Assembly: GCA_965221775.1 (NCBI GenBank)
Contig: CBDCSU010000005.1
Location: 736,001-800,000, forward strand
Length of the DNA stretch: 64,000 bases
Source: Candidatus Latescibacterota bacterium
Lineage (GTDB): Bacteria > Latescibacterota > UBA2968 > UBA8231
Direction: 5' to 3'
Within the stretch, counting starts at the first letter, position 1; the number at the start of each line of letters is the position of its first letter. Made by a program: the position numbers and the translations under genes. Below are positions 1 to 64,000 of this stretch, piece by piece. The notes below the pieces were generated by a model. It made no database searches and was not told where the DNA came from. It worked only from the letters and a program-made list of their open reading frames with translations.

Positions 1-882
1 GGCCGCCTGCAGCGGGAGTTCACCCCGCCCCAACTCGCCGAACTGAAGGACATGGCGGACGGCAAGTCCTTCCCCGATCTCGCCCGCGATCTGCTCAACG
101 CCTGTGATCCCGACGCCCAGCTCAAGGCCGCCCAAGAGCAGTTCGCGACAAGAAGCCCCACCGAGGAGGAGATCGAGCAGGCCGGCAAGCAGCTCGCCCG
201 GGAGGCGGTGACGCCCTTCCTCAACGCCGCCTTCCGCCGCCGCATCCTTGAGATCCGCCAGCAGAACGAGCAGACCATCGACCGCCACACCATCGACGAT
301 GTGCTCTACTCCGGCTTCGACGCCGCCGCCGTCGAGAAGGCGCGGGCCAAGGTGCAGGACTTCCGCGCCTGGATCGAGGACCACAAGGACGAACTCATGG
401 CTCTCCAAGTGCTATACGCCGGGACCCGTCCGCTCAGGCTGTCCCTCAGGGACCTGCGCGAGTTGAGAGATGCCCTGAGCCGGCCGCCCATTTCCGCCAG
501 TCCGGTCCAGTTGTGGCGCGCCTTCGAGGCGGTAGAGGCGGACAAGGTCGAGGGGCAAGGCGGATTCCAACTGGCGGATCTCGTCAACCTCGTGCGTCAC
601 GCCCTGGTCCCGAGCCGGACACTGGCCCCGTATCGGGAGGAGTTGGACCAGCGCTACCAGGCGTGGCTGCGGGAACGGGACGCCGACAACGCCTTCACCC
701 CCGAGCAGCGGCAGTGGCTCGACCGCATGGCCGAGCACATCGCCACGAGCCTGGCCATCGAGCGGGAAGACTTCGAGACAGGATGGTTCGGACAGCAGGG
801 CAGCCTCGGGCGGGCGCACGCGCTGTTCGGCGAGGAACTGAAACCGCTGATGACGGAGTTGAACGAGAGGCTGGCGGCGTGA
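1..882 (+). CDS. hsdR: Type I restriction enzyme R subunit, C-terminal part (EcoEI-R C-terminal-like domain); 5'-truncated by window edge
   Basis: Frame is open from base 1. Helical C-terminus (FTPEQRQWLDRMAEHIATSL...GSLGRAHALFGEEL) is typical of Type I HsdR C-terminal domains. Lies next to hsdS and hsdM. Confidence 0.85.
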   Translation, partial: GRLQREFTPPQLAELKDMADGKSFPDLARDLLNACDPDAQLKAAQEQFATRSPTEEEIEQAGKQLAREAVTPFLNAAFRRRILEIRQQNEQTIDRHTIDDVLYSGFDAAAVEKARAKVQDFRAWIEDHKDELMALQVLYAGTRPLRLSLRDLRELRDALSRPPISASPVQLWRAFEAVEADKVEGQGGFQLADLVNLVRHALVPSRTLAPYREELDQRYQAWLRERDADNAFTPEQRQWLDRMAEHIATSLAIEREDFETGWFGQQGSLGRAHALFGEELKPLMTELNERLAA

Positions 883-894
883 GCCTGCTACCCG

Positions 895-900
895 TATAAT
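895..900 (+). promoter_or_regulatory. Putative sigma70 -10 box (TATAAT) for the DUF433-hsdS unit
   Basis: Perfect TATAAT 23 nt upstream of the ATG at 924, followed by an AAAGGA SD. No good -35. Confidence 0.45.
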
Positions 901-923
901 CCTTCCGCGCAAAAGGAAGATAT

Positions 924-1535
924 ATGGTCACGGCGAAAGAACTGACGGATTCCTGGTCGGCGAACGAAGCGGCCTGCGTCACCGGCGTCCCCCTGAAGCA
1001 GGTGCACCGCATCATCGACACCGGTCTATTGGCTGACGCGGTCGAGATCCGCAACGGTGCGCGCTTTGTCCTCGGCGCCGGCCTCGTCGGCCTGAAGCTG
1101 GCCCATCAGATGGGTCCCGTCCTGACCCGCGAAGGGCGGCGGCGGCTGATCCGGCACCTCATCGACAAGCCGGCTGCCGAGGCCGTGCGCGACGAAGCCC
1201 TTTCCATCGACGTGCGGCCCATGGCGGAGGAGGTGCGCCGTGGTATCGCCAAGCTGGCACGGGCGAAGCAGATGGCCGAGGTCGACGACCGGGTCCTTGG
1301 CGGCACGCCCTGCTTCAAGGGGACGCGCATCCCGATTCACGATATCGCCGCGATGCTCACCAACGGCGACACCGTGGCTGAACTCCAGGCCGCCTACCCA
1401 AGGTTGACCGAGGCGCAGATCACGGCCGCGCCCCTGTATGCCCAAGCCTATCCGCGCCGCGGCCGTCGTCCGCAGGCACTCCCGTGGAGAGGGAAGCGCC
1501 CTGTCTCCTCGTCGGTGATCGGCTTCGACGATTGA
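924..1535 (+). CDS. DUF433-domain antitoxin-like protein with N-terminal HTH
   Basis: Contains VLGGTPCFKGTRIPIHDIAAMLTNGDTVAELQAAYPRLTEAQI (DUF433 pattern). N-terminal MerR-like HTH (EAACVTGVPLKQVHRIID). Confidence 0.8.
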   Translation: MVTAKELTDSWSANEAACVTGVPLKQVHRIIDTGLLADAVEIRNGARFVLGAGLVGLKLAHQMGPVLTREGRRRLIRHLIDKPAAEAVRDEALSIDVRPMAEEVRRGIAKLARAKQMAEVDDRVLGGTPCFKGTRIPIHDIAAMLTNGDTVAELQAAYPRLTEAQITAAPLYAQAYPRRGRRPQALPWRGKRPVSSSVIGFDD

Positions 1536-3289
1536 TGACGGAACTTAGCGAAAGGAGGGACCGCGTGAGCGAGGGTCCGGGACTTCCGGCGGGATGGTCG
1601 GCTACTCCCCTTGGTGAAGTCGCAACTATCAATCCTCCGTTTGACCGGAGCACCATCGACGATGATACAGAGGTGTGTTTTGTCCCCATGCGTGCGGTGG
1701 CAGCCGAAGGTGCCGGTTTGGTCTCCCCAGAGACACGCCAGTACCGCGATGTGAGAAAGGGCTACACCGCGTTCTTGTCCGGCGATGTAATCATGGCGAA
1801 GATCACACCGTGCGCGGAGAACGGCAAGACGACCGTTGTGCCTGACGTCCCCGGCGAGGTGTGTTTCGGCTCAACGGAGTTCCATACGATCCGACCGGAA
1901 CGGGGCGTGCAGGCGGAGTGGATAGAGCAGTTTCTCTTGCAGCACGAGACCCGTCGGAACGCCCAGCGGGCAATGACAGGTGGTGTAGGACAAATGCGAG
2001 TGCCCGCGGCATTTCTCAAGACTGCCACAATTCCGCTCGCACCGACGGCCGAGCAATCCCGCATCGGCGAAGCACTCGACGAACTGTTCTCCGATCTGCA
2101 CGCCGGCGTCACGGCGCTGCAACGGGCACGGGAGAAGCTGAGTCTCTATCGCGCCGCGGTGCTGAAGGCCGCGGTGGAAGGATCGCTCACCGCCGAGTGG
2201 CGACAGCGGAATCCACCGATCGAATCGGGCGGCGAACTCCTGAAGCGAATCCTCGTGGAACGCCGGCGGCGCTGGGAGAAGGATCAGATCCGCAAGTTTC
2301 ACGAGAAGGGGAAGACGCCGCCGAGGAACTGGAAGGCTAGGTACAAGGAACCGGTCGCGCCCGATGTTGCAGAGTTGCCGGCGCTGCCCCCGGGGTGGTG
2401 CTGGGCGAGTTTCGATCAGATTGGTAGTGTACAAGGAGGCATTCAGAAGACGCCTGCTCGTGCACCCAGAGAGACCCATTACCCCTATCTTCGGGTCGCG
2501 AACGTCCATCGAGGTTCATTGGACCTCTCCAATCTACATCGCTTCGAGATGACGACGGAGGAGCTTGGTAGACTGCGACTGGAGCCGGGAGACATCCTTG
2601 TCGTGGAGGGAAATGGAAGCCGCACCGAGATTGGCAGGTGTGCGATTTGGTCCGGCGAGGTCGCAGACTGCGTTCATCAGAATCACATCATCCGGGTTCG
2701 TCCATTCGACGGATCTCTTCCAAGGTATCTTGACATCTTTCTGAATTCGCCTACGGGGCAGCTAGCGATTCAGAATGTGGCAAGTTCTACAAGTGGCCTT
2801 TACACGCTCAGCATTACCAAGATCAAGAGACTGCCACTCCCACTCCCCTCGATGACCGAACAGGAGGTCGTCGTTGAAGCTGTCGAAGACCAGCTCTCCA
2901 CCATCGAGCACCTCGAAGCCGACATCGAGACCAAGCTGGAGAGCGCCCAAGCCCTCCGCCAAGCCATTCTGAAGCACGCCTTCAGCGGCAAGCTGGTGCC
3001 CCAGGATCCAAACGATCAACCCGCCTCCGAGATCTTGGAGCGAATCGCCGCGGAGCGGGAAGCACACGAGGAAAAAGCCGCCTCGGCAAAGCGACCGGCA
3101 GGGGCCGCCGGCAAGGCGCGCCGGCGCCGGCGCTCCCGGACTCCGCAACGGCGTGGCGGCATCGACTTCGACAAGCTGGAGACCGAGCGCCGTCCTCTCG
3201 GAATCAAGGGAGACGAAGAGAGGTGGCCCAAGGAATTCGACGATCCGACGTTCAGCCGCCAAGTGCTGGGACTCGAGGAAGAGGAATAG
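1535..3289 (+). CDS. hsdS: Type I RM specificity subunit HsdS with an atypical C-terminal extension
   Basis: Two TRD repeats (LPAGWSATPLGEV...IPLAPTAEQ; LPPGWCW...LPLPSMTEQ) and conserved RQAILKHAFSGKLVPQDP. Start codon overlaps the upstream stop (TGATG). Confidence 0.92.
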   Translation: MTELSERRDRVSEGPGLPAGWSATPLGEVATINPPFDRSTIDDDTEVCFVPMRAVAAEGAGLVSPETRQYRDVRKGYTAFLSGDVIMAKITPCAENGKTTVVPDVPGEVCFGSTEFHTIRPERGVQAEWIEQFLLQHETRRNAQRAMTGGVGQMRVPAAFLKTATIPLAPTAEQSRIGEALDELFSDLHAGVTALQRAREKLSLYRAAVLKAAVEGSLTAEWRQRNPPIESGGELLKRILVERRRRWEKDQIRKFHEKGKTPPRNWKARYKEPVAPDVAELPALPPGWCWASFDQIGSVQGGIQKTPARAPRETHYPYLRVANVHRGSLDLSNLHRFEMTTEELGRLRLEPGDILVVEGNGSRTEIGRCAIWSGEVADCVHQNHIIRVRPFDGSLPRYLDIFLNSPTGQLAIQNVASSTSGLYTLSITKIKRLPLPLPSMTEQEVVVEAVEDQLSTIEHLEADIETKLESAQALRQAILKHAFSGKLVPQDPNDQPASEILERIAAEREAHEEKAASAKRPAGAAGKARRRRRSRTPQRRGGIDFDKLETERRPLGIKGDEERWPKEFDDPTFSRQVLGLEEEE

Positions 3290-3332
3290 GCAGCCGACCA
3301 GCACCGACATCACACTCAGGAACATCGCTTCC

Positions 3333-3614
3333 ATGGAACTATCCTTGCAGGAGGCCGAGACCCGTCTCGCGGAGTTGGTCGCCGCAGCCCAAAAGGGCGA
3401 ACGTGTGGTCATTACGAAGGACGGTGAGCCCGCCGTTCAACTCGTGCGCTGTGAAAAAGAGCAGCGGCGCGGTTTCGACTGGGACCGGCTGAACGAGATC
3501 CGTCGCCGACTCGGGATCAAGGACGCCCCCACGGAAGAAGCAGAGGCGATGATAGCCGCCTTTCACGACTCCGCCCTCAGCCGCCGCGTGCTGGGACTTG
3601 AGGACGAGGAATAG
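3333..3614 (+). CDS. Phd/YefM-family antitoxin (copy 1)
   Basis: MELSLQEAETRLAELVAAAQKGERVVITKDGEPAVQLV matches the Phd N-terminal DNA-binding pattern. Confidence 0.85.
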   Translation: MELSLQEAETRLAELVAAAQKGERVVITKDGEPAVQLVRCEKEQRRGFDWDRLNEIRRRLGIKDAPTEEAEAMIAAFHDSALSRRVLGLEDEE

Positions 3615-3800
3615 GCTGACGGCCATGCAACATTGTCCGGGAGCGCCACGCAGAGTACAAACCGAAGCACGGTATGATGAGGACCCACCACGGGCGGCGT
3701 GCCTCAGACGTGGCGGCAAACGGTAGATCGATGCGGCGCCTGGATTCAACGAGGAATGAAGGCCACCTGTGAACCCTTCCCACGGACAAGGCAAAGGCAA

Positions 3801-4016
3801 GTGCTTCAACGTACTTATGTAGACTTGCCGTGCCCTGTTTGCAGTTACACCATGTCTGTTCAGATCAGATCAATCTGCCTTGAGGAATTAGTGTTCTGTC
3901 CCTGCTGTAAGGTGCAGGTAGATTTGATAGACGAGAGTGGCGGGATACAGCGAGCCTGTGACAATCTGTCATCGTCCCTATCGGGAATAGGCCAACCTCT
4001 GACGCTTGAATTGTAG
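3801..4016 (+). CDS. Small Zn-ribbon protein (CPVC...CPCC)
   Basis: Two CxxC motifs in about 71 aa. Lower GC. Stops 10 nt before the next gene. GTG start is inferred. Confidence 0.55.
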   Translation: MLQRTYVDLPCPVCSYTMSVQIRSICLEELVFCPCCKVQVDLIDESGGIQRACDNLSSSLSGIGQPLTLEL

Positions 4017-4026
4017 AGGATTCTCT

Positions 4027-4995
4027 GTGCTCTACCTTCGTAATCTTCGAGTGAAGTTGCAGGAGAAAAGTAATCGGGTTCGCCGGACCGCATACCAGTC
4101 CTATAGGGTGGAACTCCGTTTCTTTCTGGAATTCCTCCAGTCGAATCCCTACACGAAGTCTCTGTTGGAGACTTTGCCTGAGATCAACTATAACGACCTC
4201 TGTAAGAACCTTCCGGAGCAAGGCATAGGCGGTGGGTACTTTGAGTTCACCCAGTCAGAAGCGGAGAGGGCGAAGTTCTTCTATTTGATCCTATCTGACT
4301 GCATTGAAGACTCAGATCGTCCAATCAGATGGGCTCACCGGTTCAGTAACGAACAGCAGTTTGACGCCATGCTTCAGGACTTTAATGAAGCGGTTCTTGA
4401 TCCTCTCGTGAGCTATTTGCACGAGAGGATTGAAGATTCTGGCAACCTGCTGTATGTGCTTGAGCGGTTCAAGATGAAGGTGGAGTGGTTTCGAGCACAG
4501 GAGTATTACGAACTCTACGAGGCTGGTGGAGAAGCCGCCATGAACCGTGCTCTTCGGGAATCTCTCTTTGATGGCGGTGTTGAGTATCCTTTCTCTGAGC
4601 CTGTTTCCCCATCAGGGAAGACAGATGTTCTATCCCTGCTTGATTCAGAAGATCCCTTGGTTCTTGAGGTCAAAGTCTTCGATGGTCAGAGTAGGCGTGT
4701 GAGCGGTGTGTCTCAGGGGTTTCATCAATTGACGCGGTACGCTCATGACTTTAATCAGAGTGTGGGATACCTGGTTGTGTTCAACTGTTCGGATGTGCCA
4801 TTGATTCTCCCGTCAGATCAGCCGTCGGACCAACTTGAATTCCCTCCTCGTATCTTGCATGAGGGTAATACTTACTTCCTCTTGCCTATTGATATAGGGC
4901 CAAATCGACCTAGTGCGAGTAAAGAGAAGCCTGGAGATCGACAGGTAGTTACCCGCGAGATGCTCTTCGCTGCCAAAGAGGAGGAGGCTCTATGA
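4027..4995 (+). CDS. Uncharacterised protein with C-terminal PD-(D/E)XK restriction-like nuclease domain
   Basis: SGKTDVL...LVLEVKVF...QLTRYA...GYLVVFN nuclease pattern. AGAGGA SD precedes the GTG at 4027. Lower GC than flanks. Confidence 0.65.
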   Translation: MLYLRNLRVKLQEKSNRVRRTAYQSYRVELRFFLEFLQSNPYTKSLLETLPEINYNDLCKNLPEQGIGGGYFEFTQSEAERAKFFYLILSDCIEDSDRPIRWAHRFSNEQQFDAMLQDFNEAVLDPLVSYLHERIEDSGNLLYVLERFKMKVEWFRAQEYYELYEAGGEAAMNRALRESLFDGGVEYPFSEPVSPSGKTDVLSLLDSEDPLVLEVKVFDGQSRRVSGVSQGFHQLTRYAHDFNQSVGYLVVFNCSDVPLILPSDQPSDQLEFPPRILHEGNTYFLLPIDIGPNRPSASKEKPGDRQVVTREMLFAAKEEEAL

Positions 4996-5056
4996 AGGTC
5001 GACGACTGTTCAGAAGGCCCGGCTGCACCTGCATCACACATTCAGGAGCATGGACC

Positions 5057-5344
5057 ATGGAACTGTCCCTGCATGAGGCGGAGACCCGCCTCGCCGAGTT
5101 AGTGACCGCCGCCGAAAACGGCGAACGGGTGGTGATTACGAAGGGCGGGGAGCCGGCCGTTCAACTCGTGCGCTGTCAACGAACGCAGCGCCGCGGTATT
5201 GACTGGGACCGGCTGAACGACATCCGTCGCGAACTCGGGATCAAGGACGCCTCTCCGGAAGAGGTGGCCGCCTGGAAGGCGGACTTCGAAGACGCGGCCT
5301 TCAGCCGTCGAGTGCTCGGTCTCGACGGTGAGGAAACGGCATAG
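5057..5344 (+). CDS. Phd/YefM-family antitoxin (copy 2)
   Basis: Close paralog of 3333..3614 (MELSLHEAETRLAELV...GERVVITKGGEPAVQLV). Confidence 0.85.
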   Translation: MELSLHEAETRLAELVTAAENGERVVITKGGEPAVQLVRCQRTQRRGIDWDRLNDIRRELGIKDASPEEVAAWKADFEDAAFSRRVLGLDGEETA

Positions 5345-5350
5345 GGACGC

Positions 5351-6856
5351 ATGGACGCATCCCAGATCGGCCAGCGAGCCTGGAACTACGCCGGCGTCCT
5401 GCGGGACGACGGGCTCTCCTGCTTCGAGTACGTCGAGCAGCTGACCCTGCTGCTCTTCCTCAAGATGGCGGACCAGCTCACCGAGCCCCCCCACGACCGC
5501 TCAGCCCTCGTGCCCCCGGAGGTCGGCTGGAAAGCGCTGCTGCCGCTCGACGGCGCGGCCTTGGAGGACCAGTATCGCAAGAGCCTGGAGATGCTGGGAG
5601 CCGAGGACGGAATGCTCGGAGTCATCTTCCGGGGGGCCCGCTGCGAGATCCGCAACCCGGCACGGCTCAAGCAGCTCATCGCGAACCTGATCGATCAGGT
5701 GGACTGGCTGTCCCTGCCCGTGGACGTGAAGGGCACGATCTACGAGGAGCTGCTCTCCCGCTCGGCGCAGGAGTCCTCGCGCGGCGCCGGCCAGTACTTC
5801 ACCCCGCGCCCAGTCATCCAGGCCATGTGCGAGGTCATGCAGCCGACCCCCGAGGACCGCATCTGCGATCCGGCCTCGGGCACGGGCGGCTTCCTGTGCA
5901 ACGCCTATCAGTACGTCCTGGACCGGCACGGAAGCGGACTCGACCGCGACGAGAAGCGGGCGCTCCAGACTGATCTTGTCGAGGGCATGGAGATCTCGCC
6001 CAAGGTCGGTCGCATGTGCGCGATGAACCTCTACCTGCACGGCATCGGCGGCGAGAAGGTGGTCGTGCATACCGGCCACGACAGTCTCTTGGCGCCGTGG
6101 GGAAGCGAGTACTCGATGGTCCTCGCCAATCCGCCCTTCGGCAAGAAGCAGAGCCTGCTCTTCGTCAACGAGGAAGGAGACACGGAGAAGGAGGACTCGG
6201 TCGTCGTGCGCGAGGACTTCTGGACCTCCACCAGCAACAAGCAGCTCAACTTCGTGCAGCACATCTACAGCCTGCTGAAGATCGACGGCCGCGGCGCCGT
6301 GGTGCTCCCGGACAATGTGCTCTTCGAGGGCGGCGCGGGGGAGAGGGTGCGCCGCAACCTGCTGGAGAAGTGCCGCGTCCACACCTTGCTGCGCCTGCCC
6401 ACCGGCATCTGGTACTCCCCCGGCGTCAAGGCCAACGTGGTCTTCTTCGACAAGAAGGAGGGCCGGGCCGAGGCCTGGACCGACCGCCTGTGGGTCTACG
6501 ACCTGCGCACCAACCTGCACTTCACGCTGAAGCAGAAACCGATCCAGCGGCAGGACTTCGATAACTTCGTCGAGTGCTACAAGCCAGGGGCGCTGCACGA
6601 GCGGGCGGAGACCTGGAGCGAAGACAACCCGGACGGCCGCTGGCGCTACTATGACTACGGGGACCTGCTGAAGCGGGACAAGCTGAGCCTCGACCTGTTC
6701 TGGATCAAGGACGAGAGCCTGACCGACACCGACTCGCTGCCGGCGCCCGACGTCATCGCCGCGGAGATCGCCGACGACCTCGAGGCGGCCCTGGAGCAGT
6801 TCACCCGGATCTCGGAGCGGTTGGGCGAGATCGAGACGGACACGGGGCGAGGGTAG
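5351..6856 (+). CDS. hsdM: Type I RM N6-adenine methyltransferase HsdM
   Basis: GAGQYFTPR, motif I DPASGTGGF, motif IV NPPF, plus the N-terminal HsdM_N region (YVEQLTLLLFLKM). Confidence 0.95.
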   Translation: MDASQIGQRAWNYAGVLRDDGLSCFEYVEQLTLLLFLKMADQLTEPPHDRSALVPPEVGWKALLPLDGAALEDQYRKSLEMLGAEDGMLGVIFRGARCEIRNPARLKQLIANLIDQVDWLSLPVDVKGTIYEELLSRSAQESSRGAGQYFTPRPVIQAMCEVMQPTPEDRICDPASGTGGFLCNAYQYVLDRHGSGLDRDEKRALQTDLVEGMEISPKVGRMCAMNLYLHGIGGEKVVVHTGHDSLLAPWGSEYSMVLANPPFGKKQSLLFVNEEGDTEKEDSVVVREDFWTSTSNKQLNFVQHIYSLLKIDGRGAVVLPDNVLFEGGAGERVRRNLLEKCRVHTLLRLPTGIWYSPGVKANVVFFDKKEGRAEAWTDRLWVYDLRTNLHFTLKQKPIQRQDFDNFVECYKPGALHERAETWSEDNPDGRWRYYDYGDLLKRDKLSLDLFWIKDESLTDTDSLPAPDVIAAEIADDLEAALEQFTRISERLGEIETDTGRG

Positions 6857-6981
6857 AGGCCGGGCCGGGCACACTTCCGGCCTTGGGCATCACCAGCAAC
6901 TGGCAGGCACGGCTGGAGGCTGCTACCGAAGTCTTAGAGAGTTCAAGTAGTTTCGTAAACGGAAAGGGAGGGCTTACCCCA

Positions 6982-7287
6982 ATGGGTTTGATTGAGAAAC
7001 TCCTGCGGCTCTTCAAGCAGCAGGACGCAAAGGAGAAGCAGGGAGACGCACAGGAATTGACGGAAGCAGGGGATTTGACCGAAGAGGTTCTGGAGCTTCT
7101 CAAGCAGTGGGACGCCGAGGGAAAGCCCTTTCCTCACAAGACGAAGATAGCAGCGGATACCGGGCATACCGTAGAGGCTGTAGAAGAAGCCGTAAGGGAA
7201 ATATCCCGAAGTCGGCTACTGCGGAGTCCTCAGAGAACGGACCAATTCTCCGTTAGGGAATGGGCTGATATGGGGATAAGCGAATGA
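6982..7287 (+). CDS. Hypothetical protein, possible winged-helix
   Basis: GGGAGG SD. Lower GC. HTH-like segment KTKIAADTGHTVEAVEEAVREI. Confidence 0.5.
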   Translation: MGLIEKLLRLFKQQDAKEKQGDAQELTEAGDLTEEVLELLKQWDAEGKPFPHKTKIAADTGHTVEAVEEAVREISRSRLLRSPQRTDQFSVREWADMGISE

Positions 7288-7334
7288 CCATCTCTTTCGC
7301 CCCTGTGGGGCTGTCTGGCAATCCGTGAGGCCCG

Positions 7335-7397
7335 GCAGCGCTGGCGCAGTTCACGCGGGTCGCGGAGCGGCTGGGCGAGACCGCCTCCGCACCGTGA
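7335..7397 (+). repeat. Diverged second copy of the hsdM 3' end
   Basis: 7335-7380 matches 6785-6830 at 39/46 nt. Reads AALAQFTRVAERLGETASAP* versus AALEQFTRISERLGE in hsdM. Confidence 0.75.
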
Positions 7398-7446
7398 CCG
7401 GCGCCGTTCTCGGCACACACCACAACCCACAATGAGGAGGTGCACC

Positions 7447-8040
7447 ATGCCCGCTCGTATCACCAGTCCCCGGCAGGCCCTGCACGCAAGGCCCTTGTTG
7501 CGGCTGCCGCTGATCGGAGTCTCCATGGCTCTGATGGCTTGCGGCGAAGACGCAGACCCGGTCTCCCCGAGTCCCGGTCCGGCCGTCGCCGTCGCCGCCA
7601 TGGAGCCGGCCAACGACAGCGGCATGACCGGAAGGGTGACCTTCACCCAGAGGGGCGATGCCATCGAGTTCCTCATCGAGGTGGAGAACGTCGCTCCGGG
7701 CGAACACGCCGTTCACATCCACGAGAAAGGGGATTGCAGCGCCGCGGACGGGACCTCGGCCGGCGGCCACTGGAACCCAACCGACGTCGCCCACGGGAAG
7801 TGGGGGGAAGGCGAGTTCCATCTCGGGGACATCGGCAATATGACCGTCGGCGACGATGGCAAGGGCGCCCTTGGACTGACGACGGACCTCTGGGAGCTGG
7901 ACACGGGGTCCGACCGGGATGTCCTGGGCAAGGCCATGATCGTCCATGAGGGAGCCGACGATTTCACCTCGCAGCCTTCGGGCGCCGCGGGGCCGCGAAT
8001 CGGCTGCGGTGTGATCGCGCTGCACACCGGCGGCAGTTGA
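7447..8040 (+). CDS. sodC: Cu/Zn superoxide dismutase, probable lipoprotein
   Basis: HAVHIHE, GGHWNP, HLGDIGN, IVHE and RIGCG motifs. LMAC lipobox. GAGGAGG SD. Confidence 0.93.
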   Translation: MPARITSPRQALHARPLLRLPLIGVSMALMACGEDADPVSPSPGPAVAVAAMEPANDSGMTGRVTFTQRGDAIEFLIEVENVAPGEHAVHIHEKGDCSAADGTSAGGHWNPTDVAHGKWGEGEFHLGDIGNMTVGDDGKGALGLTTDLWELDTGSDRDVLGKAMIVHEGADDFTSQPSGAAGPRIGCGVIALHTGGS

Positions 8041-8076
8041 TCTCTGGCTCTTCCGGGAATCGGCCGCGGGAGCCCG

Positions 8077-9282
8077 TCAGCCCGTTGCAGGTGCTGCCGG
8101 CAGGCCGCCGAGGGCGCGGTCCCTGATCGGCAGGTGGACCACCGCGGCCGCAACCCCCAGCACCACAGCCCCGACCCAGACGGCGTCGTACGACCCGGTG
8201 GCGTCGTAGATGCGGCCCCCGAGCCAGACCCCGAGGAAGCCGCCGACCTGGTGGCTGAAGAAGACGATGCCGTAGAGGGAGGAGAGCCTGGCCGGGCCGA
8301 AGATCTGGGCCACCATGCCGCTGGTGAGGGGCACCGTCGCCAGCCACAGGAAGCCGATGGCGCAGGCGAAGACCAGGGCGGTGGCGGTGGTGACGGGCAC
8401 GACCAGGAAGCCGCTGATGACGACGGCCCGGGCGAGGTAGAGGAAGCTGAGGAGGTACTTCTTGCGGTAGCGGTCGCCGAGGCGGCCGAAGAGCCACGAT
8501 CCCCCCATGTTGAACAGCCCCACGAGGGCGAGGGCCGTGGCCGCGACCATCTCGGGGAGCCCGTGGTCGCCGAGGTAGGGCGGCAGGTGTGTGGCGATGA
8601 AGGCGACGTGGAAGCCGCAGACGAAGAAGCCGGCGTTGAGGAACAGGTAACCCGAATGCCGGCCGGCGCGGGACAACTGGCGGGAGAAGCTGTCCTCGAG
8701 GTCGGAGGCGTGGGTACCCTCGGTGGCCTGCGATGCTCGCGGGAACCCGAGGGCGAAGGGGGCGATGACGGCGACCACGGCGGCGCCGTAGAGCAGGGTC
8801 GCCTGCCAGGATACGGTCTGGATCAGCCACTGGACCAGCGGCACGACAGCGAAGGTGCCGAAGGAGCCGGCGGCGGTGACGATGCCGAAGGACGAGGCCC
8901 TCTTCTCCGCGGGCACGACGCGGGCCACGGCGCCGAGAAGGACGACGTACGAGGTGGCGCTGAGAGCCAGGCCGACCAGGGCCCCGAGGGAGAGGAAGGT
9001 GAGCCAGGGAGCGCTGGCGACGGCGAGGAGGGCGAAGCCGGCGGCGTACAGGAGGGCTCCCCCGGCCACCACCCGGCGCGGGCCGATGCGGTCGGCGAGG
9101 ATCCCGGCGATGGGCAGCCCGAAGAGGATGTTCTGCAGGGCCATGGCGAGGCTGAAGGTCTCGCGGCCCGTGGACAGCGCTTCCGTCACCGGCTGCAGGA
9201 ACAGGCCGAAGGACTGTCGCGCGCCCATGGAGACGGCGACGATGACCGCGCTGACCAGGATGACGAGGGTGGACTGCTTCAA
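8077..9282 (-). CDS. MFS transporter
   Basis: About 12 TM helices. Motif A variants GILADRIGPRR and GRLGDRYRKK. Confidence 0.9.
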   Translation of the reverse strand: MKQSTLVILVSAVIVAVSMGARQSFGLFLQPVTEALSTGRETFSLAMALQNILFGLPIAGILADRIGPRRVVAGGALLYAAGFALLAVASAPWLTFLSLGALVGLALSATSYVVLLGAVARVVPAEKRASSFGIVTAAGSFGTFAVVPLVQWLIQTVSWQATLLYGAAVVAVIAPFALGFPRASQATEGTHASDLEDSFSRQLSRAGRHSGYLFLNAGFFVCGFHVAFIATHLPPYLGDHGLPEMVAATALALVGLFNMGGSWLFGRLGDRYRKKYLLSFLYLARAVVISGFLVVPVTTATALVFACAIGFLWLATVPLTSGMVAQIFGPARLSSLYGIVFFSHQVGGFLGVWLGGRIYDATGSYDAVWVGAVVLGVAAAVVHLPIRDRALGGLPAAPATG

Positions 9283-9372
9283 GACGGAGGCGTGGGGGCC
9301 GGCCGGAGCTCAGGCGCGGCGGCTCCGATGGACAACGGGGAATCGGTGGCTGGCCCCGGTCAGGGGTTGGCT

Positions 9373-9974
9373 CTAGCTGCCGCCAAGCCGGGTGCCGAGC
9401 CCGAGGACGAGGGAGAAGACGTCAGCTTCGGCATCGAGCCATCGTCGATATTGCCCTTCCATTCGCAGCAGGAGGGCAGGCCCGATGCGCCATTGGTAAC
9501 CAACCCGGCGCTGTAATCGGTCTCGGACGCATCATTCCTGGAGACACGGTCATCCCAGTCATACCAACTCAGGGAGCCTTGCCCCAACAGGTAGATGCCG
9601 GGCATTGAGCTGCCTCCCGGAAAGAAGGCGGCCCGGCCTCCCAGCCAGAGTTCATTGAACGTTGCGTCGAAACTCTCTCCTACATACTCAAAGTCCGACG
9701 AAGTCCTCCGAAAAGCGAACTCCGGACCAATAGCCAATCGCTCACCTGCAAGCCAGGAAACATGCAGCGAGGGCAGAGACCGGCCAGGCCCTGCACTCTC
9801 CCCCCCCGGCAACTCAATCAAAGTCCCACCCCCCGTATCGTCTGCGCCACGGCTGACCACCCCGAACAGCATCCCCACTTCCGTTCGAAGGCTTCCCTCC
9901 TTGGCCTGGAGGGCCGTGGCCTGCGAGACCAGCATGAGAGCCAACAGACAGGCCAGCATCGGACGAAGCTGCAT
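9373..9974 (-). pseudogene. Outer-membrane beta-barrel protein, frameshifted near 9500
   Basis: Signal peptide and amphipathic strands. After DYSAGL the barrel continues in another frame (YQWRIGPALLLRMEGQYRRW...FSLVLGLGTRLGGS*). One extra G would restore ...GLGYQW. Confidence 0.65.
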
Positions 9975-10082
9975 GATTCCTTCTCCTCTCATCCCGCGCT
10001 CATCGAGCGGTGCCCGAGCCGCGCTCCTGCAGCAGTCCTCGTCACCGCCGGGCGCAGGAACACCCACCCCCGGGTGAAGTCC

Positions 10083-10946
10083 TCAGGCCGCTTCCGGCAG
10101 GTTCTCCGGCATGTTCTCGAGCCGCGTCAGCCAGTAGTGGGCGTCGAAGTTGTCGTCGCCCGTGAGGAAGCGCCACAGCTTGATCCGGTTGACGATCTCC
10201 AGGCGCCCGTCGGCGGCCTCGAACCAGGGCTCCTGCTGGTTGAGGATCGTGGCGACGCCCTGCTGGTGGCTCGACCCGCCGTAGATGATCTCGGGGCTGC
10301 CGCCCTCCTCCAGGTCGTCGGTGTTCCACAGGCGCAGCTGCCGCACCGCGGGATTGAGGCGGATCTTGAACATGTAGCGGACGCGGTCGGTCTCGTTCCG
10401 GCGGCCGCAGTGCCAGATGCCGTGGTGGACCACCGCCAGGGTGCCGGCCTTGCAGACCATGGGCAGCTGGCCGAGGAAGTTCTGGTAGCGGCCCACGTCG
10501 AGCTCGTTGACGCGGCGGAAGTGGCTCCCCGGCAGGAGCATGGTGCCGCCCATCTCCAGGGGCACGTCGTGGGGGAAGTACATGAGCTGGATGTCGAAGT
10601 GCATGCGCGTGTCGATGATCGAGTCGCCGTGCAGCCCCTGGGCGTGGCCCTCGTTGGGCTGGCGCACGTGGACGGCCTGGTGATCGAAGAGCGGGTCGGC
10701 GCCGACCAGGCTCCGGATGATGCCGTGGACCTCCGGCATCCGGAGCATGCGCCCGATGGGGGCCGGGTGGGGATAGCACTTCGAGAAGGGCGTGCCCGCG
10801 GGCTGGCTGGCGATGCCGTCGCCGTCGATCTCGGCGATGACGGCGCGGTTGATTTCCTCCGGCACGATCTCGTCGAACCGCAGGACGCCGCGGGCCACGA
10901 ACTCGGCCATCTGTCTCGAGTCGAGCAGGTGTTGCTTGTCCACCAT
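10083..10946 (-). CDS. Phytanoyl-CoA dioxygenase (PhyH) family Fe(II)/2OG dioxygenase
   Basis: LHGD (HxD), GGTMLLPGSH, HHGIWHCG, RYMFK. Confidence 0.88.
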   Translation of the reverse strand: MVDKQHLLDSRQMAEFVARGVLRFDEIVPEEINRAVIAEIDGDGIASQPAGTPFSKCYPHPAPIGRMLRMPEVHGIIRSLVGADPLFDHQAVHVRQPNEGHAQGLHGDSIIDTRMHFDIQLMYFPHDVPLEMGGTMLLPGSHFRRVNELDVGRYQNFLGQLPMVCKAGTLAVVHHGIWHCGRRNETDRVRYMFKIRLNPAVRQLRLWNTDDLEEGGSPEIIYGGSSHQQGVATILNQQEPWFEAADGRLEIVNRIKLWRFLTGDDNFDAHYWLTRLENMPENLPEAA

Positions 10947-11224
10947 CAGTCGATCTCCTCCAGCTTTTCGAAGATGAACTCGTTCTTCTGGAACGAGGTG
11001 GTGTACTCGGTGCCCGGGTAGGGCGGGTTCAGCTGCGGGAACTGGATCACCCGCCAGCCGTCGAGCAGGGCGTCGAGGCCGGTGGCGTACGGGGGCTCGG
11101 TGCTGTCGCCGGTGGTGTGGTGCTCCCGGCCGGTGCCGTCGTAGAAGGTCCAGCCCTTGACCGGGCTGTCGAGGGCGGAGTAGGACAGGTAGAGGATCAT
11201 CACTTTCTGTCGGCGCTGCGGCAT
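10946..11224 (-). CDS. Small hypothetical protein translationally coupled to PhyH
   Basis: High-GC3 codon usage, AGGAG SD, TGATG overlap with PhyH. Confidence 0.7.
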   Translation of the reverse strand: MPQRRQKVMILYLSYSALDSPVKGWTFYDGTGREHHTTGDSTEPPYATGLDALLDGWRVIQFPQLNPPYPGTEYTTSFQKNEFIFEKLEEID

Positions 11225-11326
11225 CTCCTGGATCCGTCCTTGGCAAGGGGTCCCTGGCGTCTCCTGATGATAGGGACTCCCCGGCGCCGGCGTCAGGCCT
11301 GGCCCGCGAGGCTCCCCTCTTCACGC

Positions 11327-11360
11327 AAAAAGGCCGCCGGGGCCCGAGGCCCGGCGGCCT
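11327..11360 (-). terminator. Rho-independent terminator
   Basis: 11-bp stem aggccgccggg/cccggcggcct followed by a U-run on the - strand, downstream of 11399..11722. Confidence 0.75.
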
Positions 11361-11398
11361 GTATTCCGCGGCGGCCCGCGCTCAGGCGCCCGCCGTCT

Positions 11399-11722
11399 CT
11401 AACCCTTGAGACGGTTGATCGCCCTCTGGCAGAGGATGGTGACGGCGCCGCTGAACAGGGCGAGGCTCACCTGGTCGAGGATGGCATCCAGGTAATCGCC
11501 GACGGCGGGGATGTTGCTCAGCACGCTCATGCCCGCCGCCCCTCCGACGGCGAGGGTGACAACCAGGTAGGCGGTGGCGTCCTCCGCGTCGACCGCCATG
11601 GCCCCGTACACCAGGCCCAGGATGACCAGGATGAGCGGCATGAAGTCGCCCACCGAGTCGGCAGCCAAGCCTTGCACGATGGCTGCCAGTGTGATCAGGC
11701 CTACCAGGATTCGAGTTGCCAT
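11399..11722 (-). CDS. Small hypothetical membrane protein (about 4 TM)
   Basis: Hydrophobic 107 aa, GGAGG SD, own terminator. Confidence 0.75.
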   Translation of the reverse strand: MATRILVGLITLAAIVQGLAADSVGDFMPLILVILGLVYGAMAVDAEDATAYLVVTLAVGGAAGMSVLSNIPAVGDYLDAILDQVSLALFSGAVTILCQRAINRLKG

Positions 11723-11998
11723 TTCTTCCTCCCTGAGAAATCGGCGTCACGCCCTGGGCTTCACCTCCCGTGACGATCACCGGCGGCGGAACCGCCGGAC
11801 GTGTACACCAGTGGCAAAGAATCGTCTCGAAGAATCGGTTTTGCTTGACTTGGCACCGTCGAATTGCGGACCTCGGCGCCGGACAGGCCGGCGCCGGGTG
11901 GGAGACACCAACTGTCGAGGATCCCCGGGGAACTGGGGCCGCCGATATGATGGTACCTCAGAGGCCGAATCACAAGGAAATTCGGGCGGGGGCGCTGC

Positions 11999-13654
11999 TC
12001 ACCCGGGCACCTCCTCCAGCCGGAAGCGGTAGCCCCTCACGTAGCAGTTGCGGCCGCGGTCCGGCTGCAGCCAGGCCAGGGACGGGAAGCCCACGGGCAT
12101 GCCGTTGCCGAAGTAGTCGACGACGAAGCACTCGCCGTCGGGGAAGACCACCGGTACCGGCTTGCCCCAGTCGCCGGCGTCGACACAGTGCTCCAGCTCC
12201 AGGAGGCGGTCCTCCTGCCAGGCGTCGGGGAGACCGTCCCGGTCGTGGCGCCAGCGGTAGCGGTGGTCGGGCAGCCAGCGGTTGCCGGTGATGTCGAGGC
12301 TCACCGAGCGCCACTGGCTGCGGCCGGCGTTGGAGGGTTGGACGTACCGGGGCAGCCGCACCCGCATCGGGTAGAGCTCCGGGCGCGGAAGCTCCCGGTG
12401 GTCGAACTTGCAGCCGAAGGCGTTGCACGGCGCGTGGCTCACCGGCGCCAGGTCGATGGCGGGACAGGCGAGGACCTGGCGGCCGTCCACCCATACGCGA
12501 AGCACCCCCCGCTCCAGCTCCAGGCGGTAGCGGTGCCACTGGTCGCCGGTCACCGCCACGCGGCTGTGCCCGGGGATGTGCTCCAGGTCGATGTGGTCCG
12601 GGAAGATGCGCAGCCATCCGGCGCCCCTCAGGCCGAGGCTGCAGGCCTGCCCGGCGTTGGCCAGGCAGCGGACCTCGGCCTCTAGGACCACCGTCGCGGC
12701 CGGATCGTCGGCCGGCATCAGGAAGAACTGGGCGAAGGCGCCGGGGTCGTCGTCGGTCCGCAGCAGCAGGCCCTCGTCGGCCAGCCGCACCGGCGAGGCC
12801 CCGGCCGCCGGATAGCGGCAAGACGACACCCGGTACCCCGGCAGGTCTCCAAGATCGCCGCGCCACACGACGCTGTTGGCGCGGCCGCCGACGTTGCGGT
12901 AGGCCAGCAGGTGGGTCCCGTCGCCGAGGTCGAAAGCCGCCGGCCAGTGGCCGATGAAGGGGGTCGGCCGCGGCCGGCTCCAGGTGCGGCCGCCGTCCTC
13001 GGAGTCGGCTGCGAACATGGGGAAGTTGGCGTAGTGGTTCTCGCGCATGAGGATCGCCAGGCGGCCGGCGGCGGTCTCGGCCAGGCAGACCTCGCCCAGC
13101 TGCAGGGGGCAGTCCTCCGGCACCACGGGATCTCCGAAGGGCTCCCACGTGAGCCCGCGGTCCAGGGAGCGCAGCACCCGGTTGAGGCCGGTGTAGACCA
13201 GCAGCTCGCCGCTGCGGGCCTCCAGAATGGCGCCGTCCTGGCGGAACTCCAGGCCGGGGGCCATGGTCCGCTCCGGGGACCAGGTCCGGCCGGCGTCGTC
13301 GCTGATGCGCAGCAGGGGGGTGGTGGGACGGCGCTCCGGCCAGCCCTCGGAGAAGTAGTGCATGAGCACGCGGCCATCGCCCAGGGCGGTCAGGTAGAGG
13401 CCGCCGGTGGCGACGAAGGGCAGGCCGCGGTCGAAGTCGCCCTCGGCCAGGGTCTCCGGCGGCGTCCAGGTGCGGCCGCGGTCGCCGCTGGTCACGGCCA
13501 CGACCCGCTGCCAGCGCGAGGCGCCGTGGCCGTAGGCCTGCTTGACGCCCAGCACGAGGCGGCCTCCGGGGGTCAGGCAGAGGCCGGCGAAGCCCTGCCA
13601 CATGGCCGGGTCGCGGGCCACGAAGACGGTCTGGTTGGGGGGGACGGTTCTCAT
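11999..13654 (-). CDS. Sialidase-like BNR/Asp-box beta-propeller with inserted lectin-like domain
   Basis: Asp boxes SGDRGRTW, SDDAGRTW, SLDRGLTW, SEDGGRTW. ConA-like segment WHRYRLEL...RVWVDG. Confidence 0.8.
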   Translation of the reverse strand: MRTVPPNQTVFVARDPAMWQGFAGLCLTPGGRLVLGVKQAYGHGASRWQRVVAVTSGDRGRTWTPPETLAEGDFDRGLPFVATGGLYLTALGDGRVLMHYFSEGWPERRPTTPLLRISDDAGRTWSPERTMAPGLEFRQDGAILEARSGELLVYTGLNRVLRSLDRGLTWEPFGDPVVPEDCPLQLGEVCLAETAAGRLAILMRENHYANFPMFAADSEDGGRTWSRPRPTPFIGHWPAAFDLGDGTHLLAYRNVGGRANSVVWRGDLGDLPGYRVSSCRYPAAGASPVRLADEGLLLRTDDDPGAFAQFFLMPADDPAATVVLEAEVRCLANAGQACSLGLRGAGWLRIFPDHIDLEHIPGHSRVAVTGDQWHRYRLELERGVLRVWVDGRQVLACPAIDLAPVSHAPCNAFGCKFDHRELPRPELYPMRVRLPRYVQPSNAGRSQWRSVSLDITGNRWLPDHRYRWRHDRDGLPDAWQEDRLLELEHCVDAGDWGKPVPVVFPDGECFVVDYFGNGMPVGFPSLAWLQPDRGRNCYVRGYRFRLEEVPG

Positions 13655-13879
13655 CGGGCGGCTCCCGGGGCTGGCGGTGTCACGCCAAAGGAAAGCGGAA
13701 GGAGGGCTCGCCGGGTATCCCGGGGCGGCAGGGAACCAGGCCCGGATCCCGGAGGAACCACTCTCCCGGCGGCACGTCCCTGCCGCTGGAAACGCTTCCT
13801 GTCCGCCGCGGCGCGCAGGTGGACGCGGTCCGGCGCGGATACGAAGCTCTATCCGAGCCCAGGCCGAGGAGAACCGCCG

Positions 13880-15451
13880 ATGACCGACTCCAGCCGTTAC
13901 ACCGCCGACCAGCCGGCCGACAACCGGGTCCTGCACGCGGCCCGGGAGCTGCGCTACCGCATGCTCGCCGACCCGCACCGGCCCGGGTACCACTTCACCA
14001 TCCCCGAGGACAACGGCCACCCGGGGGACCCGAACGGCGCCTTCTGGGCCAACGGCCGCTACCACCTGATGTACCTCTACAACCACGCCGATCTCGGCTT
14101 CGTCTGGGGCCACGTCTCCAGCGCCGACCTGCTGCACTGGCGCCACCACCCGTACGCCATCGGTCCCGGCGAGGGCGACGTGGGCTGCTTCAGCGGCGGC
14201 GCCTTCGTCGACGGCGACGGCCGCGCCGTGCTCTCCTACTGGGGGCTCTGGGAAGAGCGCGGCATCTGCCTCGCCTTCTCCGAAGACGAGCACTACGACA
14301 TCTGGACCAAGAGCGCCGCCAACCCGGTGATCCGCTCCACCGGCCGCGGCTTCACCGAGACCGTGGACGACCGCGGCCAGCCGCTGGTGTACGGCTCCTC
14401 CGACCCCTCGCAGATCTGGAGGAAGGGCGGCCGCTACTACCTGCTCACCGGCAACCTGCAGGTCCTCGACAAGCTCGGCCGCGCCGACGACTCCCCGCCG
14501 GAGCAGCAGGGGGACCGTCTCTACCTGTTCGTCTCCGACGACCTGGAGCGCTGGGACTACCTGCACCCCTTTTACGAGTCCCACCGGGATTGGACGGACC
14601 GCAGCGAGGACAACATGTGCCCCAGCTTCCTGCCCCTGCCGTCGTGCGAGAGCGGCGGCGAGCCGAGCGGCCGGCACCTGCTGCTGTTCATCTCCCACAA
14701 CAAGGGATGCCAGTACTACATCGGCACCTACGACACCGCCGGCGACCGCTTCCGGCCGGAGCGCCACGGCCGCATGAGCTGGTGCGACAACGCCTACTTC
14801 GCCCCGGAAGCCCTCATCGACGGGCAGGGCCGGCAGATCATGTGGGCCTGGATCTTCGACGACCGTCCCGAGGAGGTGTGGCGGCCCAGCGGCTGGAACG
14901 GCATGTACGGGCTGCCGCGCTCCCTGTGGCTCGGCGACGACGGCGGCCTGCGCATGGCCCCGGTGGAGGAGCTGGCCCTGCTGCGCCAGGGACACCGCTC
15001 CAGGGGCGCTTTCACCGTCCCCGCCGGCGGAGAGGTCGAGCTGGAGGACTTCGGCCGCGAGCTGATGGAGCTGGAGATCACCATCGATCCGGGATCGGCC
15101 CGGCGCTGCGGCGTCCGCGTCTGCTGCTCGGAGGACGGCCGCGAGCAGACCACCCTGCTCTACGACGCGGAAGCCGGGGAGCTTCAGTGCGACACCACCC
15201 GCAGCAGTCTCGGCTTCGGCCGCAAGGTGGTGGAGGCCGGCCCCCTGGAGCTGGCGCCGGGAGAGCCCCTGCGCCTGCGGGTCTTCGTGGACCGCTCCAT
15301 CGTCGAGGTCTACGCCAACGAGCGCCAGGCCCTGGCCCGCGCCGTGTACCCCACTCTCGGGGGCCGCAGCGTGCGCGTCATCGCCGAGGAAGGCGAGGCC
15401 CGCGCGACCAGCGTCAACGCCTGGGAGTTGATGCCCTCCAACCCCTGTTAG
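13880..15451 (+). CDS. Glycoside hydrolase family 32 (divergent)
   Basis: RPGYHF, GDPNG, YHLMY, WGHVSSADLLHW, CFSG, and C-terminal LRVFVDRSIVEVY. AGGAG SD. Confidence 0.88.
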   Translation: MTDSSRYTADQPADNRVLHAARELRYRMLADPHRPGYHFTIPEDNGHPGDPNGAFWANGRYHLMYLYNHADLGFVWGHVSSADLLHWRHHPYAIGPGEGDVGCFSGGAFVDGDGRAVLSYWGLWEERGICLAFSEDEHYDIWTKSAANPVIRSTGRGFTETVDDRGQPLVYGSSDPSQIWRKGGRYYLLTGNLQVLDKLGRADDSPPEQQGDRLYLFVSDDLERWDYLHPFYESHRDWTDRSEDNMCPSFLPLPSCESGGEPSGRHLLLFISHNKGCQYYIGTYDTAGDRFRPERHGRMSWCDNAYFAPEALIDGQGRQIMWAWIFDDRPEEVWRPSGWNGMYGLPRSLWLGDDGGLRMAPVEELALLRQGHRSRGAFTVPAGGEVELEDFGRELMELEITIDPGSARRCGVRVCCSEDGREQTTLLYDAEAGELQCDTTRSSLGFGRKVVEAGPLELAPGEPLRLRVFVDRSIVEVYANERQALARAVYPTLGGRSVRVIAEEGEARATSVNAWELMPSNPC

Positions 15452-15494
15452 CAACACTCATCCCTCAACCCCTCTGCAAGGAGAGCCATTCGCC

Positions 15495-15977
15495 ATGAGC
15501 TTTCGCAAAGCGGCCGCATGCGCGGCCGCCATCTGCCTGTCCACCGTCGCCGTGCTCGAATCGCAGCCGCCGGGTGGTCCCGGATTCCCGGGCGGCGGCA
15601 TGATGCAGACGCTCTCGAAGGCGGCGGCCGCATCCCCGGACCAGGTCTTCGCCATGTTGGCCTTCGACGAGAAGTTCAACGTGACCGACGAACAACTGCC
15701 GGGGCTGCGCGAGGCCCTGCGGCCGCTGTATGGCGAGCAGCGCCAGTCGATGGCGCAACTCGCCCTCGGCGGCGGCGCCGGCAACCCTCAGGCCATGATC
15801 CAGGCCCTGGTGCAGCAGCAGAACAAGATGCGCGACAAGGTCCTGGCCGCGGTCGCCGAAACCTTGACCGCCGACCAGATGACCGCCCTGAAGGCGGCGC
15901 TGAATAAGCCGCCGCTCCCGCCCGGGATGGGCCAAGGGGGTGCAGGGCCGCGCGGGGAGCCCCCGCGGGGCTACTAG
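15495..15977 (+). CDS. Hypothetical exported helical protein (Spy/CpxP-like)
   Basis: Signal peptide. NVTDEQ and LTADQ repeats resemble LTxxQ. Confidence 0.6.
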   Translation: MSFRKAAACAAAICLSTVAVLESQPPGGPGFPGGGMMQTLSKAAAASPDQVFAMLAFDEKFNVTDEQLPGLREALRPLYGEQRQSMAQLALGGGAGNPQAMIQALVQQQNKMRDKVLAAVAETLTADQMTALKAALNKPPLPPGMGQGGAGPRGEPPRGY

Positions 15978-16182
15978 ATTTGGCGCCCAGCTGCTCCAGG
16001 ATGGGCCCGCGCAAGGGACCGGCGTCAGGGAGATGGCCTGCGCCGGAGGGCCGCGGTCGGCGGCCGGTCCCCTGCCGGGCCCGTTCGCTGGACCGCCCCC
16101 ACCTTCGGGGGGCGTGCGCGTGACTGCAGGGGAGGCGAGGCCCGGCTCCCCAACCCGTGGCGGGGCCCGGCGGTCTGCGGAC

Positions 16183-17067
16183 CTACCGCCAGTGCGGCGG
16201 CACGATGGGAGCGTCGAACCCGAGCTTCTCGGCCACCCAGCTCTCCTCGTACAGGCCGTCCTTGTAGCCGGAGCGCTCAGAGGCGTGGACCGTGGTCTCG
16301 CCGCGGATGGCCCCGGTGAGCGGACGGATCGCTTCCGGCGCCAGGATCGAGCCTTCCGGACCCGCCATGATGAGTGTGGTCGCCCCTACCTTGGGGGCGA
16401 AGGCCCGCAGGTCGAAGTGGGACAGCGTCGCCGCCACTGAACTCCGCGCTGACGGATTGCTCCTCAGAAGGTCGTTGTACTCTTCCAGAGGGTAGGCCCG
16501 GCTGCGTTGGGCGAGACCGAGGGGATCGTAGAACAGCTCGGGGGTGCACACCAGGTGAGTGGCCAGCGGCCGCAGCGCCAGGCTCTGCATGGCCACATCG
16601 TTGCCGATGGCCACAACCCGCGTCCTGTCGATGCACTCGAGGGAGTTCAGGAACTCCAGGCCGCGCACCGCGTCGGCGGCGATCCCCCGGAAGATGTAGC
16701 TGCCCGGCGATTCGATCCCCTCGGTGAGCAGGCCGGGGAACATCGCCGCGAAGGGCTTGTCCGAGTTGCGCTGGCCCCTGCCGGCCAGGGAGAAGGTCAC
16801 GAACCGGCTGCGGATGGCAGCCGCCGATCCCTGGGGGATCATCTGATGCACGCTCATGTACTTCGGCGGCCAGTAGAGCGCCGGAAACGGCCCGTCTCCC
16901 TTCGGGACGTTCAGGTATCCGAACAACCGGTACGGCCCGATGCTGGTGAGGCGGATGCCGCTCATGGTGGCGAATTCCGTCTCCCGCAGCGGGATCGCCT
17001 CGACCTCGGGCTCCGCCGGCACGGAGTCCAGCTCCGCGAGAACGTCGTCCCAGTATGCGTCAGGCAT
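16183..17067 (-). CDS. Acetylxylan esterase (CE7/AXE1)-like protein lacking the nucleophile motif
   Basis: Paralog of the upstream gene (YWDDVLAEL, YIFRGIAADAVRGLEFL, YPLEEYND). GxSxGG is replaced by IGNDVA. Confidence 0.75.
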   Translation of the reverse strand: MPDAYWDDVLAELDSVPAEPEVEAIPLRETEFATMSGIRLTSIGPYRLFGYLNVPKGDGPFPALYWPPKYMSVHQMIPQGSAAAIRSRFVTFSLAGRGQRNSDKPFAAMFPGLLTEGIESPGSYIFRGIAADAVRGLEFLNSLECIDRTRVVAIGNDVAMQSLALRPLATHLVCTPELFYDPLGLAQRSRAYPLEEYNDLLRSNPSARSSVAATLSHFDLRAFAPKVGATTLIMAGPEGSILAPEAIRPLTGAIRGETTVHASERSGYKDGLYEESWVAEKLGFDAPIVPPHWR

Positions 17068-18001
17068 CCGAGCCCTCCAGACCGAGATGACGGGCGAAGA
17101 ACTCGCCCTCGATCGCCCCGTGTTCGTGACTGCCGGCGTCGTGTCCCGCCCCGTCGTAGGCGTACAGCCGCTTCTCTTCACTCGCGATCTCGCGGAACAG
17201 GGCGTACCCCGTCTCGGGGGGACAGATGTTGTCCTGAAGTCCGATGTTGACGACGATCGGGCAGGTGATCCGGTCCGCGAAGTTGATGCAGTCGAAGTAG
17301 TTCAGCGTCCGCTCCACCCGCTCCCGGCTCGACGGATGCAGCCTGAGGTAGTCGTTGATCTCCTGGTACGGGTAGGTGCCGGTCAGCTCGATGGAGTCCA
17401 TGAACCCGGTCAGGTACGGCGCTCCCGCGGCGGCGGCCCTGACTTCGCCGCGCATGGCGGCGGTGCACAGGGCCAGCCCGCCTCCCTGGCTGCTCCCCCT
17501 CACCCCGATCCTGTCGGAGTCCACCTCGTCCCGGGAGAGCAGGAAGTCGATGCCGCGCCATGTGTCGACGTAGAAGCCCCGGTACGAGTACACGTTGCGG
17601 TCGACGATCCCGTAGGTCAGAAGACCCGGGTACCCGGGGTTGAACTGGGCGTTGGAGCGCAGCTTGCCCCGCGGCGCCACACACAGCGTGGCGTAGCCCC
17701 CTTGCGCCCACCCTTTGGGGATGGCCGGATCGCCCAGGTACCCGGGGCCGATCAGGATCGCCGGCAGCGGCCCTCGCCTCTCCCTCGGCAGACAGTACCA
17801 GGCCGCGACTCTCACGTGGTCGATGCTGTCGTAGAAGACCTGGAAGACCTCCACCTCGTCGTCCGAGCGCAGCGGGTCCGGCTCGACCTCGGGGTTGAGG
17901 TCGACGCGCGCGGCCTGGGCCATCACGTCCGCCCAGAAGGCGTCGAAGTCGTCGGGCTTGCGCGCCTTGCTCTGGTAGTTCTCCTCTACTCTGCAGGCCA
18001 T
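17060..18001 (-). CDS. Acetylxylan esterase / cephalosporin-C deacetylase (CE7)
   Basis: KPDDFDAFW, GSSQGG nucleophile, QDNICPP (Asp), GHD (His). Confidence 0.9.
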   Translation of the reverse strand: MACRVEENYQSKARKPDDFDAFWADVMAQAARVDLNPEVEPDPLRSDDEVEVFQVFYDSIDHVRVAAWYCLPRERRGPLPAILIGPGYLGDPAIPKGWAQGGYATLCVAPRGKLRSNAQFNPGYPGLLTYGIVDRNVYSYRGFYVDTWRGIDFLLSRDEVDSDRIGVRGSSQGGGLALCTAAMRGEVRAAAAGAPYLTGFMDSIELTGTYPYQEINDYLRLHPSSRERVERTLNYFDCINFADRITCPIVVNIGLQDNICPPETGYALFREIASEEKRLYAYDGAGHDAGSHEHGAIEGEFFARHLGLEGSDA

Positions 18002-18555
18002 CACAGCTTCGTCACGGCGTCTCCAACCCGTATCGCGCCCGGGCGGACGACCTTGGCGTTGACGCCGCGAAGCTGAAGCCGTCTGCCCTCGGGAGTGCTG
18101 ATGAACTTGAGGGCCTCCAGCCCAAAGCGGGCGGCGTACTTCTTGCAGCCCGTGTGGGGCGGCTCGGTGATCTGGATCACGGCCTCGCCGATGGACAGGC
18201 GGGTCCCTGGCGGAATGTTGTCCACGCTCAGGTCGAAGTCGACGTAGAGCTGGTCCCCCGCCAGGGGCCAACGCTGCCTGTCCGGCGCCACCAAGGCCAT
18301 CAGGCGCACGCCGGTCAGCGTGATCTGCGTCTCCGGGTGCGCCGATCCATCCGCCGTCCGGGAGCTGCCGCGCTGCTTCCAGTTGTCGCCCACCAGTCCT
18401 TCGGCCGGATCGAGTTCGCCCTCGTCGAGGACCTCCCGCGTCTCCGTTTGCGGCCTGCGCACGATCAGCTCCAGTACACCTTTGGTCTTTGGCGACTGAC
18501 GAATGTCGGCCAGTCCCGCCTGCAGCTCTTCCATGGTCTGTTCCGCCTCGGTCAA
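18001..18555 (-). CDS. MOSC-domain protein
   Basis: GLVGDNW, LAGDQLYVD, EPPHTGCKK, RGVNAKVVRPGAIRVGD. Confidence 0.88.
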   Translation of the reverse strand: MTEAEQTMEELQAGLADIRQSPKTKGVLELIVRRPQTETREVLDEGELDPAEGLVGDNWKQRGSSRTADGSAHPETQITLTGVRLMALVAPDRQRWPLAGDQLYVDFDLSVDNIPPGTRLSIGEAVIQITEPPHTGCKKYAARFGLEALKFISTPEGRRLQLRGVNAKVVRPGAIRVGDAVTKL

Positions 18556-18583
18556 GGTTCGTCTCCTGAGTGTTCGGCCACTT

Positions 18584-20557
18584 CTACTTGATGTGCACCA
18601 GCGGCCGGCGGTGCCGTTGTCCGCCGACGCTCAGACTCGCCCAGTAGAGCCCCGGGGCCACCGGGTTCCCCCGGTCGTTGCGCGCGTCCCACCCGGCCAG
18701 GTGGCGGCCCACCCCCCGGCCGGCGGCCAGCCGGCGCACCAACTGGCCATCGACCCCGTAGATCCCCAAGGCATACTCCGCCTCCACCGGCAGGAAAAAG
18801 GGGACTCTCGTGAAACTGTTGAACGGATTCGGGTAGTTGGCCCACAGGGCCGGCCGGCCGGGGGCGGTCTGGTCCACCTCCTCCCCGGCGGTGGTGCCGA
18901 CCACCGCGGGCAGGTACCCGGAGAGCACGGCGCCGCTGATGATGTGGGCCTCCCCCGCGTTGTCGCGTTGGTTGTCGGGGCCGTCGCCGGCCATGCCGTT
19001 GGGGATGGCGTCGATCCGTCCGTCGCCGTCCATGTCGCCGCTGGCCCCCCAATAGGCCGAGTAGTCGACCGGGTCGGGCCCCTGGATCCACACGACGGGT
19101 ACCGCGGGATCGGCCAGGTCGATCTCCCGGGGCAGGTCCGGGCCGCCGGCCAGGACCGCGAAACCGCCCGCCCGCCGGCGCTTCAGCGGCCCCTCGTCTC
19201 CGGGCACGCCGACGAAGAGGTCGTCGTAGCCGTCGCCGTGGATGTCGCCGGCCGCCACGGCGTCCCCCGTGATCGCCTTGGGGCGGGCCCCGTAGATGAC
19301 CGTCATGTCCTCCGTCGGCGCGGCCATGTCCAGCCGCTGTCCGCGCCGCCGGGGACCGCCGTACACCACGTACACCTCGCCGGCGTCGGGGCGCATGTTG
19401 CCCGGACCGTCGGCCCGGTACGCGCCGATGAACAGGTCCTGAATCCCATCGCCGTCGATATCGGCCAGGACGATCTCCTCCCCCAGGCGATCGGGCGAGT
19501 CGTCATCGCCGCCGTCGGCGCCGTAGACGATGGTCAGATCGGCGGGCGGGTCCCCTGCCAGGTCGATGGCCGGCGGACGCCGGGGACCGCCGTAGACCAC
19601 GTACATCTCGCCGGCGTTCTTCCGCTGGTTCCGCGGGCCGTCGCCGGCGCCGCCCCTGCGCCGGTAGGCGTTGCGCAGGGTACCGAGAGCCGCCGCGCCA
19701 ATGGCGATGTCGTCGTATCCGTCGCCGTCGAAGTCGCCGGCGGCCACGGTCGAGCCGGCGTGATCCAGGGCATCGATGCCGTAAATGATGGTATGGGGGT
19801 GTTCCGCGGCCGCCAGATCGATGGCGGCGTCCGCATCCAGGGGGCCGTAGAGGACGTAGACCCGTCCCGCCTCGACCTCCCCCCTCATCCCCGAGGCCTG
19901 GTCGGCCCCCACCACCGCATCCCGGTGGCCATCGCCGTCGAAGTCGCCCGCTGTCATCCAGACACCCAGACGGCCGTTGCCCTCGGCGCCGGTGACGACG
20001 CTCACCCCCTCGGGCCAGGGGCGTCGGGCCAGGTCCAGGCGCCTGCCGGCGCCGCGCAGCCGGGCGATGAGCTCGGCCGAGAACAGATAGAGCCTGCCGG
20101 CGTCGGCGCGCTCGGGGGCATCGGCGTAGAAGGCGCCCACCAGAAGGTCCGCCCGTCCGTCGCCCACGAGATCCTCCACATGGGTCTTGATGCCGAAGAG
20201 GTCGCGGCTGGCCTCGCCATGGAGGGTGATCACATCGTCCGGGTCGGCGGCCAGGTCGAGCCCTCCCCCCGATGGCAGGGTGCGGAAGCAGATGGCCACC
20301 TCGCCGGAGTGGTGGCGATCGTTGGCGGGGCCGTCGCCGGCCATGGCCGAGATCACCAGGTCGTCGCGCCCGTCGCCATCGAGGTCTCCGGCGGTGATGG
20401 GGGTCCCGAACTCGGCATCGTTGACGTCGGGGTTGTACACCGTGAACTGCCCCGCCCGGGCGGTATCGGCCAGGTCCCACACATGGACTATCTGGGAGGA
20501 TACCGGCATGGCCGTACAGCACCACAGGGCCCAGGACAGGAGGGCCGCGCGCTTCAC
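18584..20557 (-). CDS. Secreted FG-GAP (integrin-alpha-like) beta-propeller with C-terminal FlgD-like domain
   Basis: About 7 repeats of GDxDGDGxxDLxxGA...AGxVY. C-terminal NYPNPFNS...WDARNDRG...GLYW. GTGA start overlap. Confidence 0.85.
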   Translation of the reverse strand: MKRAALLSWALWCCTAMPVSSQIVHVWDLADTARAGQFTVYNPDVNDAEFGTPITAGDLDGDGRDDLVISAMAGDGPANDRHHSGEVAICFRTLPSGGGLDLAADPDDVITLHGEASRDLFGIKTHVEDLVGDGRADLLVGAFYADAPERADAGRLYLFSAELIARLRGAGRRLDLARRPWPEGVSVVTGAEGNGRLGVWMTAGDFDGDGHRDAVVGADQASGMRGEVEAGRVYVLYGPLDADAAIDLAAAEHPHTIIYGIDALDHAGSTVAAGDFDGDGYDDIAIGAAALGTLRNAYRRRGGAGDGPRNQRKNAGEMYVVYGGPRRPPAIDLAGDPPADLTIVYGADGGDDDSPDRLGEEIVLADIDGDGIQDLFIGAYRADGPGNMRPDAGEVYVVYGGPRRRGQRLDMAAPTEDMTVIYGARPKAITGDAVAAGDIHGDGYDDLFVGVPGDEGPLKRRRAGGFAVLAGGPDLPREIDLADPAVPVVWIQGPDPVDYSAYWGASGDMDGDGRIDAIPNGMAGDGPDNQRDNAGEAHIISGAVLSGYLPAVVGTTAGEEVDQTAPGRPALWANYPNPFNSFTRVPFFLPVEAEYALGIYGVDGQLVRRLAAGRGVGRHLAGWDARNDRGNPVAPGLYWASLSVGGQRHRRPLVHIK

Positions 20558-21345
20558 GGACCACACTTCATGTCAACCCTCTCGACCGACTGGAGGAAGT
20601 CGACGTTCGATGCGCTGAAGCCGTACTGCTGCTCCACTTCCCGGATGGAGATCTCCGTCGTGAGCAGGTCGTCGTAGGTATCGGGAAACTCCACGCCTGT
20701 CGTGGCATCGCGGAGCAGCACCATGTTGTAGCCGTACCTCGCCATGGAGCGGATGCCGTAGTCCCTGCCCAGCACGCACCAGTTCGTCGCGAAACCGGCA
20801 TACAACAGATGCAGGATCCGCCTTTCCTCCAGCAGCTCATGCAGCTGCTGTCCCGTGGCGATGACGAACTCCTCGGGCTGCACATCGATGGCGGGGGAGA
20901 CGGAGAGCCGCGGGGCCAGCGCGTCCCAGTGCACGCCGATCCCCGGCGGCTGACTGCGGGGACCTCGGTAGACGGCATGATCGCCCTCCCGGTTGCGGAA
21001 GGCGGCGGGCGGCCACGTGGGCTCGGCCGACGGTTCGGGCGGCTTGTGCCGTTGCAGCTGCCGATACTGCTCCGCCACCGGCGGCGAGGGGGCGTGTACG
21101 ATCGTCAGTCCCGTGCGCCGTGCCGCGTCGAGCACCGGCACGATGCAGTCGGCCGTGATCTGCGCGGCTCGTTCGATCCAGCTCTCGATGAAGTGGACGT
21201 TCCAGACGTCGACGAGGACCAGCGACGTCTCCTCGATGGGCAGCCGCATGTCGAGCTCGCGGCGGATGAAAGCCGTCTCCCGGCACGGCACATCGGCGGG
21301 TGTGCTGTCCTGGAAGTAGCGGACGCGTAGATTCAGACTCTTCAT
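20554..21345 (-). CDS. Isochorismatase-family cysteine hydrolase
   Basis: LVLVDVWN, YAGFATNWCV, LLRDAT. Confidence 0.82.
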   Translation of the reverse strand: MKSLNLRVRYFQDSTPADVPCRETAFIRRELDMRLPIEETSLVLVDVWNVHFIESWIERAAQITADCIVPVLDAARRTGLTIVHAPSPPVAEQYRQLQRHKPPEPSAEPTWPPAAFRNREGDHAVYRGPRSQPPGIGVHWDALAPRLSVSPAIDVQPEEFVIATGQQLHELLEERRILHLLYAGFATNWCVLGRDYGIRSMARYGYNMVLLRDATTGVEFPDTYDDLLTTEISIREVEQQYGFSASNVDFLQSVERVDMKCGP

Positions 21346-21375
21346 GGCGCCTGAACATAGGCAGATTGGTGAACC

Positions 21376-22566
21376 ATGGCCCATACCCTTGAGTCCGTGA
21401 GTGCCCGCGCCGGGTCGTTGATCCGCTGTCTCGCCCTGCTGGCGTCGGCCGCCTGCGCCTGCCAGGCGCCCTCGGGAACCGGGGACGGGCCGGGCCCGGC
21501 GGTGGTGGAGCCGCTACCGCCGCCCCCACTCGAAGACCAGCGCCTCGCCCGCATCGAGCTGCCCAGGGGATTCCACATCCGCGTCTTCGCCGCGGGGGTG
21601 GACGGCGCCCGTTCCCTGAGCCTGGGAGCGGAGGGCACCCTGTTCGCCGGCACCCGCTCCCACGGCCGGGTGTACGCGCTCCGCGACGAGGACGGCGACC
21701 ACAAGGCGGAGCGGGTCATCACCCTGGCCCGCGGCCTGCGCTCGCCCAACGGGGTCGCCTTCAAGGACGGCGACCTGTACGTGGCCGAGATCAACCGCGT
21801 CCTGCGCTATCCCGACATCGAAGCGAACCTCGACAACCCGCCCCGGCCCGAGGTCGTCAACGACGGGTTCCCCACGGACGGCCATCACGGCTGGAAGTTC
21901 ATCCGCTTCGGACCCGATGGCCTGCTCTACGTACCGGTCGGGGCGCCGTGCAACATCTGCGATTCAGGCGATCCCTACGCGTCCATCGGAAGGTTGGAAT
22001 CAGGTGGAGGCTTCACCATCCTGGCGCGGGGGGTCCGCAATACCGTCGGCTTCGACTGGCACCCGGAAACCGGGGAGATGTGGTTCACCGAGAACGGCAG
22101 GGACTGGCTGGGTGACGACTCTCCTCCCGACGAGCTGAACAGACTGGGCGCCGAAGGAGAGCACTTCGGCTATCCCTACTGCCACGGCAGCGACATCGCC
22201 GATCCCCGCTTCGGCGGCGAGCGCGGCTGCGACGAGTTCGTGGCGCCGGTGCAGAATCTCGGCCCCCACGTAGCGGCCCTGGGAATGCGCTTCTACACCG
22301 GCTCCATGTTCCCGGAGGAATACCGCAATCAGATCTTCATCGCCGAGCACGGATCCTGGAACCGCAGCCGCAAGATCGGCTACCGGCTCACTCTGGTGCG
22401 TCTGGAAGGCGACGAGGCCGTCGGCTACGAGCCTTTCGCCGAAGGCTGGCTCCAGGGGGAATCGAGCTGGGGTCGGCCGGTGGACGTTCTCGTCATGCCC
22501 GACGGTTCTCTGCTGGTCTCGGACGACCAGGCCGGGCTCGTCTACCGTATCAGCTATTCCCCCTGA
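21376..22566 (+). CDS. Glucose/sorbosone dehydrogenase family (PQQ-type) protein
   Basis: GAPCNIC, GVRNTVGFDW, PPDELN, GRPVDV. Lipobox-like ACAC. The real start may be slightly downstream. Confidence 0.88.
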   Translation: MAHTLESVSARAGSLIRCLALLASAACACQAPSGTGDGPGPAVVEPLPPPPLEDQRLARIELPRGFHIRVFAAGVDGARSLSLGAEGTLFAGTRSHGRVYALRDEDGDHKAERVITLARGLRSPNGVAFKDGDLYVAEINRVLRYPDIEANLDNPPRPEVVNDGFPTDGHHGWKFIRFGPDGLLYVPVGAPCNICDSGDPYASIGRLESGGGFTILARGVRNTVGFDWHPETGEMWFTENGRDWLGDDSPPDELNRLGAEGEHFGYPYCHGSDIADPRFGGERGCDEFVAPVQNLGPHVAALGMRFYTGSMFPEEYRNQIFIAEHGSWNRSRKIGYRLTLVRLEGDEAVGYEPFAEGWLQGESSWGRPVDVLVMPDGSLLVSDDQAGLVYRISYSP

Positions 22567-22575
22567 CAGGCTGCT

Positions 22576-24069
22576 TCAGCCCTCGATCCTCTCGAACAGC
22601 GCCGCCACCTCCGCCTCCTTCTCCTCGCTGCGCCTGGAGAGATAGCCCTCGCCGAAGTAGATGGTCAACGCCACCAGGAGCTCCGCCCCCGTGTAGATCG
22701 CGAACTCATCGGTGAACTGTCTCATGATGAAATAGGTGGCGACACCACCGATGAACGACAGGATCGCCCCCCGGGCGGTCGGGCGCTTCCAAATCATCCC
22801 GAACATCAAGGGGATGGCGATCGGTGACAGGAGGCCGCCGAAGAGCTCTATGGTCATCTTGAAGACCTTGTTCATTCCCGGACTCTGGGAGATCACCACG
22901 GCGGTCACCACGACAGCCAGACCGAAGATGGCGGTCATGGCCATTCCCGCCCTGAACAACGCCCGGTCGTCGATCTCACGTCTGAAGTTGCGCTGGTAGA
23001 AGTCCTTGGTGAAGACCGCGGCCAGGGCGTTGATGTCGCTGTCGATCATGGACATGGTCGCCGCGAACATGGAGCATACCAGCAGTCCGATCAGGCCCGG
23101 GGCGAGGGCCGAGAGGATCTTCTGTGTGACCAGGATATATGTCTGATCGAGATCGAACCCGGCCACCGGCTGCAGGGTGGCGGGATCGAAGTGCTCGGGC
23201 AGCAGCAGCGGCGCCGCCCACGCCGGGACGAAGATGACGATGGGATAGAACAGGTAGAGGATCGACGACAGGAGCGCCGCCTTCTGGGCGTTCCTCGGCT
23301 TTTCCACGGACACGAACCGCTGTGCCAGCCCCCAAGTGCCGCCGTTGTAGCTGAGAATGATCACCACCAGGTACACGAGCCAGAAGCTCACGCTGATACC
23401 CTCGGAGGGGTTGAAGAACCCGGCGCGCTCCGGGGGCAGACTGTCCCACATGGCGTTCCAGCCTCCCACCATGTCCAGGGCGATGAACAGCACGGCCAGA
23501 CTCATGACGAGCTGCACGACGAACTGCACCAGGTCCGTGAGTACCGTGGCCCACAGCCCGCCGATGAAGACGTAGGCGATGGTGATCAGACCCGAGACGA
23601 TGATGACCGGCAGCACCTCCCAGCCGGTGACCACGTGGACGATGATCGAGATCGCGAAGAGCTTGAGGCCGAGGTCGATGAACTTGAGGAGAATGCCGGC
23701 GACCGCAATCAGGCCCCTCACGGAATTGCCGTAGCGCTCTTCCAGGTATTCTACCGGCGTCAGGACCTGCAGCCGGGACCATCTCGGCGCCCAGATGAGG
23801 CATCCGATCACCAGCGCCACGAACACGCCAAGGGAGAAGAAGGTCCACATGCTGAACCCCGTGACCGCCGCGCGGCCGGCAAAGCCCACGAATACGACCG
23901 CGCTGTACCCCGACACGTGGTGAGAGATGGCCGCCATCCACCAGGGCAACCCGTGGCCCGCGGCGAAGTACTGCTCCACGTTGCTTGACTTCCGCCTCGC
24001 CACGATGCCGATCCAGGCCATCAATGCGGCGTACACGGCAATCACGACATAGTCGATCTGTGTGAGCAT
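22576..24069 (-). CDS. Sodium:solute symporter (SSS family)
   Basis: YFAAGHGLPWW, TPVEYLEERYG, GGLWATVLTDLVQ, AATMSMIDS. Confidence 0.92.
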   Translation of the reverse strand: MLTQIDYVVIAVYAALMAWIGIVARRKSSNVEQYFAAGHGLPWWMAAISHHVSGYSAVVFVGFAGRAAVTGFSMWTFFSLGVFVALVIGCLIWAPRWSRLQVLTPVEYLEERYGNSVRGLIAVAGILLKFIDLGLKLFAISIIVHVVTGWEVLPVIIVSGLITIAYVFIGGLWATVLTDLVQFVVQLVMSLAVLFIALDMVGGWNAMWDSLPPERAGFFNPSEGISVSFWLVYLVVIILSYNGGTWGLAQRFVSVEKPRNAQKAALLSSILYLFYPIVIFVPAWAAPLLLPEHFDPATLQPVAGFDLDQTYILVTQKILSALAPGLIGLLVCSMFAATMSMIDSDINALAAVFTKDFYQRNFRREIDDRALFRAGMAMTAIFGLAVVVTAVVISQSPGMNKVFKMTIELFGGLLSPIAIPLMFGMIWKRPTARGAILSFIGGVATYFIMRQFTDEFAIYTGAELLVALTIYFGEGYLSRRSEEKEAEVAALFERIEG

Positions 24070-24278
24070 GTGCCTTTCCTGTTGGAGGCCGAACTTTTGT
24101 TGGGAGTCCCCGCAGGGGACGGATAAGAGGGCTCTTGCCGGGTACCCTGTCAAGACGCCAGGGCGGAACCCGTTGTGAAGCCTGAGCGCGGGTCACCCGC
24201 CACCCGAGCCGGCAGGCCGCGCGCCCCGACGACCTTCCGCTATTGCTGGCGCACCCACTCGCCCCTGAGGAAGTACGG

Positions 24279-25976
24279 CTATGGCTGCCGAAGCCGCTCG
24301 CTCACCTGCCCCAGGTAGTAGCGGGCCTGCGCGTGGTCGGGATCCGCTTCGAGGGCCTGGCGAAAGGCCCGCGCCGCCTCCTTCAGCTTCCCCTGGCGAA
24401 TACGGACCACGCCGACGCCGTTCCAGGCGCCGGCATTCTCCGGGTCCAGGGCCAGCATCTGCTCGAACGCCTTCAGTGCCCCGGGCCACGAACCCCGCTG
24501 CAGATGGACCCCGCCCAAGTTGTACCAGGCCTTCAGGTACGCCGGCTCGAGCGCCACCGCCTGCTCGAATGAATGGCGGGCCTCGTCCCAGTCCCGTTGC
24601 CGGACCTGCACGAGCCCCAGGTTGTGCCAGGCCATCGCGTAGTCGGGGTAGATCTCGAGAGCGGAACGGTTGAACGCCTCGGCACTGTCGAGACGCCCGG
24701 CCTCCGCGTGCATCCGTCCCATCCCCAGGTGCGCCCGGGCGCTGCGGGGGGCGGACTGGTGCTGCGCCCGGTAGAAGCTCTCGCCGTCGGCCCAGGTAGA
24801 GTTGCGCGCCACCGTCAGAACCACATAGGCGCACAGCAGTACCAGGCCTCCTGCCCAGACTCCCCGGCCGCAGCGCTGTGCCAGCCGCCAGATACCCCAA
24901 CCCAGCAGCACGCAGAACACGGCGGATGGGACGTAGATCAGCCGTTCCGCCATGATCGTCGGCACCAGCACCAGGAAGTTGCTCGTCGGCGCCGCCAGGA
25001 TCGCATAGCTCCCCACCCCGAAGGCGACCATCGGCGACCGGTGCCGCAGGCGCCAGGCCGCTGCGGCGGCGATGAGCACCGCCGCCAGGAAGCCGGCCGC
25101 TCCCCCGTCCAGCGGACCGCTCACCAGCGGGATCTGCGCATGGGAGTAGTCCGAGGAGAGCCCCAGGGGCCAGACCAGCAGCCGCAGGTAGGCGAACTGC
25201 ACGGAGGCCGCCGTCAGCACCCGCTCGTGCGGTGCGGCATCCACCAGGGGATTGTCCAGCGCATGGATCTGGCTGTCGGTGGGCCCGAGGACCGCATGGC
25301 GAAGAACCAGCCAGCCCACCAGGACCAGGACGTATCCGCCATAGACACGCCAGCGCGCCTTCAGCGGCTGACCGGTGCGGAAGTCCAGCCACAGGGCGAC
25401 GAAGAGCCAGGCGGCGGCCGACTCCTTGCCAAGCAGGGAGAGCCCGTAGAGCGCGCCGGCCCCGATCCACTTCCCGCGGCGGTGCAGGAGCAGGAAGGAC
25501 GCGCCCAGCAACATGGCGAGGGGCTCGGCTCGGCCGGTGATGAAGGCCACGGCCTCGGTGTGGACCGGATGGGCGGCAAAGAGCAGAGCCGCGGCGAGAG
25601 CGGCGGGAAGGGCCAGGCCCAGCCGCAGTACCAGGAGAAGGAGCGCACAACTGGCGCCCGCGTGCAGCGCCACATTGACCAGATGGAACCCGACGGCGTG
25701 CGCGCCGGGCAGCCTCAGGGACTCGTTGGCCCGGTAGTTGAGCGCCAGGGTCCAGACCGTGAGAGGGCGGTAGTGGTGGGAGTGGAGGACCTCGCCCCAG
25801 TAGCGGCCGGCCAGGATCCGGTCCAGCCGCCACGGGTCGTGCATCAGCTCGTTGGCGGGGATCAGCTTGCGGTCGTCGTAGACCAGCTCGTTGCCCAGCG
25901 AGTTGACGTACACCCCGCAGGCAACGAGGGCCGCCAAGGTGAGGGCCATCCACCGGCGGCGGTCGGCGTCAGCCAC
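24279..25976 (-). CDS. TMTC-like membrane glycosyltransferase (GT-C fold, DUF1736) with C-terminal TPRs
   Basis: VYDD, YRPLT, HPVHTEAV..GRAE, KES, LDNPL, AERLIYVPS, then TPR repeats. Start is approximate. Confidence 0.82.
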   Translation of the reverse strand: MADADRRRWMALTLAALVACGVYVNSLGNELVYDDRKLIPANELMHDPWRLDRILAGRYWGEVLHSHHYRPLTVWTLALNYRANESLRLPGAHAVGFHLVNVALHAGASCALLLLVLRLGLALPAALAAALLFAAHPVHTEAVAFITGRAEPLAMLLGASFLLLHRRGKWIGAGALYGLSLLGKESAAAWLFVALWLDFRTGQPLKARWRVYGGYVLVLVGWLVLRHAVLGPTDSQIHALDNPLVDAAPHERVLTAASVQFAYLRLLVWPLGLSSDYSHAQIPLVSGPLDGGAAGFLAAVLIAAAAAWRLRHRSPMVAFGVGSYAILAAPTSNFLVLVPTIMAERLIYVPSAVFCVLLGWGIWRLAQRCGRGVWAGGLVLLCAYVVLTVARNSTWADGESFYRAQHQSAPRSARAHLGMGRMHAEAGRLDSAEAFNRSALEIYPDYAMAWHNLGLVQVRQRDWDEARHSFEQAVALEPAYLKAWYNLGGVHLQRGSWPGALKAFEQMLALDPENAGAWNGVGVVRIRQGKLKEAARAFRQALEADPDHAQARYYLGQVSERLRQP

Positions 25977-26134
25977 CCCTATGTGCCAGCGGATCGCCAG
26001 GATGCTCCTTGATGGAGTCGGACACTCTCGGGCACGGGGTGTCAGATCGGGACTTGCGGTGGTCGGCAGGAGGAGCGGGGGTTCGACCGTTCGGGCAGCG
26101 TGTTGTACCGGCTGACCAGTCTTGAAGAGAGGGC

Positions 26135-26428
26135 TTGGAATGTATCGGGCTGCCTGCGAACCGTCCAGCCTTCGGGAAGGGAGCAGACAGCGCGTCGAGT
26201 CCCGGTGGACACTACATTCTGCATCTTGGAGGTGAGCATACGACACGCACGTCGATGGTGCGTTCCACCGACGGCGGGGAGACCTGGCACTCGCAGGTAA
26301 CGCCTCACCCGTACGCCGGGAACGGTTGCGCCATCGCCCAGACCGCCGACGACGGCCTGGACCACGACATGGGCTACCCGAGCTCGGTGCAGTTGCCGGA
26401 CGGATCGATCTTCACCAGGTACGACTGA
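26135..26428 (+). pseudogene. Collapsed sialidase/BNR-protein remnant
   Basis: One Asp box (RSTDGGETW) is joined almost directly to the typical C-terminal motif DMGYPSSVQLPDGSIFT. Confidence 0.55.
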
Positions 26429-26433
26429 TCACA

Positions 26434-27444
26434 GTGCCGAAGAAGCGGATAGCGATTGTGGGGGCCGGGAACATGGCGCGGACACGGGGCCAGGCGTTTC
26501 TGGACACCGGCCGTGCCGAGATCTGCGGTGTCGCCGCCCGCCGCGCAGAGCGCGCCGGGAGCTGCGCCGCCGAGTTGGGGTGCGACGTCTTCTGCGACGA
26601 CTTTCGCCGTTTGGCAGAGACCGCACCGGACGCGATCCTGATCGAGGTTCCCCATCGCGTGCAGGACGAGGTCTCCCTGTGGGCGCTGGATGCCGGTTTC
26701 GACCTGCTCGTGGGCGGATCTCTGGCTTCGAGTGTAGAGAGTGGGCGCCGCATCGTCGCAGCAGCCACGCGGTACCGCCGGGTCGTGGAGGCCGGGTTCC
26801 AGCGCCGTTACGACCCCGCCTGGGAGGAGATCCGGCGCCTGGTGACGGGAGGGGAACTGGGCCCCCCGGTGATGGCCGTCACCATGGCCCTCTGGAACGC
26901 GGACCCGGGCGCCTGGTACTACGATCAGGAGGCGAGCGGCGGGATGCCCCTGACCCACATGAGCTACTGCTATCTGAATGCGGTCCGCTGGATCCTCGGC
27001 CGGCCGACCACCGTTTCCGCCCTGGCCAACCGCGTGCGGAACACGGCTCCCGGCCACGTCGCGGAAGAGACCTGCGGGGCCCTCATCGCCTTCGAGAACG
27101 GCGCCTTCGTGTCAGCGACGGCAAGCTACATCGGCCCGCAGGGCATGCCCGACCCGCAGCCGCGGTTCATCTGCGCCGACGGCGGCGTCCTGCCCAATGG
27201 CGACAGCCCTCCCGGCAAAGACTCCATCACCCTCTTCCGCGGGGGCCGCTCCGAGGTCCGCTCCTTCGCGAGCGAGCCCTCCCCCTTTGTCCGGCAGGCA
27301 TCCGCATTTCTCGATGCCCTCGAGAACCGCCGCGAGGCCCGCAATCCGCCGCAAGATGCCCTGCTGGACGTGGAGATCGCCGCAGCCGTCTCGGTCTCGG
27401 CCAGGGAGCACAGGACGGTCTCCCTGGTGGAAGCAACCGCCTAA
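26434..27444 (+). CDS. Gfo/Idh/MocA-family oxidoreductase
   Basis: RIAIVGAGNMA Rossmann motif, GFQRRYDP, GELG. The canonical EKP is replaced by GGS. Confidence 0.82.
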   Translation: MPKKRIAIVGAGNMARTRGQAFLDTGRAEICGVAARRAERAGSCAAELGCDVFCDDFRRLAETAPDAILIEVPHRVQDEVSLWALDAGFDLLVGGSLASSVESGRRIVAAATRYRRVVEAGFQRRYDPAWEEIRRLVTGGELGPPVMAVTMALWNADPGAWYYDQEASGGMPLTHMSYCYLNAVRWILGRPTTVSALANRVRNTAPGHVAEETCGALIAFENGAFVSATASYIGPQGMPDPQPRFICADGGVLPNGDSPPGKDSITLFRGGRSEVRSFASEPSPFVRQASAFLDALENRREARNPPQDALLDVEIAAAVSVSAREHRTVSLVEATA

Positions 27445-28388
27445 GCGTCCGCCCACTTCCGGTACTCCTCCAAGGCGTCTTCACGGCCCACAAAGGGCTT
27501 GAAGACCACGCGGGCACTGTAGCCATACTCGGTCAGCGGTCGACAGTCCCTGATGAGGATGGAGAAGTCCCACGCCGGATTGTTCAGGCCTCCCCCTCCT
27601 GGCGCGACCGCGAACCGAAGGGACTCGGTGCTCCTGAACATCATCTGGAGCATCATGTTGCGCCAGCGTCCGTAGAAGAACGGATCGATGTATCGAGCAG
27701 GCCGGATGTTGTGGAACAACCGGCCCCGTGGATCGGGTTCGCCTTCGACCAGGGCATCCGCTTCACTCGCGAAGACCGGCCCGTGCGCCGGTTGCTCCGC
27801 CAACGATTCGACCCACTCCTCCGGGCCACTGCTGTCCCTGCGACCGAGGAAGCAGGTGTTCTTGTCCTCGGGCTCGTGGATGTAGCTCGCCCAGAACAGC
27901 CCCAGCCAGTCCCCCTCGAAGGAGCCGGGATGAGCGACGTACGTGGTTTCCAGATCGATGTAGTGAGGTGGAACGAGGGTGAAGATCGTGCTGACCTCGA
28001 TGCGGTGCGGTTCGGGGATGGAGGTCGTCAGCTGCACCGAGTTGTCGTCGAGCCGGGTGAGTCGGCTCGGCGTCGGCGGGGTCCCGAGCTTGCCCCCGAG
28101 CCAACGGGGGATCATCGACCGGCCGTTCCGGTCATAGATGAACTCGAAGTTGAGGCTGCTGGAGTACGATGACCGGAAGATGTTCTCCTCGGGGCCGCGG
28201 CGGCTGTAGAGCTGACGCACCCCGTTGTAGCCGTTCGCCCGTTCGAAGGGGAAAGCGACGTCGTCGAATCGCCCTTGCTTGTTCGCTCGATAGAGCTCGT
28301 CAACCCGCCTTTGCGGAATACCTCCGCCGTCGTCGTTGTCCACCACTTCGACGAAGAGGTCGCCGTCGATGAGAAACTGACTTGCCAT
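27441..28388 (-). CDS. Hypothetical protein, possible galactose-mutarotase-like beta-sandwich
   Basis: AGGAGG SD. Beta-rich with motifs GYNGV, LNFEFI, LFWASYI, NPAWDF. Confidence 0.65.
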   Translation of the reverse strand: MASQFLIDGDLFVEVVDNDDGGGIPQRRVDELYRANKQGRFDDVAFPFERANGYNGVRQLYSRRGPEENIFRSSYSSSLNFEFIYDRNGRSMIPRWLGGKLGTPPTPSRLTRLDDNSVQLTTSIPEPHRIEVSTIFTLVPPHYIDLETTYVAHPGSFEGDWLGLFWASYIHEPEDKNTCFLGRRDSSGPEEWVESLAEQPAHGPVFASEADALVEGEPDPRGRLFHNIRPARYIDPFFYGRWRNMMLQMMFRSTESLRFAVAPGGGGLNNPAWDFSILIRDCRPLTEYGYSARVVFKPFVGREDALEEYRKWADA

Positions 28389-28478
28389 GCAGGAGTCCTC
28401 CTCAGCCCACGTCGCCGCGTCGGGGGAAATTCCCCGCTTCGGCGACAGTGATTCGTCCGTCACGCTCCAGTCTTCCCA

Positions 28479-29576
28479 TCACTGTTCCTCTGCGATGCGC
28501 TTCACCAGCGACTGCATGTCGAGGCGCCCGTCCCTGTTGGTCTGCACGGCGATCGTCACCCCCGAAGATGCGTGGTGAGTCACGTGGGTGCGGTAGCCGG
28601 GCCACAGGCCACCGTGGCCGAAGCTCGTCCCGCCGTCGTACACGAAGAGACCGAAGCCATAGTGCCAGCCGGGCGTGGCCGGGTCGCGCCAGCCGCCGTG
28701 CAGCATCCGGGCGAGGCTCTCCGGCTTCACGATGCGGCCCTCGGTCAGGGCGCCGTAGAACTCGACGAGCATCGTCGGATTCGTGGTGAGCCCGCCTCCG
28801 GTCCACTCGGAAGAGGGATCGATCTTCATGGTGCCGTCCTTCCTCAGGTTACGGGCCCCTCCCATGTAGCCGGGCGTGATGTCGGGCAGGACCGACCGGT
28901 CCTGGAGCCCGATCTGGTGCAGGCCCTGGGGCTCGAGGATGCGCTCCCGGAGCAGATCGTAACAGGCGCGGCCCGTGGCCGCCTCGATCAGACGTCCGAG
29001 GACGAGGTATCCGGAGTCCGTGTACGAGAATCCCTCTCCCGCCGCGAACAGGGGTTTGCGTCCGGCGAAGGCGATCAGCTCCTCCGGCTCGAAGCGGATC
29101 GTGCCGTGGCGGATCGCGCGATAGATCGATTTCAACCGGTAGCGGGCCGATCGCGGGTAATCGCCGATCCCGGCGGAATGCGACAGCAAGTGTCGGACGC
29201 GGATGTCGTCCGCGTTGGGCACCTTCCTGTACCACGACTCGCCGTCCAGCCACTTCGAGGCCGGATCGTCGAGGGTCAGCACGCCGTCCTCCACCAGCAA
29301 CATCGTCAGCGCCGCGACGAAGGTCTTGCCCGTGCTCCCGCCCGGCATGCGCACCGTGTCGTCGAGTGGGATCTCCTCTTCCACGTCGGCGAGGCCCACG
29401 GAGGCGCGCACGATGCGGCCGTCGGCAAAGCGCACGGCGGCCCTCAGGCCGGGCATCTTCATCTCGGCGCGCGCGTCCTCGAGCAGCGCCGCGAGGGCAG
29501 CCTGGTCCAGCGCGAAGGCGGGCGGGCAGCAGGCGAGCAGGGCGATGGACAGGTATTTCCCCATGGCCTTGGGCAT
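28479..29576 (-). CDS. Serine hydrolase, beta-lactamase/peptidase S12 family, secreted
   Basis: SxxK (STGK), LLSHSAG, FSYTD, GHGG. Signal peptide. Confidence 0.9.
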   Translation of the reverse strand: MPKAMGKYLSIALLACCPPAFALDQAALAALLEDARAEMKMPGLRAAVRFADGRIVRASVGLADVEEEIPLDDTVRMPGGSTGKTFVAALTMLLVEDGVLTLDDPASKWLDGESWYRKVPNADDIRVRHLLSHSAGIGDYPRSARYRLKSIYRAIRHGTIRFEPEELIAFAGRKPLFAAGEGFSYTDSGYLVLGRLIEAATGRACYDLLRERILEPQGLHQIGLQDRSVLPDITPGYMGGARNLRKDGTMKIDPSSEWTGGGLTTNPTMLVEFYGALTEGRIVKPESLARMLHGGWRDPATPGWHYGFGLFVYDGGTSFGHGGLWPGYRTHVTHHASSGVTIAVQTNRDGRLDMQSLVKRIAEEQ

Positions 29577-29653
29577 GCGAGATACAGAGGGTTCTATCTT
29601 GATTCCCTGTCAAGCCGATCCCGCGCCCAGGCCACGCCAACCTGGAGGATGTC

Positions 29654-31693
29654 ATGAACGGACAGAGCCGGCCCGTATCCCCGCCGGAATACGAGGTGAG
29701 ACTGGAACGCCGGGTGCGCATGCCCATGGGCGACGGGGTCGAGCTGGCGGCCGTGGTCGCCCGCCCCGACACGTCCGGGGAGTTTCCGGCGATCGTCGCG
29801 TACAACCCCTACCGCCGGCTGCCCGGTATCGAGGCCCACGTCTCCGAGAGCGGCTACGACCACCGCCGGCACGGACCCGCCTGGTTCGCCCGCCGCGGCT
29901 ACGCCGTCGTCTCCTTCGACGCCCGCGGCACCGGGAACTCGGGGGGCTCCACGACCGACATCTACTCGGAGCGGGAACGGCGGGACGGGTACGAGGCGGT
30001 GGAGTGGGCCGCCGCCCAGCCGTGGTGCAGCGGCGCCGTGGGCATGTGGGGCATGTCCTTCGGCGGCGTCGTGCAGTGGCAGGTGGCGGCCCAAAGGCCG
30101 CCCCATCTCAGGACCCTGGTGATGGGCTCCTCGAACACCGACGTCTACCTCGACTGGACCCATCCCGGCGGCTCGATCCGCCCCTACATGTTCGACAGCT
30201 ACTCGCCGTTGATGACGGCCTACAACTTCGCTCCCCCCGACGTGGAGATCGCCGGGCCCCTGTGGGAGGAGCTGTGGCATGAGCGCCTGGAGAGCAACGT
30301 CCCCTGGGGCATCGGCTACATCACCCATCCGCTGCAGGGACCGTACTGGCAGGAGCGTTCCCTGGAGCCGGACTACAGCCGCGTCGAGGTGCCGGTGCTG
30401 TTCTGGTGCGGCTGGGCCGATCCCTACCCCACCCCGATCCTGCGGGCGTTCTCCCGGCTCGACGTCCCGAAGAAGATCCTGCTGGGGCCGTGGGGCCACT
30501 ACTGGCCCGAAGAGGCCCTGCCCGGTCCCCGGATCGACTTCCGCCACGAGATGCTGAAGTGGTACGACCGCTGGCTGAAGGGGGAGGAGACCGGCGTGAT
30601 CGATGAGCCCGCCGTCTCCCTCTTCGTGCGCAAATACAAGGAGCCGGCGGCGCACATGTACCTCGAGGACGCCGGGTTCTGGAGATCGGAGGAGGAGTGG
30701 CCCCCGGCGCGAAACCGGGATACCCCCTTCTACTTCCACGCCGGGGGAGAGCTCGGCCGCGAGGCTCCGGACTGCGAGAGTTCCGCGAGGGAGTACACAT
30801 ACAACCCGGCTGTCGGCATCACCGCCGGCATCTACTGGGGCGGCGGCATCATGCCCTGGGCCATGCCGGTCGACCAGCGCCTGGACGAGGCCCTGTCGCT
30901 GACCTGGAGCACTCTCCCGCTGGACGGGGATCTGGAGGTCACCGGAATTCCGGTGGCCATGCTGCACGTCTCATCCAGCGCCGAGACCGCGTACTTCCAC
31001 GTGAAGCTCACCGCCGTCGCCCCGGACGGTACCTCCAAGTGGCTGACCGACGGCGGCCTGCTGGGGACCCACCGAGGCTCGCATTCGAGTCCCGAGCCGA
31101 TGGAGCCGGGGAAGGTCTACGAGCTGCGCATCGAGATGAAGTACGTCTCCTACCTCTTCGAGAAGGGCCACCGCATCCGCCTGAGCGTGGCCGGCGCTGA
31201 CTTCCAGAACGCCTGGCCCACCCCGCTGGCGGCGGTCAACAGCGTGCACTGCAGCCGGGACTGTCCGTCGAGGGTTGTTCTGCCGGTGACGCCGGCGCGA
31301 GACCGATCGCTGCCGGAGCCCGCATTTCACGCCTCGCCGCGGACCCCGGCGGCGATGGAGGACCTGCCCCCCAGCCGGCACGAGATCACCCACGACCACG
31401 TGGCCGGCACGGTGACCGCCGAACTGGCGCGGGGCAGCACCGGGAGCGCGGTGGCCGGGCGGGCCTGGTCGAGATATACGGTGTCGCCGACGAATCCGGC
31501 CGAGACGGTGCTGAAGGCGGGATACGTGTACGAGCCGCCCCATCCGGAGAAGCGGATCGTCGTCGAGGCGAAGGAGGTCCTGCGAAGCGACGCGGAGTCG
31601 TACCACTTCTCGACGGAGGTGGTGGTGACCGTCGACGGGGAACGCTACTTCGACAAGAGCTGGAGCGTCACCGTGCCCAGGGAGCTGGGGTGA
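29654..31693 (+). CDS. CocE/NonD-family hydrolase
   Basis: DARGTGNSGG, AQPWCSGAVGMWGMSFGG, GPWGH, GHRIRLSV. Confidence 0.92.
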   Translation: MNGQSRPVSPPEYEVRLERRVRMPMGDGVELAAVVARPDTSGEFPAIVAYNPYRRLPGIEAHVSESGYDHRRHGPAWFARRGYAVVSFDARGTGNSGGSTTDIYSERERRDGYEAVEWAAAQPWCSGAVGMWGMSFGGVVQWQVAAQRPPHLRTLVMGSSNTDVYLDWTHPGGSIRPYMFDSYSPLMTAYNFAPPDVEIAGPLWEELWHERLESNVPWGIGYITHPLQGPYWQERSLEPDYSRVEVPVLFWCGWADPYPTPILRAFSRLDVPKKILLGPWGHYWPEEALPGPRIDFRHEMLKWYDRWLKGEETGVIDEPAVSLFVRKYKEPAAHMYLEDAGFWRSEEEWPPARNRDTPFYFHAGGELGREAPDCESSAREYTYNPAVGITAGIYWGGGIMPWAMPVDQRLDEALSLTWSTLPLDGDLEVTGIPVAMLHVSSSAETAYFHVKLTAVAPDGTSKWLTDGGLLGTHRGSHSSPEPMEPGKVYELRIEMKYVSYLFEKGHRIRLSVAGADFQNAWPTPLAAVNSVHCSRDCPSRVVLPVTPARDRSLPEPAFHASPRTPAAMEDLPPSRHEITHDHVAGTVTAELARGSTGSAVAGRAWSRYTVSPTNPAETVLKAGYVYEPPHPEKRIVVEAKEVLRSDAESYHFSTEVVVTVDGERYFDKSWSVTVPRELG

Positions 31694-31696
31694 GGG

Positions 31697-32209
31697 TCAA
31701 TAGAGGCCGGTATGGAAGTTCAGATCGCGGATCAGCGCGAAGGTGTTTATGCACCGGACATTGAATTCACGACTTACGTCAGGCAACCTCCGGTTTGCCC
31801 GGGTTCGGCTTGGCCTGGAATGCTCGGTAGTTACGACGCATCTCTTCTGGATGTCCACGAGAGCGTAGGCAACCAGAAACGGGTCGCGTCCAATCTCCTC
31901 AACCTCCTCATCGGTCAGATCCCTGCCATACCCCTGCTCGGTGATGCAGGCCACCAAGTCCACCCCAGCCTCTTCATCAAGTACGATGGCATTCCTGTTT
32001 TCCTTTAGCCAGTCGACCAATGGATCCGGTCGGTCTTCTGGCGGCGGGGGCAGCATGACCTCTTCAAAGAACTCTTGCGGGATCTTGATCCGGCCGCGGG
32101 TGCCCATCTCCAGCAACCAATCCCAGAACTCAGGGACTCTCTCAATGGGGTAGTAATCGCGATTTGCATCAATGAGCACATTGGCGTCCAGGAGGTAGAG
32201 CACGGGCAT
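31697..32209 (-). CDS. DUF4411-family PIN-like protein (putative toxin)
   Basis: YLLDANVLIDA..YYP....FWDWL, DPFLVAYA, VVTTE, LPDV. Confidence 0.82.
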   Translation of the reverse strand: MPVLYLLDANVLIDANRDYYPIERVPEFWDWLLEMGTRGRIKIPQEFFEEVMLPPPPEDRPDPLVDWLKENRNAIVLDEEAGVDLVACITEQGYGRDLTDEEVEEIGRDPFLVAYALVDIQKRCVVTTEHSRPSRTRANRRLPDVSREFNVRCINTFALIRDLNFHTGLY

Positions 32210-32212
32210 TCT

Positions 32213-33406
32213 CTACCGTGCACGACCTGCGTCCAGCAGTGATTGAACCTGCCTGGGCTTGACCCCCAAGACCTGTGCCGCCTTGGAAGTCGACAGAGTA
32301 TCCGCCGCCATCATGCGCTCCGCCAGCCCGATGATCCGATGGCCCAGGCGATGGCGGCGCACTCTGTAGTAGCTTGGCCCACTCTCCTGCTCGCGTGCCT
32401 GTGCCCGGCGCCTTTCCCGCTCTCCATGCCATGCTTGGCGGAAAAGGCCAGCCAACTGGTGGTAGGTCGCCTGAGAGATCAGCTCATGGCGATATGCTTT
32501 GTAGGCAACCATAGCGCTGCTCACTTTCATCTGGATTGCAAGCGCTGTGATTTGTTCTGAGATCTGGCGAATGTCGAAGTGACTGTCGAGGGCGAGCCCC
32601 TTCAGCTCTCGTTCAGGTAGCAGGAACTCCCCGGCCACATCGTTGCAGAACCGCTCCACCTCGCTTTCCGCATTACTACCGCTGATCCCTGTATGACCGA
32701 GCAGGAGGTGGACGGTCTCGTGCAACAGGGTGAAGGACCAGGCAGGTTGTGCATCGCGATCATTGATCACAACGAAAGGAGCCACTTCGTCCGCTATGGA
32801 GAATCCTCGAAAGACCGTCGTATCCAACGCCGTCTTGTAGTTTCCCAAGTCCCCCTTGAGCAGGACAAATACCCCTGCATCCTCTGCCTTCCCGCGCAAC
32901 AAGCCGAAAGCGGCCGACGCACTCGACTGGGCGCGATAGTCCGTCGCATCGAGGCCCAGTAGCGCCTGCAATGACCTCAAGACTGCTGCGCGGCCATCTT
33001 CCCTGCGGTGAGAGCCGATGAAGGCCAGCGCCTCCGCTTCATCTTCATCCTCCAGCATGACGCGAACCATGCTCTGACGTGCCCGGATCTCCCGGATCAA
33101 CGCGTCCAGCCGCGCCTCATCCGACCTTCGATCGCCTTGGTGCAGGGTGCGAAAGTCCACTCCCCGCTTACCCATCTTCGGTGGTTTGGAGAGGTAGAAC
33201 GTGAGCAACGGACGGCGGTACTGTCCCGCCATCCTGACCACTTGGGGGCGGGAAGGCTCCTTCTCTCCCTGCTCGATCCGGGCAAGCTTCTCTACCGCGG
33301 ACGATCTGGGGCTGTCTCGGAAGCGCAGTTGCCTTGCCGCCTCCTCCTGGGTAAGGCCGGCCGTCTCGCGGGCCCAGATCATGATGGCGGGGTTGACCCT
33401 TGGCAT
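32213..33406 (-). CDS. XRE-HTH plus ImmA/IrrE (M78) Zn-metallopeptidase (putative antitoxin)
   Basis: N-terminal HTH (WARETAGLTQEEAA), FTLLHETVH (HExxH), ERFCNDVAGEFLLP. Confidence 0.88.
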   Translation of the reverse strand: MPRVNPAIMIWARETAGLTQEEAARQLRFRDSPRSSAVEKLARIEQGEKEPSRPQVVRMAGQYRRPLLTFYLSKPPKMGKRGVDFRTLHQGDRRSDEARLDALIREIRARQSMVRVMLEDEDEAEALAFIGSHRREDGRAAVLRSLQALLGLDATDYRAQSSASAAFGLLRGKAEDAGVFVLLKGDLGNYKTALDTTVFRGFSIADEVAPFVVINDRDAQPAWSFTLLHETVHLLLGHTGISGSNAESEVERFCNDVAGEFLLPERELKGLALDSHFDIRQISEQITALAIQMKVSSAMVAYKAYRHELISQATYHQLAGLFRQAWHGERERRRAQAREQESGPSYYRVRRHRLGHRIIGLAERMMAADTLSTSKAAQVLGVKPRQVQSLLDAGRAR

Positions 33407-33517
33407 CGTTCTGCAGTCCTCGTTCTTGTCCGGGTTGATCAGGCTATCAGGAAGCTATGCCACCTCTTGCACCGGCGCACTGCCCTTTCGGGCGTCCAAG
33501 TCGAGCAGCGGCCCCCC

Positions 33518-34498
33518 TCAACTATCCAGCACCCGGTCCTGCCCCGCCGAGGCCTCGTCCAGCCGCCCCCGCTCCTCCGGGGTGATCGACCAGCCCACGG
33601 CGCCGGCGTTCTCCTCCATGTGGGCCGCCGTGTCGCCGCCGGTGATGGCGGCCGTCACCTCGGGATGGGAGAGGACCCAGTTGATCGCCGTCTGCGCCAC
33701 GGTGCGGCCGTGGGCGTCGGCGACCTGACGCAGGATCGCCAGGGTCCGGTGCGCCGCCTCGTTGAGGTGCTTCTCCAGGTTTCCGGCGCGGCCGCTGGCG
33801 TAGAGGGTGCCCTCCGGCGGCGGCTGCCCGGGGGTGTACACACCCGAGAGCAGCCCCACGCCCAAGGGGCTGTAGGTCATGACCCCGAAGCCCTGGTCGC
33901 GCTGCGCCGGCCACATCTCGCGCTCCAGGTCGCGGTTGAGGAGGTTGTAGGGGTTCTGGATGCAGAGCAGGGGATCGAGGCCGAGGCGATCCTGGGTCCA
34001 CAGCGCCTTGAGCACCTGCCACGTCTGGAAGTTGGAGACGCCCATGTAGCGGGTCTTGCCGGCGCGCACCACGTCGTCGATGGCGCGCAATGTCTCCTCA
34101 AGGGGGGTGTCGTCGTCGTACACGTGCAGGATGTAGATGTCGATGTGATCGGTCTCGAGGCGGGCCAGGGTGCGGTCGATCTCGCGCATGATGTGGTAAC
34201 GCGACAGGCCGGCGTCGTTCGGCCCGTCATCGATGCGGCTGGCCACCTTCGAGGTGACCACGAGGTCGTCGCGGTGGCGCTTGAGGACCCGCGCCAGGAC
34301 CTGCTCCGACGTGCCGCGGGTCTCGTACACGTCGCCGAAGCCGTAGGCGTTGGCGCAGTCGATGAAGTTGATCCCCAGCTCGACGGCGCGCTCGATGGCG
34401 CGCTCGGCCTCGCCGGGGTCCGTCTGCCCGCGCAGGCCCAGGCCGTAGGCCAGGCGCGACACCTTCAGGCCGGAACGGCCGAAATTCACGTATTCCAT
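33518..34498 (-). CDS. Aldo/keto reductase (copy B)
   Basis: FGRSGLKVS, FIDCANAYG, TSK, IDIYILH, GKTRYMGVSN. Confidence 0.92.
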   Translation of the reverse strand: MEYVNFGRSGLKVSRLAYGLGLRGQTDPGEAERAIERAVELGINFIDCANAYGFGDVYETRGTSEQVLARVLKRHRDDLVVTSKVASRIDDGPNDAGLSRYHIMREIDRTLARLETDHIDIYILHVYDDDTPLEETLRAIDDVVRAGKTRYMGVSNFQTWQVLKALWTQDRLGLDPLLCIQNPYNLLNRDLEREMWPAQRDQGFGVMTYSPLGVGLLSGVYTPGQPPPEGTLYASGRAGNLEKHLNEAAHRTLAILRQVADAHGRTVAQTAINWVLSHPEVTAAITGGDTAAHMEENAGAVGWSITPEERGRLDEASAGQDRVLDS

Positions 34499-35502
34499 GC
34501 TCTCCTCCTGGGATTGTCGTGGAACGCTGTCGGTCCGGGATGCTGTCCGACCGAGGCCTCGTCGAGGCGGGCCCGGTCCTCCGCCGTGATCGACCAGCCT
34601 GCGGCGCCGGCGTTCTCCTCCACGTGGGCCGCCGTGTCGCCGCCGGTGACGGCCGCCGTCACCTCGGGGTGGGAGAGGACCCAGTTGATCGCCGTCTGCG
34701 CCACGGTGCGGCCGTGGGCGTCGGCGACCTCCCGCAGGACCCTTAGCGTCCGGCGCGCCGCCTCGCGGAAGTCCTTCTCCGGGTCTCCGGCGCGGCCCCT
34801 GGCGTACAGGATCCCGGTCGGCGGCGGATGGTCCGGGGTATACGCACCGGAGAGCAGACCCACCGCCAAGGGGCTGTGGGTCATGACCCCGAAGCCCTGG
34901 GCACGCTGCGCCGGCCACATCTCGCGCTCCAAGTCGCGGTTGAGAAGATGGTAGCGGTTCTGGATGCAGAGCAGGGGATCGAGCCCGAGTCGGTCCTGGG
35001 TCCACAGCGCCTTGAGCACCTGCCAGGCCTGGAAGTTGGAGACGCCCATGTAGCGGGTCTTGCCGGCGCGCACGACATCGTCGATGGCGCGCAGCGTCTC
35101 CTCGAGAGGGGTCTGGTCGTCGTAGGCGTGCAGGATGTAGATGTCGATTTGATCGGTCTCGAGGCGGGAGAGGGTGCGGTCGATCTCGCGCAGGATGTGA
35201 TGGCGCGACAGGCCGCCGTCGTTCGGCCCCTCGCCGATGCGGCCGGCCACCTTCGAGGTGATCACGAGGTCGTCGCGGTGACGCTTGAGGACCCGCGCCA
35301 GGACCTGCTCGGAGGTGCCGCGGACCTTGTGCTCGTCCCCGAGGCCGTAGACGTTGGCGCAGTCGATGAAGTTGATCCCCAGCTCGACGGCGCACTCGAT
35401 GGCGCGCTCGGCCTCGCCGGCGTCGTCCTGCCCGCGAAAACCCAGGCCGCAGGCCAGACGCGACACCTTCAGGCCGGAACGGCCGAACTCGACGTATTCC
35501 AT
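34486..35502 (-). CDS. Aldo/keto reductase (copy A)
   Basis: Same motifs as copy B. Closely similar tandem paralog. Confidence 0.92.
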   Translation of the reverse strand: MEYVEFGRSGLKVSRLACGLGFRGQDDAGEAERAIECAVELGINFIDCANVYGLGDEHKVRGTSEQVLARVLKRHRDDLVITSKVAGRIGEGPNDGGLSRHHILREIDRTLSRLETDQIDIYILHAYDDQTPLEETLRAIDDVVRAGKTRYMGVSNFQAWQVLKALWTQDRLGLDPLLCIQNRYHLLNRDLEREMWPAQRAQGFGVMTHSPLAVGLLSGAYTPDHPPPTGILYARGRAGDPEKDFREAARRTLRVLREVADAHGRTVAQTAINWVLSHPEVTAAVTGGDTAAHVEENAGAAGWSITAEDRARLDEASVGQHPGPTAFHDNPRRRAWNT

Positions 35503-35667
35503 GCCTCTCCCGGGGCCACTCGCCGCCCCCAGCCGGGCGCAAACCGATTCGGCTACTGGTAGTCCGCGCCGGGAGCCGGGTCAACTCCCGGTGCGGCCGC
35601 GGGCCGATGGACCGGCTCGCGGGCGTCCGATTAGATTGGGCGGGCGCTTGGCCACAGAGGATCCGCC

Positions 35668-36318
35668 ATGGAACAAGGCACGAACGAGCATCCGGGCCTC
35701 GGCCTCGCCGGCCGGATGATCCGCACCTTCACCGCCCCGGGCGCGACCTTCGCCTCGGTCCGGGAGCGATCCGGATGGCTGGACTGGTTCGCGCCGACCC
35801 TGATCGTCGTCGCCGCGGAGGTGGCCCACCTGGCTGCCCGCGTACCGACGGAATACATGGGCGCCTGGTTGGAAATGGCGCCGGCCTTCCTGATGCAGGC
35901 TGTCAACCCCTTCCTGCACCTCTTCATCGCCGGAGCGGTCCTGCTCCTGGTAGCCAACTTCATCCTCGGCGGCGGGGCCACCTATGGCCGGATGCTGGCG
36001 GTGACCGCCTATGCCTCCTTGGTGAACGCGGCCGATCGGATCGTGACCGGGCTCCTGGCCCTGGTGACGGGTACCCAGGTCTCCATCGGGCTAAGGCCCT
36101 TGCTCCCCGACGGGATGCGCGACACCCTCGCTGGCCTCTTGCTGGGCATTGTGGACGTCTTCGGGCTCTGGCAGATCCTGGTCACGGCCATCGGCACCGG
36201 CGTCATGGCCGGCTGCTCCACGCGCCGGGCGCTGGTCCCCGTGCTGATCCTGTGGGCGCTCTGGAGTATTCTGCTGGTGGCCGCCTTGTCAGCGCTCAAG
36301 GCGTCGATGGGACGGTGA
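35668..36318 (+). CDS. Yip1-family membrane protein (copy 1)
   Basis: FTAPGATFASVRER, LGGGATYGRML, DVFGLW. Confidence 0.75.
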   Translation: MEQGTNEHPGLGLAGRMIRTFTAPGATFASVRERSGWLDWFAPTLIVVAAEVAHLAARVPTEYMGAWLEMAPAFLMQAVNPFLHLFIAGAVLLLVANFILGGGATYGRMLAVTAYASLVNAADRIVTGLLALVTGTQVSIGLRPLLPDGMRDTLAGLLLGIVDVFGLWQILVTAIGTGVMAGCSTRRALVPVLILWALWSILLVAALSALKASMGR

Positions 36319-36369
36319 GAGCGGAGCCGCTCGCCGGGCTCTCACACTCTTCGAGAAGAGAGGACAGAA

Positions 36370-37086
36370 ATGGAATCGCGCATGTACGATGATCCGGCCA
36401 TCGGCATCGCCGGCCGGATGATTCGAACCCTCACCGCCCCCGGCCGGACTTTCGCCTCGGTCCGGGATCAGTCGACCTGGCGGGACTGGCTGATCCCGAC
36501 CCTCGTCGTGGTGGTGGCGGGCCTGGTGACCGGGATCCTGGCCCTGCCCGCGACCATGGAGGCCGGCTCGGAGATGTTGCAGGAGCGGTACGAAGAGATG
36601 ACCGAGGCGGAGCGGGCGATGGCGGAGCAGATGCACCAGGCGGCGCCGGGCATGGCCCTGGTGGCGGTTCCCGTCTTCTCCTTCCTGGTGCTCTTCTTCC
36701 TCGGAGGCGTCCTGCTCCTGCTGGCCAACCCCATCCTCGGCGGCGAGGCCAACTACGGCCAGATGCTGGCGGTGACCGCCTACGCTTCGCTGGTCAAGGT
36801 CGTCCAGGCGATCGTGACCTTGCCTTTTCTGCTGAAGACGGGGACCCTGCTGGTCATCGGCCCGGGCTTGTTCCTCTCCGAGGAGATGATCGCCACCTTC
36901 GCGGGACGTCTGTTGTCCGGGGTGGACCTCTTCACGTTCTGGCAGGTCCTGCTCATGGCCGTCGGCACCGGCGTCATGTCCGGCCGCTCCACGCGCAACG
37001 CACTGGTCCCGCTGCTGATGCTGTGGGCGGTGGTGCTCGTCGTCCAGGCCGGCCTCGGGGGCCTGTCGGACGCCATGCAGCCATGA
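36370..37086 (+). CDS. Yip1-family membrane protein (copy 2)
   Basis: LTAPGRTFASVRD, LGGEANYGQML, DLFTFW. Confidence 0.78.
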   Translation: MESRMYDDPAIGIAGRMIRTLTAPGRTFASVRDQSTWRDWLIPTLVVVVAGLVTGILALPATMEAGSEMLQERYEEMTEAERAMAEQMHQAAPGMALVAVPVFSFLVLFFLGGVLLLLANPILGGEANYGQMLAVTAYASLVKVVQAIVTLPFLLKTGTLLVIGPGLFLSEEMIATFAGRLLSGVDLFTFWQVLLMAVGTGVMSGRSTRNALVPLLMLWAVVLVVQAGLGGLSDAMQP

Positions 37087-37131
37087 CGGAGTTCGGGCCC
37101 TGTGGCCGGGCTCCGCTCGACTCCCGGCGGA

Positions 37132-38361
37132 TCACAGCCCCAGGGCGGCGTCGATCCCGGCCTGGTACTCGTACGCCTCGGCGCTCTCCACCTCGCTCAT
37201 GCTGACGGCGCGGCCGAGGACGCTCGACTCGAAGATGGCGTACACGGCGGCCACCGCCTTCATCCCTTCGGTGCCGTCCACCTCCACCGGCCGCCCGTGG
37301 AGGATCGCCTCGCCGAGCTCGTAGTACTCCAGGGCCAGCAGCTTCCAGTCGACGTCGGCCGTGGCCACGCCGTCGGGGAAGAAGTGGGCGGCCAGGGGCT
37401 CCAGCTCGAAGCCCTCGGCTTCGGCCACCAGTTGCTCCTGGCCCTTCTCCTCCTCGCCCGCCACCTGCAGGACGGCCCTGGCGCCGCGGCTGCCGAAGCT
37501 CCTGAGGGCGCCCTGGTCGCCGAGGATCGCCTGGCCGCCGCAGCCTCCGTGGCCGCCGAGGCCGACGACCCAGCTGACCATGGCGCCGCCGGCCATGCGC
37601 AGGGTCGCCATGGAGCTGTCCTCGGCCGTGGCGTGCACCTCCTCCTCCATCGCCGTGTGCCGCTGCCGGTAGAACTCGTAGGGGCTGTCGAGGCGGGCCG
37701 GCCGCCTGCGCACCGGCGTGGCCAGGCTGACCTGCCCGTGGACTTCCGCCACCTCGCCCAGCTGGTAACGGATCAGGTCGGTGTAGTGGACGGCCACGTC
37801 CAGCAGCAGGCCGCCGCGATCCTTGTCGTGCCGCCACGGCGTGATGAAGACCTCGCTGCCCGGGGACAGGGCGTGGTAGATGGCCATGTACGGACGGCCG
37901 ATGGCGCCGCGGTCCAGCAGGTGGCGCACGAGCCGCGCCGAGGGATCGCGCCGGAAGTTCTCGGCCACCGAGAGGATGCGGTCGTTGCGCCGCGCCGCCT
38001 CGATGATGCGGTGGCAGCCGCGGACGGTGATGGCCAGGGGCTTCTCCACCATGACGTGCAGCCCCAGGTCGAGGGCCTGACAGGCGACCGTGTGGTGGTC
38101 GCCGGGGTCGACGACGACGTCGACGGCGTGGAGGTCGGGGACCTCACGGACCATCCGCTCCAGGTCGGTGAAGACCCGCGGGCGAACGCCGAGGAGCTTC
38201 TCCGCCTCGCTGGCGGCCAGTTCCGCGTTCTCCGGGCGGATGTCGCATACGGCGGCCAGCTCGACGTTGGCGAAGGGGGTCTTCGCCAGCTCGGCGAGTC
38301 CGTAGAGGTGGCGGGTGCCCATGCCGCCGCAGCCGACGAGGGCGATTCGAATCCGGTCCAT
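37132..38361 (-). CDS. Gfo/Idh/MocA-family oxidoreductase
   Basis: IALVGCGGMG, HVMVEKPLA, VAENFRRDP, DVAVHYTD. Confidence 0.92.
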   Translation of the reverse strand: MDRIRIALVGCGGMGTRHLYGLAELAKTPFANVELAAVCDIRPENAELAASEAEKLLGVRPRVFTDLERMVREVPDLHAVDVVVDPGDHHTVACQALDLGLHVMVEKPLAITVRGCHRIIEAARRNDRILSVAENFRRDPSARLVRHLLDRGAIGRPYMAIYHALSPGSEVFITPWRHDKDRGGLLLDVAVHYTDLIRYQLGEVAEVHGQVSLATPVRRRPARLDSPYEFYRQRHTAMEEEVHATAEDSSMATLRMAGGAMVSWVVGLGGHGGCGGQAILGDQGALRSFGSRGARAVLQVAGEEEKGQEQLVAEAEGFELEPLAAHFFPDGVATADVDWKLLALEYYELGEAILHGRPVEVDGTEGMKAVAAVYAIFESSVLGRAVSMSEVESAEAYEYQAGIDAALGL

Positions 38362-38551
38362 GGGATCTCCGGGAATCCTTCGGGGCGCTGCCTTCTCGCG
38401 GGGCGTGCATGAAAGGCCCGGGTCCGGCGGCGGGCAAGCGCAGCGGCAAGGCTCCGGGGGGCCCGATCGGCTGCCTCCAGATCGCCCGGTTCAGCCGCAG
38501 ACCACCGGCGAGGACCCAACGGCGCGTGCGCCCGTCCATGCGCGGCAAGAG

Positions 38552-38713
38552 CCCGTCATCCGTAGGCAGCTCGCCTTGCGGCTGGAGACGCGCTGCACCC
38601 GCCACGGGGACCAGGGGTGGACGACGCCTCTCGCGGAGGTGGGCGTCACGGTGCCGGCGGTCCTGAAGGCCGGAGGCATCGGCCTGTCCTCGAGCCTGGC
38701 CTGGCACTTCTGA
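38552..38713 (+). pseudogene. Possible C-terminal remnant of an outer-membrane beta-barrel gene
   Basis: ...LALRLETRCTRH...GIGLSSSLAWHF* has alternating strands and a terminal Phe. No start or signal peptide. 5' boundary is approximate. Confidence 0.35.
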
Positions 38714-38747
38714 GAGCCGCGCCCCCGGGCCCGGCCGGGGCTTCCTG

Positions 38748-39569
38748 CTATCTCGCCTGGTGGCTCCGCGCCGCGCCGGGACCGGGAGCCGCGCGGCGCT
38801 CCCGCTCTGCGCGGATGACCTGCTCGACGATGCCGGCGTTGCCGGCCACCAGCGGCCCCGTCCGCGGGCAGGTCACGGGCGCGCCGTCGAAGGCGGCTGA
38901 GCAGCCGCCGGCCTCGCCCACGATGAGCAGGGCGGCGGCCATGTCCCAGGGGTCCAGGCGGTGGTGGAAGAACCCGCCGAGCCGTCCGGCGGCGACGTGG
39001 CACAGGGCCAGGGCCGCCGAGCCCGCCAGCCGCAGGGCCGCCACCCGGGGGCGCAGGGCCGACGCCAGGTCCATGCTGTGGCGGGCGGCCTCCTCGTCGT
39101 GGGCCAGGTCGAAGGCCAGCAGCGCCGCGGGCAGATCCCCGGCGCCGTCCACGGAGATGGGATTCCCGTTGCAGGTGGCGCCCTCGCCGCTCGACGCGGA
39201 GAACAGCTCGTCCCGCAACGGATCGTAGACCACGCCAGCCACCGGCCTCCGGCCCACCACGAGAGCCAGGCTCACGGAGATGTAGGGAAAGCCGTGGACC
39301 AGGTTCAGGGTGCCGTCCACGGGATCGACGACCCACGTGGGCGCGTCGGAGAGCGGATCGTTGACCGTCTCCTCGGTGAGGAAGCGGTGGTCGGGGAAGG
39401 CGGCGCCGACGCGGGCGCCGATGACGTCGTTGGCCTGCAGATCGAGGCCGGTGACGAAGTCGGCGCGGCCCTTGGTCTCGACCACGACGGCCTGGTGCAG
39501 GTTGTCGCGCAGCAGGGCCCCCGCCTCGAGCGCCGCGGACTCGGCCACTTGCCGGGGAGAGCCGCCCAT
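38748..39569 (-). CDS. Inositol monophosphatase family protein (SuhB-like)
   Basis: DFVT, EE, WVVDPVDGTLN, GSAALALCHVAAG, WDMAA. Confidence 0.9.
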   Translation of the reverse strand: MGGSPRQVAESAALEAGALLRDNLHQAVVVETKGRADFVTGLDLQANDVIGARVGAAFPDHRFLTEETVNDPLSDAPTWVVDPVDGTLNLVHGFPYISVSLALVVGRRPVAGVVYDPLRDELFSASSGEGATCNGNPISVDGAGDLPAALLAFDLAHDEEAARHSMDLASALRPRVAALRLAGSAALALCHVAAGRLGGFFHHRLDPWDMAAALLIVGEAGGCSAAFDGAPVTCPRTGPLVAGNAGIVEQVIRAERERRAAPGPGAARSHQAR

Positions 39570-39582
39570 CGAGCCCCGCCGC

Positions 39583-40242
39583 TCAGGGTCCGCCGAAGGT
39601 GAAGGAGAGAGCCATGCCGAAGTAGAAGTAGTAGTTGCCGTTCGAGTCGGTGAACAGTCCGATCTCCGGATGGACCGCCTGTCCCCGCGTCTCCTCATCG
39701 GGTGTCAACCGTAGTCCGAGATTGATCCCCGTGACGTACTCTGCCGGGTTGTCCACGCCGACGATGCCCCTCACGCCCAGGTTGAGATATTGCTCCGACT
39801 TGCCGAGGGGAATCGTGGCGATGAGAGAGGGGTGGACCTGGAAGGACTCGAGGACGTCGATGGACTCGACCTCACTGGGAAAGGGATCACTGAAGAACAC
39901 GCCCAAGGGCGAGAAAAAGGCCAGTCGATCCTCCACCAGGGAGATCTTGGGGTCGAAGGAGACGAACTGGTATCCGTCCTGGAGGTTGATGCGGCTTATC
40001 CGGCCGCCGATCTCGTACCTCTCCAGTCCGTGACGGACCTGCACGTCCACCACCGAGAACCCGTCGTGGTAGTCCCACTCATCCCCGTCGATGAAGGCCT
40101 GGCGGCTGATGCCTGGAGTGATCGATGTCTGCCCCGGGGCCAGCCGGTGGGCCGTCTGGTGCAGGGCGAAGGAATAGCAGCCCGAGAGAGGAAGGGCGAG
40201 GATCAGCGCGCCGGCCAGGAATCGCGCTCGCGTCTCCCGCAT
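39583..40242 (-). CDS. Hypothetical lipoprotein / small beta-barrel
   Basis: LSGC lipobox. Amphipathic strands ending YYFYFGMALSFTF. TGATG coupling to the upstream gene. Confidence 0.65.
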   Translation of the reverse strand: MRETRARFLAGALILALPLSGCYSFALHQTAHRLAPGQTSITPGISRQAFIDGDEWDYHDGFSVVDVQVRHGLERYEIGGRISRINLQDGYQFVSFDPKISLVEDRLAFFSPLGVFFSDPFPSEVESIDVLESFQVHPSLIATIPLGKSEQYLNLGVRGIVGVDNPAEYVTGINLGLRLTPDEETRGQAVHPEIGLFTDSNGNYYFYFGMALSFTFGGP

Positions 40243-41279
40243 CACCAGGACAGCCTCAGACCGAAGGAGTGGACGTGACTCCCTGCGTAGAATTCCCCGT
40301 CGGGCAGCCGCACCGGCGCGTAGTCGAAGCGGACCTTCGCGGGAAGAAATCCGCTGTCCGGCGACAGGTTGATTCCGAGGCCATAGCGGTTTCGCAGCCC
40401 CTTGTCGTGGTACTCGATCCAGCCCGCTCGCAGGCAGAGCCAATGGGCGACGGTCAGCTCCAGACCGGCGCCCCCGCTGCCAGACTCGTAATGGAATTGC
40501 TCCTCGGGTGGATTGAAGTACCACCGGTACTCCCCGGCGAAGACGGTCCGCAGCGCCGGAAAGAGGCCCGCGGGGGGCCGGTCGACGGCGTACCGGAAAC
40601 CGGTCCGGAGATAGCGGGGAAGCGGCATCCTGCCATCGAACTCACGGCCATCGGAGGTGATCGTCCAAGTGTGGTCCGGTGCGAGATTCTGCAGCGCCAT
40701 GCCGATGGAGAGGCCGCCGAAAGGCCCGTCCGCGGATTCCCCGGCGTGGTACAGCACACCCAGATCGAAGGAGGGGACGTAGCTCGACTCGCGCTCGAGG
40801 TCCGTTCCCAGCGCATACCGGTTGAAGAACCCCACGGCCCCTCCCGCCGCCACATGCCCGCGGCAGGCGGCATAGGCCAAGGCCAGGGTCTGGTCGTAGA
40901 CCCGGAGTTCCCTGGAGTTGCCATGCTCTCTCCTGCCGAAGGAAAGGGCCGCCCCGCCCAAGGGAGCGGCGGAAGCCACTCCCAGACTCCACGCATGCAG
41001 GTCCTCGATTCCCAGATCTTTCTCGACCCCGTCGAAGGACCTGTAGCTGTAGAACAAACCCGGCCCCCGCAGGAAGGCGAGGTTGGCGGGATTGGAGGAG
41101 AAGGCCGCCGCCGGGTCCTCCGCATCGGCGACCGAGGACTCGCCCATCGCCAGGCTTCGAGGGTTGGTCACCGTGTCGAAGGAATGGGAGTTCGGGTCGC
41201 CCACGATCTGAGCATGGCCCCGGGCACCCGCGAGGAACAGAACCCAGAGGAGAACCGCTGTCCGCCCCGAAGGACTCAT
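40242..41279 (-). CDS. PorV/PorQ-like (UPF0164/FadL-like) outer-membrane beta-barrel
   Basis: Signal peptide. PRSLAMGESSVA...NPANLA N-terminal motif, DLGVLY, LRAG, RFDYA, HSFGLRLSW. Confidence 0.78.
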   Translation of the reverse strand: MSPSGRTAVLLWVLFLAGARGHAQIVGDPNSHSFDTVTNPRSLAMGESSVADAEDPAAAFSSNPANLAFLRGPGLFYSYRSFDGVEKDLGIEDLHAWSLGVASAAPLGGAALSFGRREHGNSRELRVYDQTLALAYAACRGHVAAGGAVGFFNRYALGTDLERESSYVPSFDLGVLYHAGESADGPFGGLSIGMALQNLAPDHTWTITSDGREFDGRMPLPRYLRTGFRYAVDRPPAGLFPALRTVFAGEYRWYFNPPEEQFHYESGSGGAGLELTVAHWLCLRAGWIEYHDKGLRNRYGLGINLSPDSGFLPAKVRFDYAPVRLPDGEFYAGSHVHSFGLRLSW

Positions 41280-41360
41280 CCGCCATCCCGGACGGCGGGA
41301 AGGGCGGAGTCCACCGTCACGCCCACCGCGCCGTAATCCGCAACCGCGCTTCATGCGTGG

Positions 41361-43010
41361 TCATGGCTCGACGCCGAAGGCCCGGCAGATGGCATCGAGC
41401 TTCTCGACCACCTCGGGGTGGATCTCCCGGGGAAGCATCAGAGCTGCGATCTCGTGGTAGCGGGTGTAAGGCAGAGCGTGCAGTCCGGCCGCTTCGAGCA
41501 GCGAAGAGAGCAATATCGTGCGGGCTTTCGTCTCATTCAGATACCCATGATTCCCCAGCGGCTCCCTTACTACCGCAGGTGGAAACTCGTCGCGCCAGCA
41601 AGCGAGCATGTCTTCGACGTGCGACTCGGCAGCCTCGACGCCAACCTCGGCCTCGACGAACCGGGTCAGCGCATCCGGGTGGATGAGGTAGCTCTCGATC
41701 TCGTACCGCCGCCACCGGAGACGCTGCAACCCGGTGCCGGTGATCTCGCTGTCCGGCACGGGAGGTCTCGCATCGCCGTCACGAAGTTCGAGCGCGGGCA
41801 GCCCCTCGCGCACGAGTTGCAGGGCCTCATGGTGATCGCGCGCCCTGATGCCCGGGCGCCCCTCTTGCGCCTGGAATACCAGCGGCTTCCACATGATCTC
41901 GGTGGTGAGCAGCCGCTCGGCCCGGTGTCCAAGGGTCGACGCCCACGCGCGCAGGATGTTGATGTCCGTATAATCCTCGACATACAGAATCCCGCGGACA
42001 TGCAGGGCCTGCATCACGTCCGTGTTGCTGAGAACGCGAAGGGAGGAGATCAGCCGGCCCTGCTCAACGCTGTCGGCGGCCATCCTCGGCTGGTTGAGGG
42101 TAAGGCAGAGTTCGCGAGGCTCCACCGAATTGATGATCACCTCGGAGTGGGTGGCGACGACGAGCTGCGATCCGTGCAGCGCGGCCGCCGCGCGAAGCTC
42201 ATGATAGATGGCGTCCTGGAGAATCAGGTGCAGATGCGCGTCGGGCTCGTCGAGGAGGAGCACCGAGCCTTCGCGCGCATGGAGAAAGGCGAGCAGCATC
42301 AGCACCTGCTGAAAGCCGCTGCCCGCGCTGGCGATGTCCAGGGGCCGGGCTCCCCCGGCCGCTCTGTACTCGGCCTGGATGTACGGTCCGCTGGCATCAG
42401 GGGGCAGCAGTTCATAGCCGAAGAGCTTCCCGATGGAGTCCTGGAGCGCGGCCCAGGCGGAGTCCTCCCGGCTCGCGGTGACGAGCAGGTTGCGCAGGAC
42501 TTCACCAGGCCGGCCGAGCCCGAGGATCTGCTCTACGGCGGCGGGCTGAAGGAGCCGCTCGTTTGTCTCCAGTCCCGTCATGGGAGGTACGTAGACGATC
42601 CCGGGATCCAGCTCCCGGAGCCGGTCCGCGGGGACCTCCGCCCCGGGCCGGACGTAGATCTGCTCGGTGCTGTCGGCGATGAGTTCCATCGTCACGGACC
42701 AGCCCGCGTCGTGCCGGATCCCGATCTCGATCTGCCCCCCGTACCGGCGGTCCCTCCACATCAGGTCGAAGCTCCGAAGGGGGACCGCAGCGAAGGCCTG
42801 CCGGGCGATGGGAGCCCGCGCATAGCCCTTTCGAGGATTGTAGTCGTTGAGCTCGCGCCAGCGTCGAAGGGCGAGGGACCACGACGCGATGGCCTGAAGG
42901 ATCGTCGTCTTGCCGGTGTTGTTGGGGCCGGCGAGAACCACGTGTCCCGGCAGCCGGAACTCGACCTCGCCAAAGCGCTTGAAGCCGCGGATGCGGACGG
43001 TGCGGATCAC
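41361..43010 (-). CDS. ABC-type (AAA_21) ATPase fused to a TOPRIM-like domain (OLD/PARIS-like)
   Basis: IRGFKRF, Walker A GPNNTGKT, signature-like AGSGFQQ, Walker B LLLDEPD, ATHS. Then YVEDYTD, RDGD, YEIESYL. Confidence 0.78.
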   Translation of the reverse strand: MIRTVRIRGFKRFGEVEFRLPGHVVLAGPNNTGKTTILQAIASWSLALRRWRELNDYNPRKGYARAPIARQAFAAVPLRSFDLMWRDRRYGGQIEIGIRHDAGWSVTMELIADSTEQIYVRPGAEVPADRLRELDPGIVYVPPMTGLETNERLLQPAAVEQILGLGRPGEVLRNLLVTASREDSAWAALQDSIGKLFGYELLPPDASGPYIQAEYRAAGGARPLDIASAGSGFQQVLMLLAFLHAREGSVLLLDEPDAHLHLILQDAIYHELRAAAALHGSQLVVATHSEVIINSVEPRELCLTLNQPRMAADSVEQGRLISSLRVLSNTDVMQALHVRGILYVEDYTDINILRAWASTLGHRAERLLTTEIMWKPLVFQAQEGRPGIRARDHHEALQLVREGLPALELRDGDARPPVPDSEITGTGLQRLRWRRYEIESYLIHPDALTRFVEAEVGVEAAESHVEDMLACWRDEFPPAVVREPLGNHGYLNETKARTILLSSLLEAAGLHALPYTRYHEIAALMLPREIHPEVVEKLDAICRAFGVEP

Positions 43011-43017
43011 GCCTGGC

Positions 43018-45012
43018 TCACGCCCCCCGCCCGCCCACCGGCTCCAGGCGGATGAACGTCTTGAGCAGCTCCCACTGCCAGGAGTGGGGGAAGCCGTAGG
43101 GGTCCCGCGAGCTCGGCCAGCCGCTCCAGCGGGTGGTGTTGCAGGGGTAGCGGATGATCAGCTGGGCCAGGAAGATGTCGGGCATCTCGCGCACCCAGAT
43201 CTCCATCGCCTCGGTGAACAGCTGCAGCAGCTCCGGGTCGCCCACCTGCAACGGCGCGGTGCGCTCGACGATGCGGTCGAACTCGTCGTTGCGCCAGCGC
43301 GAGATCGTCGACCACAGGGGCGCTGGCTGGCCCGTGGGGCGGTAGTACTGGGAGGTGTAGTAGGAGAGCATCAGGTAGGGGTCCATGCCGCGCACGCCGC
43401 TGGGCCCCTTGCAGCCGAGGGAGGCCTTCTGCTCCCCCGTCTGCACCAGCGATGTCAGGCCCGGCGAGGTGTCGAAGTTGGCGTCGAAGCCGGCGTCGCG
43501 CAGCTGCTGGGTCAGGGGCGGACCGTAGGACCGCAGCCACTGGGGCACGTACATGGCGATCTCGACGCGCTCCCCTTCCGCGTCGATCCAGAACCCCTCC
43601 TCGTCCTTGGCGTAGCCCTTCCCCTCCATGATGCGGACCACCTCCTCCGGGTGGGGGCGGCTGTCGTACCCGTGGCGGGCGAGGATCTGCTGCAGGGCCT
43701 CATCGAAGGGGGCGAACCACTCGTAGGGGGTGAAGGGGTGGAGGGCGACGACGCCGGCCCCCGACTCGGCCAGCTGCACCACCTTGTCGCGGTCGATGGC
43801 CATGCTGATCGCCCGGCGGATCTGCGGATCGTCGTAGGGCGGCTCGGAACAGTTGAGGTTGAGGTCGATGGGGCACCAGTCGAGGTAGCCGTAGGGAGCC
43901 TCCCGGCCGCTGAAGGTCACCACCCGCGGGTTGCGCTCGAGCACGCTCTCAAGGGTGAGGACCTGCATGATCGGCGCCATGTCGAGCTGGTCGGTGAGCA
44001 GCAGCTGCGCCGACTGGCTCTCCTCCTGCTGCGGCACGTAGATGATGCGCTCGATCCTCGGCAGGCGCTTGAACCCCTCCCGGGCCGCCCACCAGTCCCG
44101 GCGCAGGTCGTAGATCTTCTGGTAGGGCGAGGCGTAGACGAGGCGGTAGGGCCCGGTGCCCAGGGGCAGGCCGGCGTCGATGTCGTGGAAGGTGAACTCC
44201 AGCGGGTCCACATGGCGCCAGACGTGCTCGGGCAAGACCTGGATGCCGTGGTTGCTGCTCAGGGTCGTGGCCCAGAAGGCGGGGCCCGGTTTCTTGAGAT
44301 GGAACCGCACCGTGTGGTCGTCGACGACCTCGGCGAAGTCGAAGAACTCGGGCAGGTCGGCCAGGTGCACCATCGACTCGGCGTGGTCCCGCACCATCTC
44401 GAAGGTGAAGGCCACGTCGCGGGCGGTGAAGGGCCTGCCGTCGGCCCATTCGATGCCCTTGCGGAGCCGCGCGGTGAGCACCGTCCAGGTGTCGTCGTAC
44501 TCCCAGCTCTCGGCCAGCCAGTTCTCGTGCTCCCCGGTGAGCACGTTGTACATGATGAGGGGCTCGAAGATCGAGGGCAGGGTGCCCATGTGGAAGCCCT
44601 GGTCCGAGCCCGGGATGTAGGGGTTCTGGTTGTCGAACAGGGCGTACTGGTTCGGGCCGCCGTTCATCAGGATCATGGTGCGGTCCCGGGGCACCTCGGG
44701 CAGCACGATCCCCGGCCCGCAGCCGGCCGCGGCCGCCCACGCCGCCAGCAGGAGCCAGCCCCAAGCCACCGCTTGCGGCACCCTGCGCCCCGGCCGCCCG
44801 GCCCGCGGCTTGCGTCCGCCGCCGCCGCGGAGACTCGACCTGCCGCAGCTCCCCGGCGCCACCGCCTGGAAGCCCTGCCGCCCGGCCCGGGGGCTGCCCC
44901 GCCCGGCGCCCCCGCGTTCCACCCGGCGCCCGGTCCCTGGCTTGCGCCCGCCGGCGCCCCCGCGTTCCGCCCGCATCCCGCCCATCGCCTCCCGGTGTTC
45001 TCCGGTCCCCAT
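43018..45012 (-). CDS. Peptide/nickel ABC transporter substrate-binding lipoprotein (family 5)
   Basis: LAESWE, LRKGIEWADGRPFTARDVAFT, GTGPY, RRAISMAIDR. Lipobox AAGC. Start is either the ATG at 45012 (coupled) or the GTG at 44781. Confidence 0.88.
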   Translation of the reverse strand: MGTGEHREAMGGMRAERGGAGGRKPGTGRRVERGGAGRGSPRAGRQGFQAVAPGSCGRSSLRGGGGRKPRAGRPGRRVPQAVAWGWLLLAAWAAAAGCGPGIVLPEVPRDRTMILMNGGPNQYALFDNQNPYIPGSDQGFHMGTLPSIFEPLIMYNVLTGEHENWLAESWEYDDTWTVLTARLRKGIEWADGRPFTARDVAFTFEMVRDHAESMVHLADLPEFFDFAEVVDDHTVRFHLKKPGPAFWATTLSSNHGIQVLPEHVWRHVDPLEFTFHDIDAGLPLGTGPYRLVYASPYQKIYDLRRDWWAAREGFKRLPRIERIIYVPQQEESQSAQLLLTDQLDMAPIMQVLTLESVLERNPRVVTFSGREAPYGYLDWCPIDLNLNCSEPPYDDPQIRRAISMAIDRDKVVQLAESGAGVVALHPFTPYEWFAPFDEALQQILARHGYDSRPHPEEVVRIMEGKGYAKDEEGFWIDAEGERVEIAMYVPQWLRSYGPPLTQQLRDAGFDANFDTSPGLTSLVQTGEQKASLGCKGPSGVRGMDPYLMLSYYTSQYYRPTGQPAPLWSTISRWRNDEFDRIVERTAPLQVGDPELLQLFTEAMEIWVREMPDIFLAQLIIRYPCNTTRWSGWPSSRDPYGFPHSWQWELLKTFIRLEPVGGRGA

Positions 45013-46064
45013 CACCCGCCTCCGTGGGACAGGGCGGCGACCTGCTCCTCCGAGAGCACCTCCGCCTCCTCGTGGAGGAAGCAGGCGGCGGCGCGGCCCT
45101 CGTCGGTGCGCACCAGGGGCGGGGTCTGCTGCCGGCAGCGGTCCATGACGTGGGGACAGCGCCCGGCGAAGGCGCAGCCGCCTCCCGGCGCGTGGGGCGC
45201 GCCGTTCTCTTCCCCGGCAGCGGCAGCGGTCTCCGCGCCGTCGGCGCCCTCCTCGCCACCCCAGCGGCGGCTCGTGTCCGGCAGCGGGATCGATCCCACC
45301 AGCAGCTGCGTGTAGGGGTGCTTCGGCGCCTTGATGACCCGCTCCACGTCTCCCACCTCGACCACCTCCCCCTGGTACATGACCAGGATCGTGCGGCTCA
45401 ACTGGTAGGCCGTGGTCAGGTCGTGGGTGATGTACACGAGGCTGATGCCGCGCTCCCGGTGGATGCGGAACAGCGTCTCCAGGATGGTGGCGCGCAGGGA
45501 GGCGTCGACCATGGAGACCGGCTCGTCGGCGACGATCACCTTCGGGTCGAGGAGCAGGGCCCGGGCCACCATGATGCGCTGGCGCTGGCCGCCGCTGAGC
45601 TGGTGGGGGTAGCGGCCCAGGGTCTCCTCCGGGCGCAGGCCCACCGCCTGCAGGCCCTCCTCGATGCGCGCCCGCCGCTCGTCGCGCGACAGCTCCGGGA
45701 AGAACCGGGCCACCGGCGCCGTCAGCGAGTGGTCGACGCGGTAGAAGGGGTTGAAGACCTCGAAGGGGTCCTGGAAGACGGCCTGCACCTGGCGCCGGAA
45801 GGTCTTGCGCGTGGCGGCGTCCAGCTCGGCCAGGTCCGTGCCCCGGTAGCGGACCGACCCGTCCGTGGGCGGCAGGATGCCGAGGAGCAGCCGCGCCAGG
45901 GTGGTCTTGCCGCTGCCGCTCTCGCCGGCGATGGCCACCACCACCGGCTCTTCCTCCGGAATCACCAGCGAGGCGCCGGCCACGGCCACGGTCCGCCGGC
46001 GGTCGAAGAGCCCGCCGCCGAAGGCCCGGCTGGCCTCGCGCGCCTCGAGCAGGGGCGCGCTCAC
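45012..46064 (-). CDS. Oligopeptide ABC transporter ATP-binding protein (OppF/DppF-like)
   Basis: GESGSGKT, LSGGQRQR, ADEP, HPYT, C-terminal Cys cluster. Confidence 0.92.
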   Translation of the reverse strand: MSAPLLEAREASRAFGGGLFDRRRTVAVAGASLVIPEEEPVVVAIAGESGSGKTTLARLLLGILPPTDGSVRYRGTDLAELDAATRKTFRRQVQAVFQDPFEVFNPFYRVDHSLTAPVARFFPELSRDERRARIEEGLQAVGLRPEETLGRYPHQLSGGQRQRIMVARALLLDPKVIVADEPVSMVDASLRATILETLFRIHRERGISLVYITHDLTTAYQLSRTILVMYQGEVVEVGDVERVIKAPKHPYTQLLVGSIPLPDTSRRWGGEEGADGAETAAAAGEENGAPHAPGGGCAFAGRCPHVMDRCRQQTPPLVRTDEGRAAACFLHEEAEVLSEEQVAALSHGGG

Positions 46065-47056
46065 GGGGCCTCCGCGTGCAGGTGGCAGGCCGCCCGGCGC
46101 TCGGCGCCCCCGTCACCGGCGGTCACCACCTCCAGGGCCGGCACGGTCTCGGGGCAGCGGTCGAACACCTGCGGGCAGCGCGGGTGGAAGGGGCACCCCG
46201 GCGGCGGCTCCAGCAGCGACGGCGGCAGGCCGGGGATGCCGCGGAACTCGCCCCGGCGGTCCAGGGACGGCAGGCTCTCCACCAGCAGGCGCGTGTACGG
46301 GTGGAGGGGCTCCTCGAGCAGGCCCCGCACCGGGCCCAGCTCGGCCAGCCGGCCGGCGTACATCACGCCGATGCGGTCGACGCACTGGGCCATGAGCCCC
46401 ATGTCGTGGCCCACCAGGATGACGGCGGCGTCCAGCTCCCGCTGCACCCGGAAGAGGGTGTCCATGACGCGCTTCTGCACGACCACGTCGAGGGCGCTGG
46501 TCGGCTCGTCGGCGATGATCACCCGCGGCCGCAGGGCCACGGCGATGGCCATGCCCACGCGCTGCTTCATGCCGCCGCTCAGCTCGTGGGGGTACATGCG
46601 CGCCACGGCGGGGTCCAGCTCGACCAGGGACAGCAGCTCCCGCACGCGCTCCCGCAGGGCGTCGCGGTCCGGCCGCTCCTCGTGGGCCTCGATGGTGTCG
46701 GCGATCTGGGCGCCGACGCGCATCACCGGGTTGAGGGAGTTCATCACCCCCTGGGGGATCAGGGAGATCCGCGAGAACCGCACCCCTCGCATCTCCTCGT
46801 CCGGCAGGGACAGCAGCTCCAGCTCGTCCAGGTGGACCCGCCCCGCCTCGATCCGCCCGGGGGGCCGGATCAGGCGCATGAGGGCCATGGCCGTCGTCGA
46901 CTTGCCCGAGCCCGACTCCCCCACCAGCCCGAGGCGCTCCCCGGCCCGCAGCTCGAAGCCGACGCCCTCCACGGCGCGCACCGGTCCGCCGCCGGTGTGG
47001 TAGTGGACGCGCAGCTCCTCCACGCGCAGCACCACGCGGCCCCCGGCGCCGCTCAC
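46061..47056 (-). CDS. Oligopeptide ABC transporter ATP-binding protein (OppD/DppD-like)
   Basis: GESGSGKS, LSGGMKQR, DEPTSALD, GCPFHPRC. GTGA overlap. Confidence 0.92.
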   Translation of the reverse strand: MSGAGGRVVLRVEELRVHYHTGGGPVRAVEGVGFELRAGERLGLVGESGSGKSTTAMALMRLIRPPGRIEAGRVHLDELELLSLPDEEMRGVRFSRISLIPQGVMNSLNPVMRVGAQIADTIEAHEERPDRDALRERVRELLSLVELDPAVARMYPHELSGGMKQRVGMAIAVALRPRVIIADEPTSALDVVVQKRVMDTLFRVQRELDAAVILVGHDMGLMAQCVDRIGVMYAGRLAELGPVRGLLEEPLHPYTRLLVESLPSLDRRGEFRGIPGLPPSLLEPPPGCPFHPRCPQVFDRCPETVPALEVVTAGDGGAERRAACHLHAEAP

Positions 47057-47907
47057 GAGGACCGCCACAGCCGCGGATTGGCGATGCGGTCCAGCCCCAT
47101 GGAGACCAGGAAGAGGCCGATGAAGATGAGCACGATCATCACCATGGGCGGCGCCCACCACCACCACATGCCGCGCAGCAGCGAGGTGTAGAAGAGGGCC
47201 CAGTAGATGGTCATGCCGAGGGTGGGGTCGTTCTGGGGGCCCAGGCCCAGGGCCTCCAGGCCGATGGAGGCCAGCACCGCCGCGGCCACGGCGCTGACGA
47301 AGCTGGCCGCCAGGTAGGGCAGCAGGTTGGGCAGCAGCTCCCGGGCGATGATCTCCAGGTCGCCCATGCCGGAGAGCCGCGCCACCTGCACGTAGGCGCG
47401 CTCGCGCATGGACAGCACCTGGGCGCGGATCGTGCGCGTCGGCAGCATCCACGCCAGGGAGGCGACCACCAGCGCCATCATGTCGACGGTGACCGCCGTG
47501 CGCAGCGACGTGGCCAGCACCACCAGGAAAAGCAGGCCGGGCACGGTGAGCAGCACGTCGGCGGCGCCCCGGATCAGGGTGTCGGGCAGGCCTCGGAAGT
47601 AGCCGGCCACGAAGCCGAGAATGATGCCGATGCCGAGCCCCACGGCGCCGGCGAGGAAGCCGACTCGCAGAGTGAGGGGCGTGCCCGCCACCATCACCGC
47701 CATCAGGTCCCGCCCCGCCGCGTCGGTGCCGAGGGGGTGCTCCAGGGACGGCGTCAGGTTGGCCGCCGCCGAGCCGACGCGGGCCTGATCGGTGTCGACG
47801 AAGAGGGACCCCACGGGGCCGAAGGCCAACACCACGAAGACGATGGCCAGACCCGCCGCCAGCTGCGGGTGGCGGCGCGCCGCCGCGGAGATCCGCGAGA
47901 GCCTCAT
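47053..47907 (-). CDS. ABC transporter permease (OppC/DppC-like)
   Basis: HPLGTDAAGRD, EAA-like loop, ATGA overlap. Confidence 0.92.
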   Translation of the reverse strand: MRLSRISAAARRHPQLAAGLAIVFVVLAFGPVGSLFVDTDQARVGSAAANLTPSLEHPLGTDAAGRDLMAVMVAGTPLTLRVGFLAGAVGLGIGIILGFVAGYFRGLPDTLIRGAADVLLTVPGLLFLVVLATSLRTAVTVDMMALVVASLAWMLPTRTIRAQVLSMRERAYVQVARLSGMGDLEIIARELLPNLLPYLAASFVSAVAAAVLASIGLEALGLGPQNDPTLGMTIYWALFYTSLLRGMWWWWAPPMVMIVLIFIGLFLVSMGLDRIANPRLWRSS

Positions 47908-48974
47908 CGGCGGTAGGCGATGCGCGGGTCGAGGAGCGGGTAGACGAGGTCGAGGATCAGGGTGACCGTGGCGATGGCGAGGATGACCATGACCACCACC
48001 CCGTAGATGACGAAGTAGTCGAAGGTCTGCACGGCGCGGTAGAGGACCGTGCCCACCCCGGGATAGGCGAAGACGACCTCCACCAGCACCGCCCCGGAGA
48101 CGACGTAGCCCATGGCCAGGGCCAGGGCCGTGGTCTGCGGCAGCATGGCGTTGCGCAGGGCGTAGCGGAAGAAGATGTCGCGGCTCTTCAGGCCCCGGGC
48201 CTCGGCGTAGTTGACGTAGTCCTCGCCCTGCACGGTGACCATCATGCCGCGCATGGACAGGGCCCAGAACCCCACCGAGGAGAGCACGATCGACAGGGCC
48301 GGCACGATGGAGTGGTAGACCACGTCGAGGGCGTAGGAGAGGCTCGGGCCGGGCAGGGTCCCCAGGGTGAAGCCGCCGCCGAGGGGGAAGGCGCGCAGGG
48401 TGAAGCCGAGGAGGAAGACGAGGACCAGCCCGAGGAGGTAGTAGGGGATCGCCGACAGGGCCAGGAAGGGGGCGGCGAAGTAGTGCAGGGCCCCGGGCGA
48501 CCGCGGCCAGGCCAGCAGGGCGCCGAGGACGGTGCCTAGGGCGAAGGCGATGAGGGTGGCCGTGGTCAGCAGGCCGAGGGTCCACGGCAGGGCCCGCAGG
48601 ATGATGTCGGAGGCGCGGCTCGGGAAGTTGGCGATGGAGACCCCGAAGTCGAGGCGGGCCACGTCCCCGAGGTAGCGCAGGTACTGCTTCCACAGAGGCT
48701 GGTCGAGCCCGAAGCGGGCCTCGTACGTGGCCACCACCGCCTCCATGTCGGTCTTGCCCGCGCCCCCGAAGGAGACCGCCTGCAGCAGGCGCTCGCGGAT
48801 CGGGTTCACCGGGGCCATGCGGGGCATCATGAAGTTGATCGTCGCCCCGGCCCAGATGACCAGGAGGAAGACGCCGAAGCGGCGGAGGACGTAGTTGAGG
48901 CTCAAGTCGGGGCGATATCCCGGGGCCGGGCTTTCAGGGTGAGCGGAAGCGTTGGAAGAAAGCGGATCGGGCAT
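47904..48974 (-). CDS. ABC transporter permease (OppB/DppB-like)
   Basis: FGLDQPLWKQY, DFGVS, YAEARGL, EVVFAYPGVG, DPRI. Confidence 0.92.
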   Translation of the reverse strand: MPDPLSSNASAHPESPAPGYRPDLSLNYVLRRFGVFLLVIWAGATINFMMPRMAPVNPIRERLLQAVSFGGAGKTDMEAVVATYEARFGLDQPLWKQYLRYLGDVARLDFGVSIANFPSRASDIILRALPWTLGLLTTATLIAFALGTVLGALLAWPRSPGALHYFAAPFLALSAIPYYLLGLVLVFLLGFTLRAFPLGGGFTLGTLPGPSLSYALDVVYHSIVPALSIVLSSVGFWALSMRGMMVTVQGEDYVNYAEARGLKSRDIFFRYALRNAMLPQTTALALAMGYVVSGAVLVEVVFAYPGVGTVLYRAVQTFDYFVIYGVVVMVILAIATVTLILDLVYPLLDPRIAYRR

Positions 48975-49119
48975 GGGGGAGAAAGTCCCGGAACATTGAG
49001 CCCCCCCGGCCCCCCGAGGCCCCCCATGGAAGAAGCCGTCCGAAGACCCCGTCCGCCTCGTGCCCGAGGCTTTCGGTGGATCCGGACGGCTTCTCGGCTG
49101 ATGCCGCGGGACCGCTCCG

Positions 49120-50934
49120 CTACTCGAGGTAGAGCAGCCGCTGCGTCTCCACCCCGCCGGGATGGCTCAGGCGGGTGATGTAGACCCCCGACGACAGGGA
49201 GACGCCGTGCTGGTCGCGGGCGTCCCACTCCACCTGGTAGAAGCCGGCGCCCTGGAACCGATCCACCAGCGTGCGCACCGGCTGGCCCAGCACGTTGTGG
49301 ATCACCAGCTGCACCGGCCCGGGGCTGGACAGGTGGTAGGCGATCTGCGTGGAGCTGTTGAAGGGGTTGGGCGCGGCGAGTGCCAGACCGGCGGCCGATG
49401 CCAGGGACTTGGCTGCGGCCAGGGGCTCGGCGCGGACAACCCAGACGCCGCCGCCCAGGGCCAGGCGCACGACGTGGCGCTGGTTGCGATTGAGAGGGAT
49501 GCTGTGCCACTGGCCGACGGTCTCGCCGGCGGCGTTGTGGGCCCGGGCCTGGTACAAGCCGCTCACCTGCCTCCCGCCGGAAATCGTCAGGGAGGCCTGG
49601 CCGTCGGCATCGGTGACCGCGCTCCAGGCGTAGTCGGACTGGCGGCCGGAGATTGCGCGGGAGAACTCGACAGTCAACCCCTCGACGGCGTCGCCCAGGA
49701 CCGTGGCCTCCACTTCCATACGGGGACCCGTCGGCACATCCTCGGGTGAGCTCCGATATAAGCCCGACCCGACGACGAAGTTGAGGGTTACTACCCGTTC
49801 GCCTGTATCGAATTCACCTTTGAACTCACGGGCGTAGCCCAACTTGGGGATGTCCGCCCTGTCGGTGTCGTCACCGGGATCGTCGTAGTAATACTCCACG
49901 AACCCGCCCTCCGGGTCGCTGGCCGCCGCAGCGAGGACCTGCGGCAGGATGAGCTCACCGGTACGGCCGTCCCGTGCGATCCCCACCAGGGGCCGCAGCT
50001 CGAATCTGTCCGGATCCGCGCCGTGAAACAGGACTATCCTGCTGGCGAGATCCAGGACGTAGAGGTAGACGGACCCCTCTCTCCAGGGTCCGTTCGGATC
50101 CCGCAGGGCGATCCTGAGTTTCGAGGACGCAGCCAGATCGCCGCTCTGCTGGAACTTGACGATGAACTCCCCCGCTTGCGTGACGAAGGCCTTCAAGGTT
50201 TCCCGGTCCACCACGTCCCCGGCAGCAACGGCCGGGTCGCCGTAATCGATCTCTTCTCCAATCACATGAGATTCATCGAGTTCGAATCCTGCAAGCAGCA
50301 CGATGGGAACCCCGAAATTGGCCGAGCGATAGACGACTGCATAGCCGGAGGCGCCTGGTATACCCTCACTCAGACCCGGTATAGGGGAGGTCGCATCGAA
50401 TGGGGCATCCGGTCCCTGCAACAACGTGCCCATGACGGCGCCGAAAGCCTGGGCGGCGGTAGCCGAATCTGGAGAAGCCAGATTGACCAAGTTGGCTACG
50501 GGTACTCCCAGAGAGGAAAGGATCGTCCCATAGATCACCGGGTTGAGCAACCTGCCCGACAGAGACATGTCCTTCGAGTGAGTGAACACCCTGCCGTCGG
50601 CCAGCAGTGACACCAGGTAGGTGGAACCGGAACGCCAATGGCTCCCCTCCTGCCTGATGAGACATCCAAAGTAGAACGATTCTTCCGGAGTCTCTTGACC
50701 CCCGCTGAACTGATCTCTCGCGGCCAGCGCGAAGTCCATCAGGGTGGCGCTGCCGTCTTCCACCTGTCGCGCCGTCACATGCGGTTCCTCGGGAGGATCA
50801 GCGCCCTCAGGGAGCCCACATTCATCCTGTGTCTGCGCCAGGGGGGGGAGGGCCAGGAACAAGACGCTGGCCAGCACGAGGGGGCCGAGAACCAGGATCA
50901 TCGGTTTCGGGACGGGTGGTTTTCCGGCTTTCAT
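49120..50934 (-). CDS. Secreted Cache-domain protein with C-terminal Ig-like and FlgD-like domains
   Basis: Signal peptide. Cache-like GPWREGSVYLYV...FHGA...GGFVEYYYDDP...KLGYA. C-terminal APNPFNS...WDARD...SSGVY. Confidence 0.75.
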   Translation of the reverse strand: MKAGKPPVPKPMILVLGPLVLASVLFLALPPLAQTQDECGLPEGADPPEEPHVTARQVEDGSATLMDFALAARDQFSGGQETPEESFYFGCLIRQEGSHWRSGSTYLVSLLADGRVFTHSKDMSLSGRLLNPVIYGTILSSLGVPVANLVNLASPDSATAAQAFGAVMGTLLQGPDAPFDATSPIPGLSEGIPGASGYAVVYRSANFGVPIVLLAGFELDESHVIGEEIDYGDPAVAAGDVVDRETLKAFVTQAGEFIVKFQQSGDLAASSKLRIALRDPNGPWREGSVYLYVLDLASRIVLFHGADPDRFELRPLVGIARDGRTGELILPQVLAAAASDPEGGFVEYYYDDPGDDTDRADIPKLGYAREFKGEFDTGERVVTLNFVVGSGLYRSSPEDVPTGPRMEVEATVLGDAVEGLTVEFSRAISGRQSDYAWSAVTDADGQASLTISGGRQVSGLYQARAHNAAGETVGQWHSIPLNRNQRHVVRLALGGGVWVVRAEPLAAAKSLASAAGLALAAPNPFNSSTQIAYHLSSPGPVQLVIHNVLGQPVRTLVDRFQGAGFYQVEWDARDQHGVSLSSGVYITRLSHPGGVETQRLLYLE

Positions 50935-51067
50935 GGGGTTCTCCTACTCGAAGGTGATTTCAAGACAAGTGAATGAATAGTGGAAACGCATCCGAAACGT
51001 CAACAGACGGCCCCGGCCGCGGCGGGGGACCGGCGCGGTGGAAGGCCGACTCCCGTGGGGCCCCTCC

Positions 51068-52465
51068 CTACTCGAAGAGCAGGTACCCGAACCGGTCCGG
51101 CCGTTCCGCGTAGCCGTAGGTGGGCACCCACTGGGCGTACTCCGAGGCGTTGCCGGTGCGCACCCTGCAGATGTTGAAGCCCCACACGTCGCCGGGAGCG
51201 AAGGCCGCCCCCTTGAGACCTGCCGCCGGCAGGGCCACCTCGGCCACCCAGAAGGTGTCGGCCACGAAGGTGGCGATCTCGACCCGGGTGCTCCACGACC
51301 GTCCCTCCCCGTAGGCGCCGTCGGCGTCGTCGGCCACCGTTCCCAGGCTGTTGATGATGAACTGGAAGAACGACCGCGAGTCGTGGTTGGTGTCGAGGAA
51401 GATCTCGATGCAGTCGTCCCTGTAGATCTCCCGGGAGTCCCTTTGGGTGGCGTCGGCCACCAGGCCGGCCGTGTCCTCCTCGTACCCCTTCACGGCGAAG
51501 TAGAGGGTCTGGCCGTGGTAGCCGAGGCGGGCCTCGGCCCGTCCCCTGGCCGGATGCGGGGCGAGACGATGGATGCACTGGTAGAACTCCTCGATCGGCT
51601 CGACCGCGCCCCAGGCCGGGTCGTCGAGCCGGCCGTCGACCGCCGGCGGACTCGGCAGGGGACGGGCGGCGGCCACCATGCCGAGAGCCGCGAGGTGCTC
51701 CAGTCCCCGCCGCCGCTCGCCCATCTCGTAGTAGAGGCGGCCCAGCTTCTGGCCGATGTTCAGGCTCCCCGGGACCAGGTCCAGGGCCTCCCGCAGCAGG
51801 CTCTCGGCGCCGGCCGCGTCGGCCGCCAGGTAGAGCTTGCGGGCCTCGACCGCCATGTGATCGGCCACCACCTCCAGCCACTCGCGGCGCTCGCGGTCCA
51901 GGGAGTCGGGCCGTTCCACGGCGCCCATCCGCACGAGCCGCCCGGTGAGGCTGTCCACCTGGGAGGCGCTGAACAGGGAGAGATCGAGGCGGTTGTCGTC
52001 GAGGCACATCAGCTCCAGGGCCTGCAGGATCTCGCCCTGCATGACGGGGTCCTCCTCGACGGAGAGCCGATGCAGCAGGGGGTCGACCGACTCCGGCCGC
52101 CGCAGGTTGCCCAGGGCCCGGGCGGCGGCGGCACGGACCCCCGGCTCCGGGTCGGCCACGGCCCGCAGCAGGGCCGGCAGGATGGCCGGCTGCTCCTCGC
52201 GCAGGTGCAGCCGGTAGAGGGCCTGGACGAAGTCGATGCGCGCCCGCACCGGAAGGCTCCGGTCGTCGAGGGCGCGCACCAGCGGCTCCACGGCCCGGGC
52301 CTTGGCCATGTTCAGCTCCAGGCGCGCCTCCTCCACGCCCTCGCCGCCCTCGACGATGCGGGCGATGCTCCGCTCCACGGGGTCGCCGCAGGCGCCCGTC
52401 AGCAGCGCCAGAGGGGGGATCAGCAGGCGCCGGAGCCGGAGCCGGCCCCGGCCGCGGTTCCTCAC
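51068..52465 (-). CDS. Lipoprotein with HEAT repeats, TPR-like helix and C-terminal CBM9-like sugar-binding domain
   Basis: TGAC lipobox, DPEPGVRAAAARALG, VDGRLDDPAW, DDCIEIFLD, WGFNICR. Confidence 0.75.
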   Translation of the reverse strand: MRNRGRGRLRLRRLLIPPLALLTGACGDPVERSIARIVEGGEGVEEARLELNMAKARAVEPLVRALDDRSLPVRARIDFVQALYRLHLREEQPAILPALLRAVADPEPGVRAAAARALGNLRRPESVDPLLHRLSVEEDPVMQGEILQALELMCLDDNRLDLSLFSASQVDSLTGRLVRMGAVERPDSLDRERREWLEVVADHMAVEARKLYLAADAAGAESLLREALDLVPGSLNIGQKLGRLYYEMGERRRGLEHLAALGMVAAARPLPSPPAVDGRLDDPAWGAVEPIEEFYQCIHRLAPHPARGRAEARLGYHGQTLYFAVKGYEEDTAGLVADATQRDSREIYRDDCIEIFLDTNHDSRSFFQFIINSLGTVADDADGAYGEGRSWSTRVEIATFVADTFWVAEVALPAAGLKGAAFAPGDVWGFNICRVRTGNASEYAQWVPTYGYAERPDRFGYLLFE

Positions 52466-53358
52466 CCCGAGTGGCCGGGCAGGAAGGTCTCCGGCCACTT
52501 CGGCTCGTAGTCGCTCTCGAAGAGCCAGTCGAAGCCGTCGGGCACGAGGTGGGAGCGGTCGGGGCGGAGCCGTTCGGCCAGGGCCGGGAACAAGGCCATC
52601 AGCGAGTCCCGCTGGCCCTTCGGCAGGCCGCAGCGGACGCCCTCGGCGACCCACGGGGAGAGCATCGCCTTGCGCGCCACCCGGTCCTCGTTCTGCCAGG
52701 CCGAGTGCAGGCCGCTGCTGCACAGCACCAGGACCTGGCCGCGGCGGGCCACGCAGGGCACCGGCTCGCGCTCGATCCAGGGCGCCCCTTCGGGGTCCGG
52801 CAGGTGCTCGGGGAAGGCCGGCGCCTGCGGCGGCACGGGCGGCGGCCGCAGGCCGTGCACGCGGGGCAGCATCGCCTTGTGCTCGGGCGTCAGCACGCGG
52901 TCCCAGTACTCCATGATCGGCCGGTAGCTGCCGGGCAGGACGCGCATGGCGCCGCGGTGGGCGGGCACGTCGTTGAGCCAGAACCACAGCTCGACGCGGA
53001 TGCGCCGGGGCGTGGCCGTGAAGTCCGACCAGGTGGCCTGCACGTCGGTGTGGCACCCGGCCGCCCACTGCTCGCGGGGGTCGGCGTAGGGCGGCTGCGC
53101 CGGGGCGCGCGCATGGGGCCCCATGCTCCACCAGAAGTGCACGGCCCGGGCGCGCAGCACCCTCGCCGCCACCTCCTCGAAGAACGGGTGCTGCAGGGCG
53201 TCGAGGTAGTCCGGCTCCTCATACGGGGCTCCCCTCCTCGCCCTCAGCCGGTCCCAGGCCGCCTCCACCCGGTCCAGCTCCCGGTCGGTGAGGGGGCCGT
53301 CGATGGTGACAGCGCCCCGCTCCTCGTACTCCGCCAGTTGTGCGTCGGTGATGGCCAT
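52462..53358 (-). CDS. PhyH-family dioxygenase
   Basis: CHTD (HxD), GAMRVLPGS, GLHSAWQN. Confidence 0.82.
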   Translation of the reverse strand: MAITDAQLAEYEERGAVTIDGPLTDRELDRVEAAWDRLRARRGAPYEEPDYLDALQHPFFEEVAARVLRARAVHFWWSMGPHARAPAQPPYADPREQWAAGCHTDVQATWSDFTATPRRIRVELWFWLNDVPAHRGAMRVLPGSYRPIMEYWDRVLTPEHKAMLPRVHGLRPPPVPPQAPAFPEHLPDPEGAPWIEREPVPCVARRGQVLVLCSSGLHSAWQNEDRVARKAMLSPWVAEGVRCGLPKGQRDSLMALFPALAERLRPDRSHLVPDGFDWLFESDYEPKWPETFLPGHSG

Positions 53359-53524
53359 TCTCAGCCCTCCTTCCGGCGCCGAAAATCGGCGAATCGCCGG
53401 CGCTCGCGCAACAGGAGCCGAGGGTGAGGCCGTGAACCTGCAGGTGGGCGGGCACGCGCCGCTTCACCTGGGCCGCTGGGCGGAACTGACCCAGGACCTG
53501 GAGCTCACGGCCGGGGCGTCGTGC

Positions 53525-54352
53525 TCAGCGGTCCGGCCACTCGTAGGCGGCCCTGGCGTTCTTCCAGAAGAACCTCGCGGCCGCCTCGGCCCCCTTTTCG
53601 TCGAAGTACTCGCGCACGATGCTGAAACCGGTGGCGTAGGGCGCCGCCCGCTCGCACACCGGCCAGTTGCTCCCGTAGAACAGGCGCTCCCCGCCAAAGG
53701 CGTTCCACATCGCATCGAGGGCCGGCCGGTAGTAGCCGACGTCGCCGGGGGCGGGTTGCTCGGCGCTGTTCTCGGTCAGGGCCGACACCTTCATGTAGAC
53801 GTTGGCGTGGGCGCCTGCCGCCTCGATGAAGCCGGTCCACTCCGGGTCGGGTGGCCCGCCGTCGACAGCCGCGTTGGCGACATGCTCGATCACCAGGGTG
53901 AGTTCCGGCAGCTCCCGGGCCAGGCGCAGGAAGCCGGCGCGCGCCCCGTCGTCGGCCGGCACGCAGTCGAGGACGAGGTTGTGATCGGCCAGCAGCTTCA
54001 TCTCGTCGAGGAAGCCGCCGTCGAGGTCGCCCCAGGCGCGGATGCCGCGGAAGACCGGATGGGCGGCGAAGCGCTCCACCTGCTCCGCGAACCTCGGGGT
54101 GCCGCTCTCGAGCCGGCCCACGTAGCCGACGATGACGGGGTCGCCGTCGGCCATGTCGAGGATCCACTGGTTGTCCTCCACCGTGCAGGCCGCCTCGACC
54201 ACCACCGTCCCGGTCACCCCGCACGGGGACGCCTCGGCCAGGAAGTGCTCGGGCAGGACGGTGCGGTACAGCAGTTCCTCGTCCGGCGACGGCCAGGGCA
54301 CGCCTTCGGGCCGGCTGGGATCGTAGAAGTGGGTGTGGGTGTCGATGATCAT
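53525..54352 (-). CDS. Amidohydrolase_2 family protein
   Basis: IIDTHTHFYD, VIEHVA, YMKVS, FYGSNWP. Confidence 0.88.
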   Translation of the reverse strand: MIIDTHTHFYDPSRPEGVPWPSPDEELLYRTVLPEHFLAEASPCGVTGTVVVEAACTVEDNQWILDMADGDPVIVGYVGRLESGTPRFAEQVERFAAHPVFRGIRAWGDLDGGFLDEMKLLADHNLVLDCVPADDGARAGFLRLARELPELTLVIEHVANAAVDGGPPDPEWTGFIEAAGAHANVYMKVSALTENSAEQPAPGDVGYYRPALDAMWNAFGGERLFYGSNWPVCERAAPYATGFSIVREYFDEKGAEAAARFFWKNARAAYEWPDR

Positions 54353-54426
54353 CGGAGTACTCTCTTCCGGGTGGTGATCGCCGCTCGCGAAGACAGGCAG
54401 GCTTCCCGGCCGGAGGCGGCCGGGGG

Positions 54427-56193
54427 TCAGCCGTCGGCGGGGCGGATCGTGACGTAGTAGGAGCCGATGGTCCGCTCCCCGCGGTCGTGGAAAGCCGCCG
54501 AGAGCTGATCGGTACCGGCCGCGAGGGATACCTCGAAGACCGCCGCCGTTTCGCCGGGAGAAGTCTCCTGGTGGTAGCTCCTGCCGCCCACCGTCAGCGC
54601 CGCCCGGCCGATGGCCAGCGCCACTCCGCCGCTGTAGTGCGGGGCGTGCCGCTCCTGGATGGCGTCGCGGCGCCACTCGACGTCGTCGCCGTCGATGCCG
54701 GCGTCCAGGGCATGGCCGGCGTCCTCCGGCCAGCGGCGCAGCTCGACGCGGTAGGGGCCGGCGCGGCGCACATCGATCGCCCAGTAGCCGCTGGCGACGT
54801 GGCCCGCCCGCACCTGGCGCTGGTTCCAGGCGCCGTTGCACGCCTCGTTGCGCAAGTCGTGGGTGGTGAGCCGCACCGGCTCGGCGCCGCCGCCGACCAC
54901 CATCGGCACGTCGCAGTCGAACTGCCCGGAAACCAGTTCCCACCACTGCTCGTACCCGGCGCGCAGCTCGGCCACCACACCGGGATGGCCGGCGGCGATG
55001 TCGCGGCGCTGGCCGGGGTCCTCGCCGAGGTGGTACAGCTCCTGGCCGTGCACCAGGCGCCAGGGGCCGCGCATCACCGAGCTCAGGCGCCACTTCGCGG
55101 GATGGGCGATGCGCTGCGTGTCGGCCACCAGGACCCGCTCTCCCCAGGTGCCGTCGTCGTCGCCGCGCATGAGCGGCGCCAGGCTGCGGCCGTGGAAGGA
55201 GCGCTCCTCCGGCGGCGTCACCCCGCACAGGTCCAGGATCGTGGGCATGAAGTCGACGTAGCTGGTGAGATGCCCCACGTCGCGGCCGCCGCCGGCGCCG
55301 GCGCCAGGGTAGCGCAGGAAGAAGGGCACGCGGTGCCCGCCTTCGTAGGGCGACCCCTTCTTGCCGCGCATGCCGGCGTTGAAGCTGCCCGGCCCTTCCC
55401 GCGGGAACCCGTGCGCGTCCAGCTCCACGCCGGTGGCGGTGCCGTTGTCGGTCATGAAGACGACGATGGTGTTGTCCGCGAGGCCGAGATCGTCCAGCCG
55501 CTGCAGCAGCACGCCGATGCTCTCGTCGATGTTGGTGATCATGCCGTAGAAGCGGGCGCGGTCCTCGTGGGGGGTGGAGTCGGCGTAGGCTTCCGCATAG
55601 CGCGGCTCGACGTTCAGCGGGCCGTGGGGCGCGTTGGTCGCGATGTGGCAGTAGAACGGCTCGTGTTGGTGCTCTTCGATGAAGCGCAGGCCCTCGCGGA
55701 AGAACACGTCGGTGCAGTAGCCGTCGAACCTCGTCGGCACGCCGTTCACGTAGTACGTGTCGTCGAAGTAGTCGTTGCCCCAGGCGTCGCCGATGTTGCC
55801 GATGCCGCCGCCGTTGTGGTAGACGGCGCGCTCGAAGCCGCGCTCGTGGGGGCGGAAGGGCTGGCTGTCGCCCAGGTGCCACTTGCCGAACTGGCCGGTG
55901 CGGTAGCCGGCCTCCCGCAGGGCGTCGGCCAGGGTCCACTCGTCCTCTCGCAGCAGCGAACGCCCGCCGATGGTGTGCCACACGCCGGCGCTGTTGCAGA
56001 AGTGGCCGGTGAGCAGGCCGGCGCGGGTGGGGGCGCAGGTGGTGCCCACGTGGAAGTCGGTGAAGCGTACCGAGCTGGCGGGGAAGCGGTCCAGGTTGGG
56101 GGTGCGGATGGCGTCGTTGCCGTGGCACCCCAGGTCGCCGTAGCCCTGATCGTCGGTCAGGACGAGTACGAGATTCGGTCTGCCTGCGGCCAT
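54427..56193 (-). CDS. Arylsulfatase (Cys-type, FGly-dependent), no signal peptide
   Basis: PNLVLVLTDDQGYGD, CAPTRAGLLTG (CxPxR), GKWHLG, TDNG. Start may be 56205. Confidence 0.93.
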   Translation of the reverse strand: MAAGRPNLVLVLTDDQGYGDLGCHGNDAIRTPNLDRFPASSVRFTDFHVGTTCAPTRAGLLTGHFCNSAGVWHTIGGRSLLREDEWTLADALREAGYRTGQFGKWHLGDSQPFRPHERGFERAVYHNGGGIGNIGDAWGNDYFDDTYYVNGVPTRFDGYCTDVFFREGLRFIEEHQHEPFYCHIATNAPHGPLNVEPRYAEAYADSTPHEDRARFYGMITNIDESIGVLLQRLDDLGLADNTIVVFMTDNGTATGVELDAHGFPREGPGSFNAGMRGKKGSPYEGGHRVPFFLRYPGAGAGGGRDVGHLTSYVDFMPTILDLCGVTPPEERSFHGRSLAPLMRGDDDGTWGERVLVADTQRIAHPAKWRLSSVMRGPWRLVHGQELYHLGEDPGQRRDIAAGHPGVVAELRAGYEQWWELVSGQFDCDVPMVVGGGAEPVRLTTHDLRNEACNGAWNQRQVRAGHVASGYWAIDVRRAGPYRVELRRWPEDAGHALDAGIDGDDVEWRRDAIQERHAPHYSGGVALAIGRAALTVGGRSYHQETSPGETAAVFEVSLAAGTDQLSAAFHDRGERTIGSYYVTIRPADG

Positions 56194-56267
56194 GGGACCC
56201 CTCATCCTCGAGGCTCAGGCGACTCCAGGCGGCTCTTCCGTGACGCTCCAACGGCCGAAGGCTCTCG

Positions 56268-57905
56268 CTACTTCAAGTAGAGCAGCCGCTGCGTCTCCAC
56301 TCCGCCCGGATAGCTCAGGCGGGTGATGTAGACCCCCGACGACAGCGACACACCCTGCTCGTCGCGGGCATCCCACCGGACCCGGTAGGAGCCGGCGCCC
56401 TGGAGCTCGTCCACCAGCGTGCGCACCGGCTGGCCCAGCACATTGTAGATCACCAGCTGCACGGGACCGGGGCTCGACAAGCGATAGGCGATCTGGGTGG
56501 AGCTGTTGAAGGGGTTGGGCCCGCCGGGCGCCAGACCACTGGCCGCGGCCACCGCCTTGCCTGCGGCCAGTGGCTCGACGCGGACAACCCTCGCGCCGCC
56601 GCCCAGGGTCAGGCGCACGACGTGGCGCCGGTTCTGGTTGAGGGGAATGCTGCGCCAGCGGCCGACCGTTTCGCCGACGGCGTTGCGGACACGGGCCTGG
56701 TAGAAGCCGGTCACCCGCCTCGTGCTCGAGATGGTCAGGGAGATCTCGCCGTCGGCATCGGTGAAGCCGTTCCAGGCGTAATTGGGCCGGCGGCCGGAGG
56801 TGGCGCGGGAGAACTCGACGATGAACCCCTCGACGGCGTCGCCCAGGACCGTGACCTCCACTTCCGCACGGTAAACGGTCCTCCGGGCACGGTCGGGGTC
56901 ACCGGTATAGAACCCGGCACCGAGGACGTATTCCCGGCCCTGGAACGTGAACAGCTCCGCATACCCCACCTTGGGCGAACCGACGTCTTCATCTCCTGTC
57001 ACCGCAGGATCGTCGAAGTAGTACTCGACGAAGCCGCCGCCCGCCTGGGCCACCTTGATGAGCTCCTGGGCGACCTTGACTCCGTTGACATCCTCCCAAA
57101 GGGATGCATCTCTCAACTCTCGCGCCCTGTTGGCGCCGTGGAAGATCACATGGCCCTCGGTGGTGAAGAGAAAGAAGTAGATGGAACCGTCCCTCCAGGG
57201 CCCCCCTTCTTGCCTGAAGATGTCCTGATGGGGCAGGAGCTCATCGATCCCGACTTCTTCCAGAGCATTGAAATAGCTCTCCACCGTCCCGTGTACAAAA
57301 GCCTTGAGGGTTTCCCGATCCACCACGTCGGCGGCCGTGACCTCGGGGGGGGCGATGATCGAAGGATCGAAGGTCGCCGCAACGGCCTGCGAAGGGTCCT
57401 GGTAATAGCCGCCGATCAGGACCACCGTGGTAGCCGTTGTCCCGGAGGTATAGCTGGTGGCGTAGGCGATCTTCGCGGTCTCTTCGTCCCCCTCCTGCTC
57501 CGGATCGTCCCAGAAATACTCGACAAGGCCTCCGCCCATGTCGGCAGCCGCAAGGAGTTGCTGCACGACCTTGTTCCCACGGGCGTCCTCTGCTTCGTAC
57601 AGGTTCTTGCCGCTCGCAGTCGGGGCATCGGCATGAATGATCACCGTCCCGTTCGGCAACATGAGGATGAGGTACGTGTTCCCGTGCTTCCAGTCGCCCT
57701 CGGTACTGATGGTGGCCACATAGGACGGAAAGTCGTTGGGATCGGTAAACGTCGCCGACCATGCTTTGGCGCCTTCCACGAAGGCCGCCAGCGTTTCCGC
57801 GTCCACCACGTCGCGGGCCGTCACCTCCGGAGACTGGGCGGCGGCGGGGCGGGCAGCGACGAGGCCCGCCAACCCCACAAGGAGTGCTGCGGTCAGGTGT
57901 TTCAC
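56268..57905 (-). CDS. Secreted tandem Cache-domain protein with C-terminal Ig-like and FlgD-like domains
   Basis: Signal peptide AAA-Q. Two Cache repeats (DARGNKVV..GGGLVEYFWDDP..KIAYA; DVNGVKV..GGGFVEYYFDDP..KVGYA). PNPFNS C-terminal domain. Confidence 0.8.
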   Translation of the reverse strand: MKHLTAALLVGLAGLVAARPAAAQSPEVTARDVVDAETLAAFVEGAKAWSATFTDPNDFPSYVATISTEGDWKHGNTYLILMLPNGTVIIHADAPTASGKNLYEAEDARGNKVVQQLLAAADMGGGLVEYFWDDPEQEGDEETAKIAYATSYTSGTTATTVVLIGGYYQDPSQAVAATFDPSIIAPPEVTAADVVDRETLKAFVHGTVESYFNALEEVGIDELLPHQDIFRQEGGPWRDGSIYFFLFTTEGHVIFHGANRARELRDASLWEDVNGVKVAQELIKVAQAGGGFVEYYFDDPAVTGDEDVGSPKVGYAELFTFQGREYVLGAGFYTGDPDRARRTVYRAEVEVTVLGDAVEGFIVEFSRATSGRRPNYAWNGFTDADGEISLTISSTRRVTGFYQARVRNAVGETVGRWRSIPLNQNRRHVVRLTLGGGARVVRVEPLAAGKAVAAASGLAPGGPNPFNSSTQIAYRLSSPGPVQLVIYNVLGQPVRTLVDELQGAGSYRVRWDARDEQGVSLSSGVYITRLSYPGGVETQRLLYLK

Positions 57906-58004
57906 GATACTCTCCTCTTGGGTCTCACGGCGGAGGGCCTCTCTCTCGACGATTCGACGAAACCTGCAACAAATTGTCGCATTCTGCAACGGTCCTGGCT
58001 TCCC

Positions 58005-59444
58005 TCAGGGTTGATTCCGGCTGACCAGGAATTGTGACAACAAGGTGAGATTTCGGTTGAAGGTCCGGCAGCTGATGACCTCGGCGGCGATGGGGGCGTT
58101 GCGGTCCTCCGGGTTTCGCAGGCGCCCTTCCTCCAGCCAGCGGCCCTCCTCGTCGAGGGCGTCGACGATCGCCCGGACCCGTTCCTCGGAGACCGGGCGC
58201 ACCCGGGCGCGCTCGGCCAGGATGGCTTCCCGTCCTTCCTCGAGGATGCGCAGGTACAGGCTCTCGATGCGGTCCGTGCGGTTGCCCACCTTGAAGGCAT
58301 AGTGAGTCGGCGGATCCGCGTCGCTGTAGGTGAGGGCGTACTCCCTGGTGAAGTAGAGGGGCCGGTTGGTCTTCAACTCGTAGAACCGGGCCATGCGGCC
58401 ATCGGGCAGCCGCGAGGCCCGGGCCCAGGCCAGGGCCCGGGGGACCGGTTCGAGGAAGCGCGGCTCCCCGAAAGCGAGGTACAGCTCCAGCAGGATCCGC
58501 ATGACGCCGAAACTCTCGCCTCCGGTGATGGCGGGCGGCTCGAAGCGGCGCGCCCAGGCCGGCTCCATGTCGAGGTTGTACTGCTGCGCCCAGGCCGGCT
58601 GGGGATCGGGCATCTGGGCCAGGAGGATGAAGTCGCCGCCCCTCTCGGCGGCGCGGCGCCAGCGGTCGCCGCCGTAGATGTGGTGGGCCTCGATCATGGT
58701 GGCGATGACGTCGGGAATGGTATTGTCGTTGAAAGTGTAGTACGCGAGATAGCGCTCTTTGGGATGCTCCCGTGACCAGCTCTCCGGATAGCGAGCCTTG
58801 CGGACGGGGAACTCGCCGGGGTCGGGACGGCCGCTGTAACGCTGGGGCCAGGCGCCGTTGGGGTACTGGGCCTCAAGCAGCGACTCCAACCCGTAGAGGA
58901 CGGCGCGGTGCAGGTCGGCATCGGCAAAGCCGAGGTGCCTGTCGACCCGCATGAGCATCCGCAGGGCGCTCTGCGTGTTGTCGTCGTCCAGGGTCGAGCG
59001 GTTGCGGCGCTCTCCGGTGGTGGCGTCGCCCTCTTCGACATCGCGCCGGTAGTGCCATTTCCCGCTCGCCGCCGGGTCGAAGTCGATCCGGTAGTCCCAC
59101 CCCCCCGAAGCCAGTTGCCCCCAGGCCAGGGCTCGAGCCGCCTCGACGGCGCCGTCGAGGAAGAGGGTGTCGCCGGTGGCCTCGTACGCCCCGAGGAAGG
59201 CCATGCCCACGGAAGGCGTGCCCGGGGGCTGGACCCAGATGGTGGTGGGCGAGGCGATGCCCTCGCCTTCTCTTCGGGTGAGATCGCTCTTGTAGAGCCA
59301 GAGATAGCCGCCGTTGGCGGCCACATGGCCGCGGAAATACCGCGCCGCCTTGACCATGGTCTCCACGGCGGCTCTGCGCAGGGCCTCGTCGGCTTGGAGC
59401 GCGCTGCCTGACAACAGCAGGACCAGATAAGCGAACAGGTGCAT
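58005..59444 (-). CDS. Pectate lyase PL10 (PelA-like), secreted
   Basis: TLDDDNTQ, QYPNGAWPQ, TFNDN, WAQQY, PAWARRFEP. Confidence 0.82.
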   Translation of the reverse strand: MHLFAYLVLLLSGSALQADEALRRAAVETMVKAARYFRGHVAANGGYLWLYKSDLTRREGEGIASPTTIWVQPPGTPSVGMAFLGAYEATGDTLFLDGAVEAARALAWGQLASGGWDYRIDFDPAASGKWHYRRDVEEGDATTGERRNRSTLDDDNTQSALRMLMRVDRHLGFADADLHRAVLYGLESLLEAQYPNGAWPQRYSGRPDPGEFPVRKARYPESWSREHPKERYLAYYTFNDNTIPDVIATMIEAHHIYGGDRWRRAAERGGDFILLAQMPDPQPAWAQQYNLDMEPAWARRFEPPAITGGESFGVMRILLELYLAFGEPRFLEPVPRALAWARASRLPDGRMARFYELKTNRPLYFTREYALTYSDADPPTHYAFKVGNRTDRIESLYLRILEEGREAILAERARVRPVSEERVRAIVDALDEEGRWLEEGRLRNPEDRNAPIAAEVISCRTFNRNLTLLSQFLVSRNQP

Positions 59445-59619
59445 CCCGTCAGCCTCCTCGTTCTTCGGGAGGGGCCGCCAGAGGCGGCCTGCGCCGGGTG
59501 GACTGGAAGGGGTGGCCGGCCAGGACCGGCGCCTGGCCAGCCGAGGTGTGCCGGCAGGTGACGGCCGGGGACATGGAGACGCGCATGGCCTCTGGTTAGG
59601 CCGCCGTGGTGCCCCGGAG

Positions 59620-60333
59620 CTACGGCCGGCCCGCGGCCTTCAGGGCGCCGGCGAACTCGGCGCTGGTGGAGGTGTAGCCCACCACGTGCTCGAAGTTGCG
59701 CAGCATCACCTTGCGCAGCCACCCGCCCTCCTCGAGGGAGTCGTCGACGGTGTCGGGATACTCCGCCGAGGAGGTGCAGTCGCGCAGCATGATGACGCGG
59801 TAGTTGTGCTCCACCGCGCCGGCGCAGGTGAAGTAGAGGCAGGAGCGCTGCGAGAACCCCACGGCCACCAGGCTCTCTATGCCGTGGCAGCGCAGGTGGT
59901 AGTCGACGTGGGTCTCGTGGAAGCCCGACCACTCGCGCTTGGGGAAGTCGGGCTCGTGGGGCAGGGGCCGGATGGAGGGCGAGTAGTCCGGCTTCACCGG
60001 CTCGCGTGGCGGGGCCCCGCGGCGGCCGGCCTCCGCGTCTCCCCAGCGGGTGCCGTGGATCTCGCGCTTGATGCTGCCGGGCTCGTCGCACAGGGAGAAG
60101 TCGTTGTGGATGTAGATCACGTGCATGCCGGCCTCGCGCGCCGCCGCCAGGGCCGGGGCGATCCCCTCCTCCACGTACGGGTTCCCGGCGCCGCAGTCGC
60201 TGTCGACGATCATGAAGGCGGTGCGCTCCAGCTCCAGGTCCAGGGTGCCGTGGACGAGCCCGTCGTCCCGCGCCTCTCCCTTGTAGTAGCCGGCGCCGCG
60301 GTACCAGCGGACCGGCAGGGCCAGGACCGTCAC
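59620..60333 (-). CDS. Isochorismatase-family cysteine hydrolase
   Basis: MIVD, FPKREWSGF, VGFSQRSCL, LRDCT. GTGA overlap. Confidence 0.8.
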   Translation of the reverse strand: MTVLALPVRWYRGAGYYKGEARDDGLVHGTLDLELERTAFMIVDSDCGAGNPYVEEGIAPALAAAREAGMHVIYIHNDFSLCDEPGSIKREIHGTRWGDAEAGRRGAPPREPVKPDYSPSIRPLPHEPDFPKREWSGFHETHVDYHLRCHGIESLVAVGFSQRSCLYFTCAGAVEHNYRVIMLRDCTSSAEYPDTVDDSLEEGGWLRKVMLRNFEHVVGYTSTSAEFAGALKAAGRP

Positions 60334-61658
60334 CGGAAGACCTCCTTGGGCGGCGAGTTCGGGGGCCAGTAGCCCTCGGCGTCCTCGTCCCACTCGCGGC
60401 CGCACATGCGCGAGATGACCTTCCACTCCGCCGCCGTCAGGTGGCCGTGGTTGTGGAACAGGAAGCGCCGCAGGCCGGCCGCCTCCGAGGCCTCGAGGAT
60501 GCGCTTGAGGTCGCCCGCCGTCATCGGGTCGCCGCGGTGAGGCATGCGGCCCGTGTCGACCCAGGGCAGCACCTTCTCGGGCCGGCTCGCCGCGGCCAGG
60601 GCGCGGCGCGTCTCCTCGGCCACGGTCTCGTCGAAGAAGGCCTGGGGGAAGCCGTGGTCCATGTCGGCCCTGGACTCGACCTCCGGCAGGTCGGTGCCGA
60701 ACCAGGCGCGCACCACGGTGAAGCAGTCGGCCTCGGTCAGCCCCGGGTTCAGCTCCTTCACCTTCTCCACCCAGCGGGTGATGGTGCCGTAGAGGCCGTC
60801 GAAACCGCGCTGCCAGAAGTAGTGCTTCACCAGCATCAGGTCGAGGATCTCGTCCCAGGCGGCGTAGTCGATGCCGGTGATACCGGTGAACATGGCGGTG
60901 CGCAGGCCGTTGCCGAGAAGCAGCTTGCGCGGCAGCCGGTCGACCTCGGCGCGGAACGCCCGGCCCTCGGCGAGGCTCGCCTCGCGGCGCCAGCGCAGCC
61001 AGTGGAGGCCGTCCTCGCGCAGGTCGAAGAGGTTCACGGCCGAGAGCATGCCGTGGTGGCCGTAGTAGCGCACCCGCCGGGGGGTGAGCCGCGAGAACGC
61101 CTCCATCAGTTGACGGCGGCCGTTGTCCAGGCGGTCGGCGTCGTGGCCGGTGGCCTCCGCCCGGCGGCGGTCGGCGGCGGTGAGCTCGCGGAAGACGGCG
61201 CCGTACTCGTAGGGCAGCTCCGCCCAGCCGTCCATGACGCCGCCGTCGGCCTGGGGGAAGGCGCTGAACACGTCCTCCCACACGGCGGCGTGGGACAGGG
61301 CGCCGAAGGGATCGTGCCCGGGAGGTGCCGAGACGCTGTGGGTGCTCTGGCCGGGGCAGAACACGAGCACCGGCCAGCCCCGGCGCTTGACGTCGTCGAG
61401 CATGGCGTGGAGCTGCTTCTCCCGGGCCGCGTCGGGCTCCGCCGAAGCCGGCGCCAGCTCCAGGCCGCGCCGGCGGAAGGGCTCCGGGTCGGGGCGGAAG
61501 GCCGGCACCGTGAACCCGCCCTCGCCGTTGGCGAAGACCAGCCGCCCGAAGACGAGGCCGCGGATGCCGCCCGCGTCCCAGGCGTCGAGGATGCGCTCGT
61601 AGTCGTCGAGGACGTTCTCCAGGGGCTGTCCGATGCGGATCCAGGGTACCAGGGCCAT
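60330..61658 (-). CDS. Conserved hypothetical protein (probable TIM-barrel)
   Basis: Strong codon bias and GGAG SD. Motifs KHYFWQRGFDGLYGT and PWVDTGRMPHRGDP. Confidence 0.75.
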   Translation of the reverse strand: MALVPWIRIGQPLENVLDDYERILDAWDAGGIRGLVFGRLVFANGEGGFTVPAFRPDPEPFRRRGLELAPASAEPDAAREKQLHAMLDDVKRRGWPVLVFCPGQSTHSVSAPPGHDPFGALSHAAVWEDVFSAFPQADGGVMDGWAELPYEYGAVFRELTAADRRRAEATGHDADRLDNGRRQLMEAFSRLTPRRVRYYGHHGMLSAVNLFDLREDGLHWLRWRREASLAEGRAFRAEVDRLPRKLLLGNGLRTAMFTGITGIDYAAWDEILDLMLVKHYFWQRGFDGLYGTITRWVEKVKELNPGLTEADCFTVVRAWFGTDLPEVESRADMDHGFPQAFFDETVAEETRRALAAASRPEKVLPWVDTGRMPHRGDPMTAGDLKRILEASEAAGLRRFLFHNHGHLTAAEWKVISRMCGREWDEDAEGYWPPNSPPKEVFR

Positions 61659-61661
61659 GAT

Positions 61662-62372
61662 CTACTCCCCTCCCGCCACGGCGGTGGAGTCCGCGCCGGC
61701 GGTCGAGTCCGCCATGGCGCCGTACTGCTCCAGCAGCGACAGGCGCTCCTGCCTCTGCTGCCGTCTCCGCTCCGCCAGCTCCAGGCGCTCCAGCTCCTGC
61801 CGCTGGGAGCGGGTGAGGAGCTCCTCGAAACCGGTCCGGTGGCGCTCCTGTAGGTCCTCGTAGTCGTCGGGCGACGGCGGACGGCCTGCCTTCTTGAGGG
61901 CGGCCACCTCCCCGCGCAGCTCCGTAAGCAGCTGCAGCCACTGCCGCCGCTGCTGCGGCGACAGGTAGAGGACGTCCGCCAGCCCCATGGGCTCCAGGTG
62001 CTGTCCGGGATCGAGCCAGCGCTGCCGCTGGTAGCGGCGGGCCCGGTCGATGAGGGCCAGCTGGTCCGCGGTGAGCACCGAGTCCCGCCCCGCCCCGTAG
62101 GCGTCGATCGCCTGGCGGTAGCGCACCCGGCCCCCCCGGGGCGAGATGAGGCCCTCCGCGATCTGGAGGCGCAGCAGGTCGAGCTCCTCCTGCAGGCGCT
62201 GTCTAAGGTCCCGCAGAGACTGCCGCTGGGCGTCGCCGAGGTCGAGGGCCAGAACCAGGCGGCGGTGGAAGTCCTCCCGGAGGCTGTCGGTGTGGGCGGG
62301 GGAGGGCGGCTGTCCCGAGGCCGCGCCGGCGGCGAGGAGGCACAGCGTCAGCAGGCCGGTGAAGGGCCTCAT
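61662..62372 (-). CDS. Hypothetical exported helical protein with LTxxQ-like repeats
   Basis: Signal peptide. LGDAQ, LTADQ, LSPQQ, LTRSQ. Confidence 0.65.
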   Translation of the reverse strand: MRPFTGLLTLCLLAAGAASGQPPSPAHTDSLREDFHRRLVLALDLGDAQRQSLRDLRQRLQEELDLLRLQIAEGLISPRGGRVRYRQAIDAYGAGRDSVLTADQLALIDRARRYQRQRWLDPGQHLEPMGLADVLYLSPQQRRQWLQLLTELRGEVAALKKAGRPPSPDDYEDLQERHRTGFEELLTRSQRQELERLELAERRRQQRQERLSLLEQYGAMADSTAGADSTAVAGGE

Positions 62373-62383
62373 GGGTGAGCGCG

Positions 62384-63253
62384 TCAGACCTCGATGGCCT
62401 GGTCCAGGGCCCGCATGTAACCGACGGTCCACGCCAGCCCCGCCGCCGAGTCGCCGGCGATGGAGGGGTAGTGCTCGGGGTAGACCTGGCCCTTGTAGCC
62501 GATCCGCTTCAAGGCCCGGAAGCAGCCGGCCATGTCGACCTCGCCGGTGCCGAAGGCGACCTCCAGGTAGCCGAGCCGCTCGAAGCGCTCGCGCAGTTCC
62601 GGCGGCACCGGGCCGGCCGGGCGGGTCTCCACGTCGCGGGCGTGGAACATGAAGATGCGGTCCCCGTAGTCGAGGATGTTGGCCACCAGGTCGTCGCCGG
62701 CCATCTGCGACTTGCCCTGGCAGAAGGTGACGCCGGTGTTGGCGCTGGGGGCCTGGTCGAGGAGCCGCGACATCGACTCGTAGTTCCACAACAGGCGGTC
62801 GGGGACGTGGTAGTGATGGGTGGAGACCTTCACCCCCGCCGCCTCGGCGCGCTCGGCCAGGCCGCGGTAGTACTCCACCAGGCCCCGCCACAGGGCGGCG
62901 CGCTCGCCATCGTCGGCGAGGGGGTCGACGTTGAGGTAGAAATGCACATAGGGCACGCCCGCGGTCCCCATCGACTCCAGCAGCCGGCCCATGGACTCCA
63001 GCTCGCGCTCGCGCACCTCGGCGTCGGCGAAGGCCTGCTGGGGCACCCGCGGCGGCGTCAGCGCCGCCAGGGTCACGCCCTCGGCGGCGTACTCTCCGGC
63101 CAGGCGGGCCAGGTACCCCGCGTCCGGCGTAACTTCGTCGCCGGACGCGTCGGAGACGCTCAGCACGATGTGGCGCACCGCCGTGTCGCGGCAGAAGGCC
63201 CGGTTGCGCTCGTGGTCCCTGCCGAAGGGGGCGAAGATTCCGATATCGAGCAT
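62384..63253 (-). CDS. Mannonate dehydratase / xylose-isomerase-like TIM-barrel protein
   Basis: AEAAGVKVSTH, GVTFCQG, IFMFHARD, GEVDM, YPEH. Confidence 0.78.
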   Translation of the reverse strand: MLDIGIFAPFGRDHERNRAFCRDTAVRHIVLSVSDASGDEVTPDAGYLARLAGEYAAEGVTLAALTPPRVPQQAFADAEVRERELESMGRLLESMGTAGVPYVHFYLNVDPLADDGERAALWRGLVEYYRGLAERAEAAGVKVSTHHYHVPDRLLWNYESMSRLLDQAPSANTGVTFCQGKSQMAGDDLVANILDYGDRIFMFHARDVETRPAGPVPPELRERFERLGYLEVAFGTGEVDMAGCFRALKRIGYKGQVYPEHYPSIAGDSAAGLAWTVGYMRALDQAIEV

Positions 63254-63300
63254 GTGTTGAAGGATAGTCACGGCCGAGGGGCGCCGCCGAGGGTTGGCAT

Positions 63301-63332
63301 AAAAAAACCGGCGCGCCGCTGCGACGCGCCGG
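63301..63332 (-). terminator. Rho-independent terminator
   Basis: Stem ccggcgcg/cgcgccgg followed by U7 on the - strand. Confidence 0.85.
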
Positions 63333-63408
63333 GATACCACTTGGGCGCCGGCGAACCGCCGGCGCCGCGCCAGGTGGGCGACCACCTGGACCTACTGAAA
63401 CCGTCAGG

Positions 63409-63447
63409 TCAGGTGGTCGCACCTCCTGCGGGTATACAACTGCTCAC
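63409..63447 (-). CDS. Putative 12-aa peptide MSSCIPAGGATT
   Basis: GTG start 6 nt after the GGAGG core of a 15-nt extended SD. TGA stop lies inside a long hairpin. Confidence 0.4.
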   Translation of the reverse strand: MSSCIPAGGATT

Positions 63448-63652
63448 GGACCACCTCCTTTCGTATCGGCTGCGAGAGCCCTGGACACCGGCACCGGATT
63501 GCGGGGTGCCGCCGCAAGAGTGGGCCCGCGCGCTCATCCCTGGCCCTGCAGCGTTCGCCCGAAGGGCGGGATCAGGGGGCCAGTTGGCATTCTGCCCGGG
63601 GCCGGCGTCCTTCGCCGGCCCAGCGTGCGCGGTGTCGTGTCCGCGCCTCGCT

Positions 63653-63682
63653 AATCTACCTCGCCGCCCGAAACGAAGTCAA
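63653..63682 (-). promoter_or_regulatory. Sigma70-type promoter TTGACT-N18-TAGATT
   Basis: -35 at 63682-63677 and -10 at 63658-63653. Predicted +1 (~63646) coincides with the start of a 5' hairpin. Confidence 0.7.
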
Positions 63683-63701
63683 GAAGTTGTACACTTGGAT
63701 C

Positions 63702-64000
63702 ATGGATCAGAGCGCCCACACCGAGACCGCCATCGTCGGCGGCGGCCTCTGGGGGCTGGCGGCGGCCCACTTCCTGCGCCGGCTGGCCCCGGAGAGCGAG
63801 GTCTCGGTCTTCGAGGCGGCCCCGCGGCCGGGCGGCGCCGTGCGCACCCTTCGCCGCGACGGATTCCTCTTCGACGCCGGGCCCTCCAGCCTCCTCGACA
63901 ACTCCCCCGATCTGCGCCGGCTGCTGGCCGGCACCGGCCTGACCGGGCGACTGATCCAGGCGCGGGAGGCCGCCGCGCGGAACCGCTTCATCGTCCGCGA
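63702..64000 (+). CDS. hemY: Protoporphyrinogen/coproporphyrinogen oxidase (HemY/HemG-type flavoprotein), 3'-truncated
   Basis: IVGGGLWGLAAA FAD motif, VFEAAPRPGGAVRT..DGFLFDAGP, RNRFIV. Confidence 0.8.
   Translation, partial: MDQSAHTETAIVGGGLWGLAAAHFLRRLAPESEVSVFEAAPRPGGAVRTLRRDGFLFDAGPSSLLDNSPDLRRLLAGTGLTGRLIQAREAAARNRFIVR

Follow-up and report, generated by a model that had tools for sequence, protein, structure and literature searches.

A conserved and expressed small RNA gene in Latescibacterota, with an extended Shine-Dalgarno sequence and a mini-ORF, that may engage ribosomes

The minus-strand RNA gene at 63682-63301 of the window, i.e., of the 64,000 nucleotides of Latescibacterota DNA that were analysed, is a genuine small RNA gene that is both expressed and strongly conserved. 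The structured RNA, about 340-345 nt long, is bounded by a promoter-like site and a terminator, and its conserved core consists, in this order, of an invariant GAAAGGAGGTGGT, a mini-ORF, a second Shine-Dalgarno (SD) sequence, a stop codon within a covarying hairpin, and the terminator. By its layout the element belongs with the sRNA Ms_IGR-5 of the Actinobacteria, as a branch that has diverged and carries an additional 5' domain, and probably also with the sRNA CC2171 of the Alphaproteobacteria. On balance we favour the reading that the core of this stand-alone sRNA is a miniature translation unit, which would engage ribosomes in cis through translation of the mini-ORF. The parts of the gene are the following.

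63653-63682, minus strand: promoter, with the -35 box TTGACT at 63682-63677, an 18-nt spacer and the -10 box TAGATT at 63658-63653
63471-63646, minus strand: 5' domain, with hairpins at 63646-63627, 63621-63599, 63583-63540 and 63511-63489
63448-63462, minus strand: SD1, GAAAGGAGGTGGTCC, 15 nt complementary to the 3' tail of the genome's own 16S rRNA, with one G-U pair
63409-63447, minus strand: mini-ORF, GTG plus 11 sense codons (SSCIPAGGATT) and TGA at 63411-63409
63431-63435, minus strand: strand B, AUACC (codons 5-6), which forms with strand F the helix that closes a three-way junction
63421-63427, minus strand: SD2, an internal AGGAGGT that ends 10 nt before the stop and whose GGUG is able to form pairs with the CACC of r4
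63378-63420, minus strand: long hairpin, with the stop codon in its 5' arm r2, GCGACCACCUGACCU, and with the 3' arm r3, AGGUCCAGGUGGUCGC
63370-63377, minus strand: r4, CCACCUGG, an anti-SD-like strand that extends the hairpin via SD2 or forms a small r3:r4 hairpin
63344-63366, minus strand: variable hairpin E, absent in loci L006-L009 and longer in other subgroups, according to alignments
63334-63338, minus strand: strand F, GGUAU, which pairs with strand B and lies one nt before the terminator hairpin
63301-63332, minus strand: intrinsic terminator, an 11-bp G+C-rich hairpin at 63332-63308, then U7 at 63307-63301

The promoter and the terminator had both been proposed by the original prediction, and both are borne out by scans of 62000-64000, where TTGACT-N18-TAGATT is the sole sigma-70-like site (0.0 ± 0.1 in 50 shuffles) and the hairpin at 63332-63308 with its T7 is the sole terminator-like site (0.3 ± 0.6 in shuffles). 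The promoter recurs in relatives, as 20 of 23 distinct loci have, 5' of the element, a match to the regular expression TTGAC-N15-21-TAnA[TA]T. In the terminator stem, both sides have changed in 6 of 10 pairs of the model-guided alignment, and 99.2% of the cells of this stem are paired.

The sRNA gene is strongly expressed, as seen in RNA-library contigs that cover about 63423-63639, including the 5' domain, and leave the flanks empty. Three clean metatranscriptome contigs (X1, X2 and X5), all from one study, start at 63423, 63430 and 63455, respectively, and reach 63637 or 63639 with 0 other letters, where, as contigs, they cannot define the true ends of the RNA. Their depths are 89.6, 24.8 and 103.8, compared with a depth of 0 for both flanking genes. 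That the contigs stop at 63423-63455, with the 3' third and 63301-63422 uncovered, proves nothing. A contig from a second study (X4) has low depth and 13 other letters, and spans the neighbouring gene too.

With a covariance model the element is found in 69 of 76 genomes of the family, mostly in single copy and including all 12 of its high-quality genomes, and in 101 of the 132 genomes of the class, while in other families of the phylum 1 of 36 genomes is matched, weakly. Because it is conserved across a bacterial class, the element is more than chance. A BLAST search of the 3' domain against plasmids gave no match, and a Pfam search with the ORF that follows a truncated copy of the element (locus L014) gave no family.

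The genome's own 16S rRNA ends with GGATCACCTCCTTTCT, and with this tail the predicted 15-nt pairing with one G-U pair holds. When G-U pairs are allowed, pairing over at least 15 nt occurs at 6 of the 32,801 GGAGG sites in the genome, and one of these six is the 16S gene. The first 13 nt of SD1 are invariant, both in a 22-sequence alignment and in the class relatives inspected. From just two features, this invariant 13-nt SD and the conserved ORF, we infer that SD1 would bind the ribosome. In a rough genome-wide SD profile, a modest GGAG bump appears at -12 to -9 before candidate starts.

The mini-ORF GTG-SSCIPAGGATT-TGA was located as foreseen, at 63447-63409, with its second AGGAGGT at 63427-63421. 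An ORF of 9-12 codons is kept in all 38 distinct sequences of the class. Its first codon is always start-competent (TTG in 21, GTG in 11, ATG in 6), its stop is always at the same place (TGA in 35, TAA in 2, TAG in 1), and lengths of 9, 10, 11 and 12 codons are all in frame. Between the AGG of SD2 and the stop there are 9 nt in 27 of these sequences and 10 nt in the other 11. Since the sequences within the family are very alike, much of the retention of the ORF is simple inheritance, and the argument from the frame rests on few independent length changes.

The constraint on the ORF does not extend to its product. Peptides as different as MSSCIPAGGATT, MSSNCTAGRLIT, MKHTTIRRWTA, MQSTTRRWVV and MSEMTSGGGCR are all present in the class. 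The suggestion that the locus is a micropeptide gene, in which a peptide of 11-12 residues would be the effector and the RNA merely a highly structured mRNA, would account for an ORF conserved with SD, start, stop and in-frame length changes, for the M-S-S start that recurs in family f1, where a Ser codon changes from AGT to TCA (locus L009), and for the residues C-E-V that recur in Ms_IGR-5-like sequences, where a role of the peptide is conceivable. The suggestion is unlikely and finds no support in the way the ORF varies: families of a single class have wholly different peptides, the nucleotides of SD2 and r2 prescribe the C-terminal half, and what is kept of the internal GGAGG is its nucleotides, which are read in three frames (GGA GGT, AGG AGG or GAG GTG, by lineage). 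Furthermore, 6 of the 12 sense codons end with G or C, compared with a GC3 of 0.94-0.96 in the neighbouring genes. The idea of a type-I-TA-like mRNA fares no better, as the toxins of such systems are hydrophobic peptides of tens of residues, whereas the peptide here is non-hydrophobic with 11 residues after Met, and those of the class are polar, 9-12 residues long and unconserved.

Four special fates of the translating ribosome were also considered and rejected. Selenocysteine read-through at the UGA does not fit with relatives that stop with TAA or TAG, and RF2-type frameshifting does not fit with the spacing or with the occurrence of all three stops. Hopping from the ACC of r2 to the ACC of r4 fails, as families f3 and f4 have no r4 and there is no conserved downstream frame, and re-initiation at an ORF after the stop fails for want of a conserved start.

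The RNA has a more stable predicted fold than its shuffled versions. The minimum free energy (MFE) fold has -196.3 kcal/mol, compared with -174.0 ± 5.9 kcal/mol for shuffled sequences (z = -3.76; 0 of 100 shuffles as low), and all hairpins of the chain listed in the original prediction are present in it, with the GG of SD2 paired to the CC of r4. In a model-guided alignment, i.e., one fitted to the structure, 29 of the 39 pairs of the whole fold have changed on both sides, while shuffles give 16.4 ± 1.9 (0 of 500 as high) and slid controls give 10-15; in an alignment not fitted to the model there are 9, against 3.8. Of the separate helices in the model-guided alignment, B:F has both-side changes in 5 of 5 pairs, the long hairpin in 9 of 15, and helices 3-5, in the region of hairpin E, in 9 of 9. 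The exchange of whole strands is visible in the raw B and F sequences (ATACC/GGTAT, TGTAC/GTACA, CGCA/TGCG), and the helix base of the long hairpin has compensatory changes in the unfitted alignment as well. The 5' domain is accessory, varying between subgroups and missing in genus g17, where the -10 box lies about 12 nt before the SD. When 13 relatives are aligned and folded together, this domain has 25 predicted pairs, of which 7 show compensatory changes. A hammerhead-like CUGAUGA in the 5' domain was dropped as a candidate, being not conserved in the window itself.

It had also been proposed that the RNA contains an anti-SD switch. Two alternative pairings are indeed available, in that GACCACCT (63418-63411) can pair either with the SD or with 63389-63380. 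Folding of the 3' domain gives -93.7 kcal/mol with the downstream pairing and -87.4 kcal/mol when the pairing with the SD is forced, so that, by these computed energies, the full RNA would favour r2:r3 by 6.3 kcal/mol and leave SD1 open, while the nascent RNA would pair SD1 with r2 first. The pairing of SD1 with GACCACCT never covaries, and in family f3 it is weakened to G-U pairs, whereas the competing hairpin does covary. A switch is possible as far as the sequence goes, but covariation does not support it.

The same anti-SD-like strands suggest another type of action, in which CCACCU strands or loops would pair with the ribosome binding sites of target mRNAs and the ORF would be incidental or stabilise the RNA. 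A trans-acting sRNA of this kind is in keeping with the gene layout, with its own promoter and terminator, with the presence of two CCACCU-type segments, and with the filing of Ms_IGR-5 and CC2171 as sRNAs. It is as improbable as the micropeptide gene. In the conserved fold the anti-SD-like strands are paired, in f3 and f4 r4 is missing altogether, and, if the ORF were incidental, one would not expect its first codon to stay start-competent, its stop to hold one position in three versions and its length changes to respect the frame.

Much less probable still is a protein sponge, i.e., a decoy for a CsrA-like binder of GGA or SD motifs or for a binder of the 16S tail, which the two GGA motifs about 31 nt apart and the hairpin mimicking an SD/anti-SD duplex might suggest, since the CsrA domain PF02599 was not found in the element's own genome (96.8% complete), the GGA sites number only two, and the invariance over 13 nt matches the 16S tail exactly, unlike a short protein motif.

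There remains the relation to the same-strand gene at 63253, which is xylose-isomerase-like and begins 47 nt beyond the terminator. The original prediction had credited this gene with a -10 box of its own, which is not upheld, in that the scan of 62000-64000 finds no promoter-like site for it. The conclusion that the RNA is independent rather than a leader holds nevertheless: in relatives, the gene 3' of the element is a different one at L006-L008 and convergent at L009, L011, L012, L013 and L015, i.e., different or convergent in 8 of 15 loci examined. Because the downstream genes vary or are convergent in this way and the promoter recurs, the element is an independent transcript. A cis-acting leader, with a leader peptide and hairpins that control read-through of the terminator into gene 63253, has in its favour the short ORF, the mutually exclusive helices, the terminator just upstream of that gene and the failure of the scan to find a separate promoter, and is hardly credible in view of the changing neighbours, of alternative helices that do not overlap the terminator stem, and of an ORF without a run of one regulatory codon.

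To exemplify how the favoured miniature translation unit could work, consider the folded RNA, in which the three-way junction locks codons 5-6, SD2 and the stop codon, and leaves SD1 and the start codon free. A 30S subunit may then dock on SD1, which is single-stranded and complementary to the entire free 3' tail of 16S rRNA, and initiate at a start codon that is mostly weak (GTG or TTG). Translation of the 9-12 codons, the peptide itself being unconserved, would have to unwind the junction. When the stop codon, which is inside the 5' arm of a stable hairpin with arms that resemble an SD/anti-SD duplex, arrives in the A site, SD2 would sit 6-7 nt behind the P-site codon, and the terminating ribosome could re-pair with it. 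The anti-SD-like strands that are freed might pair elsewhere, e.g., with SD1; the core would end with the intrinsic terminator. The data establish the gene, its expression and conservation, its fold and the constraints on its ORF, whereas ribosome binding, translation and remodelling are inferred. In such a scheme the shape of the RNA would report translation, or be set by it, and candidate outputs are the holding of ribosomes, the sensing of translation capacity, the control of the RNA's own stability and the exposure of other segments.

A covariance-model check of the whole window found no Rfam family that reaches its gathering cut-off, as had been anticipated. The element is thus undescribed in the sense that no Rfam family matches it at threshold, and less so in that it has a sub-threshold likeness to, and shares a layout with, Ms_IGR-5 and CC2171. 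Ms_IGR-5 (RF02471) is an sRNA of Actinobacteria, found in Mycobacterium smegmatis and seen in Streptomyces, and CC2171 (RF01867) is a Caulobacter sRNA, validated by Northern blot in Methylorubrum. Against Ms_IGR-5 the window RNA (63303-63466, minus strand) scores 15.2 bits (E = 0.4) and relatives of the same class from genus g17 score 39.5 and 39.1 bits, all below the cut-off of 45; against CC2171 the window scores 15.5 and locus L088 29.1 bits, below the cut-off of 75. Both sub-threshold matches cover the same span of the window. Metagenome loci that share the 5' motif match Ms_IGR-5 in 18 of 18 cases, 15 of them above the cut-off. Our own model matches Ms_IGR-5 loci from 26 of 60 sources at E ≤ 0.01, a count that is biased by the choice of these loci by their SD motif.

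The likeness to Ms_IGR-5 concerns the plan of the core. Both RNAs have the extended SD, AAGGAGGUGGUC(C), which in the window is GAAAGGAGGTGGTCC at 63462-63448; both have a short ORF led by an SD, which mostly starts with TTG and has 12 codons in the window; both have, 9-11 nt before the stop, an internal GAGGUGG with its 3' half paired to a downstream CCACC; and both are transcribed on their own. Among 83 distinct Ms_IGR-5-like sequences, 78 have an SD-led ORF, with 11-13 codons in 73, while 5 have none; the starts are TTG in 67, ATG in 7 and GTG in 4, and in 72 an internal GAGG stands 11 nt before the stop. The differences are that the SD of Ms_IGR-5 stands within about 10-15 nt of the transcript's 5' end and follows about 15 nt after the -10 box, a -10-like TACGGT about 8 nt before an ACACAAG leader, whereas here the SD is not near the 5' end and is preceded by about 175-185 nt of structured RNA; that the spacer from SD to start is 6 nt here and mostly 12 nt there; that the stop is TGA here and TAG there; and that another reading frame runs across the internal SD, in another phylum. 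CC2171, compared by the ends of its family consensus and by model scores alone, opens with a full complement of the 16S tail plus GUG and closes with a G+C-rich terminator hairpin.

A bolder reading, put forward tentatively and in our judgement rather doubtful, is that Ms_IGR-5, CC2171 and the class-wide RNA are branches of a single class of ribosome-engaging RNAs, ancient and spread across phyla, that would grip the 16S tail twice, by SD1 at initiation and by SD2 at termination, and would thereby park ribosomes or gauge the free ones. SD2 would be freed at termination from an internal helix that mimics an SD/anti-SD duplex, and the RNA would be a sensor or buffer of translation capacity, neither message nor antisense regulator. 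The link to the two families rests partly on an SD that is in any case under constraint from the 16S tail, and convergence is therefore possible.

Ms_IGR-5 and CC2171 have been orphan Rfam sRNAs without an assigned function for more than a decade, although expressed in Mycobacterium smegmatis, Streptomyces and Caulobacter, and the window RNA offers them a common, testable reading. A nearly complete complement of the 16S tail is common to all three, and at least Ms_IGR-5 and the present class have a mini-ORF, the peptide of which drifts while the second SD holds its distance to the stop. If the reading is true, a widespread housekeeping RNA works by direct engagement of the ribosome, which could be demonstrated in cultured species. 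With the element, an uncultured marine lineage without genetics also gains a well-supported family of structured RNA, which nearly all genomes searched within its bacterial family contain. In the literature searched, no RNA with this layout of SD, mini-ORF and internal SD is described, where supplements, which were outside the search, might list the Ms_IGR-5 mini-ORF among the short ORFs of ribosome profiling; no paper on structured RNAs that names these phyla was found.

As regards other known RNAs, the element is no tmRNA, as originally judged: ARAGORN finds 0 genes in 62000-64000, Rfam is negative, and the tmRNA of the genome lies elsewhere on the contig, at C5:849294-849659. A search for 6S RNA gave no match in the genome, which carries little weight, as the same search detects 6S in only 5 of 14 control genomes. 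The genome has both HPF and bS21, with no hint of a missing protein hibernation factor. The mRNA-like domain of tmRNA is nevertheless a useful comparison, being part of a structured housekeeping RNA with a short reading frame and a stop in a helix. The element shares the short frame and the stop inside a helix, and differs by its SD and start codon and by the absence of a tRNA-like domain. Like the element, leader-peptide attenuators of the trp and thr type have a short ORF, translated in their case, together with helices that compete and an intrinsic terminator, whereas here there is no conserved downstream gene, the terminator is outside the competing helices, and diagnostic codon runs are absent. 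Pairing with 16S rRNA outside ordinary initiation is known from the SD-like stabilisers in the 5' regions of Bacillus mRNAs and from the internal SD of the RF2 frameshift site. The element resembles both in having SD-like sequences that would act by pairing with 16S rRNA and differs from both in that these are parts of mRNAs for real proteins. From the RF2 site it differs further in that all three stops are found and in the spacing of 9-10 nt between SD2 and the stop, which suits anchoring of the ribosome rather than frameshifting.

The element occupies a gap of about 450 nt that separates two divergent genes, and every part of it named in the original prediction is found where it was placed:

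From 63702, plus strand: FAD/NAD-binding amine-oxidase-like gene, flank of the gap
63682-63653, minus strand: promoter-like TTGACT-N18-TAGATT, the sole such site in the scan (expected 0.0 ± 0.1)
About 175 nt, minus strand: 5' domain, with compensatory changes at 7 of 25 predicted hairpin pairs
63462-63448, minus strand: SD1, 15 nt, read from the sequence
63447-63409, minus strand: mini-ORF GTG-SSCIPAGGATT-TGA, likewise
63427-63421, minus strand: inner AGGAGGT (SD2), likewise
63418-63411, minus strand: GACCACCT, likewise
63332-63308, minus strand: terminator-like 11-bp hairpin, then seven T, the sole such site in the scan (expected 0.3 ± 0.6)
From 63253, minus strand: xylose-isomerase-like TIM-barrel gene, flank of the gap

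A regular expression for the promoter (TTGAC-N15-21-TAnA[TA]T) matches upstream of the element in 20 of 23 distinct loci. The -10 box that had been attributed to the next gene (63253) was not borne out by the promoter scan. Between 58694 and 64000, both strands carry long ORFs that overlap one another in several frames (e.g., 59620-61941, 60441-61853 and 61662-63422), as is usual for a 70% G+C genome, and the majority are probably not genes.

GGATCACCTCCTTTCT is the 3' end of the genome's own 16S gene, and from this follows that the proposed 15-nt pairing of SD1, with one G-U, is real for the organism of the window. Pairings of at least 15 nt, with G-U allowed, are found at 6 of 32,801 GGAGG sites genome-wide, one of which is the 16S gene itself, and GAAAGGAGGTGGT is invariant across all class sequences compared.

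Of 24 further genomes searched within the window's family, 15 match the region by BLAST, compared with 0 of 16 from families elsewhere in the class; conservation is highest over the 3' 175 nt, which contain SD, ORF, hairpins and terminator. In a scan with one genome per species, 21 species carry the pattern, all of them MAGs labelled Gemmatimonadetes/Gemmatimonadaceae or Candidatus Latescibacterota. When a covariance model built from 22 distinct sequences is used, the RNA appears in 69 of 76 family genomes (12 of 12 high-quality ones, 17 of 18 genera), mostly as one copy per genome. By the same model the RNA is found in 101 of 132 genomes of the class (68/75 in the window's family f1, 21/31 in f2, 3/3 in f3 and 8/22 in f4), and 36 genomes from ten further families of the phylum gave one weak match. 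Among the first 15 loci, the upstream oxidase gene is retained only within the genus, while the downstream gene is a different one in L006-L008 and is encoded convergently, on the other strand, in L009, L011, L012, L013 and L015. From this follows that the RNA is an independent unit, as had been proposed, and not a leader.

One locus, L014 (G023:C2, about 1480-1580; E = 1.8e-6), is the sole match in its genome; it keeps promoter, SD, mini-ORF and the 5' arm (r2) of the long hairpin at 63420-63378, and its sequence diverges beyond. A Pfam search with the long ORF that starts about 90 nt after its SD gave no family, and the locus may represent either a decayed copy or one taken over as a leader. 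Some family members have a second, paralogous small RNA of like layout (L090-L095; genomes G054, G043, G017, G088, G089 and G021), with an SD, a 10-codon ORF (e.g., MTAILWRCRV, MEPNTWRCAV), TGGAGGTG 9 nt before the stop, a hairpin and a terminator. Its 5' region is distinct, with an upstream GTGCATCC motif, common to the f3 and f4 forms (L070-L076), which may be a different promoter type.

Expression is seen in metatranscriptomes: three runs, all from a single study, have one contig each that is identical to the window save for one inserted C that is also found in sister genomes. The contigs, which fix neither transcript ends nor levels, span 63423, 63430 or 63455 to 63637/63639. Their word depths are 89.6, 24.8 and 103.8, with 0 for both flanking genes, and in one run the contig passes into sequencing adapter at 63639. 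All three clean contigs stop within or just before the mini-ORF, leaving 63301-63422 uncovered; assembly, processing or a bias of reverse transcription on G+C-rich hairpins may account for this, and contigs cannot discriminate among them.

The RNA between promoter and terminator folds at -196.3 kcal/mol, compared with -174.0 ± 5.9 for dinucleotide shuffles (z = -3.76; 0 of 100 as low). The structure tested for covariation consists of the hairpin between r2 and its 3' arm r3, which holds the stop codon, a variable hairpin (63366-63344), the terminator and a long-range helix, in which ORF codons 5-6 (AUACC) pair with GGUAU directly upstream of the terminator. In a plain MAFFT alignment, 9 of its pairs have changes on both sides, versus 3.8 ± 1.3 when shuffled. 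When 38 distinct sequences are aligned to the model, which biases the alignment toward the structure tested, 91.4% of cells are paired and both-side changes occur at 29 of 39 pairs, against 16.4 ± 1.9 for shuffles (0 of 500 as high) and 10-15 for slid controls. The long-range helix is also seen in the raw sequences, as ATACC/GGTAT, TGTAC/GTACA and CGCA/TGCG. From the covarying structure follows a modelled ground state in which SD1 and the start codon would be open, with the remaining ORF, inner SD and stop inside a three-way junction. The 5' domain differs between subgroups, and in g17, a genus of the class that lacks it, about 12 nt separate the -10 box from the downstream SD.

Two mutually exclusive folds had been predicted, with r2 paired either to SD1 or to r3. 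Thermodynamically both exist: in energy folding, SD1:r2 pairs first in the nascent transcript, and the complete 3' domain favours r2:r3 by 6.3 kcal/mol (-93.7 versus -87.4). RNAalifold predicts the pairings SD:r2 and r3:r4, where r4 is the anti-SD-like strand 63377-63370, with covariation in neither. In f3, r2 and r3 covary, whereas the pairs of the invariant SD1 are mainly G-U there, and f3 and f4 both lack r4. An anti-SD switch is thus possible in the window's family, yet it is not the conserved feature.

The ORF is conserved. All 38 distinct class sequences keep one of 9-12 codons, with the frame preserved across lengths of 12, 11, 10 and 9; it begins 6-8 nt past GGAGG (one exception, 11 nt) with TTG (21), GTG (11) or ATG (6), and ends with TGA (35), TAA (2) or TAG (1) at a constant position in the hairpin arm. 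The distance from the internal GGAGG-like motif to the stop is 9 nt in 27 of these sequences and 10 nt in 11. In initiation complexes, the SD lies 6-7 nt from the P-site codon; when the stop codon is in the A site, the inner SD would be 6-7 nt behind the P-site codon, in the same arrangement. The peptides themselves diverge (MSSCIPAGGATT, MSSNCTAGRLIT, MKHTTIRRWTA, MQSTTRRWVV, MSEMTSGGGCR), their C-terminal halves are set by the inner SD and hairpin arm, and the frame of reading varies between lineages, so that it is apparently the ORF's translation, rather than its product, that is under selection. In the window's mini-ORF (63447-63409), the codons AGT, TGT, ATA, GCA, GGA and GGT are rare for this genome, and 6 of 12 sense codons end in G/C by hand count; neighbouring genes have GC3 of 0.94-0.96.

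The original finding is genuine and broader than could then be told. Gene, expression, fold and ORF constraints are all demonstrated. In the best-supported mechanism, SD1 would bind and engage ribosomes in cis, the mini-ORF would be translated and SD2 would then take part in ribosome engagement, presumably followed by RNA remodelling and a downstream output. A micropeptide, an antisense sRNA, a leader and a protein sponge each clash with at least one tested feature.

In the window, every Rfam family stays below its cut-off. Below threshold, two sRNA families, Ms_IGR-5 (RF02471; 15.2 bits) and CC2171 (RF01867; 15.5 bits), align at full length with exactly this element and strand, and since the score test fails, the RNA is not a member of either. 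Against Ms_IGR-5 (cut-off 45), the g17 forms score 39.5 and 39.1 bits; against CC2171 (cut-off 75), L088, a relative, scores 29.1 bits. The Ms_IGR-5 consensus starts with ACACAaGGAAGGAgGugGuCc and includes GUGAGGUGgCugCccGCuaG; that of CC2171 opens with a complement to the full 16S tail, and GUG comes next. In the literature searched, no description of the mini-ORF and double-SD layout was found. According to the passages on them, Ms_IGR-5 is detected in Streptomyces lividans and S. avermitilis (PMC8079986, PMC8780764) and is "validated but yet uncharacterized" in M. smegmatis (bioRxiv 10.1101/2021.12.14.472595), and CC2171 is Northern-validated in Methylorubrum, the condition affecting it being given as unknown (bioRxiv 10.1101/2022.01.24.477521).

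The 20-nt 5' motif of the g17 form occurs in at least 115 metagenome loci, and Ms_IGR-5 matches 18 of 18 such loci tested, 15 above cut-off and, among the matches listed, with up to 163 bits. Among the matches listed, 78 of 83 distinct Ms_IGR-5-like sequences have an SD-led ORF, 73 of them with 11-13 codons; starts are TTG (67), ATG (7) and GTG (4), stops TAG (72), TGA (3) and TAA (3), and 72 have an inner GAGG 11 nt ahead of the stop. Also among these, inspection by eye shows the 3' half of the inner SD paired to a CCACC strand further downstream, and the two strands change in a compensatory manner (e.g., GGCTGC/GCAGCC, GGCTAC/GTAGCC, GGTGACC/GGTCACC). From ORF, inner SD and CCACC pairing follows that the layout in the window is the bona fide Ms_IGR-5 layout. 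Four metagenome loci (L106, L122, L153, L172) have the Ms_IGR-5 5' end (SD, TTG ATA GC...) followed by an ORF of 17-24 codons instead of the usual 12 (e.g., ...QGIRGQTPTL); L106 has two copies of this kind, separated by about 6 kb, and L172 two Ms_IGR-5 matches. In the Ms_IGR-5-like metagenome sequences L116 and L161, TTTCGA replaces the relatives' TTTTGA, so that the usual TTG start is lost and the remaining RNA kept, and these natural start-codon mutants might be informative.

The shared SD is bound by the constraint of the 16S tail and could be convergent. For the class as a whole, common descent with Ms_IGR-5 and CC2171 is likely, though not proven, and we place the RNA, as a new and divergent variant, within a kind of sRNA that is known yet functionally unexplained.
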